Shown: one piece after another, positions 1-64,000 of the stretch
Layout: each line of letters begins with the position of its first letter
Numbering within the stretch: the first letter of the stretch is position 1
Origin: Chiloscyllium plagiosum
Taxonomy: Eukaryota
Assembly (NCBI RefSeq): GCF_004010195.1
Contig: NC_057737.1
Span: 16,022,950 to 16,086,949, forward strand
Direction: 5' to 3'
Length of the DNA: 64,000 nucleotides
Position numbers and translations under genes: made by a program
Notes under the pieces: model-generated
Database searches by the model: none
Told to the model about the DNA's origin: nothing
Seen by the model: the letters and a program-made list of their open reading frames with translations, nothing else

Positions 1-318
1 ACGAGGAGATTAGGACCCGTGGACACAGCCTTAGAATTAGAGGTGGTCATTTCAGAACAGAAATGTGGAGGCATTTCTTCAGCCAGAGAGTGGTGGGCCT
101 GTGGTATTCATTGCCACGGAGTGCAGTGGAAGCGGGGACGCTAAATGTCTTCAAGGCCGAGATTGATAGATTCTTGTTGTCTCGAGGAATTAAGGGCTAC
201 GGGGAGAACGCTGGTAAGTGGAGCTGAAATGCGCATCAGCCATGATTGAATGGCGGAGTGGACTCGATGGGCCGAATGGCCTTACTTCCACTCCTATGTC
301 TTATGGTCTTATGGTCTT
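1..318 (+). mobile_element. CR1 LINE 3' end
   Basis: C-terminal ORF2 motif (RHFFSQRVVGLW), CR1 3'UTR (gactcgatgggccgaatggcct) and (ttatggtc)n tail at ~295-318. Confidence 0.9.
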
Positions 319-319
319 A

Positions 320-1650
320 AGTGGAGGGAGGTTTCAGGCATTTTTAGTTGAAAAGGAGGAGTGTGAAATATCAGATTAAATAAGCAAATGAGAAGGGTGC
401 TAGTGGAGGGACTGGCCTCCTTGAAGGTGGACAAAGCACCAGGGAGAGAGAGATCGTATCCTCAACGCAAACAGAAATTTCTGGAGAAACTCAGCAGGTC
501 TGGCAGCATCTATGGAGAGAAGGCAAAGTTAATGTTTCAGGGCCAATGACCCTTCTTCAAAACCAGATTTTATCCTAGAATATTAAAAGAGACCAGAGAG
601 AAAGTATTGGATGCTCTAAGGAGATACAGGTGAAATACCAGAGGGCTGGAGGTCAGTAACTGTCCTACCATTTATTCATAAATGGTGTGAGGGATAGCCC
701 AAATGATAGGCCCATCAATCTGATCTCAGGTGTGGGCAGTTTACTCTTATCAATGTTGAGAGGTAGATTTTACTGTTACTTAGACAGGTGTGGATTAAAC
801 AAGGATAGTCAGCGTGGTGTTATTAAGGGAAGGTCATGCTTTACCAACTTGATTGACTTTTGTGGAAGTAACAAGGAGCCTCTTTGAGGATAGTGCAGTG
901 GACTTTGTCTACATGGACTATAGCGAGGAATTTGACAAGGTCCCACATGGCAGACTGGTCAGTAAAATTATAGCTCGTGTGATATAGGGAAATGTGGTGA
1001 GTTAGATCTAAAATGGCTCAGTTACAGGAAACAAAGGGTAGTGATAAATGAGGCATGATTGGAAAATTTACAGATGATACAAAGTCGGCCAAGAAGTTGC
1101 TAGGAAGGAGGTATCAGTGATTTGATTCCATGGGCAGAATAGCAGAAAATGGCATTCAGATTACAAAAGTGTGAGGTTATATAAATGGCAAAGTCAACAA
1201 AGCAAAGGAATAAACTGGAGGATCTTGACAGGGTGCACCTTGAGATGCATGACCACATGCATGGAGAAAGATTGGATAGGTCAGGATTGATTTCCTTAGA
1301 ACCAAGTGACTTAATTGAGCTATACAAAATAAAGAGGGTCTTGGATAGTATACACAGGGCAGACCTGCTTCCCCAGCGGTGAGGTCAGGGTGCACAGATT
1401 TAAGATGATTGGTAGAAGGATTAGAGGGGACATGAGGAAACAATCTTTCACTCAGAGGGGAGTGGCCGTCTGATGGTTGAGGCAGAAATCCTCAACTCCT
1501 TCAAATGGACCCTGAATCTGCTGCTGAATTGCTGTAACCTGCAAGGCTGTGGGCCAATGACTGGAAATGGGATTAGAATGGGAAATTAGGTTATTCAGCC
1601 AGCACTGGGATGATGGACTGAATGGCCTGTTTCTGTGCTGTATCCTTTCT
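320..1650 (+). mobile_element. Decayed CR1 LINE ORF2 with internal deletions
   Basis: RT motifs GRSCFTNL and VYMDYSEEFDKVPHGRL, C-terminal DLIELYKI, CR1 3'UTR near 1610-1650; interrupted by a Penelope pLTR fragment at 463-564. Confidence 0.85.
463..564 (-). mobile_element. Penelope-like pLTR fragment
   Basis: ctggagaaactcagcaggtctggcagcatct motif; imperfect 12-bp TSD agatcgtatcct (451-462) / agattttatcct (565-576). Confidence 0.7.
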
Positions 1651-2143
1651 ACAGTTCTTCAGTGGAAAATCAGAGAAAAAAAACTGTATAGTCGCTGGCC
1701 AGCCTATCTGAAAGGGGCAGCTCTCTGCATGTGTTCTGAGGATGTCTTTTGCTAATTCACAAGTGATTCCCAACATTTTGGAAACTGTTTCATGAACCAC
1801 AGAGTTTGGGCACCTTGATCTGAAGCTCCAGGATGGCAGTCATCACTGCAGCAAGTGACTGACGTGCCCTCAGCAACAGAATCCACACCACTACCTACAG
1901 CAGCATCAGGATGTACAACCAGAGCTGTAGTGTAGATCATCAAGATGAAAGCTACTGCCTGTATTGCAGCCCTATTGCCACTGCACAGGACTAAGGAGAT
2001 CCATACAGAGTTCCAAATGAAGGTAACCCAGTGCAGTTGTCCTGAGCATGCTGTGCAGGGGATTACAGGAGAAATCCATCAAATCATTCAAGCCACTTGC
2101 CCCCCTCCCTAATGTAATGGAGTTACTAAAATCATTCACAGCT

Positions 2144-2668
2144 CATAGAGTCATAGAGAAGTACAGCATAGGAACAGACCCTTCGGTCTAGCTTGTCCAA
2201 ATATTCTAAACTAATCTAGTCCCAGCACTTGGCCCATTTCCCTCTAAACCCTTCCTATTCATATACCCATCCAGATACCTTTTAAATGTTGTATTTGTAC
2301 CACCCTCCACCAGTTCCTCTGGCAGCTCATTCCATATACGTACCACCCTCGGTGTGAAAATGTTGCACCTTAGGTCCCTTCTAAATCTTTCCCCTCTCAC
2401 CCTAAACTTACGCCCTCTGGTTTTCGACTCCGCCTACTCCAGGGAAAAGACCTTGTCTGTTTACCCTATCCATGCCCCTCATGATTTTATAAACCTCTAT
2501 AAGGTTACCCCTCAGCCTCTGACACTCCAGGGAAAACAGCCTCTCCCTATAGCTCAAACCCTCCAATCCTGGCAACATTCTTGTCAATGTTTTCTGAACC
2601 CTTTCAAGTTTAACAACATCCTTCCTATAAGAGGGGGGCCACAATTGCTCACAATATCCAAAAGTGGT
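2144..2668 (-). mobile_element. 5'-truncated CR1 LINE
   Basis: Minus ORFs YRKDVVKLERVQKTLTRMLPGL, LRGNLIEVYKIMRG and FTPRVVRIWNELP; tcatagag tail repeat. Confidence 0.92.
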
Positions 2669-3109
2669 CTCCTTGGGATTGTACTCCTGACAATACCTGT
2701 CTGCACCTCTTTGGTCCCATGGGACTGCCATCCACCAGTAACAGTGTTTCCAGTTTGGTTCACACTATCTCCAGCATCACTTCCAGTGGGAAGTGGGAAA
2801 CAGGGAGGAGGACCGTTTCCTCCTGTTTCAATCCTTCCTCAGGCTGTCACTATGACTACACTCCGGCCTGAAAACCAGGAAGCAGGATATTAATGACATG
2901 GCTGTGTTAGTGAGTCAGAACAATGCGTGCTTTGACTGTTAATTGAAAGATAAATAATGGCCATGTCATAAGGGAGAATTTCTTCACTTCTCCATCAGAA
3001 AAGTGACTGATCCCTACTTCTTCCAGAGTAACTAAGATTAGATACCTTTTACTGAGCTACAGACATGGAGCTTAACATCCTGTGGTATAAAATATCAAAA
3101 TTCCAGCTC

Positions 3110-3625
3110 CAATTGCAGTCGAGGTTAATGAAATTACGGACTCTATCGTCAATCTCAATTATCTCAGAAAAAAAATCCTCGGAAAGAGCCAGCCAAAGGG
3201 TTAATTGATGCTATTGGCTTGAAAACTGAAACTACAATAAGAACCAAGGATAACAAGGGCGAGGCAAACATCTTTTCTGCTTAGAACTATCCGTGTAGTT
3301 TCCTTTTCGATAAAACTTTAATTTGAAATGGCGAATCATTGAGCAGTGCGTGGGTGTAATTCTACCTCAACTCATTACCTTGCACCCATGGAAATATTTA
3401 CGTCAAAATATGGTTTTGACTGTTTACGCTAAATGCTATTATCTAGAGCATCCACAAAACCTCAAAACTGCTTCAGTTTTGAACCAACCAAAAGTGACAA
3501 GTTGGATAACTAATAGAGAGAAATAAAGGTTTGAACATCTTTTAACCGATCGAAATATGGGACGTAATCAAGAGGTGCTGTGTGATGGACAGATTATTGA
3601 TGGGGCATACTACTGAAAGGTAAGA
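3110..3625 (+). promoter_or_regulatory. Candidate promoter and first exon
   Basis: Non-repetitive segment with ~14 CpG in ~460 bp (background is CpG-depleted), ending at a strong donor AAG|gtaaga (3619/3620); possible ATG at 3585 (MDRLLMGHTTE). Confidence 0.35.
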
Positions 3626-4159
3626 TTTCAGTTAGTGGATGGCAAATTCCTTATGTGGCCATTTACAGGATGTTTAGAATGTGCATTATCTCCAAAACTG
3701 AGCATTTATTGTCTGTGTGCACAATACTAGAAGAGCTGGCATGTTGACAGCTAGTTACGGTGTGTGTAAGGATTTAGCATTTTGTTTCTGAGGGATATGA
3801 GTTAGACTAATTGGCTTTAGTTTGGGAATGATGCTTCTACTGTTGGAATAGCAACAAACATTGGCATAGAGACAATGGGATTGGCACTTGAAGAAGATGT
3901 GCCTTTATGTAGCATCTATTCTAAAGTGCTTTACAGCCAATGATGTGCATTTTGAAGTGGAGTAATGTAAGAAATCTACCATTTCCACCACTCTTTCCTT
4001 CTGCTCTCCAAACCAAGTCAATCATTGCATTGCAGGATCTTCACCCACAAAGCAAAGGAGCAGGTTGAGCAAAAGGTTGGGAATACTGAACTGGTTTGGC
4101 TGCACCTTTAGAAAAAGAAAAACGACTAAAGCCTGAGATTAACTTTCCTTAGAATGATC

Positions 4160-4580
4160 CTTATGAAATGATCCTTATCAACCAAAAACACTGGCTTTGT
4201 TTCTCTGTCCATAGAAGCTGCCTGAACTTCCGAACAGTTCCAGTATCCACTGTTTTTATTTCAGATGTCCAGCTTCTGCAGTATTTTGGCTTTGTGCAGG
4301 AGAAGGATTTAATTCAGACTTTGGCCATAGCGTAACAAAAAACTGAAAGTGCTGGAGAAACTTAGCAGATGTGTGGAAGCACCTGTGGAGAGGGAAACAG
4401 AGTTAACACTTTTGAGTCGAACATGTTCAGATCCGATTCATTTTGGATTTTTCTTCATTCTCAGGAGTTAAAAAAGAGTCATACTGGACTCAAAACGTTA
4501 ACTCTGTTGCTCTCTCCACAGATGCGTCCACAGCTGCTTGGTTTCTCCAGCAATTTCAGTTTTTATTTCAGATTTAGTGC
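4160..4580. mobile_element. Old Penelope-like pLTR copies, including an inverted pair (4334-4575)
   Basis: gctggagaaac...cagagttaac arm and its reverse complement gttaactctg...tttctccagc. Confidence 0.7.
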
Positions 4581-5579
4581 TAATGTAGGAGGTGATGCTT
4601 GGGAGCGTGTGGTGCACCATGAAGCCAGGAATAAGGCAGTATGTGCACAATGCAGAAATGAAAGGGAATATAAATGTTGCCAGTGATAGAATTAATTCCA
4701 ATTGCTGAAAATGTAACTACAACATCACAAGCAAAAGCAGGATGTGAATGCATTGCTGTCTGTTTTCTTTCCAAAGGGTAAACATTACCAGTAAACTTTT
4801 CAGTAAACTTTTTAACCCTTTCTGGTTCAACACGGCACAGTCCTGCACTAGTGGCCAACAGATAATACATTCCTTATATAAAGGTTTAATTTTAATTCCT
4901 GAGTGGTGACAAACTTCGCAATGAGGTTGCTTTTCATTTTTAGAATGTTTGTAGCAATAGGCTATTTCTTAAGTCACACTGCACACTACATCACCCTATA
5001 TGTGTGGAATTGTTTTAGCTTCTCAATACTGCCTGCACCGATGAAGATGAGTGATCTATTAGAATGGGAGAATTGGGAGGCCCCCTCTCCACTGCAGTAT
5101 AGACCCCACAAATAGCGACAGATTGATGGGTCACGCTGTCAGAAATATTCGCGTCTGTAAGGCAGCAATGAGCTGCTGACATATTGAAATTATTTAAATT
5201 CAGAATAGATGGAGGTGATTAACTGCTGAAATATGAGGTCATAACATAATGTGAAATTACACTGGAGCTCCAAATTAATTAATTTGGCAGAACATGTTTA
5301 ATAGTAGAAAATGTTAGAGAAAGGGAACAATTTAGTTTTCATTAAGAATAAGGATACTAACTCCATTGTTCTGTGGTTAGACAATACTAATTGCTACTTG
5401 CAACTTCTTGGCTTGGACAGTATATTAGGGGAATGGATGGCAGAAGCCAAATTCCATGGCACGACATGTAGTCTCTCCAATATAATTCATGATTTAAAAT
5501 CAGTCATTTAATTCCCATCCCATCAAAACAATTTCTGAATGTATAAATTGTTTAGACATCAAGGTTAACAGTTATAACA

Positions 5580-5830
5580 GCCTGCATTTATATAGCAACG
5601 TTAATGTTGTGGGATGTTTTAAGGCACTTCAATAGGGGATTCGAATTTGACACCCAGCTGCATGAGGACATTTTAGTCTAGGTGGCCAAACGCATGGCCA
5701 AAAGGGTAGGTTTTAGAAGTACCTTAAAGGAGGAAAGAGAGCAGAGAGACAGAGAGCTCCAGACAGAGAATTCTAGAGTTTAGGGCCTAGTTGAAGTATG
5801 GCTGCCAAATGGTGGAACGATAAAAATCAG
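5580..5830 (-). mobile_element. L2-type LINE 3' fragment
   Basis: tgcatttatatagc 3' end, ttaaaggaggaaagagag and gaattctagagtttagggcctag motifs. Confidence 0.6.
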
Positions 5831-6389
5831 GATTGCGCAAGAGCCAAAATATTCTAGATAACTATATACCAAAGGCTTTTATAGCAACTAATACTCCAGA
5901 GAGCATTTATAGCAAAAAGTGTCAGACTTGATATAGCATCATTGTCAAATGGAAACTAATGAGCAAAAAGCTGTGTATCATAGTAGATACTTCAAATAGA
6001 TCATTCTAAGGACAATGTCAATTGGTATATCTACCTCGATGAATTTCTCTACTTTATGAGTTCAGCTTCAAATGTAAAGAGCAGCACTTTGATTATATTG
6101 ATAAAAACGTGTGAGTGGCATTTGAGTATTGCAAAAGTAAACCTGTCATGGAAAAATGACTATGCAGCAACTTGCACAAAACTTTACCTCTGATCTATGT
6201 TGTTCATAGCTGAACGCTTGCTGTGACATAAGTTGGCCACATTGCCTTAACAAAATATTTTAGTATAAGTCGCTAAATTGCAATTCTGGATATTTCAGAC
6301 CCACTGTACGATAGTCCAATTTGCATTAGCAACAGAAAGATCTGGTCTTTCTGAAATGTCGTGAGCTAACCATTCCCCCTAATTGTAAT

Positions 6390-6910
6390 AACAACAACTT
6401 GACTTTATAAAACTTCTCTAAAGTAATAAGCTGCTCAGAGGTACTTCACAAATTAAGTTGGATATGGAGCCATGCAAGGAGGCATAAGGAGAGGTAACCA
6501 AAGCCTTGACAAAGAGATAGGTTTCAAGCAATACTTTAAAGATGATAAGAGAGGTAGTGGGACTGAGAGATTTAGGGAGGGTGTTGCAGAGCTCAGGGCT
6601 TTGACAGTTGAAGACATGGCCACCATTGGTTGAGCAATTAAAATCATGGATAACTAATTGGCCAGAATAGGATATCTTGGGGGGTCAGGAAGCTGGAGAT
6701 TATTACAGAGATAGGTAAGGCTTAGACCATGGGACTAGAATGAGAAAACTAGGAGGAGAATTTTAAAATGGAGACGTGGTTTAACTGGGAATCGACACAG
6801 GTTAGCGAGCACAGGAGTGATAGGGCAAGGGCAACAACACTTTATAAGGTCTCTAGTTAAGAGAGGATAAACATAGAAGACTGGCCAGGACCATTTAGAA
6901 CAGTTCCAAA
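6390..6910 (-). mobile_element. L2-type LINE fragment
   Basis: Minus translation PITPVLANLCRFPVKPRLHFKILLLVF (L2 ORF2 C-terminus HITPVLxxLHWLPV..FKILLL). Confidence 0.75.
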
Positions 6911-6914
6911 TAAA

Positions 6915-7110
6915 GGTAAAGCCACTGTAGTCCCAGTGGATTATCAACTGTGCTCTCATTAGACAAAGACAACTGGTGGTGAGTGTAACCTGAGAGTTAC
7001 CATGCCTCAGACAAGGGCTAAGGTTGAGAAGGCAGGACCTTCCTGGTGGATATTGAACCTGTGTTGCTGGCGTTATTGGCAAACCAGCTGAGCAGCGAAA
7101 TGAGCTAACC
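6915..7110 (-). mobile_element. tRNA-derived SINE (second copy at ~33350-33485, + strand)
   Basis: Head ggttagctca with B-box-like ggttcaat; body tgaggcatgg...ggttacactcaccaccag shared with the 33350 copy. Confidence 0.55.
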
Positions 7111-7271
7111 AAGACACCCCCCTTCCCCCACCACCTCCTCCACAAGGTTAGAAAGTGCTTGGGTGAGGGCTTCTGCTTCAAATAAGCTGAGGCAGGGGCA
7201 GATCCAGACAATAACTCAGAGCTGGGACAGGTTTAGTTTAGCAACGATGTAGATATGGGGTCAAAAGCTCA

Positions 7272-7492
7272 TTGCAAAAGAGTGTGGTGCTGGAGAAGCA
7301 CAGCCAGTCAGGCAGCACCCGAGGAGCAGGAGAATCCACGTTTCGAGCATAAGCTCTTCTGTCATTTCTGATGAAGAGCTTATGGTCGAAATGTCAACTC
7401 TCCTGCTCCTCGGATGCTGCCTAACCTGCTGTACTTTTCCAGCAACACACTCTTCGACTCTGATCTCCAGCATCTGTTTCTCTTTCTCCTGC
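7272..7492. mobile_element. Palindromic Penelope pLTR insertion
   Basis: Two inverted pLTR arms; imperfect TSD tcaaaagctca (7261-7271) / tcaaaaactca (7493-7503); hammerhead-like core at 7368-7395. Confidence 0.8.
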
Positions 7493-8867
7493 TCAAAAAC
7501 TCAAGATCAAGATCATATATGTTCCTGAGGTTGCGAGCAGTCCTATTCAATCTTGGAAAATTGCCAGGGGAAGAGTTGAGATCCATGGATGTTGGGAGAG
7601 GCAAGGGCTCATTATAATGTCTTTGCTATTTGCAATGCCTCGTTGGATGAAATCCCTGCTCACCCAGTACAGTACTGGAGGTCATTAAGGTTGTGTGGCC
7701 ATCGAGAAGCAACAAGGCCTCCATAGAGCTGGTACTGAAGTAGCTCTGAGTGTTGCCAACAGGTTCGTAAAACTGAGCCTGCATTTGTGGGTGATTTTCT
7801 ACAGCACCTTCCAATCCTGTGACCTTGACCACTCAGAACAGCAAGAGCAGTTAGGATCTCAACTCTAACCATCGTGCCTTTGTTTCTTTCATACAAGCAG
7901 AAAACACTGAAGATGCTCAAGATTTGTAGTAGCAACTGTGGCCAGACAAACAGAGTTAATGCTTCTCTCTCCATAGATGCAATCATACCTGCTGAGTTCC
8001 TCCAACATTTCCAGTTTTTATTTCTGATTTCCAACATTCTCAGTTTTGTTTTTGGTTCCTCCATGCACTTGTTTAACAGAATCTATCAAACTCAGTTTCT
8101 GACATTTTCAATTTTTCTCAAAAGCCTTTTAGTACAGGAAGTTGCAGCTTTCCCCTCTCCTTCATCTGAACACAGTCATTGACCAGGTTTAACTCGATGC
8201 TCCCTTTTTTTCTGGATTCCCATTCTCCTCCCAACCAGCCAAAATGGTTTCTTCCAATCTTCTCTATCATTCCTTTCAGTCATCTTAATAGGTCATTTCC
8301 TTAAGTCTATAAGCAAATTAATGTATTTTTGGAATTGCTGTAAAAAGGCAGTTAATCAAGTCCTTTTGTCTTGTTCTCATGAAGACAATTTGCAAGAAAT
8401 ACTAATTTAAATGGAAATCAACATTTATGCTGTATAAAAGTAGAGGTGTCACTATGGACCAATTAGATGATGACTGACAGTTAACTGTCAAACTTTGTTT
8501 AAATTTTAAGTTTTAAACCAGACTGTTTGACTCTGATTGGTCAAAGTGTTACCCCAAGGGATACAACATGACTACTATTTTGTTATGTTCAAATAGGAAC
8601 AGTACTCTTTTCTGTCTTTATGAAACAGAAACCTGCATATTCGTACTCAGGATCCCAGTACTGCAAGAAAAGCTTCAACAAAGTCCATCTGTTTTTCAGC
8701 AATACTCAAGTTCTGTATTAACAACAGGCTATTTATATTCTTGGACTGGGGAGCTGGATATCAATCTCCTGACTAGACTGCTGTTTTACCAACTGAGGTT
8801 TCATTTGGGAAGCAGAAACAACAGATATATCCAAGGCATGGGAATATATTGATTTATAATCTCATTA

Positions 8868-9205
8868 GGGAAGGCAATGGCCTAGTAATATTATCACTGG
8901 ACTATCAATCCAGAGACCCTGGTAATGTCCTGGGGACCCAGGTTCAAATCCCACCACAGCAGATGGTGGAATTTGAATTCAGTTAAAAATAAAAATCTAG
9001 AATTAAGAGTGAATCCATTGCCAATTGTCTAGTTCACTAATGCTCTTTAGAGAAGGAAACTGACCTCCTTACCTGATGTGGCTTACATGTGCCTCCTGAC
9101 CCACAGCCAATGTGGTTAACTCCCAATCTCTCTCTGGACAATTAGGGTTGAGTAATGAATGCTGACTAGCTAGCGATGCCCTCATCGTTTGAAAGAATAA
9201 ATAAA
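8868..9205 (+). mobile_element. tRNA-derived SINE with LINE-like tail (minus copy at ~27450-27730)
   Basis: A-box tggcctagtaa, B-box ggttcaaatccc; 3' tail caattaggg...gatgccctcatc...aataaa resembles the 3' end of the LINE family at 15170/30440/40300. Confidence 0.75.
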
Positions 9206-9475
9206 GCAACACATCAGCTTCTCCTTTGAGAGTAGATCACTTCAATCAGAACACTACACTGCTTTTGTTCCACAAAGGCCACACTCTCCCTGGAAACATT
9301 CCATCTTCACTTTTGGCATGCCAACAAAGACCAACATTTTTGGATGAACATTCACTTGACTGAAAGCTTCTCAGCTAAGCTATTTTGGGCATGCATTCAG
9401 AGACTGCAACTGTTGAGGAGTCTCCTAAAACTGTTTTTTTGTTGCACATTTCCCGAAACATGCAAGCCTATCAAG

Positions 9476-9760
9476 GGGCAGCCTGGCGGCTCAGTGATTA
9501 GCACTGCTGCCTCACAGCACTGGGGACCCAGCTTCAATAAACCGTCGGGCGACTGTCTGTGTGGAGCTTGCACATTCTCCCCATGTCTGTCCTTCTGGTG
9601 CTCCAGTTTCCTCCCGGAGATGTGCAGTTTGGGTGGATTGGCCATGGGAAATTATCCATAGTGCCCAGGGGTGTGCAGGCTAGGTGGCTTAGCCCTGGGA
9701 AAAGCAGGGTTACAGGATAGCTTGGGGGAAGGTCTGGGTGGGATGTTCTTCAGAGGTCTG
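9476..9760 (+). mobile_element. HE1 / V-SINE
   Basis: ggctcagtgattagcactgctgcctcacagc head; V-domain ggagcttgcacattctcccc. Confidence 0.88.
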
Positions 9761-9789
9761 AAATGATCTGGAAGAGGGCACTGTTGGTA

Positions 9790-10710
9790 GTGATCAGTAA
9801 GTTTGCAGATGACACGAAGATTGGTGGAGTAGCAGAAAGCATAACGGACTGTCAAAGAATACAGGAGAATATAGATAGACTGGAGAGTTGGGCAGGGAAG
9901 TGGCAGGTGGAGTTCAATCCAGGCAAATGTGAGATGATGCATTTTGGGAAGTCTAATTCTAGAATGAATTATACAGTAAATGGAAGAGCCTTGGGAAACG
10001 TTGATGAACAGAGAAATCTGGGAGTTCAGGTCCATTGTACCCTGAAGGTGACTGTGCAGGTGGATAGAGTGGTCACGAAGGCATATGGTATGCTTGCCTT
10101 CATTGGACAGGGTATTGAGTATAAGAGCTGCCAGGTCATGTTAAAATTATAGAAGACTTTGGTTCAGCCGCATTTAGAATACTGTGTACAGTTCTGGTCG
10201 CCACATTACCAAAAGGATGTGGACGCTTTGAAGAGGGTGCAGAGAAAGTTTACAAGGATGTTGCCTGATATGGAAGGTGCTAGCTATGAAGAGAGGTTGA
10301 GTAGGTTAGGATTGTTTTCATTAGAAAAAAGAAGTTTGAGGAGGGACCTGATTGAGGTCTACAAAATCATGGAGGGCATAGGCAGGGTGGATAGAGATAA
10401 GCTTTTTCCCAGGGTGAAGGATTCAATAACGAGAGGTCATGCGTTCAAGGTGAGAGGTGAAAAGTTTAAGGGGGATATACACACAGCAAGTACTTTACAC
10501 AGAGGGTGCTAGGTGTCTGGATAGTATTGCCAGCAGAGGTAGTAGAGGCAGGCACGGTAGATTCATTTAAGATGAGCCTGGACAGATGCATGAGTAGGTG
10601 AGGAACAGAGGGATACAGACACTGAGGAATTGGGCAACAGGTTAAGACAGTAGATTTCGATCGGCTCAGGCTTGGAGGGCTGAAGGGCCTGTTTCTGGGC
10701 TGTAAATTGT
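9790..10710 (+). mobile_element. CR1 LINE, RT C-terminal half and 3'UTR
   Basis: ISKFADDTKIGG, WQVEFNPGKCE, PHLEYCVQFWSP, RDLIEVYKIM. Confidence 0.95.
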
Positions 10711-11509
10711 CTTTGTTCTTTTCTTTGTCTGGTGTGGACTTGATGGGACAAATGGCCTGCTTCCAGACTGTAGGAATTCTATACATATATATGTTATACT
10801 GGTTAGGAAATCTTGGCAGAAGGAATCTGAATAACATGGGCTATGGAGAGATTTGAGGCAGAGTCCTGTGAGAAGTCCAGCGAAGCCTCTTGTGATGGGC
10901 ATTATGGCTTGTTTAACGTTTTATTAATGCCACAACTCACCTCATTAGTATTCAGCTACCTGTATTAGCCAAACAAGGTCGACGTTGAGAATTCTCAGTG
11001 CAGGAGTCCAAGTAGGTACGTGGTGACTCCAGCTTACGGCTGGCTGTAAGGAGTGTCCATGTTGCTCAGCACCAAACAGCATCTACAAGCATCAGCCACA
11101 CATAGCCCTTGGGTATCCAACATCTCTCACAAGCTTCATGCCAGCTCTCTAACACAAACACAGTGTGCTCAGGAAACATCGACTTGCATTGGAGGGGACA
11201 CTGGTAACTCATGTTAAAGGGTTTCTGCAGGACACTCTGCACACTCATGGCTTGGACTAAGCTGCATCTCAGGACTGCTCACTCGCTGTCTTAGCACTCA
11301 CTCACTCAGTACCTACCTGCATGCTCAAAGTATCCCTGCCTTGCCTCACTTACCTGTTAGTGCATTGGTGCTTCAGCCAAAACCAAAGGCTATCTGCACC
11401 ATTGTATTGCACAGACACATGGGCAGACTCTTATCATTAGGGGTCAGTTTTGGATGGGCAGGGATGACTTGCAGCATGCCACTTTGAGGCTTCAATCTAG
11501 CAAGAAGCA

Positions 11510-12750
11510 ATTGGCCAGTTAACATCAGAAATGGGCAAGTTGTTGAAATCAGTCACGAAAATCATTATAGCAAAGCAGCTGAGAAAAATTCAAGGTAATC
11601 AGGCAGAGTCAACACGGTTTTGTGAAAAGGAAATCGTGTTTGACCTATGTGCTATAGACAAAGGATGTATTGTGCTTCATTAAAGATTATTGAAAAAGAT
11701 ATAAGCTCAGGGTGGAGCGGGTAATGTATCAGCGTGGATAGAAGGCTGGCTAGCTAACAGGAAACTGACAGTAGTCTTGAAACAGATCATTTTCTATAAG
11801 AAGTGGTGGGCCACTGGAATTGGTGCAGGGGCCTTAATGATTTGCAGTTTATATAAATGACTTGAATGAACAGCTGGAATGTAAGGTGGCTACATTTCCT
11901 GATGACAAAAAGATAGACAGGGAAGTAAATTGCAAAGGGGAAATAAGGAACCTAAAAAGGGAGACAGCTGATTTAGGTGAGTGGCAAAGACCTGGCAAAT
12001 GGAATGTAATGTGACAAAATATGAAATTGTCCACTTTGACAGGAAGAACAAAAACAAAACAAACTATTGAAATGGTCAGAGGTTTGCACAGGTCTGAGAT
12101 GCAGAGGGTTTACAGTCATAGTGAATGAATCACAAAAGATTACTATACAAGTTCAGCAAGTAATTAGGGAAGTTAATAGAATGATATGATTTATAGTGAG
12201 GGAAATTGAATACAATGGTAGGGAGGTTATGCTTCAGTTACACAGGCCATCAGTGAGACCGCACCTATACTGTGTACAGCATTAGCCACCATGTTTAAAG
12301 TATTGGAAGCAGGTGAAAATTTCTGAAGATTAGTTAAAGATTAACATCTGGAAAAGAGCTGATTGTTTTAAGAGGAAAGGTTGAACGGCTGGACTGTACC
12401 CATTGGAATGTACAAAACAAACAGGTAACTTGATTGAACATGTAAGATGCTGAGGGGTATTAATAGGATGGATGTGTAAAGGATAATTCCTCTTGTGGAA
12501 GAATCCAGAATTGCTTAGCTTAAAGCATGCCCATTTAAGACAAAGATAAGGAGAATTTATTTTCTCACAAGTCTTTGGAACTCTTCCTCCAAAGGCAGTA
12601 GAAGCAGAGTCTTTGAATATTTTTGCAGTAGGGGTAGATGGATTCTTGATAAACAAACAGTAAGTGGTTAGTGTGGGGAGGTGGGAATGTGGGGTAATCA
12701 GATCAGCCATCATCTTATTGAATGGGGGAGCAGACGTGAGGGGTCAAGTT
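11510..12750 (+). mobile_element. Heavily decayed CR1 LINE
   Basis: Remnants SQHGFVKRKSCLT, YINDL, FPDDKK; 3'UTR cagatcagccatcatcttattgaatgg. Confidence 0.8.
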
Positions 12751-12802
12751 GTTAATTTGTATCTTTATTTATAAGATATAAACACACCCAGTAATGTTAA
12801 GC

Positions 12803-13325
12803 ACAGCTCAGCTGGTAGGACTCTTGCCTCTGAGTCAAAAGATTCTTTGTTCTAGTGCCACTCCAGAGAACTGAATGTTAAAAATCAAAGCTATCACTCT
12901 TGCGTCAGGCTGAGGGAATGCAGCACTGTCAGGGGTGCCATCTTTCAGACAAAGTGCTAAACTGAGGCTCCATGTACCAGGGTGGCATGAAAGATCCTAT
13001 GGCATTAATTCACACAAAAAAAATGATTTCTGGACACCAGTGATGTCAAAGGATATGGAGGTCATACAGGAAAGAGGCATGGAGATAGATGATTAGCCAT
13101 GGTCAAAACTTGAATGGTGGAGCAGCATTGATGGGCTGAATGACCAACTCCTGCTCCTGAGACAAAGTTATCTCTGGTGTGCTAAACAAATGTACCTCCA
13201 TTGCCTCGTTGCTGATGGTGGCAGCCTCCTGTATGTAAAATTGACTGCTGCATTCCCTGCATTACTATAGTGACTGCACTTTGAACGTATTTCTTTGACT
13301 GTACGGTGCTTTGGGACATCCGTAA
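12803..13325 (+). mobile_element. SacSINE1-like Deu-SINE interrupted by a CR1 3' fragment (~13030-13160)
   Basis: Head gctcagctggtaggactcttgcctctgagtca; ctgagggaatgcagcactgtcaggggtgcc; aaagatcctatggca; 3' gtgactgcactttgaa...ctttgggacatcc. Confidence 0.75.
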
Positions 13326-15906
13326 TTTGCCAAAACTGTCAATCCAAGGTAAAGTCTTTCCAATCAACAGACACATTTCTTTTGTGAATCTTCCTTAGAA
13401 CATGCTAGAGGTGAACATTGGCTGAATTCTGAAAACGTGGTTGCTACATGTGGGTGTGATTTTGGTCACCAGAATTTACTCACATCTCGTAGCATAACTC
13501 TGACTGCTTTTTTTAACATGTGGCCAAATGTTTCTCCACAGAGATTGACACAACAGCAGCAAAGCATGTTTCTTGTATGGTGAAAGAAGTGGGGGCTGTT
13601 CTCCCTCTGGCCAATCTTCTCCCTGTTAGGAATGCAGTATCCTCTTTTAATGGGATCAATAGGATAGCGTTTATTCGAGCCCAATAGCTCTAGATCAGGT
13701 ACATGTGTCTCCTGAAAAGCAGGGTCCCAGTAAAATAGAATGGGGAACTCACCTGAACTAATCTGGATGTGAATAGATAAGGCAGTCCATGTACTCCATT
13801 AAATTGTCAATTGCCCCATGATCTGAGGGAGCAAACTTCAAAGGAGAATTTTATTACTTGTTCAGCCATGAAATAATTTAACTCTACCCATCGAGGTTAA
13901 GCAAGCCTTTCTCAAGGGCAATTAAGAACAAGCAATAAATGTTGGTCTTGCCCATGGTATCCACAAGCTAGGGATGAATATTTTTATTTAAACATCCTGA
14001 GGTCACCATGTTCTGCCAACCATTATGATCCAGCAGCTGGCAAATTAGTTTTGAGGGGCTGAATGGCCTGGCATTATTGCGGTAATCCAAACACCAGGAA
14101 TCAGAATGTGAGAAAGCAGTGAGACAGTTCCTCCCCAGTTGCAACATCAAGTTAGGAACAGGACTATTCTGCCCAATTTATTTCTTACAGCTAAATTAAG
14201 CATCTGAGATCACAGGCACATGGAGCTAGATCTTAATTGAGAAAATGAGCCAGCAACAGTATGGATTTGCTTAAACGTCTACCTACGAGCAAGCTCAACA
14301 ACCTCCAACCTCTCCTTAATCAATCTTGTTTTCATCCTCATCCCTCATAGACCTTGACCATATCCTATGACAAGTTGGGGAACCTACTGAAAACTTGTCA
14401 TAGCAGGTACCATGTATTTCTGGTATGTGTTAAGACGATGGAAAATGTTTTACCCGTGGCCTGACCACTGAGACCACAATTCATAACCCACCAGAGATTA
14501 AGTTCCTTTCTGGTAAAGAGCTAAATTATTTTCATTGAGTGTACTTTCCCCTATTCTAGCATGATCTAGTTATAAAACAACCTCATAAATGTTTGCTCTT
14601 TAACCACATTTCTTAACTCTTACATTCTTCGATATTTTTTATAAATACCAGAGCAGAATATTGCAAACAACATGTAGAAAGTGGGCTGACAAGAAGTAAG
14701 AAACTGAAGGAACACAGCCCTTGCAGTGATGTTTGATGTAACTTAGCTGTGTGACATTTGTCTGATGCCATTATCTCTCAATTAAGAGGAGCCCATTACA
14801 ATGCACATTATCCGGGAGTACCCTGATAGTTGTTGGATGTAATGGAGGAATGGATAAATACAGGTATCAAGGAGGTAAACAGCAAACACAAAGTGATTAT
14901 AAGGGATCATTTCAATTTTTGCATCATCTGAGGAGAAGCAAAACAGGCCGTGCAATGAAGGAAATGCATCTCTGGGAGTGCGTTCAAGTTTTCTAGAAAA
15001 AAAATTCAAATTATACAAGATATAAAAGCAATCCAGATTGAATTTAGTGGTGAAAGACAAACTGAATTATTTGATGGTGGAAGTCCCTTTTGCAAGTATG
15101 ATTTAATTTGATAATGGCCAAGATTTCAAGGTTGTAATGTCAGGGTAATGGTCAGTATTGATTGTTATCACTTTCACTTATTCTTTCATGGGACGAGGGT
15201 ATCGCTGGATAGGCCAGCATTTATCATCCTTCACAAACTGCCCTGAGGGAGGCGATGGTGAGCTATGTGGGCTAGGGGCACGCTCAGTACTGTTAGGGGG
15301 GAAGTTCCAACATTTTGTCTCAGCAGCATTGATGGAACGGCAATAAGGTTCCAAATCGGGAAGCTGTGTGGATTGGGAGGGAACTGGAAGGTGTTCCAAT
15401 GCACTTACTGCCCTGTCATGGGTTTGGAAGGTGCTGTTGATGGAGTCTTGGTGAATCTCTGCTGTGCATCTTGTAGCTACATACTGCTGCTGAGTGTCAG
15501 TGGTGGAGGGACTGAACATCTGAGGATGTGTGGCCAATCGAATGGTCTGGTTTGTTTTGTGTGGTATCAAGCTGCATTCATCCAGGCAAGTGGAAAGTAT
15601 CTCATCACGCTCCTGACATTTGCTTTGTGGATGATGGGGAGGCAGGAGGTGAATTACACACTACAGAATCCGCAGCTTCTGACCTGTTCTTGCAGCTACC
15701 ATATTTATAAAGCTAGTCCAGTCAGTCTCTAGTCAATAGTAATCCCTAGGATGTCAGCAATGAGAGATAGCAGTGGCAATGCCACTGAATAACAAGGAAA
15801 GATGACTAGATTGCCTTGTGTTGATCAACGAGGTAAAAACAATGACTGGATTAATGGTGCTGGAAGAGCACAGCAGTTCAGGCAGCATCCAAGGAGCAGC
15901 AAAATC

Positions 15907-15934
15907 GACGTTTCGGGCAAAAACCCTTCATCAG
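15907..15934 (-). ncRNA. Minimal hammerhead ribozyme motif (PLE type)
   Basis: Reverse complement CUGAUGA-A-GGGU-UUUU-GCCC-GAAA-C-GUC. Confidence 0.75.
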
Positions 15935-16172
15935 GAATAAAGGCAGAAAGCCTTAAGCGTGGAGAGATAAGCTAGAGGAGGGTGGGGGTGGGGAGAAAGT
16001 AGCATAGCAGGGCAGAGGAAATGACCTGGAAGTTGCAGTGGGAGAGGGACTCCCTGAGAGAGAGGAGGAAAATTTCTTCAAGGCAGGTTTCCTTGCAAGA
16101 GGATTCGCAGTAGGGTTAAAATCAACGAGGTAAAAGCAATCTCTCCATGCTTAAGGCTCTCTGCCTTTATTC

Positions 16173-16200
16173 CTGATGAAGGGCTTTTGCCCGAAACGTC
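16173..16200 (+). ncRNA. Minimal hammerhead ribozyme motif (PLE type)
   Basis: CUGAUGA-A-GGGC-UUUU-GCCC-GAAA-C-GUC: intact core, perfect 4-bp stem II, GUC cleavage triplet. Confidence 0.8.
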
Positions 16201-16964
16201 GATTTCGCTGCTCCTTGGATGCTGCCTGAACTGCTGTGCGCTTCCAGCACCACTAATCCAGATGCCTTGTGTTGATGGCTATTGCCTAGCCTCTGAAATT
16301 GACAGAAACATTTGGATCCTGTGTATGGTTGGAAAGTCAGCAAATTCTGCCAGTCACTTTACAATTCTCTACTGACAGGAAAAATTAAAAATCACTGAAT
16401 GGACAAGAAAATGTCGTTTTGCATTGTTCATTTGTTGAAACGTCGTTTAAAGAAGAACTAAAATTTTGATGTTGCTCCATTCTCACAATTATTGTTGAAC
16501 AACATCTCTGGTCCTGAAAAGAAACTTAAGTTGTGGAAAGCCCATTGTGGATAAAATAACCATACAGATATATTAAAATAATAATTTTAACTTTAAATTT
16601 AAACAAAAATTCTGCTCCTACCTAGACTCGTCCGTGGTCCAATCACTTATTTTTGCTCTCGGCAAAATGTCAGTACCAGTGAAGGCTAATGAATGTATTT
16701 TACATCCTGGGTTTCCATCTATAAGATTTCTGCAATGTGATTGGCTGGTGATAGCAATGTTTCCTGGAGTTCCCCTCAAGTTGGTGCCATTTTCAAACTG
16801 AAGTCAGGAGAAAGGGGGAAGAAAGGGTTAATGTGCAACACCACAGAGATCAAGGGGAATTTGAGGACAGCTTGCTTCAAAATCAGCAGCAAACATTACT
16901 ATCACCTTGGTGCTGATTGCAAAATCTGGCCCGATAGGTTTAAGAGAGAGAAGGGAAGGTTACA

Positions 16965-17232
16965 GGTGTGACAGTGGTTAGCACTGCTGCCTCAGGCCGC
17001 CTCAGGCAACTGTCTGTGTGGAGTTTGCACATTCTCCCTGTGTCTGTGTGGGTTTCCTCCGGGTGCTCCAGTTTCCTCCCACAGTCCAAAAATGTGCAGG
17101 TTAGGTGAATTGGCCATGCTAAATTGCCCATAGTGTTAGGTGTAGGGGAATGGGTCTGGGTGGGTTGCTCTTTGGAGGTTCGGTGTGGACTTGTTGGGCT
17201 GAAGGACCTGTTTCCACACTGTAAGTCATCTA
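16965..17232 (+). mobile_element. HE1 / V-SINE with internal deletion
   Basis: agtggttagcactgctgcctca; ggagtttgcacattctccc; tail gtttccacactgtaag. Confidence 0.9.
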
Positions 17233-18239
17233 AGTTTAAGTAGGGAATGTTAAAAAGGAATTAGAAATTATTTGATCACAATAAAATGGTTTGAACTGGT
17301 ATTAAAGAGTGAACATTATTCAAAGAAAGTAAGCTATTTCCTCCATTATTCAAAGAAATGTCGAGCACAATACAACACATACCCCAAAAATGAAAAGAAT
17401 TTTCTTGAGTAATTCAGCGAGGTGATCAACAATTGAGGTCACAATCGTATGAAGCTAAAAGCAATTCCTTACGTCAGTTTGCAAAGACAAAAATGGAAAT
17501 CTGGAAGTCTGGGAAAACTAAGGAAGAGATAGGAATCAGAATGAAGCAATTCAGAAAGGTCTGTATTTTGATGGTGATGGTAATGATGAAGACCCACCAG
17601 GATCAATAGCAGAAGCCAACTCCATTTTGTTTGGAGGTGGCATCCTGAGTGGCATTGCCAGGGTTAGCCAATTAAGGGATCACTGGCAGAGCCTCTATCT
17701 AATTTAAGATGATGACTCAGCCCCCAAGCACCGCCAACCAAACAGAGAACTGCCAGCTCAGCAGCGCCACCTCTGATAACACCAGAGACAGCATGCCCAC
17801 AAAGACAGCTTGGTAAATGAGTTGCAACTTTTTGTCTCATAAAATGATGGTCTGCCCTGTGGTGGTCACCTCTGTGTAAAGCATTTCCCAGTATGACTCA
17901 GTGGCCCCATTCTGGCATGGCAGTCTCTGCTGCATTTGGATCAGTGAGCTGAGAATGTGCCTTATTCACTGGTCTCTGTTTTCCCTGGATTTCCTTCTCC
18001 ACTACCTGAGCTTTCCTCTCCTGCTGACCTCTTCCAACACACTTCAAAATAGTCAGCCTCCGGAGTCAAGGCTGTCATTGACAATGTCTACCATCCACAT
18101 ATCTCACACAGTGTGCTGTCCGTGTAGTGGAGCTGTCAATATCTGGGAGGTCATGACCCAGCGACCTGTACACCACACAGGATGTCTTTGAGAAGACTGT
18201 GATTGGTAGAGTGTTGATTTATCATTCAAAGTCCACTTA

Positions 18240-18380
18240 CCAACTAATCAGCACTCTCATCTCATATGGTATAAACACTGGCTTTCTCCTTGAACTGGCA
18301 TTCTTGTGAAAAGTTCTGATGATTGCCAGATGAAAAGTATCTTTTTTCAGCAATACTCAAGTTCTGTTCTACCAAATGAC
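18240..18380 (+). mobile_element. Old Penelope-like pLTR of a further family (relatives at ~8350-8720 and ~24140-24270)
   Basis: caactaatcagcactctc...cttgtgaaaagttCTGATGAttgccagatGAAAag; ttttcagcaatactcaagttctg shared with ~8695. Confidence 0.55.
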
Positions 18381-18809
18381 TAATTTTTTGGACTTCTTTG
18401 AGGGGGTAAAAAGCAAGAACAATAAAGACGAACCTTAGATATGCAGTACTTGGATTTCCAAAAGCCATTTGCCCAGATGCAACAAAATGAGAGTGGGAAT
18501 GAATGGTTCATTTATTAAACTGCTGACCTGCAACAAATGGGGTGTGATGGGGATTGGAACTGATTTATAATCTCTGTCAATGACTCAGATGAAGGCATGG
18601 AGTAAGTCGATGACACCAAAATACATAGGAAAGTAAATTGTCAAGAGGAAATAAAGTGTGTGAAAATGGATGTAATTAAGAAAAGTGAATGGGCAAAAGT
18701 CTGGAGGTGGTGGTCTTCCTTTTGAGAGGGAAATAATTATTTTTTCTTCTCTGCCCAATAAATATTGAACGATTTTCATATTCATGTAACTACTGCCCTG
18801 ACCTTCTAG

Positions 18810-19495
18810 GTATTATTGTCATGTGTACTAAAGTATAGGAATGCATGGGTACAGTAAAAACTATACAAAGTCACCATTCTCCAGGACCATCTTGGTTAAA
18901 AAAACAAAATGAAAAAACATAACAGAAAAAAATATTTTAAAGAGAGCCAAAAGATAAGAAAATGTCCAGATCTTAAAGTTGAAAGTCTCATCTCCATGAC
19001 AGCGTTAGGAATGCTCAGCCACCAATGCAGGCAGCCGGGCCTAGCCACGGCCTGGAGTCTAGGTCAGCCTGCATGTCTCATTTCGATCACCAGGGGAACC
19101 ACGTTCTCATTGCCACTGACGATGCCACTGCCTCCCAATTGCCAGGAGAAGGTTTACAGCCGCCTTCCCCAGAATGCGGGAAGGAGCTGTGTCATTGCTG
19201 CCATCACCGCATCCTATCGCCAGGCCTGATGGGAGGCTGCCACCATTAGGCAAGAGGTCCCCTCTTGCTGCCGGTGCCCGGGAGGCTGCTGCCTGCACTC
19301 CCATCACCGGCTCCAACCACTGGGAGGCTGCTGGTGCAGGGCCCACTCTCTCTGCCATACAATTCCATTGAATCGCTGCAAAGAGTTTTAAATAAAAGAA
19401 AGAGAAAAGCAAGAAAATATAGCAAAAGTGAAAAGAATAAGAAAGAAAACAGACAGGAGCGGACGAGCCCTGGTTCATGCCCCGTTACTCCAGGT
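18810..19495 (-). mobile_element. GC-rich non-autonomous retroposon-like element with Rex1-like tail
   Basis: End attattgtcatgtgtac..tacag resembles the Rex1 3' end at 43150; internal gggaggctgc repeats; A-rich linker. Confidence 0.45.
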
Positions 19496-20169
19496 AATAA
19501 ATGGTAGTGGTCGTGGTTTGTCCCAGATCCGTTAACTAATTTGATTCTTATGAAAATCTATCGATCTTAGGTACAATATTAGCCATTGCTTCAGCAGCAA
19601 CGATCTTTTGTGGAAAGGAAAGTGTCAAACATCTCCTGTCCAGTTTGAGAATTCTGTGGCATTAAATTGAGAAGAGCCTGAAAATACAAAAATGCTCCTT
19701 TTGTAAAGTAACAATAGGAGCCACTGGAAGTGTAAAGCTGAACAGGCCGGGCCCTCCCTAGCCCTATTGATTCTCCTAATCCCTTCTCAGTCGCATCAAA
19801 GAGTCAGTTAAACTCTGCTATTTTCCCCCAGTGCAGAGAAGCAAATATTTAACACAGTGTGGTTTTAAATGGAAATCAGTTCCTCAAGTTAATGAACCAT
19901 TGCTGGTCCCACCCTCCTCGTCTGACACAAACACTGTTATTCGGTTTGTGAATTCACGTCCTCTCTCATCTTAATCAACATCGCTGCTTAACTTTGGAAA
20001 CATTTGTCTTCTCAGCTCCTGCCATGGTTGAGCTACTTTTCCAAAGATGTACAAGATTTCACTCTTATTTCCTTTCAGCCTTTGCCCTTTGCCTGATGAC
20101 CTAAGAGTCAAAAGCTTTTAGTGAGATGTTGCTGGCCACAGGGGTCTGGGGAATGGAACCTCTGCTTCC

Positions 20170-20625
20170 TCTTGGGCAGTCTCCCAGGAACAAGGATGAC
20201 TTTCTTCCAGCTAGGGCCTGGGGCTTGGATGTGACTAAACAGCCTGATGGTGGGTACAGACCCCCAGTCCCGTGTGGGTCAGGAAGTCAGTAAAAATGAG
20301 AGCATCACTTGGAACCTGAAGGTACTGGTTGAACTGGAGCACTGTTTCGAGGTGTACAACATGAGATGGACCATTCTCATTCATCAGAGGTACTGGTTCT
20401 TCCTTCTGGGACACTCGGGATGTTGCAAGCTCCTTCTATTATGGATTCAGCCGGGTCCATCAGAGACGCTCAGAACAGTCAGCACATTTGCAAATGTTCC
20501 TCTCCAACTTAGAGCAGTCCTGGCTCAGAGATTCCCAATAGTTGGAGAGAACATTGCTTTTGTTTCCTTCAAGCCTCCGCCTTCCTGTTGCATATTACCA
20601 TGACAATGCTCGGAATAGAGAGTGT
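20170..20625 (-). mobile_element. Decayed RTE-like LINE 3' fragment
   Basis: RTE-type 3'UTR (gggcagtctcccaggaacaaggatgactt) and degraded C-terminal ORF. Confidence 0.5.
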
Positions 20626-21203
20626 GACCTTTGTGGATGGTGCAGACAACTTACTCCACAATTCACACAGTGCCATCAGTTTGTCCTCACTTAGACCTGG
20701 AGTTACTCAGAGGTGACAGTCGCCCTCCGCCTGTCTAAAGGTCCAGATTGACATGGCTTTGCTTCCTTCCCTTCTGTCGTTTTTGCGCCTGTCGTTGAGG
20801 TCTCCAAATCTCCATAACTCCTATCGATTTATTCTTTCCACAAATCATTAACTCTAACTGCAAGGCAGCTGCTGCCAATATCCTCCCCCATCTCACCCTT
20901 CCTAAAAATATACACCTTGTAGGGATTAATAAATGGTCCAACAGAGAAGGAATGATATTTACCACTGACTGCCCTGGCAACAGCCTACAACTTTTCCCTG
21001 GACTTAGCAGCAAGCAAACACCAGGAGGCCGTACCCATGTGGCAGAGATTGTGGGTTTTGTAAATGGGTTTTGTCAACCAGTCAGTGAAGAATCTCGATG
21101 GCCCACACAGAGTCCAAACCATTAAGTATAAAACAAGATTAGAAATTAAAGCCATCTCTTAGATAGGAAGCCAAAAATAACTTCTTTAATATCTTCAAAT
21201 CTC

Positions 21204-22538
21204 GAGTCATGGAGTTATACAGCACGGAAACAGACCCTTTGGTCCAACTAGTCCATACAGACCACGTTTTCCAAACTCAACTAGTTCCGCTCGCCTGCAC
21301 TTGGCCCATATCCCTCTAAAATCTCCTATTCACGTACCTATCCAAATGGCTTTTAAATGTTGTAACTGTACCTGCATTCATCACTTTCTCTGGCAGTTCA
21401 TTCCACACAAGATCCAACCTCTGTGAGAAAACGCTGCCCCTCAGGTCCCTTTTAAACTTTTCTCTTCTCACCTTAAAATTATGCCCCCTAATTTCAACCT
21501 CCCCCACGCGAGAGAAAAGACATTTGCTATTCACCTCATCTCTGCTCCTCATGATTTTATAAACCACTACAAGATCACACCTCAACCTCCTATGTTCCAG
21601 GGTTAAAAGTCCCCGTTTATCCAGGCTCTGCTTATGACTCAAACCCTCCATTCACAGCAACATCCTGGTAAATCTTTTCTGAACCATCCCTAGTCTAATA
21701 ATATCCTTCCTATAACAGGGCGACCAGAACTGCATACAGTGCTCCTGTACTAACTGAACATGCTGTCCCACCTCCAATACACAAAGTGCTGAGCAATGAA
21801 GGCAAGTGTGCTAAATGCCTTCTTAACCACCCTGTGATGCAACTTGCAAAGAATTATGTCCCTGAACCCTTAGGTTTCTGTTTGATAACACTACCCAGGG
21901 CCTTACCATTAATTGGATAAGCCCTGCCCTTGTTTGTTTTACCAGAATGAAATACATTGCACTTAGCCGAATTAAACTCCATCTGCCACCTCTCATCCCA
22001 TTGACCCAAGTGATCAAGATCCATTTCTAATCTCAGATAAACTTTCTTCACTATCCACTCCCCCTCCAATTTTGGTGTCACCTGCAAACTTACTAACCGT
22101 GTCTCCTGAGGTCTCATTTTCATATAAATAGCAACAAAGTGATCTCTGTGAAACACCACAGGCTTCCAGTCTGAAAAACAAACCACCCACCACCACCCTC
22201 TATCTCCTACCATAAAGCCAATTTTGTCTCCAGTTGGCAAGCTGTCCCTGAATCCCACGTGATCCAACTTTCCTAATTAGTCTACCATGTGGAACCTTGC
22301 CAAAGGCTTTACTAAAGTCCATGTAGACAATGTCTACCGCTCTGCCCTCATCCATCTTTTTGGTTACGTTCTCAAAAATCTTAATCAAGTCAGTGAGATA
22401 CCATTTTCCATACACAAAGCCATGCTGACTATCCCCAACCAATCCTCACCTCTCCAAATGCATATAAATCCCAACCCTCGGAATCCCCTCCAATAACTTA
22501 CCCACCACTAATGTCAGACTCACAGGTCTATAATTTCT
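21204..22538 (-). mobile_element. CR1 LINE (RT to 3' end)
   Basis: DSQHGFV, DIVYMDFSKAFGKVPHGRL, SKFAGDTKIGG, FSQRLDLVWNELP. Confidence 0.95.
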
Positions 22539-23780
22539 CATTGAATGAATGAGTCTCCACATTTGTAGAAAGAGAAATCAGGATCAGACAGTCTGCGTAG
22601 CAGTAATTATCACTGACAGAACTCTTACAATCTTATTTACTCCCGTAGTCAGAATCCCTGCTTTTTTTAATGCAGTTTGAGTCCAGACATAGTGAGTAAG
22701 TACACCATGTTTGTATCATTGTAGTGTAGTCAGTGCCAAGCCTATCAGAAAGGACACAAGAGCACACCTTCAGGAGGAGCAGGGTGGTTTCTGACAGCAC
22801 ATCAAACTCTGAATTTACACGTTTCCGGTGCATTTGTGATCACGAGAGGTTTCCTGTTCAAGTTATTTTGTGATGACAGCAAATGCTGTTGTTCCTATCA
22901 CAGTAACATCCAGGCCAGTACTTCTGTGAGAACGGTATAAAAAAAATTCATACACATTTGCTTGTCATAAATGTCCCAGATCATCCCTTCAAACAAAAAG
23001 GCGTGCGTGGTTCAGGCTTATTAAACTCGAGATCTCATTCATTAGCTTTTCATCAGCATGTGTACACAGGCACCATTGTGTGGAGGGACAGGACTGCCCC
23101 AGGATTTCCCATTCAGGTGTGCATATACTGCCCACTAGTGGGAAAACCAAGTCACAGTCAGCTTTGGTCAGTGTAGTTGGGAAATGTAAACCAAAAGGTC
23201 TCCTGTTCAAACATTATCAAAATATCTTTGTGATTGCAATATACGCTGAACTGTTAGGTCAAATCATTGCTGGATAATTCTGGTAAACAATATATCCAAT
23301 GAAACAGGTGGGCCTTGGTACTCTTTGTGAGCCACTTCTTAACAAATCAACTTTGCAGATTGTCCAGTAGGAAGTCTGCAAGGTTCACTCCAAATTCTGG
23401 AGCTGCCCCTAATGGATTTGCAGCATTATTTTCACTTTTCATCCTTTTCGGTTTTGTAAATTTACAAGATTAAAGCATGCTGAGCAATCCAATCATTTTT
23501 ATGTCTTTAATCCCTGCCTCTGAGATCTGTGATAGATACATTTTTCTAAAGCAAAGGCCATATGGAATTAGGTCATAGATCAGCCATGATCCCATTGAAT
23601 GGTGGAACAGGTTTGAGGGGCTGAATGACACACTTATGTTCCTATGTTCCTTCTCCTCCAAAACTGTAGATAGCAACTTTGAAAGTTTTATATGAATCAC
23701 ACAGCAGCCAAATGTTCAGGATGCTTTGTTCACAGGATTTCACTGAATGTTTTGAACTGGATTGCGTTTCTCTGGGACTT

Positions 23781-24072
23781 TAGATTAGATTACTTTACAG
23801 TGTGGAAACAGGCCCTTTGGCCCAACAAGTCCACACCGACCCACTCCCCTACATTTACCCCTTACTTAACACTAGGGACAATTTAGCATGGCCAATTCAC
23901 CTGACCTGCACATCTTTGGACTGTGGGAGGAAACCGGAGCACCCGGAGGAAACCCATGCAGACACGGGGAGAATGTGCAAACTCCACACAGTCAGTCGCC
24001 TGAGGTAGGAATTGAACCCGGGTCTCTGGCGCTGTGAGGCAGCAGTGCTAACCACTGTGCCACCGTGCTGCC
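23781..24072 (-). mobile_element. HE1 / V-SINE, near full length
   Basis: Reverse complement head gggcagcacggtggcacagtggttagcactg; (tagat)n tail. Confidence 0.92.
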
Positions 24073-24409
24073 CGATGGTGAACATTGTCTGGCCTCAGTC
24101 AGAAGTTCCAATCATGGGTATATTCTCCATAGCGAAGCCACTTCAAGCAGAGTCCACATGCCAATCAATCAGCACTCTCCTCTCCTGCAGCGTATACGTT
24201 GCTTTCCCCGACATTGGCATTCTTGTGAAGTATCCTGGTGGGGAGCAAGATTAAAAGCTTTGACAAAATGCGTCATTGCCTTTTAGGAAGACTCGAGTTC
24301 CATTTTATAAAAGTTGAAGGGTAAATGCGAATTCGAGGCTGGCTCAATTGCAGTAGCATGCAATAATCCAACACCAGCCTGCATTTGTATTGCACCACAT
24401 GACACTGGT

Positions 24410-25280
24410 GTCCTTTATTGTGAGAGGATTTGAGTAGAGAAGACTTGCTGCTTTGTACAGGGCCTTGGTGAGAATGGATCTGGTATACTGTATCAAGTTT
24501 GGATCTCGTTACTCCAGCAAGGATACACTGCCCTTAGACAAAGCAAAATAAATATTCACCGGATTGACTCCTGAGATTGTGGAATTGTTCTGAGGAGAAA
24601 TTGAGGGGATTGGTCCTAAATCTCTGGAGCTTAAATGAATTAGAGGTGATTTCTTTGAAATATACAACATTCCTTACAGGGCTTGATAGGACAGATGCAG
24701 GAAGGATACTTCCAATGACTGAGGTGGGAGTGTGTAGGACCAAGAAACACAATCTCTGAAAATGGAATGAGCTATTCAGGATTGAGACGGGCCATTCAGG
24801 ACTGGGGTGGCATAGTTCCTTATTGGTTAGTGTTGCGACCTCACAGTACAAGGGATCTAGGTTTAATTCAACCCTCAGGTATGTGAAGTTTGCATGTTCT
24901 CCCTGTGTCTGCGTGGGTTTCCTCTCACAGTCCAAATTTGTGCAGGTTCGGTTAGGTAGAAAGGCCGATGCTAAATTGCCGGTAGTGTCCAGGGATGTGC
25001 AGGCTGGGATTAGCCATGGGGAATATAGGATTATGGGGTAGGGGAGTGCAATGCCCTTCAAAGGGTAGGTGTGGACTCGATGGGCTGAATGACCACATTG
25101 TCAGGATTTGATGAGATGAGGTGGAGTTTCTTCACTAAGAGGATTCCTTGGAGGAATGTGCAAATTCTGCCTTGCATAGATTCAAAAAAGTGATTGATAG
25201 ATTTTTGGATATTAAATGATATTGGTACGGTGTGGGAACATTGACTGGACAGCCTGCTCCTTTTCCCTATGTTTTTATGC
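24410..25280 (+). mobile_element. Decayed CR1 3' part with an HE1 SINE nested at ~24805-25100
   Basis: tacagggccttggtgaga and cagggcttgatagg motifs; SINE V-domain aagtttgcatgttctcccc. Confidence 0.7.
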
Positions 25281-26105
25281 CCAAATGACCTTCACAAATC
25301 AGATTAGCACCAAGCACCAGATGGGAGTAGAGTTTGACTGTGCATCCACAAGCACCAACTGAAAGAAGGAACCCTACCCCAGCGTGCTGTGGTCATTTTT
25401 AACATCCTCACTGTAGCCCAGGCAGGGGTAAGGCTAACACAGCACAGACTGGGGTCCTGGGACCCATGTGGTTCAGAGATTGAGAAACACGACCAAAAAG
25501 CTGACCATAGCGGTAGGTTTCACAGCAGGGAGGTTCCAATCAGGAGAGGGAGGAACGGGCTGCAGACCTTTCAACTTGAAATAAAAAGGCTGAGAGGTGA
25601 CTTACAGAAGTCTTTAAAATGAAGAAAGCCTTTGGTAGTCTGAATGCAGGGAGAATACTTCCTCTTGTGGAAAAGAGTCTAAGGAGTGGTCATCTGACAG
25701 CAAAGTCTGAGAGGGAATTCTGAATAATTCCCTCTTACCATAGAATGAGACAAGTGAGGACCTTTGTCATAGTTAGCTAGGATTTCACTTTGGCTTTTGG
25801 TAAGTGTTGTTTTGTTGCTCTGTCGGGGATGGTTTTTATAGTACTCCTGTCAGGTGTATGCTTGGACAAAGGTCCGACTGTGAAAGAAATCTGGTGTGCC
25901 TCCCATGAACCCTCCCCTCCGGCCACCCAAGCTGTCCTGACAACATCGGGGTGGCCAGACCCTGAAAGTTTGCAGCTTGCACCACATTCCAACCAAAACT
26001 TTAGAGTCAACTGAACTTGTTGAGCTTAATTGAGCTCTCCCCAGCCACACCTTTAATGCATGGGCAGATGAGCAGAAACGGTCAGCCTGATGGGAAATTA
26101 GGGCA

Positions 26106-26365
26106 TTGGCCGGGCTATAGTGTCCAGGGATGTGCAGATTAGGGTGGACTGGCCATGCTATAGTGTCCAGGGATGTGCAGATTAGGTGAATTGGCCAGGC
26201 TATGGTGTCCAGGGATGTGCAGGGTGGGGTGGATTGGCCTTGGGGAAATAGTAGGGTAGGGTAGGGTAGGTGGTGGGGGGGGGGGGGGGTTGGGATGCCC
26301 TTTAAGGAGCTGGTGTGCACTCAATGGGCTGAAGGACCTCCTTCCACACTGTAAGGAATCTATGA
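26106..26365 (+). repeat. HE1 3' part with three ~42-43 bp internal tandem units and a G-tract
   Basis: (tggcc..gctatagtgtccagggatgtgcag..)x3 followed by (gtagg)4 and poly-G. Confidence 0.8.
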
Positions 26366-26687
26366 AATGGGTACAATCCTTCAAAGGGTGCCTTTTCTGC
26401 GTTTAGCCTTCCCTTCCTGTAGAAGACAGCAGCACCATCCTCCAACCCCCTTCCCCTTCCCCTTCCTTGTCCCTTTTCTCTCTCCCACCCTTCAGCCTCC
26501 GTGTAATGGGCTCCTGGTCATTTATTGCCAACAAATCCTTTTTTTTGTCAACAAGGTATTTTTAATCAACCCATTCGGGCATGTTTGGATTCACCTCCAA
26601 TAGCAGGTGGGATTTGGACTTGGAGCTTCTATCTCAGAGGTACAGTCACTACAACTATGCCAGAAGACACAAATAATCCTCCTTTTT

Positions 26688-26998
26688 AGATTAGATTCCC
26701 TACAGTATGGGAACAAGCCCTTCGGCCCAACAAGTCCACACTGACCTTCTGAAGAATAACCCAGCCAGACCCATTCTCCTACCCTATATTCCCCCTGACT
26801 AATGCACCTAACACTATGGGCAATTTAGCATGGCCAATTCCCCTAACCTGCACATCTTTGGACTGTGGGAGGAAACCGGAGCACCCAGAGGAAACCCACA
26901 CAGACACAGGGAGAGCATTCAAACTCCATGCAGACAGTTGCCCGAGGCTGGAATCGAAACCGAGTCTCTGACGCTGTGAGGCTGCAGTGCTAACCACT
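26688..26998 (-). mobile_element. HE1 / V-SINE
   Basis: ttagattagattccctacag tail; ggaggaaaccggagcacccagagg; cagtgctaaccact head. Confidence 0.9.
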
Positions 26999-27825
26999 CC
27001 CCTTAAATCCACATTGAATGTGTGACTGCCCCGCATGGAGCACTTTCACAAAATAACAATCGGGGGGTCAAAGGAAACTTCCTGAGTTGACAATATCATT
27101 ACTGTGGGCTGGAGGATACATTCCAGCTACTGTGGGGTCCTCTGTTCCCTCAATGTTAATTGTACTTCTGATCACCTTTAAATAAACATTAAACAGGTCG
27201 ACTGCCTCCAGTTGACAAAACCAAGGCCCAGAAAGTAAACTTACCGAACTGTAACAGAAACTTATCGAAATAGAATTAAAACCTCATCTCTCAGGAAGGA
27301 TACTGCAGCCCCTTTAGAGAACGTTGTCCCCTACAGGTCAATCTCCATAAGTGTTTCATTACTGGTGACAGAGCGTAAACAGCTTGACAAGCTTAGCAAG
27401 AAGATTTGACTTAAATAACAAGGTGCAGATTATTGCAATTTTTAAAAAATTTGCTTTTATGATCCATCCCTAAATGCCCAGAGGGCAGCTAAGAGTTAAC
27501 TACAGTGTTGTGGGACTGGACCAGTAGATTTTATTCCTTAAAGGCCGTTAACAAACCAGAGGAACTTTATGGTGATGGACCGTGGTCACCGAAAAGGTGG
27601 CTAACCTTCAGATTATTTTTAAAAATTGAAATCAAATCTGATCATTTGCCATTATGGGCTTTGAACCCAGAACCTCAGTACAGCGGCCAGGGGCTGAGGA
27701 CTACTTACCCAGTCATATACCATCATACCTGTTAAAGTCGATGTTACCAATCCTGAGGTCTTACTTCACCTCTTAGTCAGAATGTCTGCTTAATTTTGTC
27801 CTTCTTTCTCCTTTGCTCTCCTGTG

Positions 27826-28095
27826 GGTGACATGGTGTCTCAGTGGCTAGCACTGCTGCCTCAGAGCGTCAGAGACCTGGACTCGGTTCCACTCTGAGGT
27901 GACTGTCTATGTGGAGTTTGCACATTCTCCATGTGTCTGCCTGAGTTTCCTCTCGGTGCTCGGGTTTCCTCCCACAGTACAAAGATGTGTAGGCTAGATG
28001 GATTAGCCATGGGAATTACAGGGATAGGACAGGGTGATGGGTCTGGGTGGGATATTCTTTTGAGGGCTGCTTCCACATTGTAGAATTCTATGATT
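27826..28095 (+). mobile_element. HE1 / V-SINE
   Basis: ctcagtggctagcactgctgcctcag; ggagtttgcacattctcc. Confidence 0.88.
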
Positions 28096-28275
28096 TTGAG
28101 CATCTCAAAGAGTTGACCTTCTCATCAGATTCCAGCCTCGAAAATATCAGAGAGGTGGAAGCCTCTCCCTGCTCAGTGCCCCCCAAACCTGATGGGGCTC
28201 CACCTTGGTTATAATCATGGCAGCATTCAGTGCCAAACCATTGCCAATGAGTCAGATTGGCTGAGAATGCCAGAG

Positions 28276-28390
28276 GAGAAAGTGAGGACTGCAGATGCTG
28301 GAGATCAGAGCTGAAAATGTGTTGCTGGAAAAGCGCAGCAGGTCAGGCAGCATTCAAGGAGCAGGAGAATCGATGTTGGGGGAGGGGAAA
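28276..28390 (-). mobile_element. Penelope pLTR fragment
   Basis: gagaaagtgaggactgcagatgctggagatcag terminus; 14-bp TSD tgagaatgccagag / tgaggatgccagag (28262-28275, 28391-28404). Confidence 0.8.
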
Positions 28391-28579
28391 TGAGGATGCC
28401 AGAGAGTGAGACCAAATGACTAGTGCCTCATTCTCCACCAACTGAGCCCTCCCACTAGGTCAGGCAGCAACTTGAGGGGTGTGGGGGAGGGAGGGGCCAA
28501 AAGTCCAAGCTGGAGGAAGAAGAGGAGACTCTGGCACAGAAGTCCTTAAAGAACCTGCCTTAATTTGCACAGAACAGAA

Positions 28580-29310
28580 GGTTGTTTCCCCTTGGGGGAG
28601 AGTCTAGGACAAAAGGGCATCACCTCAGAGTGACAGGGTTGCATAATAAAGGCTGAGATGAGGAGTTTCTTCTCTCAGAATTTCGTGAATCTGTGGAATT
28701 CTTCACCACAGAGGGCTATGGAGACTTTGTCATCAACTACATTCGAGGCTGAGATGGATAGATCTTTAATCAGTTACGGAATCGAGGGATATGGGGAATA
28801 AGCAGGAAATTAGAGTCAAGGATTAGATTAGATTCCCTACAGTGTGGAAACACACCCTTACAGCCCAACCAGTCCACACCAACGATGCTAAATTGCCCGT
28901 AGTGTTAGGTGGATTAGTCAGGGATAAATATGGGGGGTGGGTTTCTCTTCGGAGGGTCGGTGTGGACCTGTTGGGCCGAAGGACCTGGTTCCACACTGTA
29001 GGTAATCTAATCTAATCAACCCTCCGAAGAGTAATCCATCTAGACCCACTTCCCTCTGACTAACGCACCTAACACTATGGGCAATTTAGCATGGCCAATT
29101 CACCTGACCTGCACATCTTTGGACTGTGGGAGGAAACCGGAGCACCCGGAAGAAACCCACGCAGACACAGGGAAAATGTGCGATCTCCACACAGACAGTC
29201 GCCTGAGGCTGGAATCGAACCTGGGGCCCTAGTGCTGTGAGGTAGCAGTGGTAAACACTGAGCCACCGTGCCACCCTTATCAGCATGGATCTCATTGAAT
29301 GGCGAGATAG
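28580..29310. mobile_element. CR1 3' end containing a minus HE1 (28823-29275), which contains a plus 5'-truncated HE1 (~28884-29015)
   Basis: CR1 3'UTR resumes at ttatcagcatggatctcattgaatgg; opposing SINE tails ttagattaga / tctaatctaa. Confidence 0.8.
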
Positions 29311-29653
29311 ACTGTATGCAAGGAAGTGAGGACTCAGATGTTGGAGATCAGAGTAAAAAAGTGTGGTGCTAGAAAAGCACAGCTGGTCAGGCATCTGAGG
29401 AGCAGGAGAGTCGATGTTTCGAGCATAAGCTCTTCATTGGGGCCCTAGTGCTGTGAGGTCGCAGTGGTCAACACTGAGCCACCGTGCCACCCTTATCAGC
29501 ATGGATCTCATTGAATGGTGAGATAGACTGTATGCAAGGAAGTGAGGACTCAGATGTTGGAGATCAGAGTAAAAAAGTGTGGTGCTAGAAAAGCACAGCT
29601 GGTCAGGCATCTGAGGAGCAGGAGAGTCGATGTTTCGAGCATAAGCTCTTCAT
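29222..29653. repeat. 216-bp direct tandem duplication (2 copies, 3 mismatches)
   Basis: 29222-29437 versus 29438-29653. Confidence 0.95.
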
Positions 29654-29656
29654 CAG
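29629..29656 (-). ncRNA. Minimal hammerhead ribozyme motif
   Basis: Reverse complement CUGAUGA-A-GAGC-UUAU-GCUC-GAAA-C-AUC, intact core and perfect stem II. Confidence 0.75.
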
Positions 29657-30085
29657 GAATATGCTAAATGGCCTAATTCTGCTCTTCTGTCTTACAGTCT
29701 GTTACTGCCAGATAAACTTCCCAGCCAAATATCCATTCTAGTCTTTGTCCATGTTCTACTCCACACACAGGTTATAAAGGGCATCACAGTATGCGGGGAC
29801 TGTGGGGTTGGGTGAGCTGGTCTGGATGGGAGGAGGTAATATCATTGACTTTCCTCCCTATTAGAAATATGTGAGTGTGAATGTGAAATGAAAACAGCAG
29901 TGGGCTCAACCTGGGTAACTATCACAGCTAAATAGCCTGTAAATCCTCACTGTTCAAGTATGGTACTGAAGAATGACGCATTATGCTATAACCCAGTCGA
30001 CAACCCTTCTGTGCTTAGCAGAGCTGCAAACAAAATCTCAAAACTAAAGTTTGAATGAAAGCTAATGTTGTAACAATGCTGGCAT

Positions 30086-30099
30086 CCACCAGGTGGCAG
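30086..30099 (+). promoter_or_regulatory. Candidate CTCF site
   Basis: CCACCAGGTGGCAG matches the CTCF core CCASYAGRKGGCRS, in non-repetitive sequence. Confidence 0.5.
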
Positions 30100-30134
30100 T
30101 CTCCACCATGGTGAACAATAGGTTTTTTCAAACA

Positions 30135-30297
30135 TAAATTTTTAATAAATCACACACCATTGCTCCTTGACAACTACCTGATGAAGGAGCAGTGCCCTGA
30201 AAGCTAGTGATTCCAAATAAACCTATTGGACTACAACCTGGTGTTGTGTGATTTTTAACTTTGTACACCTCAGTTTAACAACGGCATTTGCAAATCA
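30135..30297 (+). mobile_element. Penelope pLTR, second family, with hammerhead-like core at 30178-30206
   Basis: 12-bp TSD ttttttcaaaca (30123-30134, 30298-30309); CTGATGA-aggagcagtgccct-GAAA-gcta. Confidence 0.8.
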
Positions 30298-30439
30298 TTT
30301 TTTCAAACAGTGGGACACGGTCACCTTTTGACCAAAAGAGTCCAAAGTCTTTCACTCGTCTTTCACTCAGAGAATACCAGATCATAAAAAAGCGGACTTT
30401 CCTGAAATCACATTTTCAAGTCATAATATGAGACAAAGC

Positions 30440-30825
30440 TTTATTGGCACCACATCCACAACCATTGACTCTCTCCACCACTGACACTAAGTAGCAGCAG
30501 TGTGTACTGTACTATCTACAAGCTTCAGTGCATATATTCACCAAAGATCGTCTGACAGCACCCTTCAAACCCGTGACCACTTCCATCTGGAAGGGCAAGG
30601 GCCGATACATGGGAACACCACCGCCTGTAAGTTCCTCTCCAAGCCACTCACCATCCAGACTTGGAAATATAACACCATTCCTTCACTGTCACTGGGTCGA
30701 AATCCTGCCTCCCACCCCCCCCCAACAGCATTGTGGGTGTACAAACACCAAATGGACCGCAGCAGTTCAAGAAGACAACTTACCAATACTGGCCCAGCCA
30801 GCGACACCCATACCAAGTGAATGAA
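30440..30825 (+). mobile_element. CR1/L2-group LINE 3' fragment
   Basis: SLHH..VAAVCTVLS motif; catgggaacaccaccgcctgtaagttc; same family as 40300-42000. Confidence 0.75.
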
Positions 30826-30879
30826 TCAGCTTTGGAACTCTGCAAAGTCATTATTAAAATGTCTATCTTTGCCCTCGAG

Positions 30880-31360
30880 TTGGGCTGCTATCTCTATATC
30901 AAAGGTATGCCAGTCTTTACTGTGATAATGCTGCAATGTCAGAGGTGCCAACGTTTGGATGTGATGTACAACTCCCCCCCCATGGTCGATTGTGCTTTTT
31001 GAAGAAGAGGAAATATCCAGGCAACTATTCATCCTACAACCCACATCATTAAAAACAGATTACTAGGACAAGGTGCCTTTGCTTCTCTGTGGGATCTTGC
31101 TGCACATAAACTGACTATTACCTTTCCAACACTGCAACAGAGACTGCACCTCAAAGATATCTAATCTGGAGAAAATTATTCTAGAATTGCATAGCACAGG
31201 AGGCCATTCAGCCCATCTTGTCTGCAGCTGCTTTTTTGAATGACCTATCAAACTAGTTCCACTCTCCCATTCCTTTTTGCACAGGCCCGGAGAGTAGACA
31301 TTCTAATGTAACCCTTTCATTAGAATGGGTCAGGAAAGGTGCTATATGAATGCAAGTTCT
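30880..31360 (+). mobile_element. SacSINE1-like Deu-SINE, disrupted by the inverted-repeat arm
   Basis: tgctgcaatgtcagaggtgcc; tttgaagaagag; gtgggatcttgctg; 3' end aaaggtgctatatgaatgcaag at ~31336-31357. Confidence 0.65.
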
Positions 31361-31564
31361 TTCTGAAATTGCTCACAGAAACGTACCCAAGATTCCCACC
31401 CTGCCTGTCCAGCGCACATCTCCTTTGAAAGGGTTACATTAGAATGTCTACTCTCTGGATCTGTGCAAAAAGGAATGGGAGAGTGGAACTAGTTTGATAG
31501 GTCCTTCAAAAAAGCAGCTGGAGACAAGATGGGCTGAATGGCCTCCTGTGCTATGCAATTCTAG
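31181..31564. repeat. Inverted duplication: 139-bp arms, 106-bp spacer
   Basis: 31181-31319 is the reverse complement of 31426-31564 with about 5 mismatches. Confidence 0.95.
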
Positions 31565-31765
31565 GATTCATTGTGTACAGGCTCTTATTCTGATTTACAA
31601 ACATCAGGCTCTGAATTCCTTGCTAATCCTGGACAGAAAAACAAAATGTCTCTTCAGATACAATGTTCTGCCAGGTTTGATGATGCATGCTTAATGTTCA
31701 TGCTACATCAACTAGGTGTTTAATTCTTTTCAAACAATTACTATTCATTAGGTAATACAAAACAA

Positions 31766-32380
31766 CAATGTGGTCTGCTGTACTGTGGGGAGATGAAATG
31801 CGGACTGGGTGACTGCTTTGCAGAACACCTACGTTCTGTCCGCAAGAATGACCCTGAGCTTCCTGTCCCCTGCCACTTCAACACACCCCTGTTCTCTGGC
31901 CAACATCTCTCTCTTAGGCAATGGTGCAGTGCTCCAGTGAAGCTCAGTGCAAACTGGAAGAACTACACCTAATTTTCCTCTTGGGCCCCCTGCAATCTGA
32001 GGACTCAACATCGTGTTCAATAACTTTTGAACCTGGACACCTTCCTCTATGCCCTTTACGCGGCCCCACACCCCAAGCCTTGTCATGACATGGGCTGCTT
32101 TTCTCAACTACTCATAGTTCCCATTATCAGCTTCCCTCCTTCAGTGGTTTACCATTATCCATCTCATTGTCTGCCTAATTGTCTTTCTTTCTCTCTGGCC
32201 TTAGACTCTTCCTATCCTCTCATTCCTTTGCCTCTCCCCAACCCTCTGCCATCAGCATAAACACTAGCTTTTCCGAGCAGCTGTCAGTCCCAAAGAAGGG
32301 TCACTGGACTTGAAACGCCAACTCTGCTTTCTCTCCACTGGTGCGACCAAACCTGTTGTGTTTCTCCAGCAATTTCTGGT
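31766..32380 (+). mobile_element. Penelope-like element: GIY-YIG endonuclease remnant plus 3' pLTR
   Basis: QCGLLYCGEMKCGLGDCFAEHLRSVRKNDPELPVPCHFN ... KLEELHLIFLLG ... GLNIVFNNF; degenerate hammerhead at ~32290-32320. Confidence 0.85.
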
Positions 32381-32771
32381 ATTAACTGGGAACTTACCTG
32401 TAAATATATATGTGAGTATACACAGCAGATTGAAAGAGAGCTTCTTGGTTGAAGATGTATGATAGGGAAATGGCATCTTTAAGTCAACATTTGTGAGTGT
32501 GTAAAAGATTGGGATCTGTTAACTATTGCTCACATGTGAGTTCTAACGCTTTGCCTATGATTATGTGACATTATCTCCAATAGTGTGAGGGGAGTAGATG
32601 TTTTTGCTCCTTCCTGAATTCAGATTTTATTCTTTTAATTCCAGTAATTGTAATGATAGTCTTTTAAATACCCTGAACTACTCTAACAGGTTCACACGAC
32701 AATGAGCACTCTCCACTTAACTACCTCAGGTCATTAGGTAGTGACTGTGCCAATGTGCCACTGGTCCTTTT

Positions 32772-33200
32772 AGAATCATCGAGTCATAGAGATGCACAAT
32801 ACAGAAACAGACCCTTTGGTCCAACTCGTCCATGCTGACCAGATAACCCAACCCAATCTAGTCCCATTTGCCTCCAGCACATCCTCTGGCAGCTCATTCC
32901 ATACACCCACCACCCTCTGTGTGAACAAGTTGCCCCTTAGATCTCTTTTATATCTTTTCTGTCTTACCCTAAACCTATGCCCTCTAGTTCTGGACTCCCC
33001 CAGCCCAGGGAAAAGACTTTGTCTATTTATCCTATCCAAACCCCTCATAATTTTGTAAACCTCTATAAGGTCACCCCTCAGCCTCCGATGCTCCAGGGAA
33101 AACAGCCCCAGCCTATTCAGCCTCTGTCTATAGCTCAAACCTTCCAAACCTGGCAACATCCTTGTTAATCTTTTCTGAATTCTGTCAAGTTTCACTTTTA
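32772..33200 (-). mobile_element. CR1 LINE 3' fragment
   Basis: LDRIQKRLTRMLPGL, LRGDLIEVYKIMRG, FTQRVVGVWNELP. Confidence 0.93.
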
Positions 33201-33600
33201 TCATAAACTATTTCCTTGATTTGTGAAGCTATTTGTGGTTATTGATGGAATGTCAATGGAATAACACTGAATATTTTCCAGGAGATTCTCAGTCCTGTCT
33301 CACTGTTGTACATTTAAATCCACAATGCTCCCACCTGTCTACTACATAAGGTTCTCCTTTTCAATCTCTCCCCATGCCTGAGGCATGGGATGTCTTAGGT
33401 TAAACCACCACTAGTCATCCTTCTCTTTCTCGGTCATGAGAGGCAGCCATATAGTCCGGTAAGACTGTGACGACGTTACCTTTCACTGGTGAATGGCCAA
33501 GGTAATGAAAACCTTACTTTGTTCCACCATGGTTTGCACACACTAGAATTCATGCCTCTGTGATCACCATGGTATTGGCTAGTGATATACATATAAAAAC

Positions 33601-33870
33601 CCTACAGTGTGGAAACAGGCCCTTTGGCCCAACAAGTCCACACTGACCCTCCAAAGAGTAACCCACCCAGACCCATTTCCCCTATGTTCTACATTTACCC
33701 CAGACTAATACATCTAACCTACACATCCCTGAACACTATGGGCAATTTAGAATGGCCAATTCACCTAACCTGACTGATGTATTCACCTAACCTGCACATC
33801 TTTGGATTGTGGGAGGAAACCGGAGCACCCGGAGGAAACCCACACAGACACGAGGAGAATGTGTAAACTC
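33601..33870 (-). mobile_element. HE1 SINE truncated at the minisatellite junction
   Basis: cctacagtgtggaaacaggcc tail; body ends at gagaatgtgtaaactcc. Confidence 0.88.
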
Positions 33871-35393
33871 CCTCAGTACTGACCCTTCAACAGTGCAGCA
33901 CTCCCTCACTACTGACTCTCTGACAGTGAGACTCTCCCTCAGTACTGACCCTCAGACAGTGCAACACTCCCTCAGTACTGACCCTCTGACAGTGCAGCAC
34001 TCCCTCAGCACTGACCCTCTGATAGTGCAGCCCTCCCTCAGTACTGAACCTCTGATAGTGCAGCACTCCTTCAGTACTGACCCTCTGAGAGTGCAGCACT
34101 CCCTCAGTATTGACCCTCTGACAGTGCAGCACTCCCTCAGAACTGACCCTCTGACAGTGCAGCACTCCCTCAGTACTGACCCTCTGACAGTGCAGCACTC
34201 CCTCAGTACTGACCCNNNNNNNNNNNNNNNNNNNNNNNNNNNNNNNNNNNNNNNNNNNNNNNNNNNNNNNNNNNNNNNNNNNNNNNNNNNNNNNNNNNNN
34301 NNNNNNNNNNNNNNNNNNNNNNNNNNNNNNNNNNNNNNNNNNNNNNNNNNNNNNNNNNNNNNNNNNNNNNNNNNNNNNNNNNNNNNNNNNNNNNNNNNNN
34401 NNNNNNNNNNNNNNNNNNNNNNNNNNNNNNNNNNNNNNNNNNNNNNNNNNNNNNNNNNNNNNNNNNNNNNNNNNNNNNNNNNNNNNNNNNNNNNNNNNNN
34501 NNNNNNNNNNNNNNNNNNNNNNNNNNNNNNNNNNNNNNNNNNNNNNNNNNNNNNNNNNNNNNNNNNNNNNNNNNNNNNNNNNNNNNNNNNNNNNNNNNNN
34601 NNNNNNNNNNNNNNNNNNNNNNNNNNNNNNNNNNNNNNNNNNNNNNNNNNNNNNNNNNNNNNNNNNNNNNNNNNNNNNNNNNNNNNNNNNNNNNNNNNNN
34701 NNNNNNNNNNNNNNNNNNNNNNNNNNNNNNNNNNNNNNNNNNNNNNNNNNNNNNNNNNNNNNNNNNNNNNNNNNNNNNNNNNNNNNNNNNNNNNNNNNNN
34801 NNNNNNNNNNNNNNNNNNNNNNNNNNNNNNNNNNNNNNNNNNNNNNNNNNNNNNNNNNNNNNNNNNNNNNNNNNNNNNNNNNNNNNNNNNNNNNNNNNNN
34901 NNNNNNNNNNNNNNNNNNNNNNNNNNNNNNNNNNNNNNNNNNNNNNNNNNNNNNNNNNNNNNNNNNNNNNNNNNNNNNNNNNNNNNNNNNNNNNNNNNNN
35001 NNNNNNNNNNNNNNNNNNNNNNNNNNNNNNNNNNNNNNNNNNNNNNNNNNNNNNNNNNNNNNNNNNNNNNNNNNNNNNNNNNNNNNNNNNNNNNNNNNNN
35101 NNNNNNNNNNNNNNNNNNNNNNNNNNNNNNNNNNNNNNNNNNNNNNNNNNNNNNNNNNNNNNNNNCCCTCAGTACTGACCCTCTGACAGTGCAGCACTCC
35201 CTCAGTACTGACCCTCTAATAGTGCAGCACTCCCTCAGCACTGACCCTACGACAGTGCAGCACACCCTCAGTACCGACCTTCAGACAGTGCTGCACTCCC
35301 TCAGTACTGACCCTCTGATAGTGCAGTACTCCCTCAGTACTGAACTTCTGAAAGTGCAGCACTCCCTCAGTACTGACCTTCTGACAGTGCAGC
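33867..35393. repeat. 33-bp minisatellite spanning an assembly gap (N 34216-35165)
   Basis: Unit actccctcagtactgaccctctgacagtgcagc; about 10 copies before and 7 after the gap. Confidence 0.97.
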
Positions 35394-35546
35394 GCACCAC
35401 AAGGTAAACATTCAGATAGTACTAGGTGATTTGCAATACCTTTTTAAAATCTATAATGGTTTAATTCTGAAATCTGAACCACCAGTGTTATAACAATTCA
35501 AAGCCACACTCCTCTCCTAATTGTGGACCAGTGTATTCAGAAGGTG

Positions 35547-35748
35547 TAAAGGCAAATTACTGCGGATGCTGGAATCTGAAACCAAAAGAGAAAATGCTGG
35601 AAAATCTCAGCAGGTCTGGCAGCATCTGTAAGGAGAGAAAAGAGCTGACGTTTTGAGTCTAACTGACCCTTTGTCAAAGCTGGACCAGCTCTTTTCTCTC
35701 CTTACAGATGCTGCCAGACCTGCTGAGATTTTCCAATATTTTCTCTTT
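35547..35748. mobile_element. Palindromic Penelope pLTR insertion, third family
   Basis: 15-bp TSD tgtattcagaaggtg (35532-35546, 35749-35763); inverted arms aaaagagaaaatgctgg...agagctg / cagctct...ttttctctttt. Confidence 0.88.
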
Positions 35749-36029
35749 TGTATTCAGAAGGTGGTTGTGTCAGTGACTGGTTCTGTAGGAGAGGAGTGTG
35801 GCTTTGAATTGTTATATTCTGTAGATGATCTTGGAGCTGCATGCCTATTATGACAGTGCTGTGGATGTTTATTCAGTTCTGTACCAGCTTTCAGATATCT
35901 CCCTTTGCCTTTAAAAAAGTCTCTTTGTTTCCCAGGAGTCAGCCTTTGTCTTTGGGATACAGAAAGACACTAACCTCACACCTTTAATGCATTGTCTGAG
36001 CTGAGATGTCACTTTTTTTTTTCTAAGTT

Positions 36030-36212
36030 ACAGATCACACAACACCAGGTTATAGTCCAACAGGTTTATTTGGAAGCACTAGCTTTTGGAGCGCTGCTCC
36101 TTCATCAGATAATTGTGGAACAGGACCATGAGACCAAAAGGTTGCCTTTTGCTATAAAATCTGTGTCTTATGGTCCTGCCCAGTCCACCCCAGTCCAACA
36201 CCGGAACCTCCA
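36030..36212. mobile_element. Penelope pLTR, same family as 30135
   Basis: atcacacaacaccaggttatagtccaacagg; minus core CTGATGA-aggagcagcgctcc-AAAA-gcta at 36080-36108 (GAAA mutated). Confidence 0.78.
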
Positions 36213-36439
36213 CAACACCCTTTGTCTAGTTATCTTTTTCACCATTTTGGTCTTGGTGCTTTTAACTTTATCCCACCTCCCCAGACATTTGCTAATTTCT
36301 TTTTCTGTTTGAACAGAGTCACATAATCATCCCATGATTGAAGTGTTTTTAACTAACTGACTGGTGATATTCTGTCTGAACCAAAATACTGTGACAAGTA
36401 TAAGTCCCTTATCTGTAAGGCAATGGAGGCAGTCCAGAG

Positions 36440-36915
36440 ACATTTCTCCTGGTTGATCCTGGGCACGGAGGGATTTTCTATAATGGGAAGTTAAATGAGT
36501 TGAGCCTGAATTCATTGGATTTTAGGAGAATGAGAGGCAATCTTATTAAAACATAGAAGGTCCTGGCAGGGCTTGACAGAGTAGATTCAGAAAGGTAGTT
36601 TTCCCTTATGGGAGAGTCTCAGTCAAAAGGACATCATCTCAGAATAGGGGGTCACATATATAAGACAGAGATGAGGAGGAATTTCTTTGCCCAGAAGAAT
36701 CTGTGGAATTTCTTAATGTAGAGGGCTTCTAAGACGATACCATTAAGTATACTTGAGGCTGCGATAAACAGATTTTTAATCAGTAACAGAGTCAGGGGTT
36801 ACAGGGAAAAGGCAGGAAAGAAGAGTTGAGGATTATCAGATCAGTCGTGATCTCATTGAATGGCCACGCAGACTCGATGGGCTGAATGGTCTACTTCTGC
36901 TCCTCTGTCCAATGA
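36440..36915 (+). mobile_element. CR1 LINE 3' fragment
   Basis: agaatgagaggcaatcttatt; gcagactcgatgggctgaatggtctacttctgctcct. Confidence 0.85.
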
Positions 36916-38175
36916 TTTATATGCAGCAGTGCAGAACCTTTAAGTCTGTGGGATCAAACGATCTGCACAGGCGATGTAGTCCGTTAAAGATGCTATCATG
37001 AGCAGCAACCCAGCGGTCTTAAAGGGGTCACGCTGTGCAAGGAGCACACGGGGACATGTGATGGTCTTCAGCACGTGTGTAACTAATCCATCTCTGCCTT
37101 CAGCTTCACAGTAGGTTACAGCTTTATTACTCCTTCAGTATCGGCGAGGCACATCCTGTGTGATTTGTTTAGCATTCTGAGACTCACATGGAATCCTAAA
37201 GCTTTAACACGCAGCTCAGCTGCGGAGGTTTCACACTCGACCCATGTCTTTTATCTGCAACAGCTTTTCAGCCTCCTACAGTTTGACTTTTTTTCTGCGA
37301 CAGTGTCTCTAGCATCTGCACTTTCTTATTGTATTTGGAGGCAACCAATACAATACCAGTTGCCCATCTCTCTAAAAGCAAAATCTGAAATTAAAGAAAA
37401 CAAATATGTAGGAAGTTGTCATACAGTCAGGGAGCATCAGAAAAAGAATGAATTGTTCAGGACAGTGACCTTTAGAGAGATTGTTGATTTGAAACATTTT
37501 AGCGGCATTCGTTCTCTCTGCAGAAACTGCGGATATTTTCAAGAATTTACTTCAACAGCAACTTTTATTTGTAAAATCCTTTTATATAATGAAATATCTC
37601 CAGGGGTTACACACCCAAACTTGACAAAGCAAAACAAACAATTAAGGCAATTAGGACAGATGATCAAAACTTGTTCACAAGTAATATACACCAATTGTGG
37701 TGGTGGTGTCCCTACCTCTGAGCCCTGACGCCCAAGTACAAGCCGCAGAAGTGTGTCAAGACTTACCTGAACAGGTTGACTAAGAATATCTGTCTTGAGG
37801 AGAGATGGCAATGGTCGCTAGGGCTGAGGCAGCTGGAGGTAAATCCAGTGGTGAAATTCCTAAGGTACCAGGATTTGAGCTGCAGAGATCTCAGAGCCGG
37901 GTGGGTTTGGAGGAGATTACAGAGGAGAGGAGAGTGTTTACATCAAGGTGTTCCTTGACCAGCATCCAAATGTCGGTCAGCGTGCTCCGAGGAACTGGGT
38001 AAATGGGACTTGGAGCACGTTAAGGTACACGCAGCAGACACTTGGACAATCTCAAGCTTCCTGAGAGCTGAAGCCAAGAGGCCAGCCAAGGCTGTTCTTT
38101 AGTAATAAGTACACTCAAAGTGAATAATTGTGTTCCATTTGGTTTCAAAGGATGAAGCTCATTAGTGATATAGTG

Positions 38176-38559
38176 CAGCCATTCTCTACGGGGGAGGCGG
38201 GGGGGGGGGGGAATCATATGGTCTCCCCAGGGGCCCTGGCACATTTGAAGGTAGCCACAGACTAATAACAGTGAGAAGGGGAGCGCCAAGGGTTGCCTAA
38301 TTTGGAGCCCGATACCATGAAACTTGCAGAACAGCACCAAGCTCAAGGATTGCAGTAGGCCTGATAGATGTTTAATTTCATACAGTCATTTTTTAAAGTT
38401 TTGTCCAACGTGTCAGAATGTTCAAATTTTCTTGGTATTCAATAATAAAGGATTTTCTGCCTATCTGTTTGTGTTATGTCCCAGCTTGAAAGGACAGGCC
38501 CTGGAACCTGAGAAGAGCTCCTAGGGGGGTCATGGCCAAAGAACAGTTGAGAATCACTG
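38176..38559. mobile_element. Non-autonomous hAT (Charlie-like) MITE
   Basis: TIR cagccattctc / gagaatcactg; exact 8-bp TSD atatagtg (38168-38175, 38560-38567); second copy at 57035. Confidence 0.9.
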
Positions 38560-40107
38560 ATATAGTGGATCCAGTATATAGGCAAGAAATTTACTGTTGT
38601 ACCCCATTTATGCATGAGACAGTCTGTGCCACGTGTGTCTGAGAATTTGTGCCACTGCAAATCTAATCAGGGCTTCTTTTTATAGATAATCATGGGAGCT
38701 ACTTAAAAAGGAGCAGAGGCCATAGGTTCAAGGACTTGTAACACTGGTCAGAGCATACTCTGTGCATGTGGCAATCCTGTTACAAACCAACAGGCAGTTC
38801 CTATGGGGACCACTTGACGCTCTGGGGAGGTGTGGAGAAGTATATTTTCTTTCAGTTTTCCTTCTGTTGGGCCAAGGGGAAGTGGAAGTAGAAAGTGTGT
38901 TCCTTCTGGTTGTGCAACACTATTCAGATGTGTGCCAGCCAAGCACCCCCACCTCCAGCACTCCCACTCCTCTAGTCTGTACCTCCACGCTGGGTCCATG
39001 CTGAGTGGCTCAGAGACAAACAGCTCACAATTCGTCGGGCTAATGAAGGGGAGGCCCCAGAGGCACAGATAACACACCCCAAATACTGCAATGACACCTA
39101 GGCAACATGTGGTTAAATTTCAATGATTTGGGGACTATTACGATAATATCTCGGAGGTTTATTACATTCTTTTGACAGAATGATATCCCTGCACTCGTAA
39201 TGCAGAAGGCTGAGGTAATGTTCTGGAGAAAGAATCGTCTCAGATGACTGAAACTGAAAAGAAGCAGATCAGACAAACCAACAGACTGGATAGGAATGGA
39301 AACTTTCTCGTGATTTTGATGAACTGTAAAGTGATGGTGTTAAGAAGCAGATGCCATTTTGCAGAGTATTTTAAAATCTTACAAGCTACGTGACATGTAG
39401 ATAACTGTTTTATTTTGACGTCTTCGAGTAACAAACTTCTGTTGTATTGTTAAAACCAAGTCTGCAGCCTCATGTGTTTATGTTTCAATGAAAGCCCACC
39501 TAGTTACAAAACAGACAAAACATGTTAAGTCAAACCAGATTTCATTCTAGAATCTGACTTGTCCAGCAAGTACATCAGCTGAGATCGTAACAGCAGGGAT
39601 GTAACAACTGAATTATCTCTGCCTCTAAAGCGGATGAGGGAGAACCACCAGCAACAACTTACGTTTATGTAGCCCCTTTAATGCAGTAAAATTATCTAAA
39701 TACTTCACAACAGGCAGAAACCTAGAAGGACAATACTGCCTGCACTTGATGTTGTGGCCCTGTCAGAATGCAGAAAAAACAAATATTTTGAAAATTAAAC
39801 GGATTACATTTGAGACCAATTACTCAGCATTTGCAAAGAAACCTTGCAATAAAGTTTCGCAGCAGCGGAGTAACGTTTTTTTTTACCATTTATGCTTTTA
39901 TATTATATTCAATGTAAACTACTCAAGCACTGAGATGGTTCCATACTGCTACAAAAACATGATCAAAAGCTACTGATTTGTTTCTTGAATAACTGTATCA
40001 AGGATTCCTTGGAAATTCACTGCCAAAGTCGCAGTTTCAAAGGTCAGATAGCCTTCGTTTTCCTCAGTTAACCTATGCTCAGATCTAAATTAGAAAGCAG
40101 AACAGAG

Positions 40108-40246
40108 AGTTTCAGAATACCAGGTGATAATACCAGGTTTCCACATATGCACATGTACGGTGCTGCTTTATGCAAACACCATTAAGGGGATCTCATTATA
40201 GTATTGTAAAACAGTGCAGAACAGTCTGAAATGACGCCTTCAAGTT
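40108..40246 (+). repeat. 139-bp segment duplicated at 41816-41954
   Basis: Direct copies with 4 mismatches. Confidence 0.95.
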
Positions 40247-40299
40247 TGTTCACTCCTCTACTCTCTCACCTAAACCGCATATCGTTTTCCTCATTTAAG

Positions 40300-42005
40300 T
40301 TTTTTTTCCATTCGTTTTTGTTCATATGTAGGATGTGGGCATCATAGTGTGGACCTACATTTATCGCTCATCCCTAATTTCCTTTGCAAAGTTCATGGTC
40401 AACTACCTTCATGAACCACAACAGGTCTTACAGTTAAAGGACACCCACAAATCTGTTAGAAAGGGAGTCCCAGGACTTTGACCCAGTGACAGTGAAGTAA
40501 CAGCAGTAATGTTCTCTGTCAGGATGTTGTGTGGCTTGGAGGGGAACCTGCAGGCAGTGGTTTGCATGCACCTGCACCTCTTGTCCTCCAAGATGGTAGG
40601 GGTCACAGGTTTGGAAGATGCTTGGTTGAAAGAGCCTTGATGAGTTGCTATGGTGCATCTTGTAGATTGTACACATTGCTGTCACAGTGGTGCAGGGAGT
40701 GAATGTTGAGAGAGGTGGCAATCAGTTGGGGTGCTAATCAAGTAAGCTGCTTTGTCCTGAATGGAGTCAAGCTTTGTGAGTGTTGTTGGAGCTGCCCCCA
40801 CCCAGGCAAGTGGGAAGTATTCCATCACACTCCTGAATTGTGCCTTTAAGATGGTGGTTAGGCTTTGCAGAGTAAGGATGTGGGACACTCATCTGAGAAT
40901 TCTTAGCCTCTGACCTGCTATTGTAGCTGCATTATTTACATGGTGGGTCCAGTTCAGTTTCTAGTCAATAGTAACCCCTACAATGTTGATGCTGGTGGGG
41001 AAGGTTCAATGATGATGAAACCATTTATTAACCAGGGCAGATGGTTAGGTACCCTTGTGGGTGATGGTTATTACCTGGCATTTGTGTGGCGTGAATGTTA
41101 CTTGCCACTTGTCAGCCCAAGTCTGAAATATTGTGCAGTTCTTGCTGCATTTGGACACAGACAACTTCATTATTTAAGGAGTCATGAATAGTGCTGAACA
41201 TTGTGCAGTTATCAGCAAATATCCCCACTTCTCACCTTTTGATGGAGGGAAGGTCATTGAACCAGCTGAAGATGGTTGGGCCTAGGATACTGCCCTGAAG
41301 AACTCTTGCAGAGATGGCCTGGAGCTGAGATGACTGGCTTCCAGCAACCAAAACCATCTTCCTACATGCTAGGTATGACTCCATTCACCAGAGGGTTTGT
41401 CCCCTGATTCTCAAAGACAGTGCCATTCACTTCACCTCTGGAATTTAGCTCTTTTCTCCATGTTTGGACCAAGCCATAATGAGATCAAGAGTTTAGCAGT
41501 CCTAAAGGAACTGAAACTGAGCGATAGTGAGCAAATTATTCCTTTGTCAGTGCCCCTTGATAGCACTGTCAATGATTCCTTCCATTAGCTTACTGATGAC
41601 TGTTGGAGCATTAAATGGGTAGGTTGGATTTGTTCTGTTTTTTTGTGTAGGAGATAAATTTGGGCTGGATTTGACAATGTTGAATTGATGCCAATCTTGT
41701 AGCTGCACTGGAACTGCTGAGCTAGGGGAGCAGCAGGTTCTGATACACATGTCTTCAGTACCATTGCCAGAATGTTGTCAGTGCCCACAGTCTTTACAGT
41801 ATCCACTGTCTTCATAGTTTCAGAATGCCAGGTGATAATACCAGGTTTCCACAGATGCACATGTACGGTGCTGCTTTATGCAAGCACCATTAAGGGGATC
41901 TCATTATAGTATTGTAAAACAGTACAGAACAGTCTGAAATGACGCCTTCAAGTTCTTTGCTGTAATGTAAAGTGGTTTAATTTGGCTGAAGAGTTCATCT
42001 GAGAT
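40300..42005 (-). mobile_element. CR1/L2-group LINE (RT to 3' end)
   Basis: KAQFRSVMEYFPLAWVGAAPTTLTKLDSIQDKAAYLI; FADNCTMF; ISKLMEGIIDSAIKGH. Confidence 0.85.
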
Positions 42006-42356
42006 GTTGTGGTTCTGTTCGCCGAGTTGGGAATTTATGTTGCAGATGTTTCATCCCCTGTCTCGGTGACATCCTCAGTGCTTGGGAGCCTCCTGTGAAG
42101 CGCTTCTATGATCTTTCCTCCGGCATTTGTAGTGGTTTGAATCTGCCGCTTCCGGTTGTCAGTTCCAGCTGTCCGCTGCAGTGGTCGGTATATTGGGTCC
42201 AGGTCAATGTGCTTATTGATTGAGTCTGTGGATGAGTGCCATGCTTCTAGGAATTCCCTGGCTGTTCTATGTTTGGCTTGTCCTATAATAGTAGTGTTGT
42301 CCCAGTTGAATTCATGTTGCTTGTCATCTGCGTGTGTGGCTACTAAGGATAGCTGA
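42006..42356 (-). mobile_element. Penelope (Poseidon-type) 3' fragment
   Basis: QLSLVATHADDKQHEFNWDNTTIIGQAKHRTAREFLEAWHSSTDSINKHIDLDPIYRPL, C-terminal part of the GIY-YIG region. Confidence 0.88.
42042..42081 (-). ncRNA. Hammerhead ribozyme motif, fourth PLE family
   Basis: GCA-CUGAGGA-U-GUCACC-GAGACA-GGGGAU-GAAA-C-AUC-UGC: stem I GCA/UGC, intact core. Confidence 0.72.
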
Positions 42357-42824
42357 ATTCGACTGGGAATTTAATTATGTAATGTAAGGGAATTTAGTGT
42401 TGTGGGGATAAGGCAGGAAAGTGGAGCTGAGGATTATCAGAGCAGCCATGATCTCAATAATTGGTAAACAGACTTCTGCTCCTTATGAATGAGGAGTGCA
42501 GTAATTTGCTCTTGTCCCCCATTTTCATCAATACAACATGATGGCTGCCTGAGATAGAAATGAGTGATTTGCATGTTATCGTTTCATGGAAATATTAAGA
42601 TGGAAGTTGCATTGTTGAATACTGGGAACTTTGCATTCCCATGAAATCCCAGTGTCTACTATTAATCTAGTAATCTCAATGTTTTAAGTAGTGTGACTTA
42701 AAACTATTACTCAGTTTTTGAAAAGTGCAATAAAACAATTGACTGGGAAAAATAGAATAAAAAAGATCCCTCACGTAACACTAGGAGATCTTAAACTTAA
42801 TGCCAGACAGCCAGTGAATTACAG

Positions 42825-43043
42825 TCAAAAAGTATAGTGATGGAAAGCACAGCTGGTCAGGCAGCATCTGAGGGGCAAGGGCGTCGACATTTTGAGCACA
42901 CACTCTTCATCAGGAAGAACTGATGACCAGCTTATGCTTGAAATGTCAACATTCCTCCTGACCTGCTGCCTGACCTGCTGAGCTTTTCCAGTACCACACC
43001 TTTTGACTCTGATCTCCAGCATCTGCAGTCCTCACTTTCTCCT
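42825..43043. mobile_element. Palindromic Penelope pLTR insertion with back-to-back hammerhead-like cores
   Basis: 16-bp TSD agccagtgaattacag (42809-42824, 43044-43059); ...cttcatcag gaagaa ctgatga... Confidence 0.88.
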
Positions 43044-43139
43044 AGCCAGTGAATTACAGGTTTTCTATCATCAGAAATTAATTATTTTGTGACATTTTTT
43101 TATTCTTTGAATATACTACACACAATATGCATTCTGATT

Positions 43140-43705
43140 GATTGATTTACTGTTGTCACATGTACCAAAATACAGGGAAAAGTGTTGTTATGCTTGCTAT
43201 ACAGGCTGATGGTGCCATATAAGATGCGTCAGGATAGAGGAGCAGCGTGCAAAATGCAAAGTTACAGCTGCAAAGAAGGTGCAGGGAGAGAAAGAGATCA
43301 TAATTAACATTTGAGAGGCCTGTTCAAAAGTCTGATAACAGTGGGGAAGAAGCTGTTCTTGAATCTATTCGTATGGGGATTTAAAATTTTATATCCTCTG
43401 GCCAACGGAAGAGGGTAGAAGAGAGTATAACCGGGTTGAGAGGCGTCTTTGACTATGTTGGTTGCTTTCCCAAGGTACCTGGAAGTAAAGATTGAGTCAA
43501 TGGATGGAAGGCTGGTTTGCATGATGGACAGAGATGTGTTCATGACTCTCTGTAGTTTCTTGTGGCCTTAGAAGAGCAGTTATCATACCATCCGGATAGA
43601 ATGCTTTCTGTGGTGCATCTATGAAATTTGGTAAGAGTCCTCATGGACGTGCCGAATTTTGTTAGCGTCTTGAGGAAGTAGAGATATTGTTGTGCTTCCT
43701 TGCAT
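43140..43705 (-). mobile_element. Rex1/Babar LINE 3' fragment
   Basis: LPSIDSIFTSRYLGKATNIVKDASQPGYTLFYPLP...TNRFKNSFFPTVIRLLN. Confidence 0.85.
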
Positions 43706-43979
43706 TCTATTATTTAAATTGTCACACATCTAAAGTGTGAATTAAAACAATATGCTACCTGAAAAAAAACCGTCAGCTTGATTGCCTCCTGTTGATTATG
43801 TTGAAAAATGTGTTTCCAAAACTGGTGCCACACAATATATCATACATTTAGTGATGGTGTCATCAATATAGCCACAAAACAAAGGCAAAGCTAATCCTAT
43901 CAATGTTCGTTGTGCTCAAAGCCAAAATTGGAAGTGCCCAATTTGCTATTGAGGTGGGTTCAGCAAAGTCAAGCCTTGT

Positions 43980-44090
43980 GTATCACCTGATGTATACGTC
44001 ATACGTCATACTTCAAATGCAATCTCATATTGTGAGATCGATTGAGAGCGTGGTAGTTGGTGTTTACGTGGCTTCAAAATGGCGGTACCA
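43980..44090 (+). promoter_or_regulatory. CpG-enriched promoter / 5'UTR
   Basis: Tandem CRE half-sites tacgtcatacgtca, tttacgtgg, and YY1-type motif CAAAATGGCGG overlapping the ATG at 44079. Confidence 0.65.
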
Positions 44091-44111
44091 TACTTTGAAG
44101 TTACTACTGAG
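44079..44111 (+). CDS. Unknown gene, coding exon 1 (MAVPYFEVTTE)
   Basis: Strong Kozak aaaATGG; donor GAG|gtttgt; phase 0. Confidence 0.65.
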
Positions 44112-46904
44112 GTTTGTAATTGAAAATATTTTACAACATTTTCGGCGATTGCAACTTGTTAAGTTTGCTCTGTGAATTTTTTGCTGTTTAGTGCATGACG
44201 GGCAGGATTGAGGACTTCAAAATGAAGATAAATGCTTTGCTTTGGTAACATGCAACTGATAATTAAACTTGATAAAAATGAATAATTCTATTTATGACAT
44301 TTTTTATGTAATGACTAAGGTAACAGAGGTGTGTGTCATGTATTAGTAATCATTTGAAAATGTATAGGTCAATTTTTTGTGGTCTCCTGAACAGATTTCC
44401 TTTTGTGTATTTCATTTCATTAGATATCACGAAGTTCTCATGCTATAAAAGTTAATTAGGAGATTTGAATACTTTGTGGTAAAGAGCATTTAAAATTAAG
44501 CTCGTGCATTGATGTTTCATGATCGAGAGAGGATTGCCTTCACAGTTCTTATTTCTTATCAGCCAAAGGATCTACACAAAGCGGCTGTTAGCACACAGTG
44601 GTCATTGTCAGCAGACCAGGTCGTGAAATTAACAAGCTATATAACTCCTTTCACACTTGCTTTATACTTCTCTATCAAAATGTGCACTATGGTTTTTTGA
44701 AAAATCTTTGTTAATTAAATGTTCACTGTTATGGAGGATTCAGTCGAATCTAACTTTTTGTCAATAGTGGGCTATTTGTATTTCAAAGAATGTTGGATGA
44801 TTTGATGTTTTGCTTCAATTTTGAGATTCAGACATAAAGTGAATGTTTTGACTTCAGCTGTCAAACATCTTCGAAATAGAGAGCTTGTCATCTAGTGTTT
44901 TCTGAGACCAATGTTCAGTGGGATCTTAAGAATAGAATGAGTTTTCCAATCTTGTGCATCTGTCAAGAATCTGCAGTTTTAAAAAAGCATCTTTTTTGGA
45001 ATGCTGCAGAATAAAAGTTGTAAGTTGCATTTCGTTCATTTCCAATGGAATCATTTGATCAGTTTTAGTCATGAGATGTGGTTTAATCAGATACAGAAGG
45101 ATTGCGTAAGTAGAGAAACAATTAATTTTCCAGTGTTTGAACAAATTTATCCAGTGAGCAGTTGGCACATAAAAGTTACGAAGGTCTATGTTTTAATCCC
45201 TAGGGTGTGTTGCATGAGTTAATCTCAACTAGAGACAGGAATGTTACAACTAGGATCATAGCTATTAGATTAGAAAGGGAGAAACATGTCCCACTTTCAA
45301 TTACTATTGAGTAATACATGGAAGCAGAAGGGAACCTTTCTCAATAACAGTGTAAGGAAAAGACTTTTAATTGTGTTAACGTCTGTCAAGTGGAAGGCTC
45401 CTTCCTGTGGAACTATATACATGAGTCCTTGCGTTATTGAAATCTATAGGTATATCTGTCCTCCAAGAAAAGTACATGCAGGGTTGTTGAATCTTGATGG
45501 ACAATTTCAGCATTTCTTGCCTAGCGATCTTAAATTTAAAAACCCATCTACTGTCATCCTGTCTGGCTTGCTTGTGACTTCAAATGCCCAGCAGTGTCAC
45601 CACACTCGGACATGACACAGAATGCCAGTCAGTGCATGGGCAATGGAGGATGGGGAGCATTATCAATAATGCCCAGATCCCATGAATTAACTATTTAAAA
45701 AAATAAGCAAACTACTGCAAATGCTGGAAATCTGGAAAAAAAACCCCAGAAAATGTTGGAAATATTTGGCAGGTCAGGTAGCTCATCTGGAGACATAGAT
45801 AGAGTTAATGTTCTAGGTCAATGACCTTTCATTAGAATTCCATAATCTTTTATATAGTATTATTTTGACCTGATAAAATGCAGGATTTTGGTTCAGTCAA
45901 GGGCTTTTTAAAATCAAGTTGATATGATGCAGTAAGAATCAAAATCTATGAAAGGGGAATCTAAAATAAATCAAGGTGTGCCTGCTAGAATGTGTGTGAG
46001 TCAAACTGAAATATGATATTTAGGGGAGAGCACCTACATATTTTCAGTTTAATTAGCACTTTTGGTGTAACTGCTTTACCATGAAATTCAGCATGGTTAT
46101 CATCACAGAGGTAGACAAATTTAAATTTGGCAGGGAACACTATTTTTATTTCAGAGCTGGTTAGATCACGCTTGTGCAATATGCCAGTCGATTGAGCATA
46201 TATTGTTGACTCATGCTTGAACTACTTTTAGCATCAAGGAGAAAGTTTGCAAGTTTGTTTCTTATAAGGAAAGATAAATTGGGGGGAATCCATTATGTTT
46301 AATCTGATTTACTGCGACACTTTAGGCATAACAAACATTCATACCCCACTAAACATATATGCAGCTGCAAATGTGACCTGCAGAAATGATAGTTCTAGTT
46401 AGAAAAAGAGATCTGATTATATGTAGATGCTTAGGTGTGGTATTTTGTTCACATTGCTATCAGAATTAGATCCGTTTATTTAATAATAATTATAATAGAA
46501 TTTGAATTCAGTTGGCAAAGTAGAACTCACTGCTCTCCCATTTCTCATTAAAATTCAGAATTGAATCTTCAGAATTGGTTGTATAAGTATTTAACATAAT
46601 TATATCATGTTTCCCATTTTAATAACAGGCAGAGTGGAAACAGTAAACTGAGGAATCTCAAATTACTGAGTGAAGTATCATTGTGCCAATGTTATTAATT
46701 CCCAGGTTTAGACACTGGGCAACATTGTTGAAGACTGTTGCATAAGTGCAATTAATGTCCTCGGACCGAGGTGATTTTTATTACTTTCATCCATTTATTC
46801 TTTGGGAATGGATCATATTACTGTTGTGAACTATTTTTTATTGAACATTTGTGAGGAAGATGAGCACAGTGACGAATGTTCCTTATAGAATAGTTTTACT
46901 ACAG

Positions 46905-47030
46905 ATTCCCAAAGAGCAAGTTAACTCTGGTAAATTCCATAACTTTAACAGGAATGTTGCCAATCAATGCCGGAAAATGCTGTTGCACATTTTTCCGGAG
47001 CATTACCAAAACCCAACAGTAATCAGGCAA
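46905..47030 (+). CDS. Unknown gene, exon 2 (IPKEQVNSGKFHNFNRNVANQCRKMLLHIFPEHYQNPTVIRQ)
   Basis: Acceptor ttttactacag|, donor CAA|gtgagc; 126 nt, phase 0-0, open frame. Confidence 0.65.
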
Positions 47031-47072
47031 GTGAGCCCAATTTGTCAAGGATCTGTAAGAATAGTGCAAGGT

Positions 47073-48730
47073 ACAGAGGATTACTAAGAAGGAAATATGC
47101 ACAACAGAGGATTACTAAGAAGGAAATATGCAGAGAAAAAATGAGGTACGAAGGTAAACTGGACAAAAATATAAAGGAGGATAGTAAAAGCTTTTTTTGG
47201 TATGTGAAAGGCAAAAAAATGGTTAAGACTAAAATTGGGCCTTGAAGACAGACACAGGGGAATATATTACGGGGAACAAAGAAATGGCAGAAGAATTGAA
47301 TTGGTACTTCAGATCTGTGTTCACTGGGGAAGACACAAGCAATCTCCCTGAGGTAACAGTGGCTGAAGGACCTGAACTGAAGGGAATTTATATTTGCCAG
47401 GAATTGGTGTTGGAGAGACTGTTAGGTCTGAAGGTTGATAAGTCCCCGGGGCCTGATGGTCTACATCCCAGGGTACTGAAGGAGATGGCTCGAGAAATCG
47501 TGGATGCGTTAATGATTATTTTCCAGAGTTCGATAGATTCAGGATCAGTTCCTGCGGATTGGAGGATGGCTAATGTTGTACCACTTTTTAAGAAAGGTGG
47601 GAGAGCGAAAGCAGGAAATTATAGACCAGTTAGTCTGACCTCAGTGGTGGGAAAGATGCTGGAGTCTATTATAAAGGATGAAATTACGACACATCTGAGT
47701 AGTAGTAATAGGATAGATCAGAGTCAGCATGGATTTATGAAGGGAAAATCATGCTTGACTAATCTTCTGCTTTTTACAATCTATCTTCATGATATACAAG
47801 ATGGTATTAGCAATAACATTCGCAAATTTCATCAGCTGGGTGGCAGGGTGAAATGTGATGAGGATGTTAGGAGATTACAGGGTGACCTGGACAGGTTAGA
47901 TGAGTGGTCAGATGCAGTTTAATGTGGATAAATGTATGGTTATCCACTTTGGTGGCCAGAACAGGAAGGCAGATTACTACCTCAATTGAATCAATTTAGG
48001 TAAAGGGGCAGTACAGAGAGATATTGGTGTTCTTGTACACCAGTCAATGAAGGTAAGCATGCATGTACAGCAGGTAGTGAAGAAGGCTAATAGCATGCTG
48101 GCCTTCATAACAAGAGGGATTGAGTATAGAAGCAAAGAGGTTCTTCTGCAGCTGTACAGGGCCCTGGTGAGACCACACCTGGAGTATTGTGTGCAGTTCT
48201 GGTCTCCATATTTGAGGAAAGACATTCTGGCTATGGAGGGAGTGCAGCGTAGGTTCACGAGGTCAATTCCTGGAATGGCGGGACTACCTTACGCTGAAAG
48301 ACTGGAGCGACTGGGCTTGTGTTCCCTTGAGTTTAGAAGACTGAGAGGGGATCTGATTGAGACATATAAGATTATTAAAGGATTGGACACTCTGAAGGCA
48401 GGAAACATGTTTCCGCTGATGGGTGAGTGCCGAACCATAGGACACAACTTAAAAATATGGGGTAGACCATTTAGGACAGAGATGAGGAGAAACTTCTTCA
48501 CTCAGAGAGTGGTGGCTGTGTGGAATGCTCTGCCCCAGAGGGCAGTGGAGGCCCAGTCTCTGGATTCATTTAAGAAAGTGTTGGATAGAGCTCTCAAAGA
48601 AAGTGGAATCAAGGGTTATGGAGATAAGGCAGGAACAGGATACTGATTAAGGATGATCAGCCATGATCATATTGAATGGTGGTGCAGGCTCGAAGGGCAG
48701 AATGGCCTATTGTCTATTTTCCCTGTTTAT
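47073..48730 (+). mobile_element. Relatively young CR1 LINE with an internal RT deletion
   Basis: KSPGPDGLHPRVLKE, GNYRPVSLTSVVGKMLE, QHGFMKGKSCLTNLL fused directly to LFTIY, RPHLEYCVQFWSPY. Confidence 0.95.
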
Positions 48731-49039
48731 GTACAATTACATGATTAATCCCTTTATCGTGGATGTGGTTAGAATCTTGTTGCACAAAGTACAGTGCCAT
48801 ATGCCAATTAGTGTTCTCTCTAATTTTTATCCTTTCTGTGCGCACTTCTGTGTTTGTGTGTGGTACATCAAAGCAGAGTGGAAGTCATCATAGCAGAGGG
48901 AACATTGTTGATGATGTTAAGTATGGAGTAATCCAACAAACATAGTTGATCCATCAAATTTATCTCAGTCAATGGCACATAGACTCTCAGACTTTGCCTG
49001 AAAGGTGCTGTGAGTTCCCATTAGACATTGTTTACTTAC

Positions 49040-49472
49040 ACTTTAGTAAAGGCTTTGACAAGGTTCTGCATGGTAAATTAAAAATTGAAGTTTGAGAAAG
49101 TGAGGACTGCAGATGCTGGAGATCAGAGTCAAGAATGTGTGGTGCTGGAAAAGCACAGCAGGTCAGGCAGCATCCGAGGAGCAGGAGAATCGATGTTTCA
49201 GGCAGGAGCCCTTCATCAGAATTATTGAAGTTTGATCGTATGGGATTCGGGATGAGCTTGACAACTGGATACAAAATTGGCTTAACAGCAGGAGACAGAG
49301 GGTGGTAGTGGAGGGTTATTTTTTTGGACAGGAGAAGTTCACAAGTAAGAACTTATTGGGGTGATATGGGCCAAGCAGAGGCAGGTGGGACTCGTTTAGT
49401 TTGGGATTACGGTCAACGTGGACTAGTTGAACCAAAGGGTCTGTTTCCATGCTATATGACTTCATGACTCTA
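49040..49472 (+). mobile_element. CR1 fragments with a Penelope pLTR inserted at 49096-49223
   Basis: FSKGFDKVLHGKL; 12-bp TSD attgaagtttga (49084-49095, 49224-49235). Confidence 0.85.
49192..49219 (-). ncRNA. Minimal hammerhead ribozyme motif
   Basis: Reverse complement CUGAUGA-A-GGGC-UCCU-GCCU-GAAA-C-AUC. Confidence 0.7.
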
Positions 49473-50144
49473 TGGTATTACATCGTGCTCATGTCCAACT
49501 CTCTAATCTGGGCTGTCAGAGACCAGCTTTAAAAATTGTACAAATTGTGTTATGGATCTTATCTTGATCAGTATTAGCAAGTCAGCACATTTTCAATATT
49601 GTTCCGCACTGTATTCTCCAGCCGATACATTAATATGTGATGTAACTGATAGTCATGGTGTCACTTAAACATTTGAATGTTTCAGTGGTCTTAAGAAAAG
49701 GAAGTTATTTTATTGAACCTGCTTTGGGGATTCCCACTATGAAGGACCAAACATCTGAAAAGATCTGAAAGCCATTTCATGTGTGTGTAAATGTGTTAAA
49801 TTGCCTGGCTTCCTTGTACCCACACCAAATAAAATCAGGTCAATAATCCTTTTAATGACAAATAAAGAACATAAAATGACAAACGTAGATCAGACCATCA
49901 GTACTTTTTCTTGAAAATCAGTTTTATTTTCACTGATATCAAATACCTACAATGCACACAGTCAATTTTATTGTTAATTAGTTTTTAATCATTCTCATTA
50001 AAATTGAGATTTAAAGTGGTTCAACAGCACCATATCATGAACTAACTTTTTTCCCTAAAAACAAAGACAAGTTGCTGAAAAAAATTATTCACTTAAATTT
50101 TGCAAGCTTATGTTTCTGAAGAAATTGAAATGGAGTTGATGGAG

Positions 50145-51225
50145 TCATGGACTCATAGAGATGTACAGCATGGAAACAGACCCTTCGGTCCAACCCGTCC
50201 ATGCCGACCAGACATCCCAACCCAATCTAGTCCCACCTGCCAGCACCTGGCCCATNNNNNNNNNNNNNNNNNNNNNNNNNNNNNNNNNNNNNNNNNNNNN
50301 NNNNNNNNNNNNNNNNNNNNNNNNNNNNNNNNNNNNNNNNNNNNNNNNNNNNNNNNNNNNNNNNNNNNNNNNNNNNNNNNNNNNNNNNNNNNNNNNNNNN
50401 NNNNNNNNNNNNNNNNNNNNNNNNNNNNNNNNNNNNNNNNNNNNNNNNNNNNNNNNNNNNNNNTAGGAAGGAGACCAGAATTGCACGCAATAATCCAAAA
50501 GTGGCCTAACCAATGTCCTGTACAGCAGCAACATGACCTCCCAGCTCCTGTACTCAATACTCTGACCAATAAAGGAAAGCATTCCAAACGCCTTCTTCAC
50601 TATCTTATCTACCTGTGACTCCACTTTCAAGGAGCTATGGACCTGCACTCTAAGGTCTCTTTGTTCAGCAACACTCCCCAGGACCTTACCATTAGGTGTA
50701 TAAGTCCTGCTAAGATTTGCTTTCCCAAAATGCAGCACTTCGCATTTATCTAAATTAAACTCCATCTACCACATCTCAGCCCATTGGCTCATCTAATCAA
50801 GATCCCATTGTAATCTGAGGTAACCTTCTTTGCTTTCCCCTGCACCTCCAATTTTGGTGTCATCTGCAAATGTACTAACTAAACCTCTTATGCCCACATC
50901 CAAATCATTTATATAAATGACAAAAAGTAGTGGACCCAGCACTGATCCTTGTGGCACTCCACTGGTCACAGACCTCCAGTCTGAAAAACAACCCTCCACC
51001 ACCACCCTCTGTCTTCTACCTTTGAGCCGGTTCTGTATCCAAATGGCTATTTCACCCTGTATTCCATGAAATCCAACCTTGCTAACCAGTCTCCCATGGG
51101 GAACCTTGTCGAGTGCCTTACTGAAGTCCATATAGATCACAGCTGCCACTCTGTCCTCGTCAATCCTCTTTATTACTTCTTCAAAAAACTCAATCAAGCG
51201 TGTGAGACATGATTTCCCACGCACA
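50145..51225 (-). mobile_element. CR1 LINE spanning N gap 50256-50463
   Basis: GKSCLTRLIEFFE, YMDFSKALDKVPHGRL, GVPQGSVLGPLLFVIYINDL, FADDTKIGG. Confidence 0.95.
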
Positions 51226-52842
51226 AATAAATAATTGAAACTTCAGGAAGTTCCAGCTCTTAGATTAAATAAAACCCCAAGAACACTTAATTGAGATTGG
51301 ATGATTAATGTCTTACCACAGTTGACTGTGCCCTTTCTGAGCACTTTTATTGTTATGAAGTTCTAAATTATAAAAGTAATCTGTTTGTCTTCTCCTCCAT
51401 CTTGATCCCCTGATGACCCATTCCTCCACCCTGGCTTGATCAGAAAAGTTCATAATTTTGACTTCTTTCACCAATTTGCACAGAGTCAAATCTCTCTCTT
51501 ATCACTGTGGTACAGTGCATAACATCAGTGATTCATTATGTCTTACTGTGGGTCATTTAGAGGAATCTGGCTTGTTGCAATGATACCAGAGCAGATGAGA
51601 TCTGACCAAACAATTAAGATAATGATTAAAGATATCAGTGTACATGTTTTATTACATTCGCAACTAATGTGAATAAAGAATGGTTTCCTATAATTTTATT
51701 GCTCGCTAACTGGTAGTTGTCAGATTCAGAACAATGTGTGATTGTTAGTAAAATGTAAGATTTTAATTTATTGGAATGTTGGGATTGAATCAGAGGAATG
51801 TCGCTCCAACCTTCAGTGTAAGTGGCAGTTTTAAATTTACTAAATCAATCCCTCACTTCCTTATATTTAGACATAGGAAAAATATCATAGATGACAATTT
51901 GAATTTATATAATGACTTTAATGTAGCAAAGTGTCACAAGGTATTTAGAATGCTCCCACAGGAGGGTATAAAAAATAAATTATTCAGTGGTTGTAAAACA
52001 GAAGTATATTGTTTGAAAGCTTAGTACCAATGAATGTTGAAAAATATTTTCACACTTTTAAAATTATTGTTAACATTTGGCATTTTTCTCAAAACACACA
52101 AAAAATCCATTGCAAGTCAAGTTTCACATTATATAGCTCTTGAGAGAAAAAGCTACATTTGGTTATATGATCAAGTCAAACATACCATTCTTTTAAGAAT
52201 ACACGCAATCAGAATCAGTTTTGCTTGCACTGAATAGATGAAAATCTCAATTTCTGCATCGTGGTCTCAATTAAAAGATTTCTTGTGATACAACTGGAAT
52301 ATTTCACTGTCATATTATTATCAATGTTTAGTGATAAAATGATGGCAAAGATACATAACCTCATAGGAGTGGTTTGTTTGACCTAACCACATAACTAATG
52401 CAAATTTTGTCAGACGTCTAGGGAGAACATTCATTTTGGCAAAAGAGCCAAAAAGTAACTTTGACTATCCACTTTGGGAGTAACAGGAATAAATCTAATA
52501 TCTGTTTAAGAGTTTAGATGATAAGCTATTAACTTGCTACTCAGGAGTTAAACTGTCATTGGAGATCAGCTGTCCCTTAAGGACACCACCATTGATTACA
52601 AAGAATCTAAACATTGGGTAGTTTCTGTAATGAATGACCAATTCAGCCTTAGTCTTGCACACTAATGGCAAGTTGAAAATCTAACTATCAAACAAAATGG
52701 ATTTAATATTTGAGTTTGGGATTGTATGCAGAAGCACATGGTACTGAATGGAAACATATCAAGGAGATATTTAGCTTGTGCTGTCTTTATTCATAAGTTG
52801 AGATGAGTCTTGCTAAAGTGATACTCTTTCTTTTCTTGGCAG

Positions 52843-52949
52843 AAACCAGTGCAGCCTGTGGATGATCCCTATGGTTTAAATGCTGTCATTGTTTTTGGAA
52901 CTTTCTCTGTCCCATTAGCAGACATGTATCCTGAAATTACACATTTGGA
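52843..52949 (+). CDS. Unknown gene, exon 3 (KPVQPVDDPYGLNAVIVFGTFSVPLADMYPEITHL-E)
   Basis: Acceptor ctctttcttttcttggcag|, donor GA|gtaagt; only the phase-0 frame is open; ends in phase 2. Confidence 0.72.
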
Positions 52950-53679
52950 GTAAGTGGAGCTGCTTTATATTTTACCGTGGTGTCTTCAAACTGGCCATAT
53001 AGTTTTTTAAGTGCATAGAAACAAGTTCTTTACACTTAGAACTCCACTCCCTATTCCTTGGAGCGGCTTCTATTTCTCCTGATGTTTACAGTGATCTTCA
53101 GAGCAACATTCCATTATTCACGAAAATTATCATTTTTTATGGAGGTCTTTGTGAATTTTTCTGTGTTGTTTACAGATATTTGAGCAGACCATATAATAAT
53201 CATCAAAAGCAGTTTGATTTCTCCCTTCTCTTTCCTCTTTGTCAAGTAACATTTACTGTCCCAACTCAACACAACCTGAAGATTAGATAACTTCCTGGTT
53301 TGAGATTTAAAGCCAATGTCCTATTCTGTATTAAGTTTTATTGTTTGCTTTTCATTTCAGTAACAGTGATCATTTTTGCCCTTAATTCATTCCCATTGCT
53401 GAGACCCACACTGTATTTAATATTCAACCCCTCAATCTTCCATTCTCCACCCTACCTAACATCTCCAAAACAGCACCACGTGTCAGCGACCTCATCAGCA
53501 CCTACCACCTAGAACCTCCGTTCTCAGATAGACACACTGACTCCATGTCTTATAATTCATTTGATTCAATATCATGGTTTTCTTTTATTGTTACCTACTC
53601 AGTATTATGCTAGTTTAATTCCACATTCATCTCTATCCTTATGTCCCACCTGGACTCTCACATCTCCTCACTCTTCTGG

Positions 53680-54205
53680 ATTACTGTGTCCAGTTCTGGT
53701 TGCCCTGTTATAGGAAGGAAATTATTAGACTGGAGAGAGTTCCGAAAAGATTTACCAAGATGTTGATGGGACTGGGGACTTTGAAGTACAAAAATAGACT
53801 GGGTAATTTTTCACTGGACCGTAGGAGGTTGAGGAATGACCTTATTGAGTCTTATAATATCATGAGGGACAGAGATAAGATGAATAACAAGGTAGGGTGG
53901 GGGAGTACAAAAATAAGGGGCATACTTTTAAGGTGAGAGGAGCAAGATTTTAAAAACATATGGGGGCAACTTCTTTTACACAGAAAGTGGTTCATTTGTG
54001 GAATGAGCTGCCAGAGAAAGTGATGGATGCAGATACAGTTCCAATGTTTAAGACATTTGCATAAGTTCATATGCAGGAAAGGTTTGAAGGGATATGGGCC
54101 AGAAGCAGGCAGGCGGGGCTTGTTTAGTTTGGGAACATGGCTGGCAATGATGTGTTGGACCGAAGGATCTGTTTCATGCCATATGACGTTATGACTCTGT
54201 GACTC
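53680..54205 (+). mobile_element. CR1 LINE 3' fragment
   Basis: YRKEIIRLERVPKRFTKML, LRNDLIESYNIMR; tgactctgtgactct tail. Confidence 0.88.
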
Positions 54206-54827
54206 TGGATCTATAGCACAGGCTTCCTATTTCTCACCATTTTCCAGCTTTCCAATGTTGGAATAGAGTCTTCAACCATCTCAGCTCTAATTTCAGGAAT
54301 TCATCTTAATTTCTCATCTACCAGCTCTGAAGATTATATTTTCAGCTACACCTTTTTTTACCTTACTATAATACACTTCCTTCCATTACTGATATCGGCT
54401 TTAGTTGTTCACTAGAATAAAGTTGTCATAGTTCCAGATGATCTACATAAATGCAAATAAAACCAATACATTAAAACTTGATCCACCGATAACTTCCCCA
54501 ACCAGAAATCACGTTTGTCATTAAATGGCAGCATATCTTAAAGTGACATCCCAATCACTTCCATATCTTTAATAGAAAACAAAAATACCTTACTTTAAAT
54601 ACCAAATGCTATTGTCTTCATTGCCACATGTATCCTAATGAGATTAGAACATAGAACAGTACAGCACAGTACAGGCCCTTCGGCCCTTGATGTTGTCCCA
54701 ACCTTTTATCCTACTCTAAGATCAAACTAACCCACATACCCTTCATTTTACTACCATCCATGTGCCGAGTTGCTTAAATGTCTCTAATGTATCTGGCTCT
54801 ACTACCACTTCTGGCAGTGCATTCCAC

Positions 54828-55220
54828 CAGATGGTGGCATCATTAGTTTCATGAGACCATGAATCTGCACCAGGGAGGTCTTGCTTCAATCTTTGTTGGC
54901 AGAGCAGCGTCTGTTGTGGCTGTAGAGGCCCACATGGGAGTGGCAGTCTCGGCTGCAGCGACTGCACTTGATGGCGCTGTCCTCCAGTGTTGTCTTGGCG
55001 CTGTTTTCTTGGTGGGTGCGCTTTTCTTCAGCAGCAACCTCAGCTTCTCTTCTCCTCTTTTTAGACCATCGCGTAATTCCAACTTCCAACAAGAGCAATC
55101 GCCTGCAATGTTCACCCACATCTCAAAATCCATGTTCAGTGACTTCATGTCTCTCTTGCAGACAACTTTGAAATGAAGATGGGGCCGCCTCTGTGCTCTC
55201 TTGCCAGAGGCTAGTTCTCC
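54828..55220 (-). mobile_element. RTE (BovB-like) LINE 3' fragment inside CR1
   Basis: GELASGKRAQRRPHLHFKVVCKRDMK and C-terminal CSRCSRDCHSHVGLYSHNRRC. Confidence 0.85.
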
Positions 55221-57034
55221 ACTCTCTGTCTAAAGAACTGACCTCTGACATCTCCCCTAAACCTTCCTCCAATCACCTTAAAATTATGCCCCTTTGTGAT
55301 AGCCATTTCTGCCCTGGGAAAAAGTCTCTGAGTATTCACTCTATCTATACCTCTCATCATCTTGTACACCTCTATCAAGTCGCCTCTCATCCTTCTTCAC
55401 TCCAATGAGAAAAGCCTTAGCTTCCTCAACCTTTCTTCATAAGACATGATCCCCAGCCCAGGCAGCAGCTCCTCTGCAACCTCTCTAAAGCTTCCACATC
55501 CTTCCTGTAATGAGGTGAACAGAACTGAACACAATATTCCAAGTGTGGTCTAACCAGGACTTTATAGAGCTGCAGCATAACCTCACAGCTCTTAAACTCA
55601 ATCCCCATGCTAATGAAAGCCAACACACTATACACCTTCTTAACAACCCTATCAACTTGGGTGGCAACTTTGAGGAATCTATGGACATGAACCCGAAGAT
55701 CCTTCTGTTCCTCCACATCGCCAAGAAATGAGTTACTCCACACTTTTCCAGGTTGAACTCCATCTGCCACTTATCAGCCCAGCTCTGCATCCTGCCAATA
55801 TCCTGTTACAATCTGCAACAGCCCTCCACACTATGCACAACTCCACCAGCCTTCATGTCATCAGCAAACTTACAAATCCACCCTTCCACCTCCTCATCCA
55901 AGTTATTGATAAAAATTACAAAGAGCAGAGGTCCCAGAACAGATCCCTGCGGAGCACCATTGGTTACAGAGCTCCAGGCTATATACTTTCCATCTGCAAT
56001 CACCTTCTGTATTCTATGGGCCAGTGAATTCAGTATCCAGACAGCCAAATTCCCTTGTATCCCATGCCTCCTTATTTTCTGAATGAGCCTACCACAGGGA
56101 ACCTTATCAAACGCCTTGCTAAAATCCATATACACCACATCCATTGCTCTCCATCATCAACATGTTTTGTCACATTTTTAAAGAATTCAATAAGGCTTGT
56201 GAGGCATGACCTGCCCTTCACAAAGCCATGCTGACTATCTCTCATCAAATATGATTTTTCAAGTAATCATAAGTCCTATCTCTTAGAGACCCCTCCAATA
56301 ATTTGCCCACCACAAACGTAATACTGACTGGTCTGTAATTCCCAGGATTATCCCTACTCCCTTTCTTGAACAAAGAAATAACATTTGCCACCCTCCAATC
56401 ATCTGACACTACTCCAGTGCACAGTAAGGATGCAAAGATCATCACTAAAGGCACAGCAGTCACTTCCCTCACTTCCTAAAGTAACCTTGGGTATATCCCA
56501 TTTGGCCCAGGGGACTTATCTATCCTCACATTTTTCAAAATTTTCAACACATCCTCCCTCTTAACATCAACCTGTCCAGCATATCAGCCTGGTCATTGCG
56601 TCCTCACAAATGATAAGGTCCCTGTCACTAGTGAATACTGAAGCAAAGTATTCATTAAAGATCTCCCCTAACTCCTCCAACTCTAGCCACATGTTCCCTC
56701 TACTATCCCTGATCAGCCCTGCCCTCACTCTGGCCATTCTCTTGTTCCTCATGTAAGTGTAGAATGCCTTAGCGTTTTCCTTAATCTTACCGCTAAAGCT
56801 TTTCCATGCCCCCTTCTAGCTCTCCTAAGTCCATTCTTCAGTTCTTTCCTGGCTACCTTGTAACCCACTAGAGCCCTGTCTGATCCTTGCCTCCTCAACC
56901 TTAAGTAAGCTTCCTTCTTCCTTTTGACAAGCTGTTCCACATCCCTTGTCATCCAAGGTTCCTTCACCCTACCATCCCTTCCTTGCCTCAGTGGGACAAA
57001 CCTCTCCAGCATTATCAACAAATGCTCCCTAAAC

Positions 57035-57382
57035 AAACCATTCTCAAGGGGGGCCATATGGCCCTCTTAGGGGCCCTGGCATATTTGAAGGGGGTGGGGT
57101 GCACTATGACAAAGGGAGCCCCAAGGGTTGTCTAATTTGGAGCCTGATATCATGACATTTGCAGAAAAGTACCAAGTTCAACGATCACATTAGGCCTAAT
57201 ATTTGTTTAATTTCATACAGTCGTTTTTTTTTAAGTTTTGTCCAGTACGTCAGAATGTTTTCTTTGTGTTCAGTAATAAATGATTTCTTGTCTATCTGTT
57301 CATGTTGTACCCCTGTCTGAAATGGAGAACCTCTGAAGAGCTCCTAGGGGGACCGTGGCTAAAAAACGGTTGAGAATCACTG
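57035..57382. mobile_element. hAT MITE, same family as 38176
   Basis: 8-bp TSD ccctaaac (57027-57034, 57383-57390); TIR gttgagaatcactg; body homologous to 38176-38559. Confidence 0.9.
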
Positions 57383-59530
57383 CCCTAAACAACAACCACT
57401 TTTCTGTCATGCATTTTCTTGAGAACATTTGTTCCCAATTTCGATGCCCCAATTCCTGCCTAATAGCACTGTAATTTCCCCTCCTCCAACTAAATACTTT
57501 CCCATACTGTTTGCTCCTATCCCTCTTCATGACTATAGTAAATGTCAAGGAGTTGTGATCACTATGACCAAAATGCTCTCCCACCAGAAGATCTAATACC
57601 TGGCCTGGTTTGTTGCCAAGCACCAAATCCAATATGGCCTCCCCTCTAGTCAGCCAAACGACATATTGAGTCAGGAATCCTTCCTGGACAAACCTGACAA
57701 AAACTGCCCCGATCCAAACTATTTGAACTAAGGAGGTTCCAATCAATATTGGGAAGTTAAAGTCATCCATAACGACAACTCTGTTACTTCTGCACCTTTC
57801 CAAAATCTGCCTCCCAATCTGCTTCTCAGTGTCTCTTTTGCTATTGGAGGGTCTTTAGGAAACTCCCAATAAAGTGACTGCTCCTTTCCTGTTTCTGACT
57901 TCCACCCATACTGACTCAGTAGACAAACAATATTGTAAAGCTCAATTGCCCAAAGTAGCTTCAATAACTCAGGGTAATGTTGAGTTAATACTTTTCTTCC
58001 ATTATTAGTTTCCTTCGTACAATCTGGCTGAGTGACACCCCCAATTCCAATATTTTTCGTTTATTATTGGATTAGCAATAATAGGACCTGTTGAAAAGCT
58101 ATCATGCCTGGGCAGGTTGTTTCTGTTAACAAAGAACAGAGTCCAGTGTGTGAATGTATATAATTTCCAGCATACTCTGATATTACCCTGAATGATAATT
58201 TTAAACTGGTCATTGGTATAATTCTTAGCACAATTAGGATTATTTAACAAGATGTCTCCAATAATGACCAACATACAGTAATGTTCATCCAAATTCTCAG
58301 TAATTGGTGTTTGAAAAGGGAAATAGGTAGTAAAACACAGTTGATATGAAACTGTTAAATGATAGATTCACTATTTGTTAGCTGTAGTCAAGAAGCATTA
58401 ATGCCAGGACATATTATGTACTTTCACAGGTGAATGAAGAATTAAGTTAAGAAATATTGTGGGACCATTTTAATTTTGGGGGATTGTGTAAAACAGAGGA
58501 GATCAGGGGTAGTTATGTTAGCTCTTATAACATGAATACTGAGATGGGGTTCTGACAAAGAACAATCACCTGAAGATTTATTCCTAGAACTAAATGGATT
58601 ACAATCTTATCAGAGATATTTATATAGTCTGGACTCTATTGATGAACCTGATGTTCCTGATGGATATTCCTGATGGATTACAAAGCACAAAGGCAAGTAT
58701 TCAAGATGAGACTGATGCCTAGATACACAAATGTCACATGACACTATCTCATGGTTTGATTACACTATTAGCTCTCTTAAAGTCGCACATTTGCTCGATC
58801 ATTGATATATGCAATTTCACAACAATTACATTAGTTGCTTTCAAGTTAGTTCCAACAGAAACAAAAATGAAGGGAGGTCAAAGCAGAATTAATGGTAACT
58901 TTCTAAAGGAAATTGGATTAATACTTGAAGAGGAAAAACATGCCCTCATCCTACAGGAAGAAATTGGGTGGTCGGATTATCTTTCAAAAAGCTGTCGCAA
59001 ACATGATCAGCCAAATAGCCTCCAGGCTTTCTGTATTACTCTTGAATCATAGGGTATTATCTTGAGGTTGCTATTGTGGTAGTATCCCTCCCACTGAGCT
59101 GGGAGGCTTGGGTTCAAGACTTACCTACTCCATAGATGTATAATAAAAATATCAGAATCTTATTTTGAATTTTCTTTCAGGCAGAGGTAATTCTTGAGGC
59201 AGTTTTCAAAGTCTACATCATTTCAATAGTCACTAGATTGATTATCTGGAAAATTCATCCTCACTGTTGTTCATGACTTTCAATGGCTATTCCAACATTT
59301 CCACCTAGACACCTAATGTAGGATTAATACAATGCAATCAGATCAATTACCTCATCATCAATCCTTCATATGAATCACTTTTTCAGCATCCTGATGAGAT
59401 TACAGACTAGAGTTTTCCACTAATTTTCTGAACCTCATACCAGATTGATACCATTCTCTAAGGATTGATACCAGTTGAACAATTCATTTGTAATAATCAA
59501 TACAAGATGACAATTGCATTTAAATTTCAG

Positions 59531-59582
59531 AGAACCAACAGTTGGAATTCCTGAACCTGAGGAAGAGAATTCTGCATCTTAG
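59531..59582 (+). CDS. Unknown gene, exon 4 coding part (E-EPTVGIPEPEEENSAS*); exon extends to 59600
   Basis: Acceptor ttttaaatttcag|, phase 2 matches exon 3; TAG at 59580-59582; donor CAG|gttagt at 59600/59601. Confidence 0.55.
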
Positions 59583-61274
59583 GCAGCACCAGTGTAACAG
59601 GTTAGTCTTCAACCTTTCACACATTTTTTTTAACTTTCCTTAATTTGTAAGTCTTTTCAAGACTGTAAACATCCACCAAATTATTAATGAGGAATCAGAG
59701 AATTATTGAGAAATGAACTCTGGAAAGGAATTTTAATATGAATAAAAACTGAGAATGCTGGAGAAACTCAGCAGGTCTGGCAGTGTCTGAGGAGAGAGAA
59801 ACATAGTTAATATTTTGAGGTTCTTCTTCGGAACTGACTCCACAATTTGTTTGTTTGCGGGTAATGTACTGAATAGATGAATAGCACAATAGAGTGCTTA
59901 CATAATCTCATAATTTTGCCTATGTGAAGACAAAGACTATGTTTAAGGTGGTTGAAAATTGTGTGCTCTAAATATATTATTTTAAGATAGATTTATTGGC
60001 AGACCTTCCTCTACTTGCACCCAATTACTTAGGACACTATCTAGAGAAAAATCAGATGGACTCCCTTTCACAGCTATACAGTCTCTCTGCCAAACCTGTC
60101 CTGAATCAATCTGTGAAGGTGAGCTAATATGCCCTGGGTGGAAGAGCAGGGAGGTTGGTCTAACACTTCAGTGTTCCTTTACAGACAAATGAAAATCAAT
60201 CTGTCCTCTAACTTCCCTCCCAAGTGTCTGAACAATGAACGTAAAATGAGCCCTAATTTTACAACTCGTCAACCAAAGACCCTACGTTTAAAATTACCAC
60301 AACGCTTGGTAAATTCCAAAGACTGTCATCAAAGTATCTTGAAGTCTTAAAGCAGTATATTGCTCCCTGCAAGAGCACCCATGCTACGCATCTGTTACTG
60401 ACTGCTAACCATTGAGAACACCAGAAAAGGCACGCTTCACAAAATGGTTCATAGGCATTGAAACATTACTACAAGAGAAGTGACTTACTTACACACTCTG
60501 GCCCCACAACTGACCTAAAACATCATTCACTTTTGTTTCCATATACTTCTAACAAGCACATTGGGGTTTTGTAATACATTAGAAGGTGCTGCATAGATGT
60601 TGCACACCAAAATGCCTGCTCTTGTGAATGCTATTGTGAACAATAAAAAATTTAGAAATTTAAGAACTTCTTCCATTGCAAGACTAAATATTGCCTACCT
60701 GTTTTCATCTTAATTTGCCAGTTATTAAGTTCTTGTATCCCTCTCATGCTGGTGTTATATCACATTTCCCAAGGTTAATGGGGAGACAGGCAACGTACTG
60801 CTCCTGTTTCATTCACAAATAGGAGGTATGCCAAAAGTTGTGGTTTTTCACCTCCTAATTCCTCCTTCTCACTCAGTGAGGAAGCACACTCTCTGCAGAT
60901 TCTAACAGCTTTCTATTGTTCCTTTGCTAGACAAAAACATGGCAAGTCACTTCACGGGAACATTAAAAATCAAAACTTGACACTAAACCGCAAAAGGAGA
61001 TATTAGAGCCGGTCACGAAACTGGATGGTCATTGAGGTGGAGAGGCTAACATGGACAGCATTTGGTGCCTTTATAATGGTGTATTAATGAGTTTGGGACA
61101 AATAAGATGCTGCTGTTATTCAGCACCATGTCAGATTACAAAACATAGCATCTGCAAATGCAGGCCAGTGTATGTTGAAAATTATTTCCAGACCATTTGT
61201 AATTAAAGCCTGAAGCAGAACAAGAAAAAAAAATTCATTTAAACATGTCTGTGTCAAATATGTATGCCATGAAG

Positions 61275-61560
61275 ACTAAAGGGTGTAGGTTTAGATGAGA
61301 GGGGTCAGATTTAAAAGGAACCAGAGGGGCAACTTTTTCATACAGTGGGTGGTGTGTATATGGAACTAATTGCCAGAGGAATTGGTAGAGGTGGGTACAG
61401 TTACAGCATGTAAAAGACGTTTGGACAGGTACATGTTTAGGAAAGACTTAGAGGAATATGGGCCATACGCAGGCAAAGGGACTAGTTTAGTTTAGGAAAA
61501 ATTGGTCGGCATGGACGAATTGGGCCAAAAGGCCTGTTCCCAAGCTGCATGACTCTACAA
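61275..61560 (+). mobile_element. CR1 LINE 3' end
   Basis: gaggggcaactttttcatacag..tatggaac; gactagtttagttt 3'UTR. Confidence 0.85.
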
Positions 61561-62199
61561 TCTATGGCAGCAAAAAGCCTTCATCCAAATTCCAAAAGGG
61601 AATGAACTATAGCGTGATGAGAAACAGTGCGATTTGAGTTGGACTGAAGGATCTGTTTTCCATGCTGTACATATCTATGACTCTATAACTGTTGACCAAA
61701 ATGTTTACCCTATTTGTTATATGAACCAACTTACTGCCAAGGATGTGCAGTGGCTTTGAGGCACAGAACAATAAGCAACATTCATTAAAATTAAGTAACT
61801 AGTAACAGCATTGCTAGTGCTGAGGTACTATGACGTTAATAATGACGTCAATGTGATGCCAGTGAATCGGGACTTAGAGCGATGCTTATTCAGTAAGGAC
61901 AACCAGTTACAGTTTCATCCAAAGCATTAAAGCAAATTGAACAACATTACATTCAGATCAGGAAAGAATGTCTAGTTATCATCTCTAATTGTGAACATTT
62001 TCACCAATACTTACTGGAACAGATAAAGTGACATTGACTCCAACCACAGTGCACTTCAAAACATTTTTCCTCCAATTGCAACCATCTGCTCTAAAGTATC
62101 TTCAAAGAACGTTACTCTGGTTGGAGACACCATCTGACTGGGACAAATGAGAAAGGGACAAAGAGGCATATTGTTGGCCCACTGCCAAGAGTGGCACTC

Positions 62200-63060
62200 C
62201 TTATGAGAAAAGTCGAGGATGTCAATACAGAATGTGAAATTGTCCAGATTCCATGAGAAGTAACAGCTAGACAGAAAGTTAATAATCCAGCAGAGACATT
62301 GAAGAGAGAGAAGGAGAGATGTTAAAGTGGAGCCATATAAAACACCAAGGAATTAGATCGAGTTGGATTAAAAGAGAAATGTGGTATGACCAAACATAGG
62401 CAATGAGATTAAGTACCACAACAACTAGAGTGGTACATGTAATAAGTTTCAAGCAAACCAATCTACACAGGGGATCTCTTCACTCTAGTATGGACTGGTT
62501 CACCTTGTTACTGTAGACTACTATTCTGACTACTATTCTGACAGATCTCAATAGCTACCTTTGAAACTGCAGAATGCCTCTAAGCACACTTCAGTCAATA
62601 TAGATTTCCAAACAATGAGATGAGTGGCAATGGTCCTCAGCTCAAGTGAAAAATTTAGCCACTTCCTAAATAATTGGGTAATTTAATACTACACACCTCC
62701 ACATTACCCCTAGTCAAATGGTAAGGCTGATGTGGCAAAGAAAAATGTTAGTAGAATCATAAAGAATCTGAGCAGAGCCAACACAGCTCAGTTCAGGGCA
62801 TTCTGAAGGCACGAAACTAAATTGTAAACTGTTACCAAATTACTCTCCAAACAATGACTAAACTGCTGAAGGCAGAAATAAAAATATACCTGAGTTTCAA
62901 ATCATGGTGAAACAACAAAAGAGCCCCAAATTTAATTTTGACAAAACTGCCAAACCATTTCAGATTTAAGCACTAGATAGCCAGTCAGGGTACAAACCTT
63001 CATTGCTCTCAACAAGAGTCAGCCCGGGTAGCAACACGGAACCAATGTACAGTGGTTGTC
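62200..63060 (+). pseudogene. Highly decayed Ty3/Gypsy integrase
   Basis: DLFTL, LVTVDYYSDY, SGNGPQ (DNGPQF), PHYP*SNGKADVA motifs with stops and frameshifts. Confidence 0.75.
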
Positions 63061-63859
63061 ACCTCAAGCTTACACTGTGACATGAATGAAAAGATCAAAC
63101 ATCTCAACCACAGGAACATGAGCACAACTAAGAAAATTGCTCCTTTGCTGCAGGCAGCCAGTCGAGAAACTGTGAACTCATTTTATGCACAGACCATTGA
63201 TCAAACATTAATCTCGGAGGTCCACAGCTCCCTAACAAATGAAATGGAACAATTGTTAATATGACAACTACAAGTAACACAGTGATACTCCCCTGAGAGG
63301 TAACATAACGCAGACAAAAAGCCAAAAACATTGCTTTTGTGTGCCAATAAGGAATTAGCACAATTTAAAGATTATGACCTGATTTTTGGAATAAGGCCAT
63401 TCAGCCCATTGAATCTACTCTGTTCTCTACAAATTGTTCTCTCTTAATACTGATAATCGTCAAGTCTGGATTTTTGAAAAGATTGAGATTGCAGTCAATA
63501 ACAAACTAATCCTTCGGCAAGTGTGCAACAAAAACAAATCTGTTTTCTGTAAATCCTGCTTTGAACTGACTGTCATGAATACTGAGAAGCAGTCCCCTCT
63601 AAAATGTGGTATTGTAGTGGTTAGATATTGGCACGAAAGAAACATGAGCAGCAGAAAAGCCACAGCAATAAAATTCATTTGAAATGTAAGAGTTTAAAGT
63701 TGTAGGTTACCTGGACTGGGGATACCAAAGCTATGTTATACTGTGATACATACACAGTCATAAATTAGTCACAAATTAAAGTAATAGGACTGATCCTGTA
63801 GTATACAGACCATTACCAATTATAAGACAAGGATAATGTTACTATTGGTAGAAGGAAGC

Positions 63860-64000
63860 ATATGTAAGGTATCGACAGGATAGATCGAGTGAATCCTTAG
63901 AAGAGAGAATAAAGGCAGTAGGAGGATACTTAAGGGAGAAATCAGGAAGGCAAAAAGGGGACATGAGATAGCTTTGGCAAATAGAGTTAAGGAGAATCCA
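63860..64000 (+). mobile_element. CR1 ORF2 fragment continuing beyond the window
   Basis: LKGEIRKAKRGHEIALANRVKENP. Confidence 0.85.

What the first reader, a model, noticed from the sequence alone, without database searches (positions are those of the whole stretch)
44079..59600. Hidden four-exon gene for an unrecognised ~105-aa protein
Four exons with canonical GT-AG sites join in frame (phases 0, 0, 2): 44079-44111, 46905-47030, 52843-52949 and 59531-59582. They give MAVPYFEVTTEIPKEQVNSGKFHNFNRNVANQCRKMLLHIFPEHYQNPTVIRQKPVQPVDDPYGLNAVIVFGTFSVPLADMYPEITHLEEPTVGIPEPEEENSAS*. Exon 1 lies in a CpG-enriched stretch with CRE half-sites and a YY1-type AAAATGGCGG over the ATG, typical of housekeeping promoters. 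Exon 3 has only one open frame, the required one. The ORF track misses this gene and I cannot assign it to a family, so it may be a poorly annotated or lineage-restricted small protein (inference).
Basis: partly seen in the sequence, partly recalled or inferred. Interest (0 to 1): 0.72.

Follow-up and report, generated by a model that had tools for sequence, protein, structure and literature searches.

The report
Unannotated small-protein gene in a shark
A single-copy, spliced shark gene likely encodes a small acidic protein (105 amino acids, or 63 if its second exon is skipped) with no database match in our exon-by-exon searches, so it is likely an overlooked or fast-evolving gene, predicted to act as a non-enzymatic binding partner inside the cell.

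Summary
The four exons, GT-AG sites, phases and 105-codon frame are as described. An RNA-like contig from a close relative covers exon 3 exactly and continues into exon 4 (1 of 4 runs, depth 47). The frame has a coding signature (2 of 3000 nulls), and all four exons are single copy.

Corrections: exon 4 is probably not the last exon. A donor lies 18 nt after the stop, and the contig runs 1372 nt past exon 3 without following the adjacent DNA. Exon 2 is unconfirmed: its codon signal is weak and the contig's 5' end fits exon 1 better, so a 63-aa form is possible. The promoter is not a CpG island, and 'housekeeping' is unsupported.

No homologue was found exon by exon in Pfam, PDB or two protein collections, although a control shows this genome's and 16 other chondrichthyans' proteins are held. 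The joined protein, and short entries for exon 3, were not searched.

Verdict: a real, apparently unannotated small gene. It is an orphan candidate whose adaptor role is only inferred.

The parts
43996..44008 (.). Two tandem TGACGT (CRE/ATF-type) half-sites in the likely proximal promoter; no TATA box visible in 43940-44078
   Evidence: function not tested; the CRE label is recalled
44076..44085 (+). AAAATGGCGG over the start codon (A at -3, G at +4; YY1-type motif, label recalled)
44079..44111 (+). Exon 1 coding part, 11 codons, phase-0 donor (weak, score 0.8); transcription start unknown
   Evidence: G1-G2 asymmetry 4 of 600 nulls; single copy; splicing not seen
43903..43953 (+). Possible alternative first exon: ATG plus 17 codons ending at a stronger phase-0 donor (5.5)
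   Evidence: 26 of 1000 nulls; no RNA evidence
46905..47030 (+). Exon 2, 42 codons, phase 0-0, possibly a cassette exon; predicted 20-residue helix
   Evidence: single copy; helix in a single-sequence model; weak codon signal; not confirmed by RNA
52843..52949 (+). Exon 3, one open frame; predicted beta-hairpin plus short helices
   Evidence: covered exactly by the X2 contig; 6 of 600 nulls; single copy; model
59531..59600 (+). Exon 4: 16 codons after the split codon (acidic, Pro-rich tail), stop at 59580-59582, then 18 nt to a likely donor at 59600
   Evidence: start joined to exon 3 in the X2 contig; 5 of 600 nulls; single copy; use of the donor is inferred
60003..60308 (+). Two exon-like pieces (60003-60118, strong donor; 60185-60308), unique DNA, no coding signal, not in the main X2 contig; possible minor 3' UTR exons
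   Evidence: X2 depth 0.19 in 59909-60575

Best explanation
This single-copy gene is spliced from exon 3 to exon 4 and is likely translated from the ATG at 44079 into a small acidic protein of about 12 kDa (105 aa with exon 2), predicted to be soluble and intracellular and to work as a non-enzymatic binding subunit or adaptor. Shown: exon 3 is spliced to exon 4, and the frame is open with a coding-type codon pattern. Inferred: Pol II transcription from a TATA-less promoter with CRE-type sites; exons 1 and 2 join upstream; exon 4 splices at 59600 to about 1.3 kb of 3' UTR further downstream. The stop lies only 18 nt before that junction, so the message would escape nonsense-mediated decay if only one junction follows (50-55 nt rule, recalled). 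The protein has no hydrophobic stretch of membrane or signal type and no recognisable catalytic motif. Single-exon models give a long helix, a beta-hairpin and short helices, followed by an acidic Pro/Glu tail, which fits a small folded core with a flexible binding tail. It most likely went unannotated because it is short, has no detectable homologue, and has its stop before the last junction.
For: Junction 52949/59531 in a 1482-nt contig at depth 47. Two of two visible substitutions are silent in this frame; one would be Leu to Pro in the other open frame of exon 4. G1-G2 asymmetry is 0.25: 2 of 3000 nulls for the whole frame and 4 of 3000 for the RNA-confirmed exons 3-4. Codon model: 0 of 1000 nulls with BLMH+CPD training, 15 of 1000 with the myosin-heavy set. 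Single copy, not a repeat. pI 4.9, highest 19-residue hydropathy 1.24. Predicted structure: helix pLDDT about 89, hairpin about 80. No Pfam hit among 107 candidate exons in the window and up to CPD, and no coding signal in the open frames of four downstream exon-like pieces, so no second main ORF was seen.
Against: No direct evidence of translation. Junctions 1/2 and 2/3 were not seen. The X2 contig starts 3 letters before exon 3, aligned from 52841 with 1 letter left over; this fits an upstream exon ending in non-C,A,G (exon 1) better than exon 2 (my reading of how contigs break). Exon 2 has a weak codon signal (304 of 600; 60 and 107 of 1000), and only 1 of 37 real exons has G1-G2 that low. 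Exonic divergence from organism B (4 of 139 letters, 2 not listed) equals that of three intronic pieces (17 of 593), so constraint is not shown. The myosin-heavy codon model favours the other frame of exon 4 (19 against 184 of 1000); the BLMH+CPD model does the reverse (649 against 0). The adaptor role rests on composition and fragment models only.
Confidence: 0.55

Rival explanations
1. Same gene, but the main product is a 63-aa microprotein from exons 1, 3 and 4; exon 2 is a minor cassette or a chance open stretch.
For: The X2 contig's 5' end fits exon 1's last letters. Exons 1, 3 and 4 each show codon asymmetry and exon 2 does not. The three together score 0 of 1000 nulls with the BLMH+CPD model. 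Exon 2 is phase 0-0 with a weak acceptor (-0.1), and a chance rival with similar splice scores exists at 45010-45204. A 63-aa length would explain the lack of annotation.
Against: Exon 2 lies in a 62-codon open frame ending at a good donor, scores better than the rival (50 against 594 of 1000) and gives a confident helix. X2 depth over exon 1 is low (0.8 in its bin). With the myosin-heavy model the three exons score only 73 of 1000.
Confidence: 0.22
2. A fast-evolving orthologue of a named vertebrate gene, missed because only 35-42 residue pieces could be searched (homology-detection failure). This can hold together with the best explanation or the 63-aa rival.
For: Short queries need roughly 55% identity to reach E 0.001 in 1.84 billion proteins (my estimate). 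Exon divergence looks near neutral. PMC7660931 (abstract) shows that this explains many lineage-specific genes. Entries of 72 aa or less were not searched with exon 3.
Against: Close orthologues from annotated sharks would have been found for exon 2 (23-2000 aa) and exon 3 (73-2000 aa). The control shows 3 of 3 proteins from this genome in the collection, with 17 chondrichthyan species named.
Confidence: 0.3
3. A spliced long non-coding RNA, or an NMD target, whose frame is incidental.
For: No protein entry found. Stop upstream of a donor, with further non-coding exon-like pieces. No fall in exonic divergence. The confirmed exon 3-4 frame alone is not unusual in length (748 of 5000 shuffles).
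Against: Strong codon asymmetry in three separate exons, silent substitutions, strong start context, contig depth 47. No Rfam match, so not a snoRNA or miRNA host.
Confidence: 0.13
4. The frame is the upstream cistron of a bicistronic mRNA (SNURF-SNRPN or ASDURF-ASNSD1 type, recalled), and annotation keeps only a downstream ORF in the unseen 1.3 kb.
For: The stop lies inside an internal exon. The contig has 1372 unbranched nt 3' of exon 3. It would explain absence from all proteomes. Exon 4 has a second open frame running to the donor.
Against: No Pfam hit in 107 candidate exons. No long ORF other than repeats before CPD. Downstream exon-like pieces lack a coding signal and do not chain in frame. 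One good-looking candidate is a repeat. CPD has its own CpG-island promoter.
Confidence: 0.1

Closest known systems
Multi-exon microprotein / small-ORF genes missed by annotation (general class; listing)
   Same: Short spliced ORF, strong start context, absent from protein sets, no family.
   Different: No translation evidence here; no sequence link to any named microprotein.
Lineage-specific (orphan) genes, PMC7660931 (abstract and outline seen)
   Same: No detectable homologue outside a close relative.
   Different: De novo origin versus detection failure was not tested; only single exons were searched.
Bicistronic upstream cistrons such as SNURF, ASDURF, MOCS2A (recalled)
   Same: Small multi-exon ORF whose stop lies in an internal exon of a longer mRNA.
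   Different: No downstream cistron found; no sequence similarity seen.
Small alpha/beta folds: RPB3/RPB11 dimerisation domain, Rdx/SelW family, PCBD (resemblances recalled by eye)
   Same: A helix ending in Phe-Pro followed by strands and a short helix; an Ala-Asn-x-x-Arg pattern in exon 2.
   Different: No Pfam, PDB-sequence or fold hit for either exon; no CxxC/U motif; leads only.

Membership tests
Protein-coding small-ORF gene | Spliced transcript carrying the ORF | tested here: met
   Exon 3-4 junction in the X2 contig; junctions 1/2 and 2/3 not seen; X2 is RNA by the tool's guess
Protein-coding small-ORF gene | Coding-type codon pattern | tested here: met
   exon 2 alone is borderline
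Protein-coding small-ORF gene | Purifying selection on the protein | tested here: inconclusive
   2 of 2 visible changes silent, 2 not listed; exon and intron divergence both about 2.9%
Protein-coding small-ORF gene | Translation (Ribo-seq or peptides) | not testable with these tools
   No such data
Lineage-restricted orphan gene | No homologue outside the lineage | tested here: inconclusive
   Single-exon searches negative; joined protein not searched; entries of 72 aa or less not searched with exon 3
CpG-island housekeeping promoter | GC above 50% with CpG o/e above 0.6 | tested here: not met
   37-38% GC, o/e 0.70-0.77
snoRNA/miRNA host gene | Intronic Rfam RNA | tested here: not met
   0 matches in 134 kb at gathering score
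Transposon-derived ORF | Exons match repeats | tested here: not met
   One genomic match each; unmasked in a 364-kb self-comparison
Bicistronic upstream cistron | Second conserved ORF on the same mRNA | tested here: inconclusive
   None found, but the 3' 1.3 kb of the contig could not be read
Rdx/SelW thioredoxin-like | CxxC or CxxU motif after the first strand | tested here: not met
   One Cys in the whole frame and no in-frame TGA
RPB3/RPB11-like or PCBD | Profile or fold match over the domain | tested here: inconclusive
   No Pfam hit per exon, no fold hit for exon 3; whole domain not searched
Secreted or membrane microprotein | Signal peptide or transmembrane helix | tested here: not met
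   Highest 19-residue hydropathy 1.24, polar N-terminus; hydropathy scan only

The most novel reading that the evidence does not exclude
A shark-restricted, possibly de novo born, multi-exon gene for a small folded protein of a new family, with a cassette exon that adds or removes a whole helix (105 versus 63 aa), overlooked in every annotated cartilaginous-fish proteome.
Probability: 0.25. Interest if true: 0.6.

Novelty: new member of a known kind. Interest (0 to 1): 0.4.

Why it matters
If translated, it adds a real gene that current shark annotations appear to miss, and it gives a tractable case for asking whether a vertebrate orphan is newly born or an old gene diverged past detection. 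If it proves conserved across sharks and rays, or beyond, it would define a new small-protein family and point to a systematic blind spot for short ORFs whose stop precedes the last splice junction. No new mechanism is shown.

Tried and rejected
RNA: no listed holder was on record as RNA. A 20-kb lay was swamped by LINE/SINE reads and showed no exon junctions. Runs X3, X4 and X8 had no contig on exon 3, and X19 and X20 gave no depth in the repeat-free exon 1 and exon 3 bins; the tools say such blanks are no evidence, and I do not use them.

Homologues: the single phmmer hit P0001 is a tandem-repeat artefact. The Atlas gave no answer for either exon. The metagenome scan found nothing. The Foldseek search of the exon-3 model gave nothing at E 0.001 or better (best 5.5).

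A candidate downstream exon at L003:3277-3423 is a repeat. An idea that the 3' UTR is the AT-rich stretch beyond the L1 in L002-L003 could not be tested. The bacterial promoter scan is irrelevant.

Earlier findings: four look-ups returned nothing.

Papers: four searches (listings only) showed no description of this locus. They could not query an unnamed gene, so absence from print is not established, and one search did not verify the YY1 consensus. No supplements were read.

Full report
1. Observation. All four coordinates, the GT-AG ends, phases 0, 0, 2 and the 105-codon frame are in the sequence, and exon 3 has one open frame. An ATG frame this long arose in 11 of 5000 dinucleotide shuffles and 23 of 5000 sets of random unique genomic pieces. 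Each exon matches once in the 3.56-Gb genome. The promoter claim is weaker. The stretch is a local CpG peak (o/e 0.70-0.77) but only 37-38% GC, unlike the CPD island. The YY1-type motif occurs once against 0.19 expected and overlaps the Kozak context and Met-Ala codons. Two TGACGT half-sites lie 70-80 nt upstream of the ATG.

2. RNA. A 20-kb lay was dominated by repeats. A repeat-free lay around exon 3 gave one contig in 1 of 4 runs: X2, organism B, RNA by the tool's guess, 1482 nt, depth 47. It aligns to 52841-52949, and its loose end is the start of exon 4, so junction 52949/59531 is real. Two further differences near the contig end are not listed. Exonic divergence (4 of 139) equals that of three intronic X2 pieces (17 of 593), so constraint is not shown.

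3. The 3' end. The contig has 1372 nt after exon 3, yet X2 depth in 59909-60575 is 0.19, so it leaves the adjacent DNA. The best exit is the donor at 59600 (score 4.5), 18 nt after the stop. The gene therefore likely has at least five exons, with the rest outside 43901-63900 or in repeat-covered bins. Exon-like pieces at 60003-60118, 60185-60308, L002:3530-3614 and L002:6114-6218 are unmasked (three checked genome-wide) but have no coding signal and do not chain in frame. 107 candidate exons from the window and up to CPD gave no Pfam hit (103 of the 145 listed minus overlaps, obvious repeats and exons 2-3). Rfam found nothing in 134 kb.

4. Coding signal. G at codon position 1 minus position 2 is 0.25 (2 of 3000 nulls; 4 of 3000 for exons 3-4). 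Per exon: 4, 304, 6 and 5 of 600 for exons 1-4, and 551 for the other frame of exon 4. A codon model from this genome gives 0 of 1000 for the whole frame when trained on BLMH+CPD (531 codons) and 15 of 1000 with myosin exons added (2499 codons). The myosin-heavy set favours exon 4's other frame and the BLMH+CPD set rejects it. Exon 2 stays borderline (60 and 107 of 1000). The X2 contig also begins three letters before exon 3 in a way that fits exon 1's end, or the donor at 43953, better than exon 2's end; this is my inference from alignment limits. A 63-aa form is therefore a live alternative.

5. Homologues. Exon 2: none at 23-74 or 75-2000 aa; one tandem-repeat artefact among 1.84 billion representatives; none in Pfam, NCBIfam, PDB sequences or metagenomes. 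Exon 3: 0 of 5 candidates scored at 73-2000 aa; none in Pfam, NCBIfam or PDB. Control: 3 of 3 Jun proteins read from this genome are in the collection under shark RefSeq names, with 17 chondrichthyan species named. The 105-aa form thus appears unannotated. Open gaps: the spliced protein was not searched as a whole, and entries of 72 aa or less were not searched with exon 3.

6. Neighbourhood. Carboxypeptidase D starts about 71 kb downstream of exon 4 on the same strand (L008; PF00246, E 3e-44) with its own CpG island. BLMH lies 2.4 Mb away. I recognised no gene by eye among 120 candidates in the 200 kb upstream (not scanned against Pfam). Synteny gave no name.

7. Likely working. The 105-aa product would be 11.9 kDa, pI 4.9, with 12 Pro, 11 Glu and one Cys, and no membrane-type stretch. 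Single-sequence models of the separate exons give a 20-residue helix and a hairpin with short helices; these are fragments and gave no fold match. I commit to a soluble, intracellular, non-enzymatic binding subunit with an acidic tail, on an mRNA that escapes NMD because its stop is close to the next junction. My odds: coding gene about 0.8, the 105-aa form about 0.55, adaptor role about 0.35. CRE half-sites in an AT-rich promoter would also suit a tissue-restricted, for example germ-line, gene (recalled; sample tissue unknown).

8. Comparison and verdict. It looks like other unannotated multi-exon small-ORF genes. It fails tests for CpG-island promoter, snoRNA host, transposon origin, Rdx motif and membrane protein. 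Resemblances to RPB3/RPB11, SelW and PCBD are recalled leads only. Homology-detection failure (PMC7660931, abstract seen) is not excluded. Four paper searches (listings only) showed no description of the locus. It is a new member of a known kind: a credible unannotated gene and orphan candidate, interest 0.4.

Noticed in passing
L008:6241-7200 to L011: Carboxypeptidase D gene with a GC-rich CpG-island first exon, same strand, about 71 kb downstream of exon 4.
   Followed up: partly
G000:C28:18505359-18590195: BLMH lies 2.4 Mb beyond CPD on the minus strand. In human the two are neighbours with TMIGD1 between them (recalled), so the order differs here; no Ig-domain exon was found between the window and CPD.
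   Followed up: partly
window:33791-35407: Tandem array with a roughly 33-nt unit on both sides of an N gap, giving long open frames on both strands.
   Followed up: no
window:61831-61850: Cluster of three TGACGT sites, including a full palindromic TGACGTCA, in unique DNA 2.2 kb after exon 4; possible enhancer.
   Followed up: no
L002:6520-10000 and L003:1-660: CpG-rich L1-type element with ORF1 and part of ORF2, an N gap inside, ending within the RT region, followed by an AT-rich stretch with seven AATAAA.
   Followed up: partly
window:47100-48650, 50100-51240, 53620-57900: CR1-type LINE fragments and SINEs fill much of introns 2 and 3; a 33-nt duplication marks the start of the copy just after exon 2 (family labels recalled).
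   Followed up: no
window:43915-44144: A same-species contig (X1, depth 2.5) spans promoter, exon 1 and intron 1 unspliced with 7 gap letters: possible promoter indel polymorphism, DNA or pre-mRNA.
   Followed up: no
L013-L032 (200 kb upstream): Repeat-rich stretch with no coding exon that I recognised by eye; not scanned against Pfam.
   Followed up: partly
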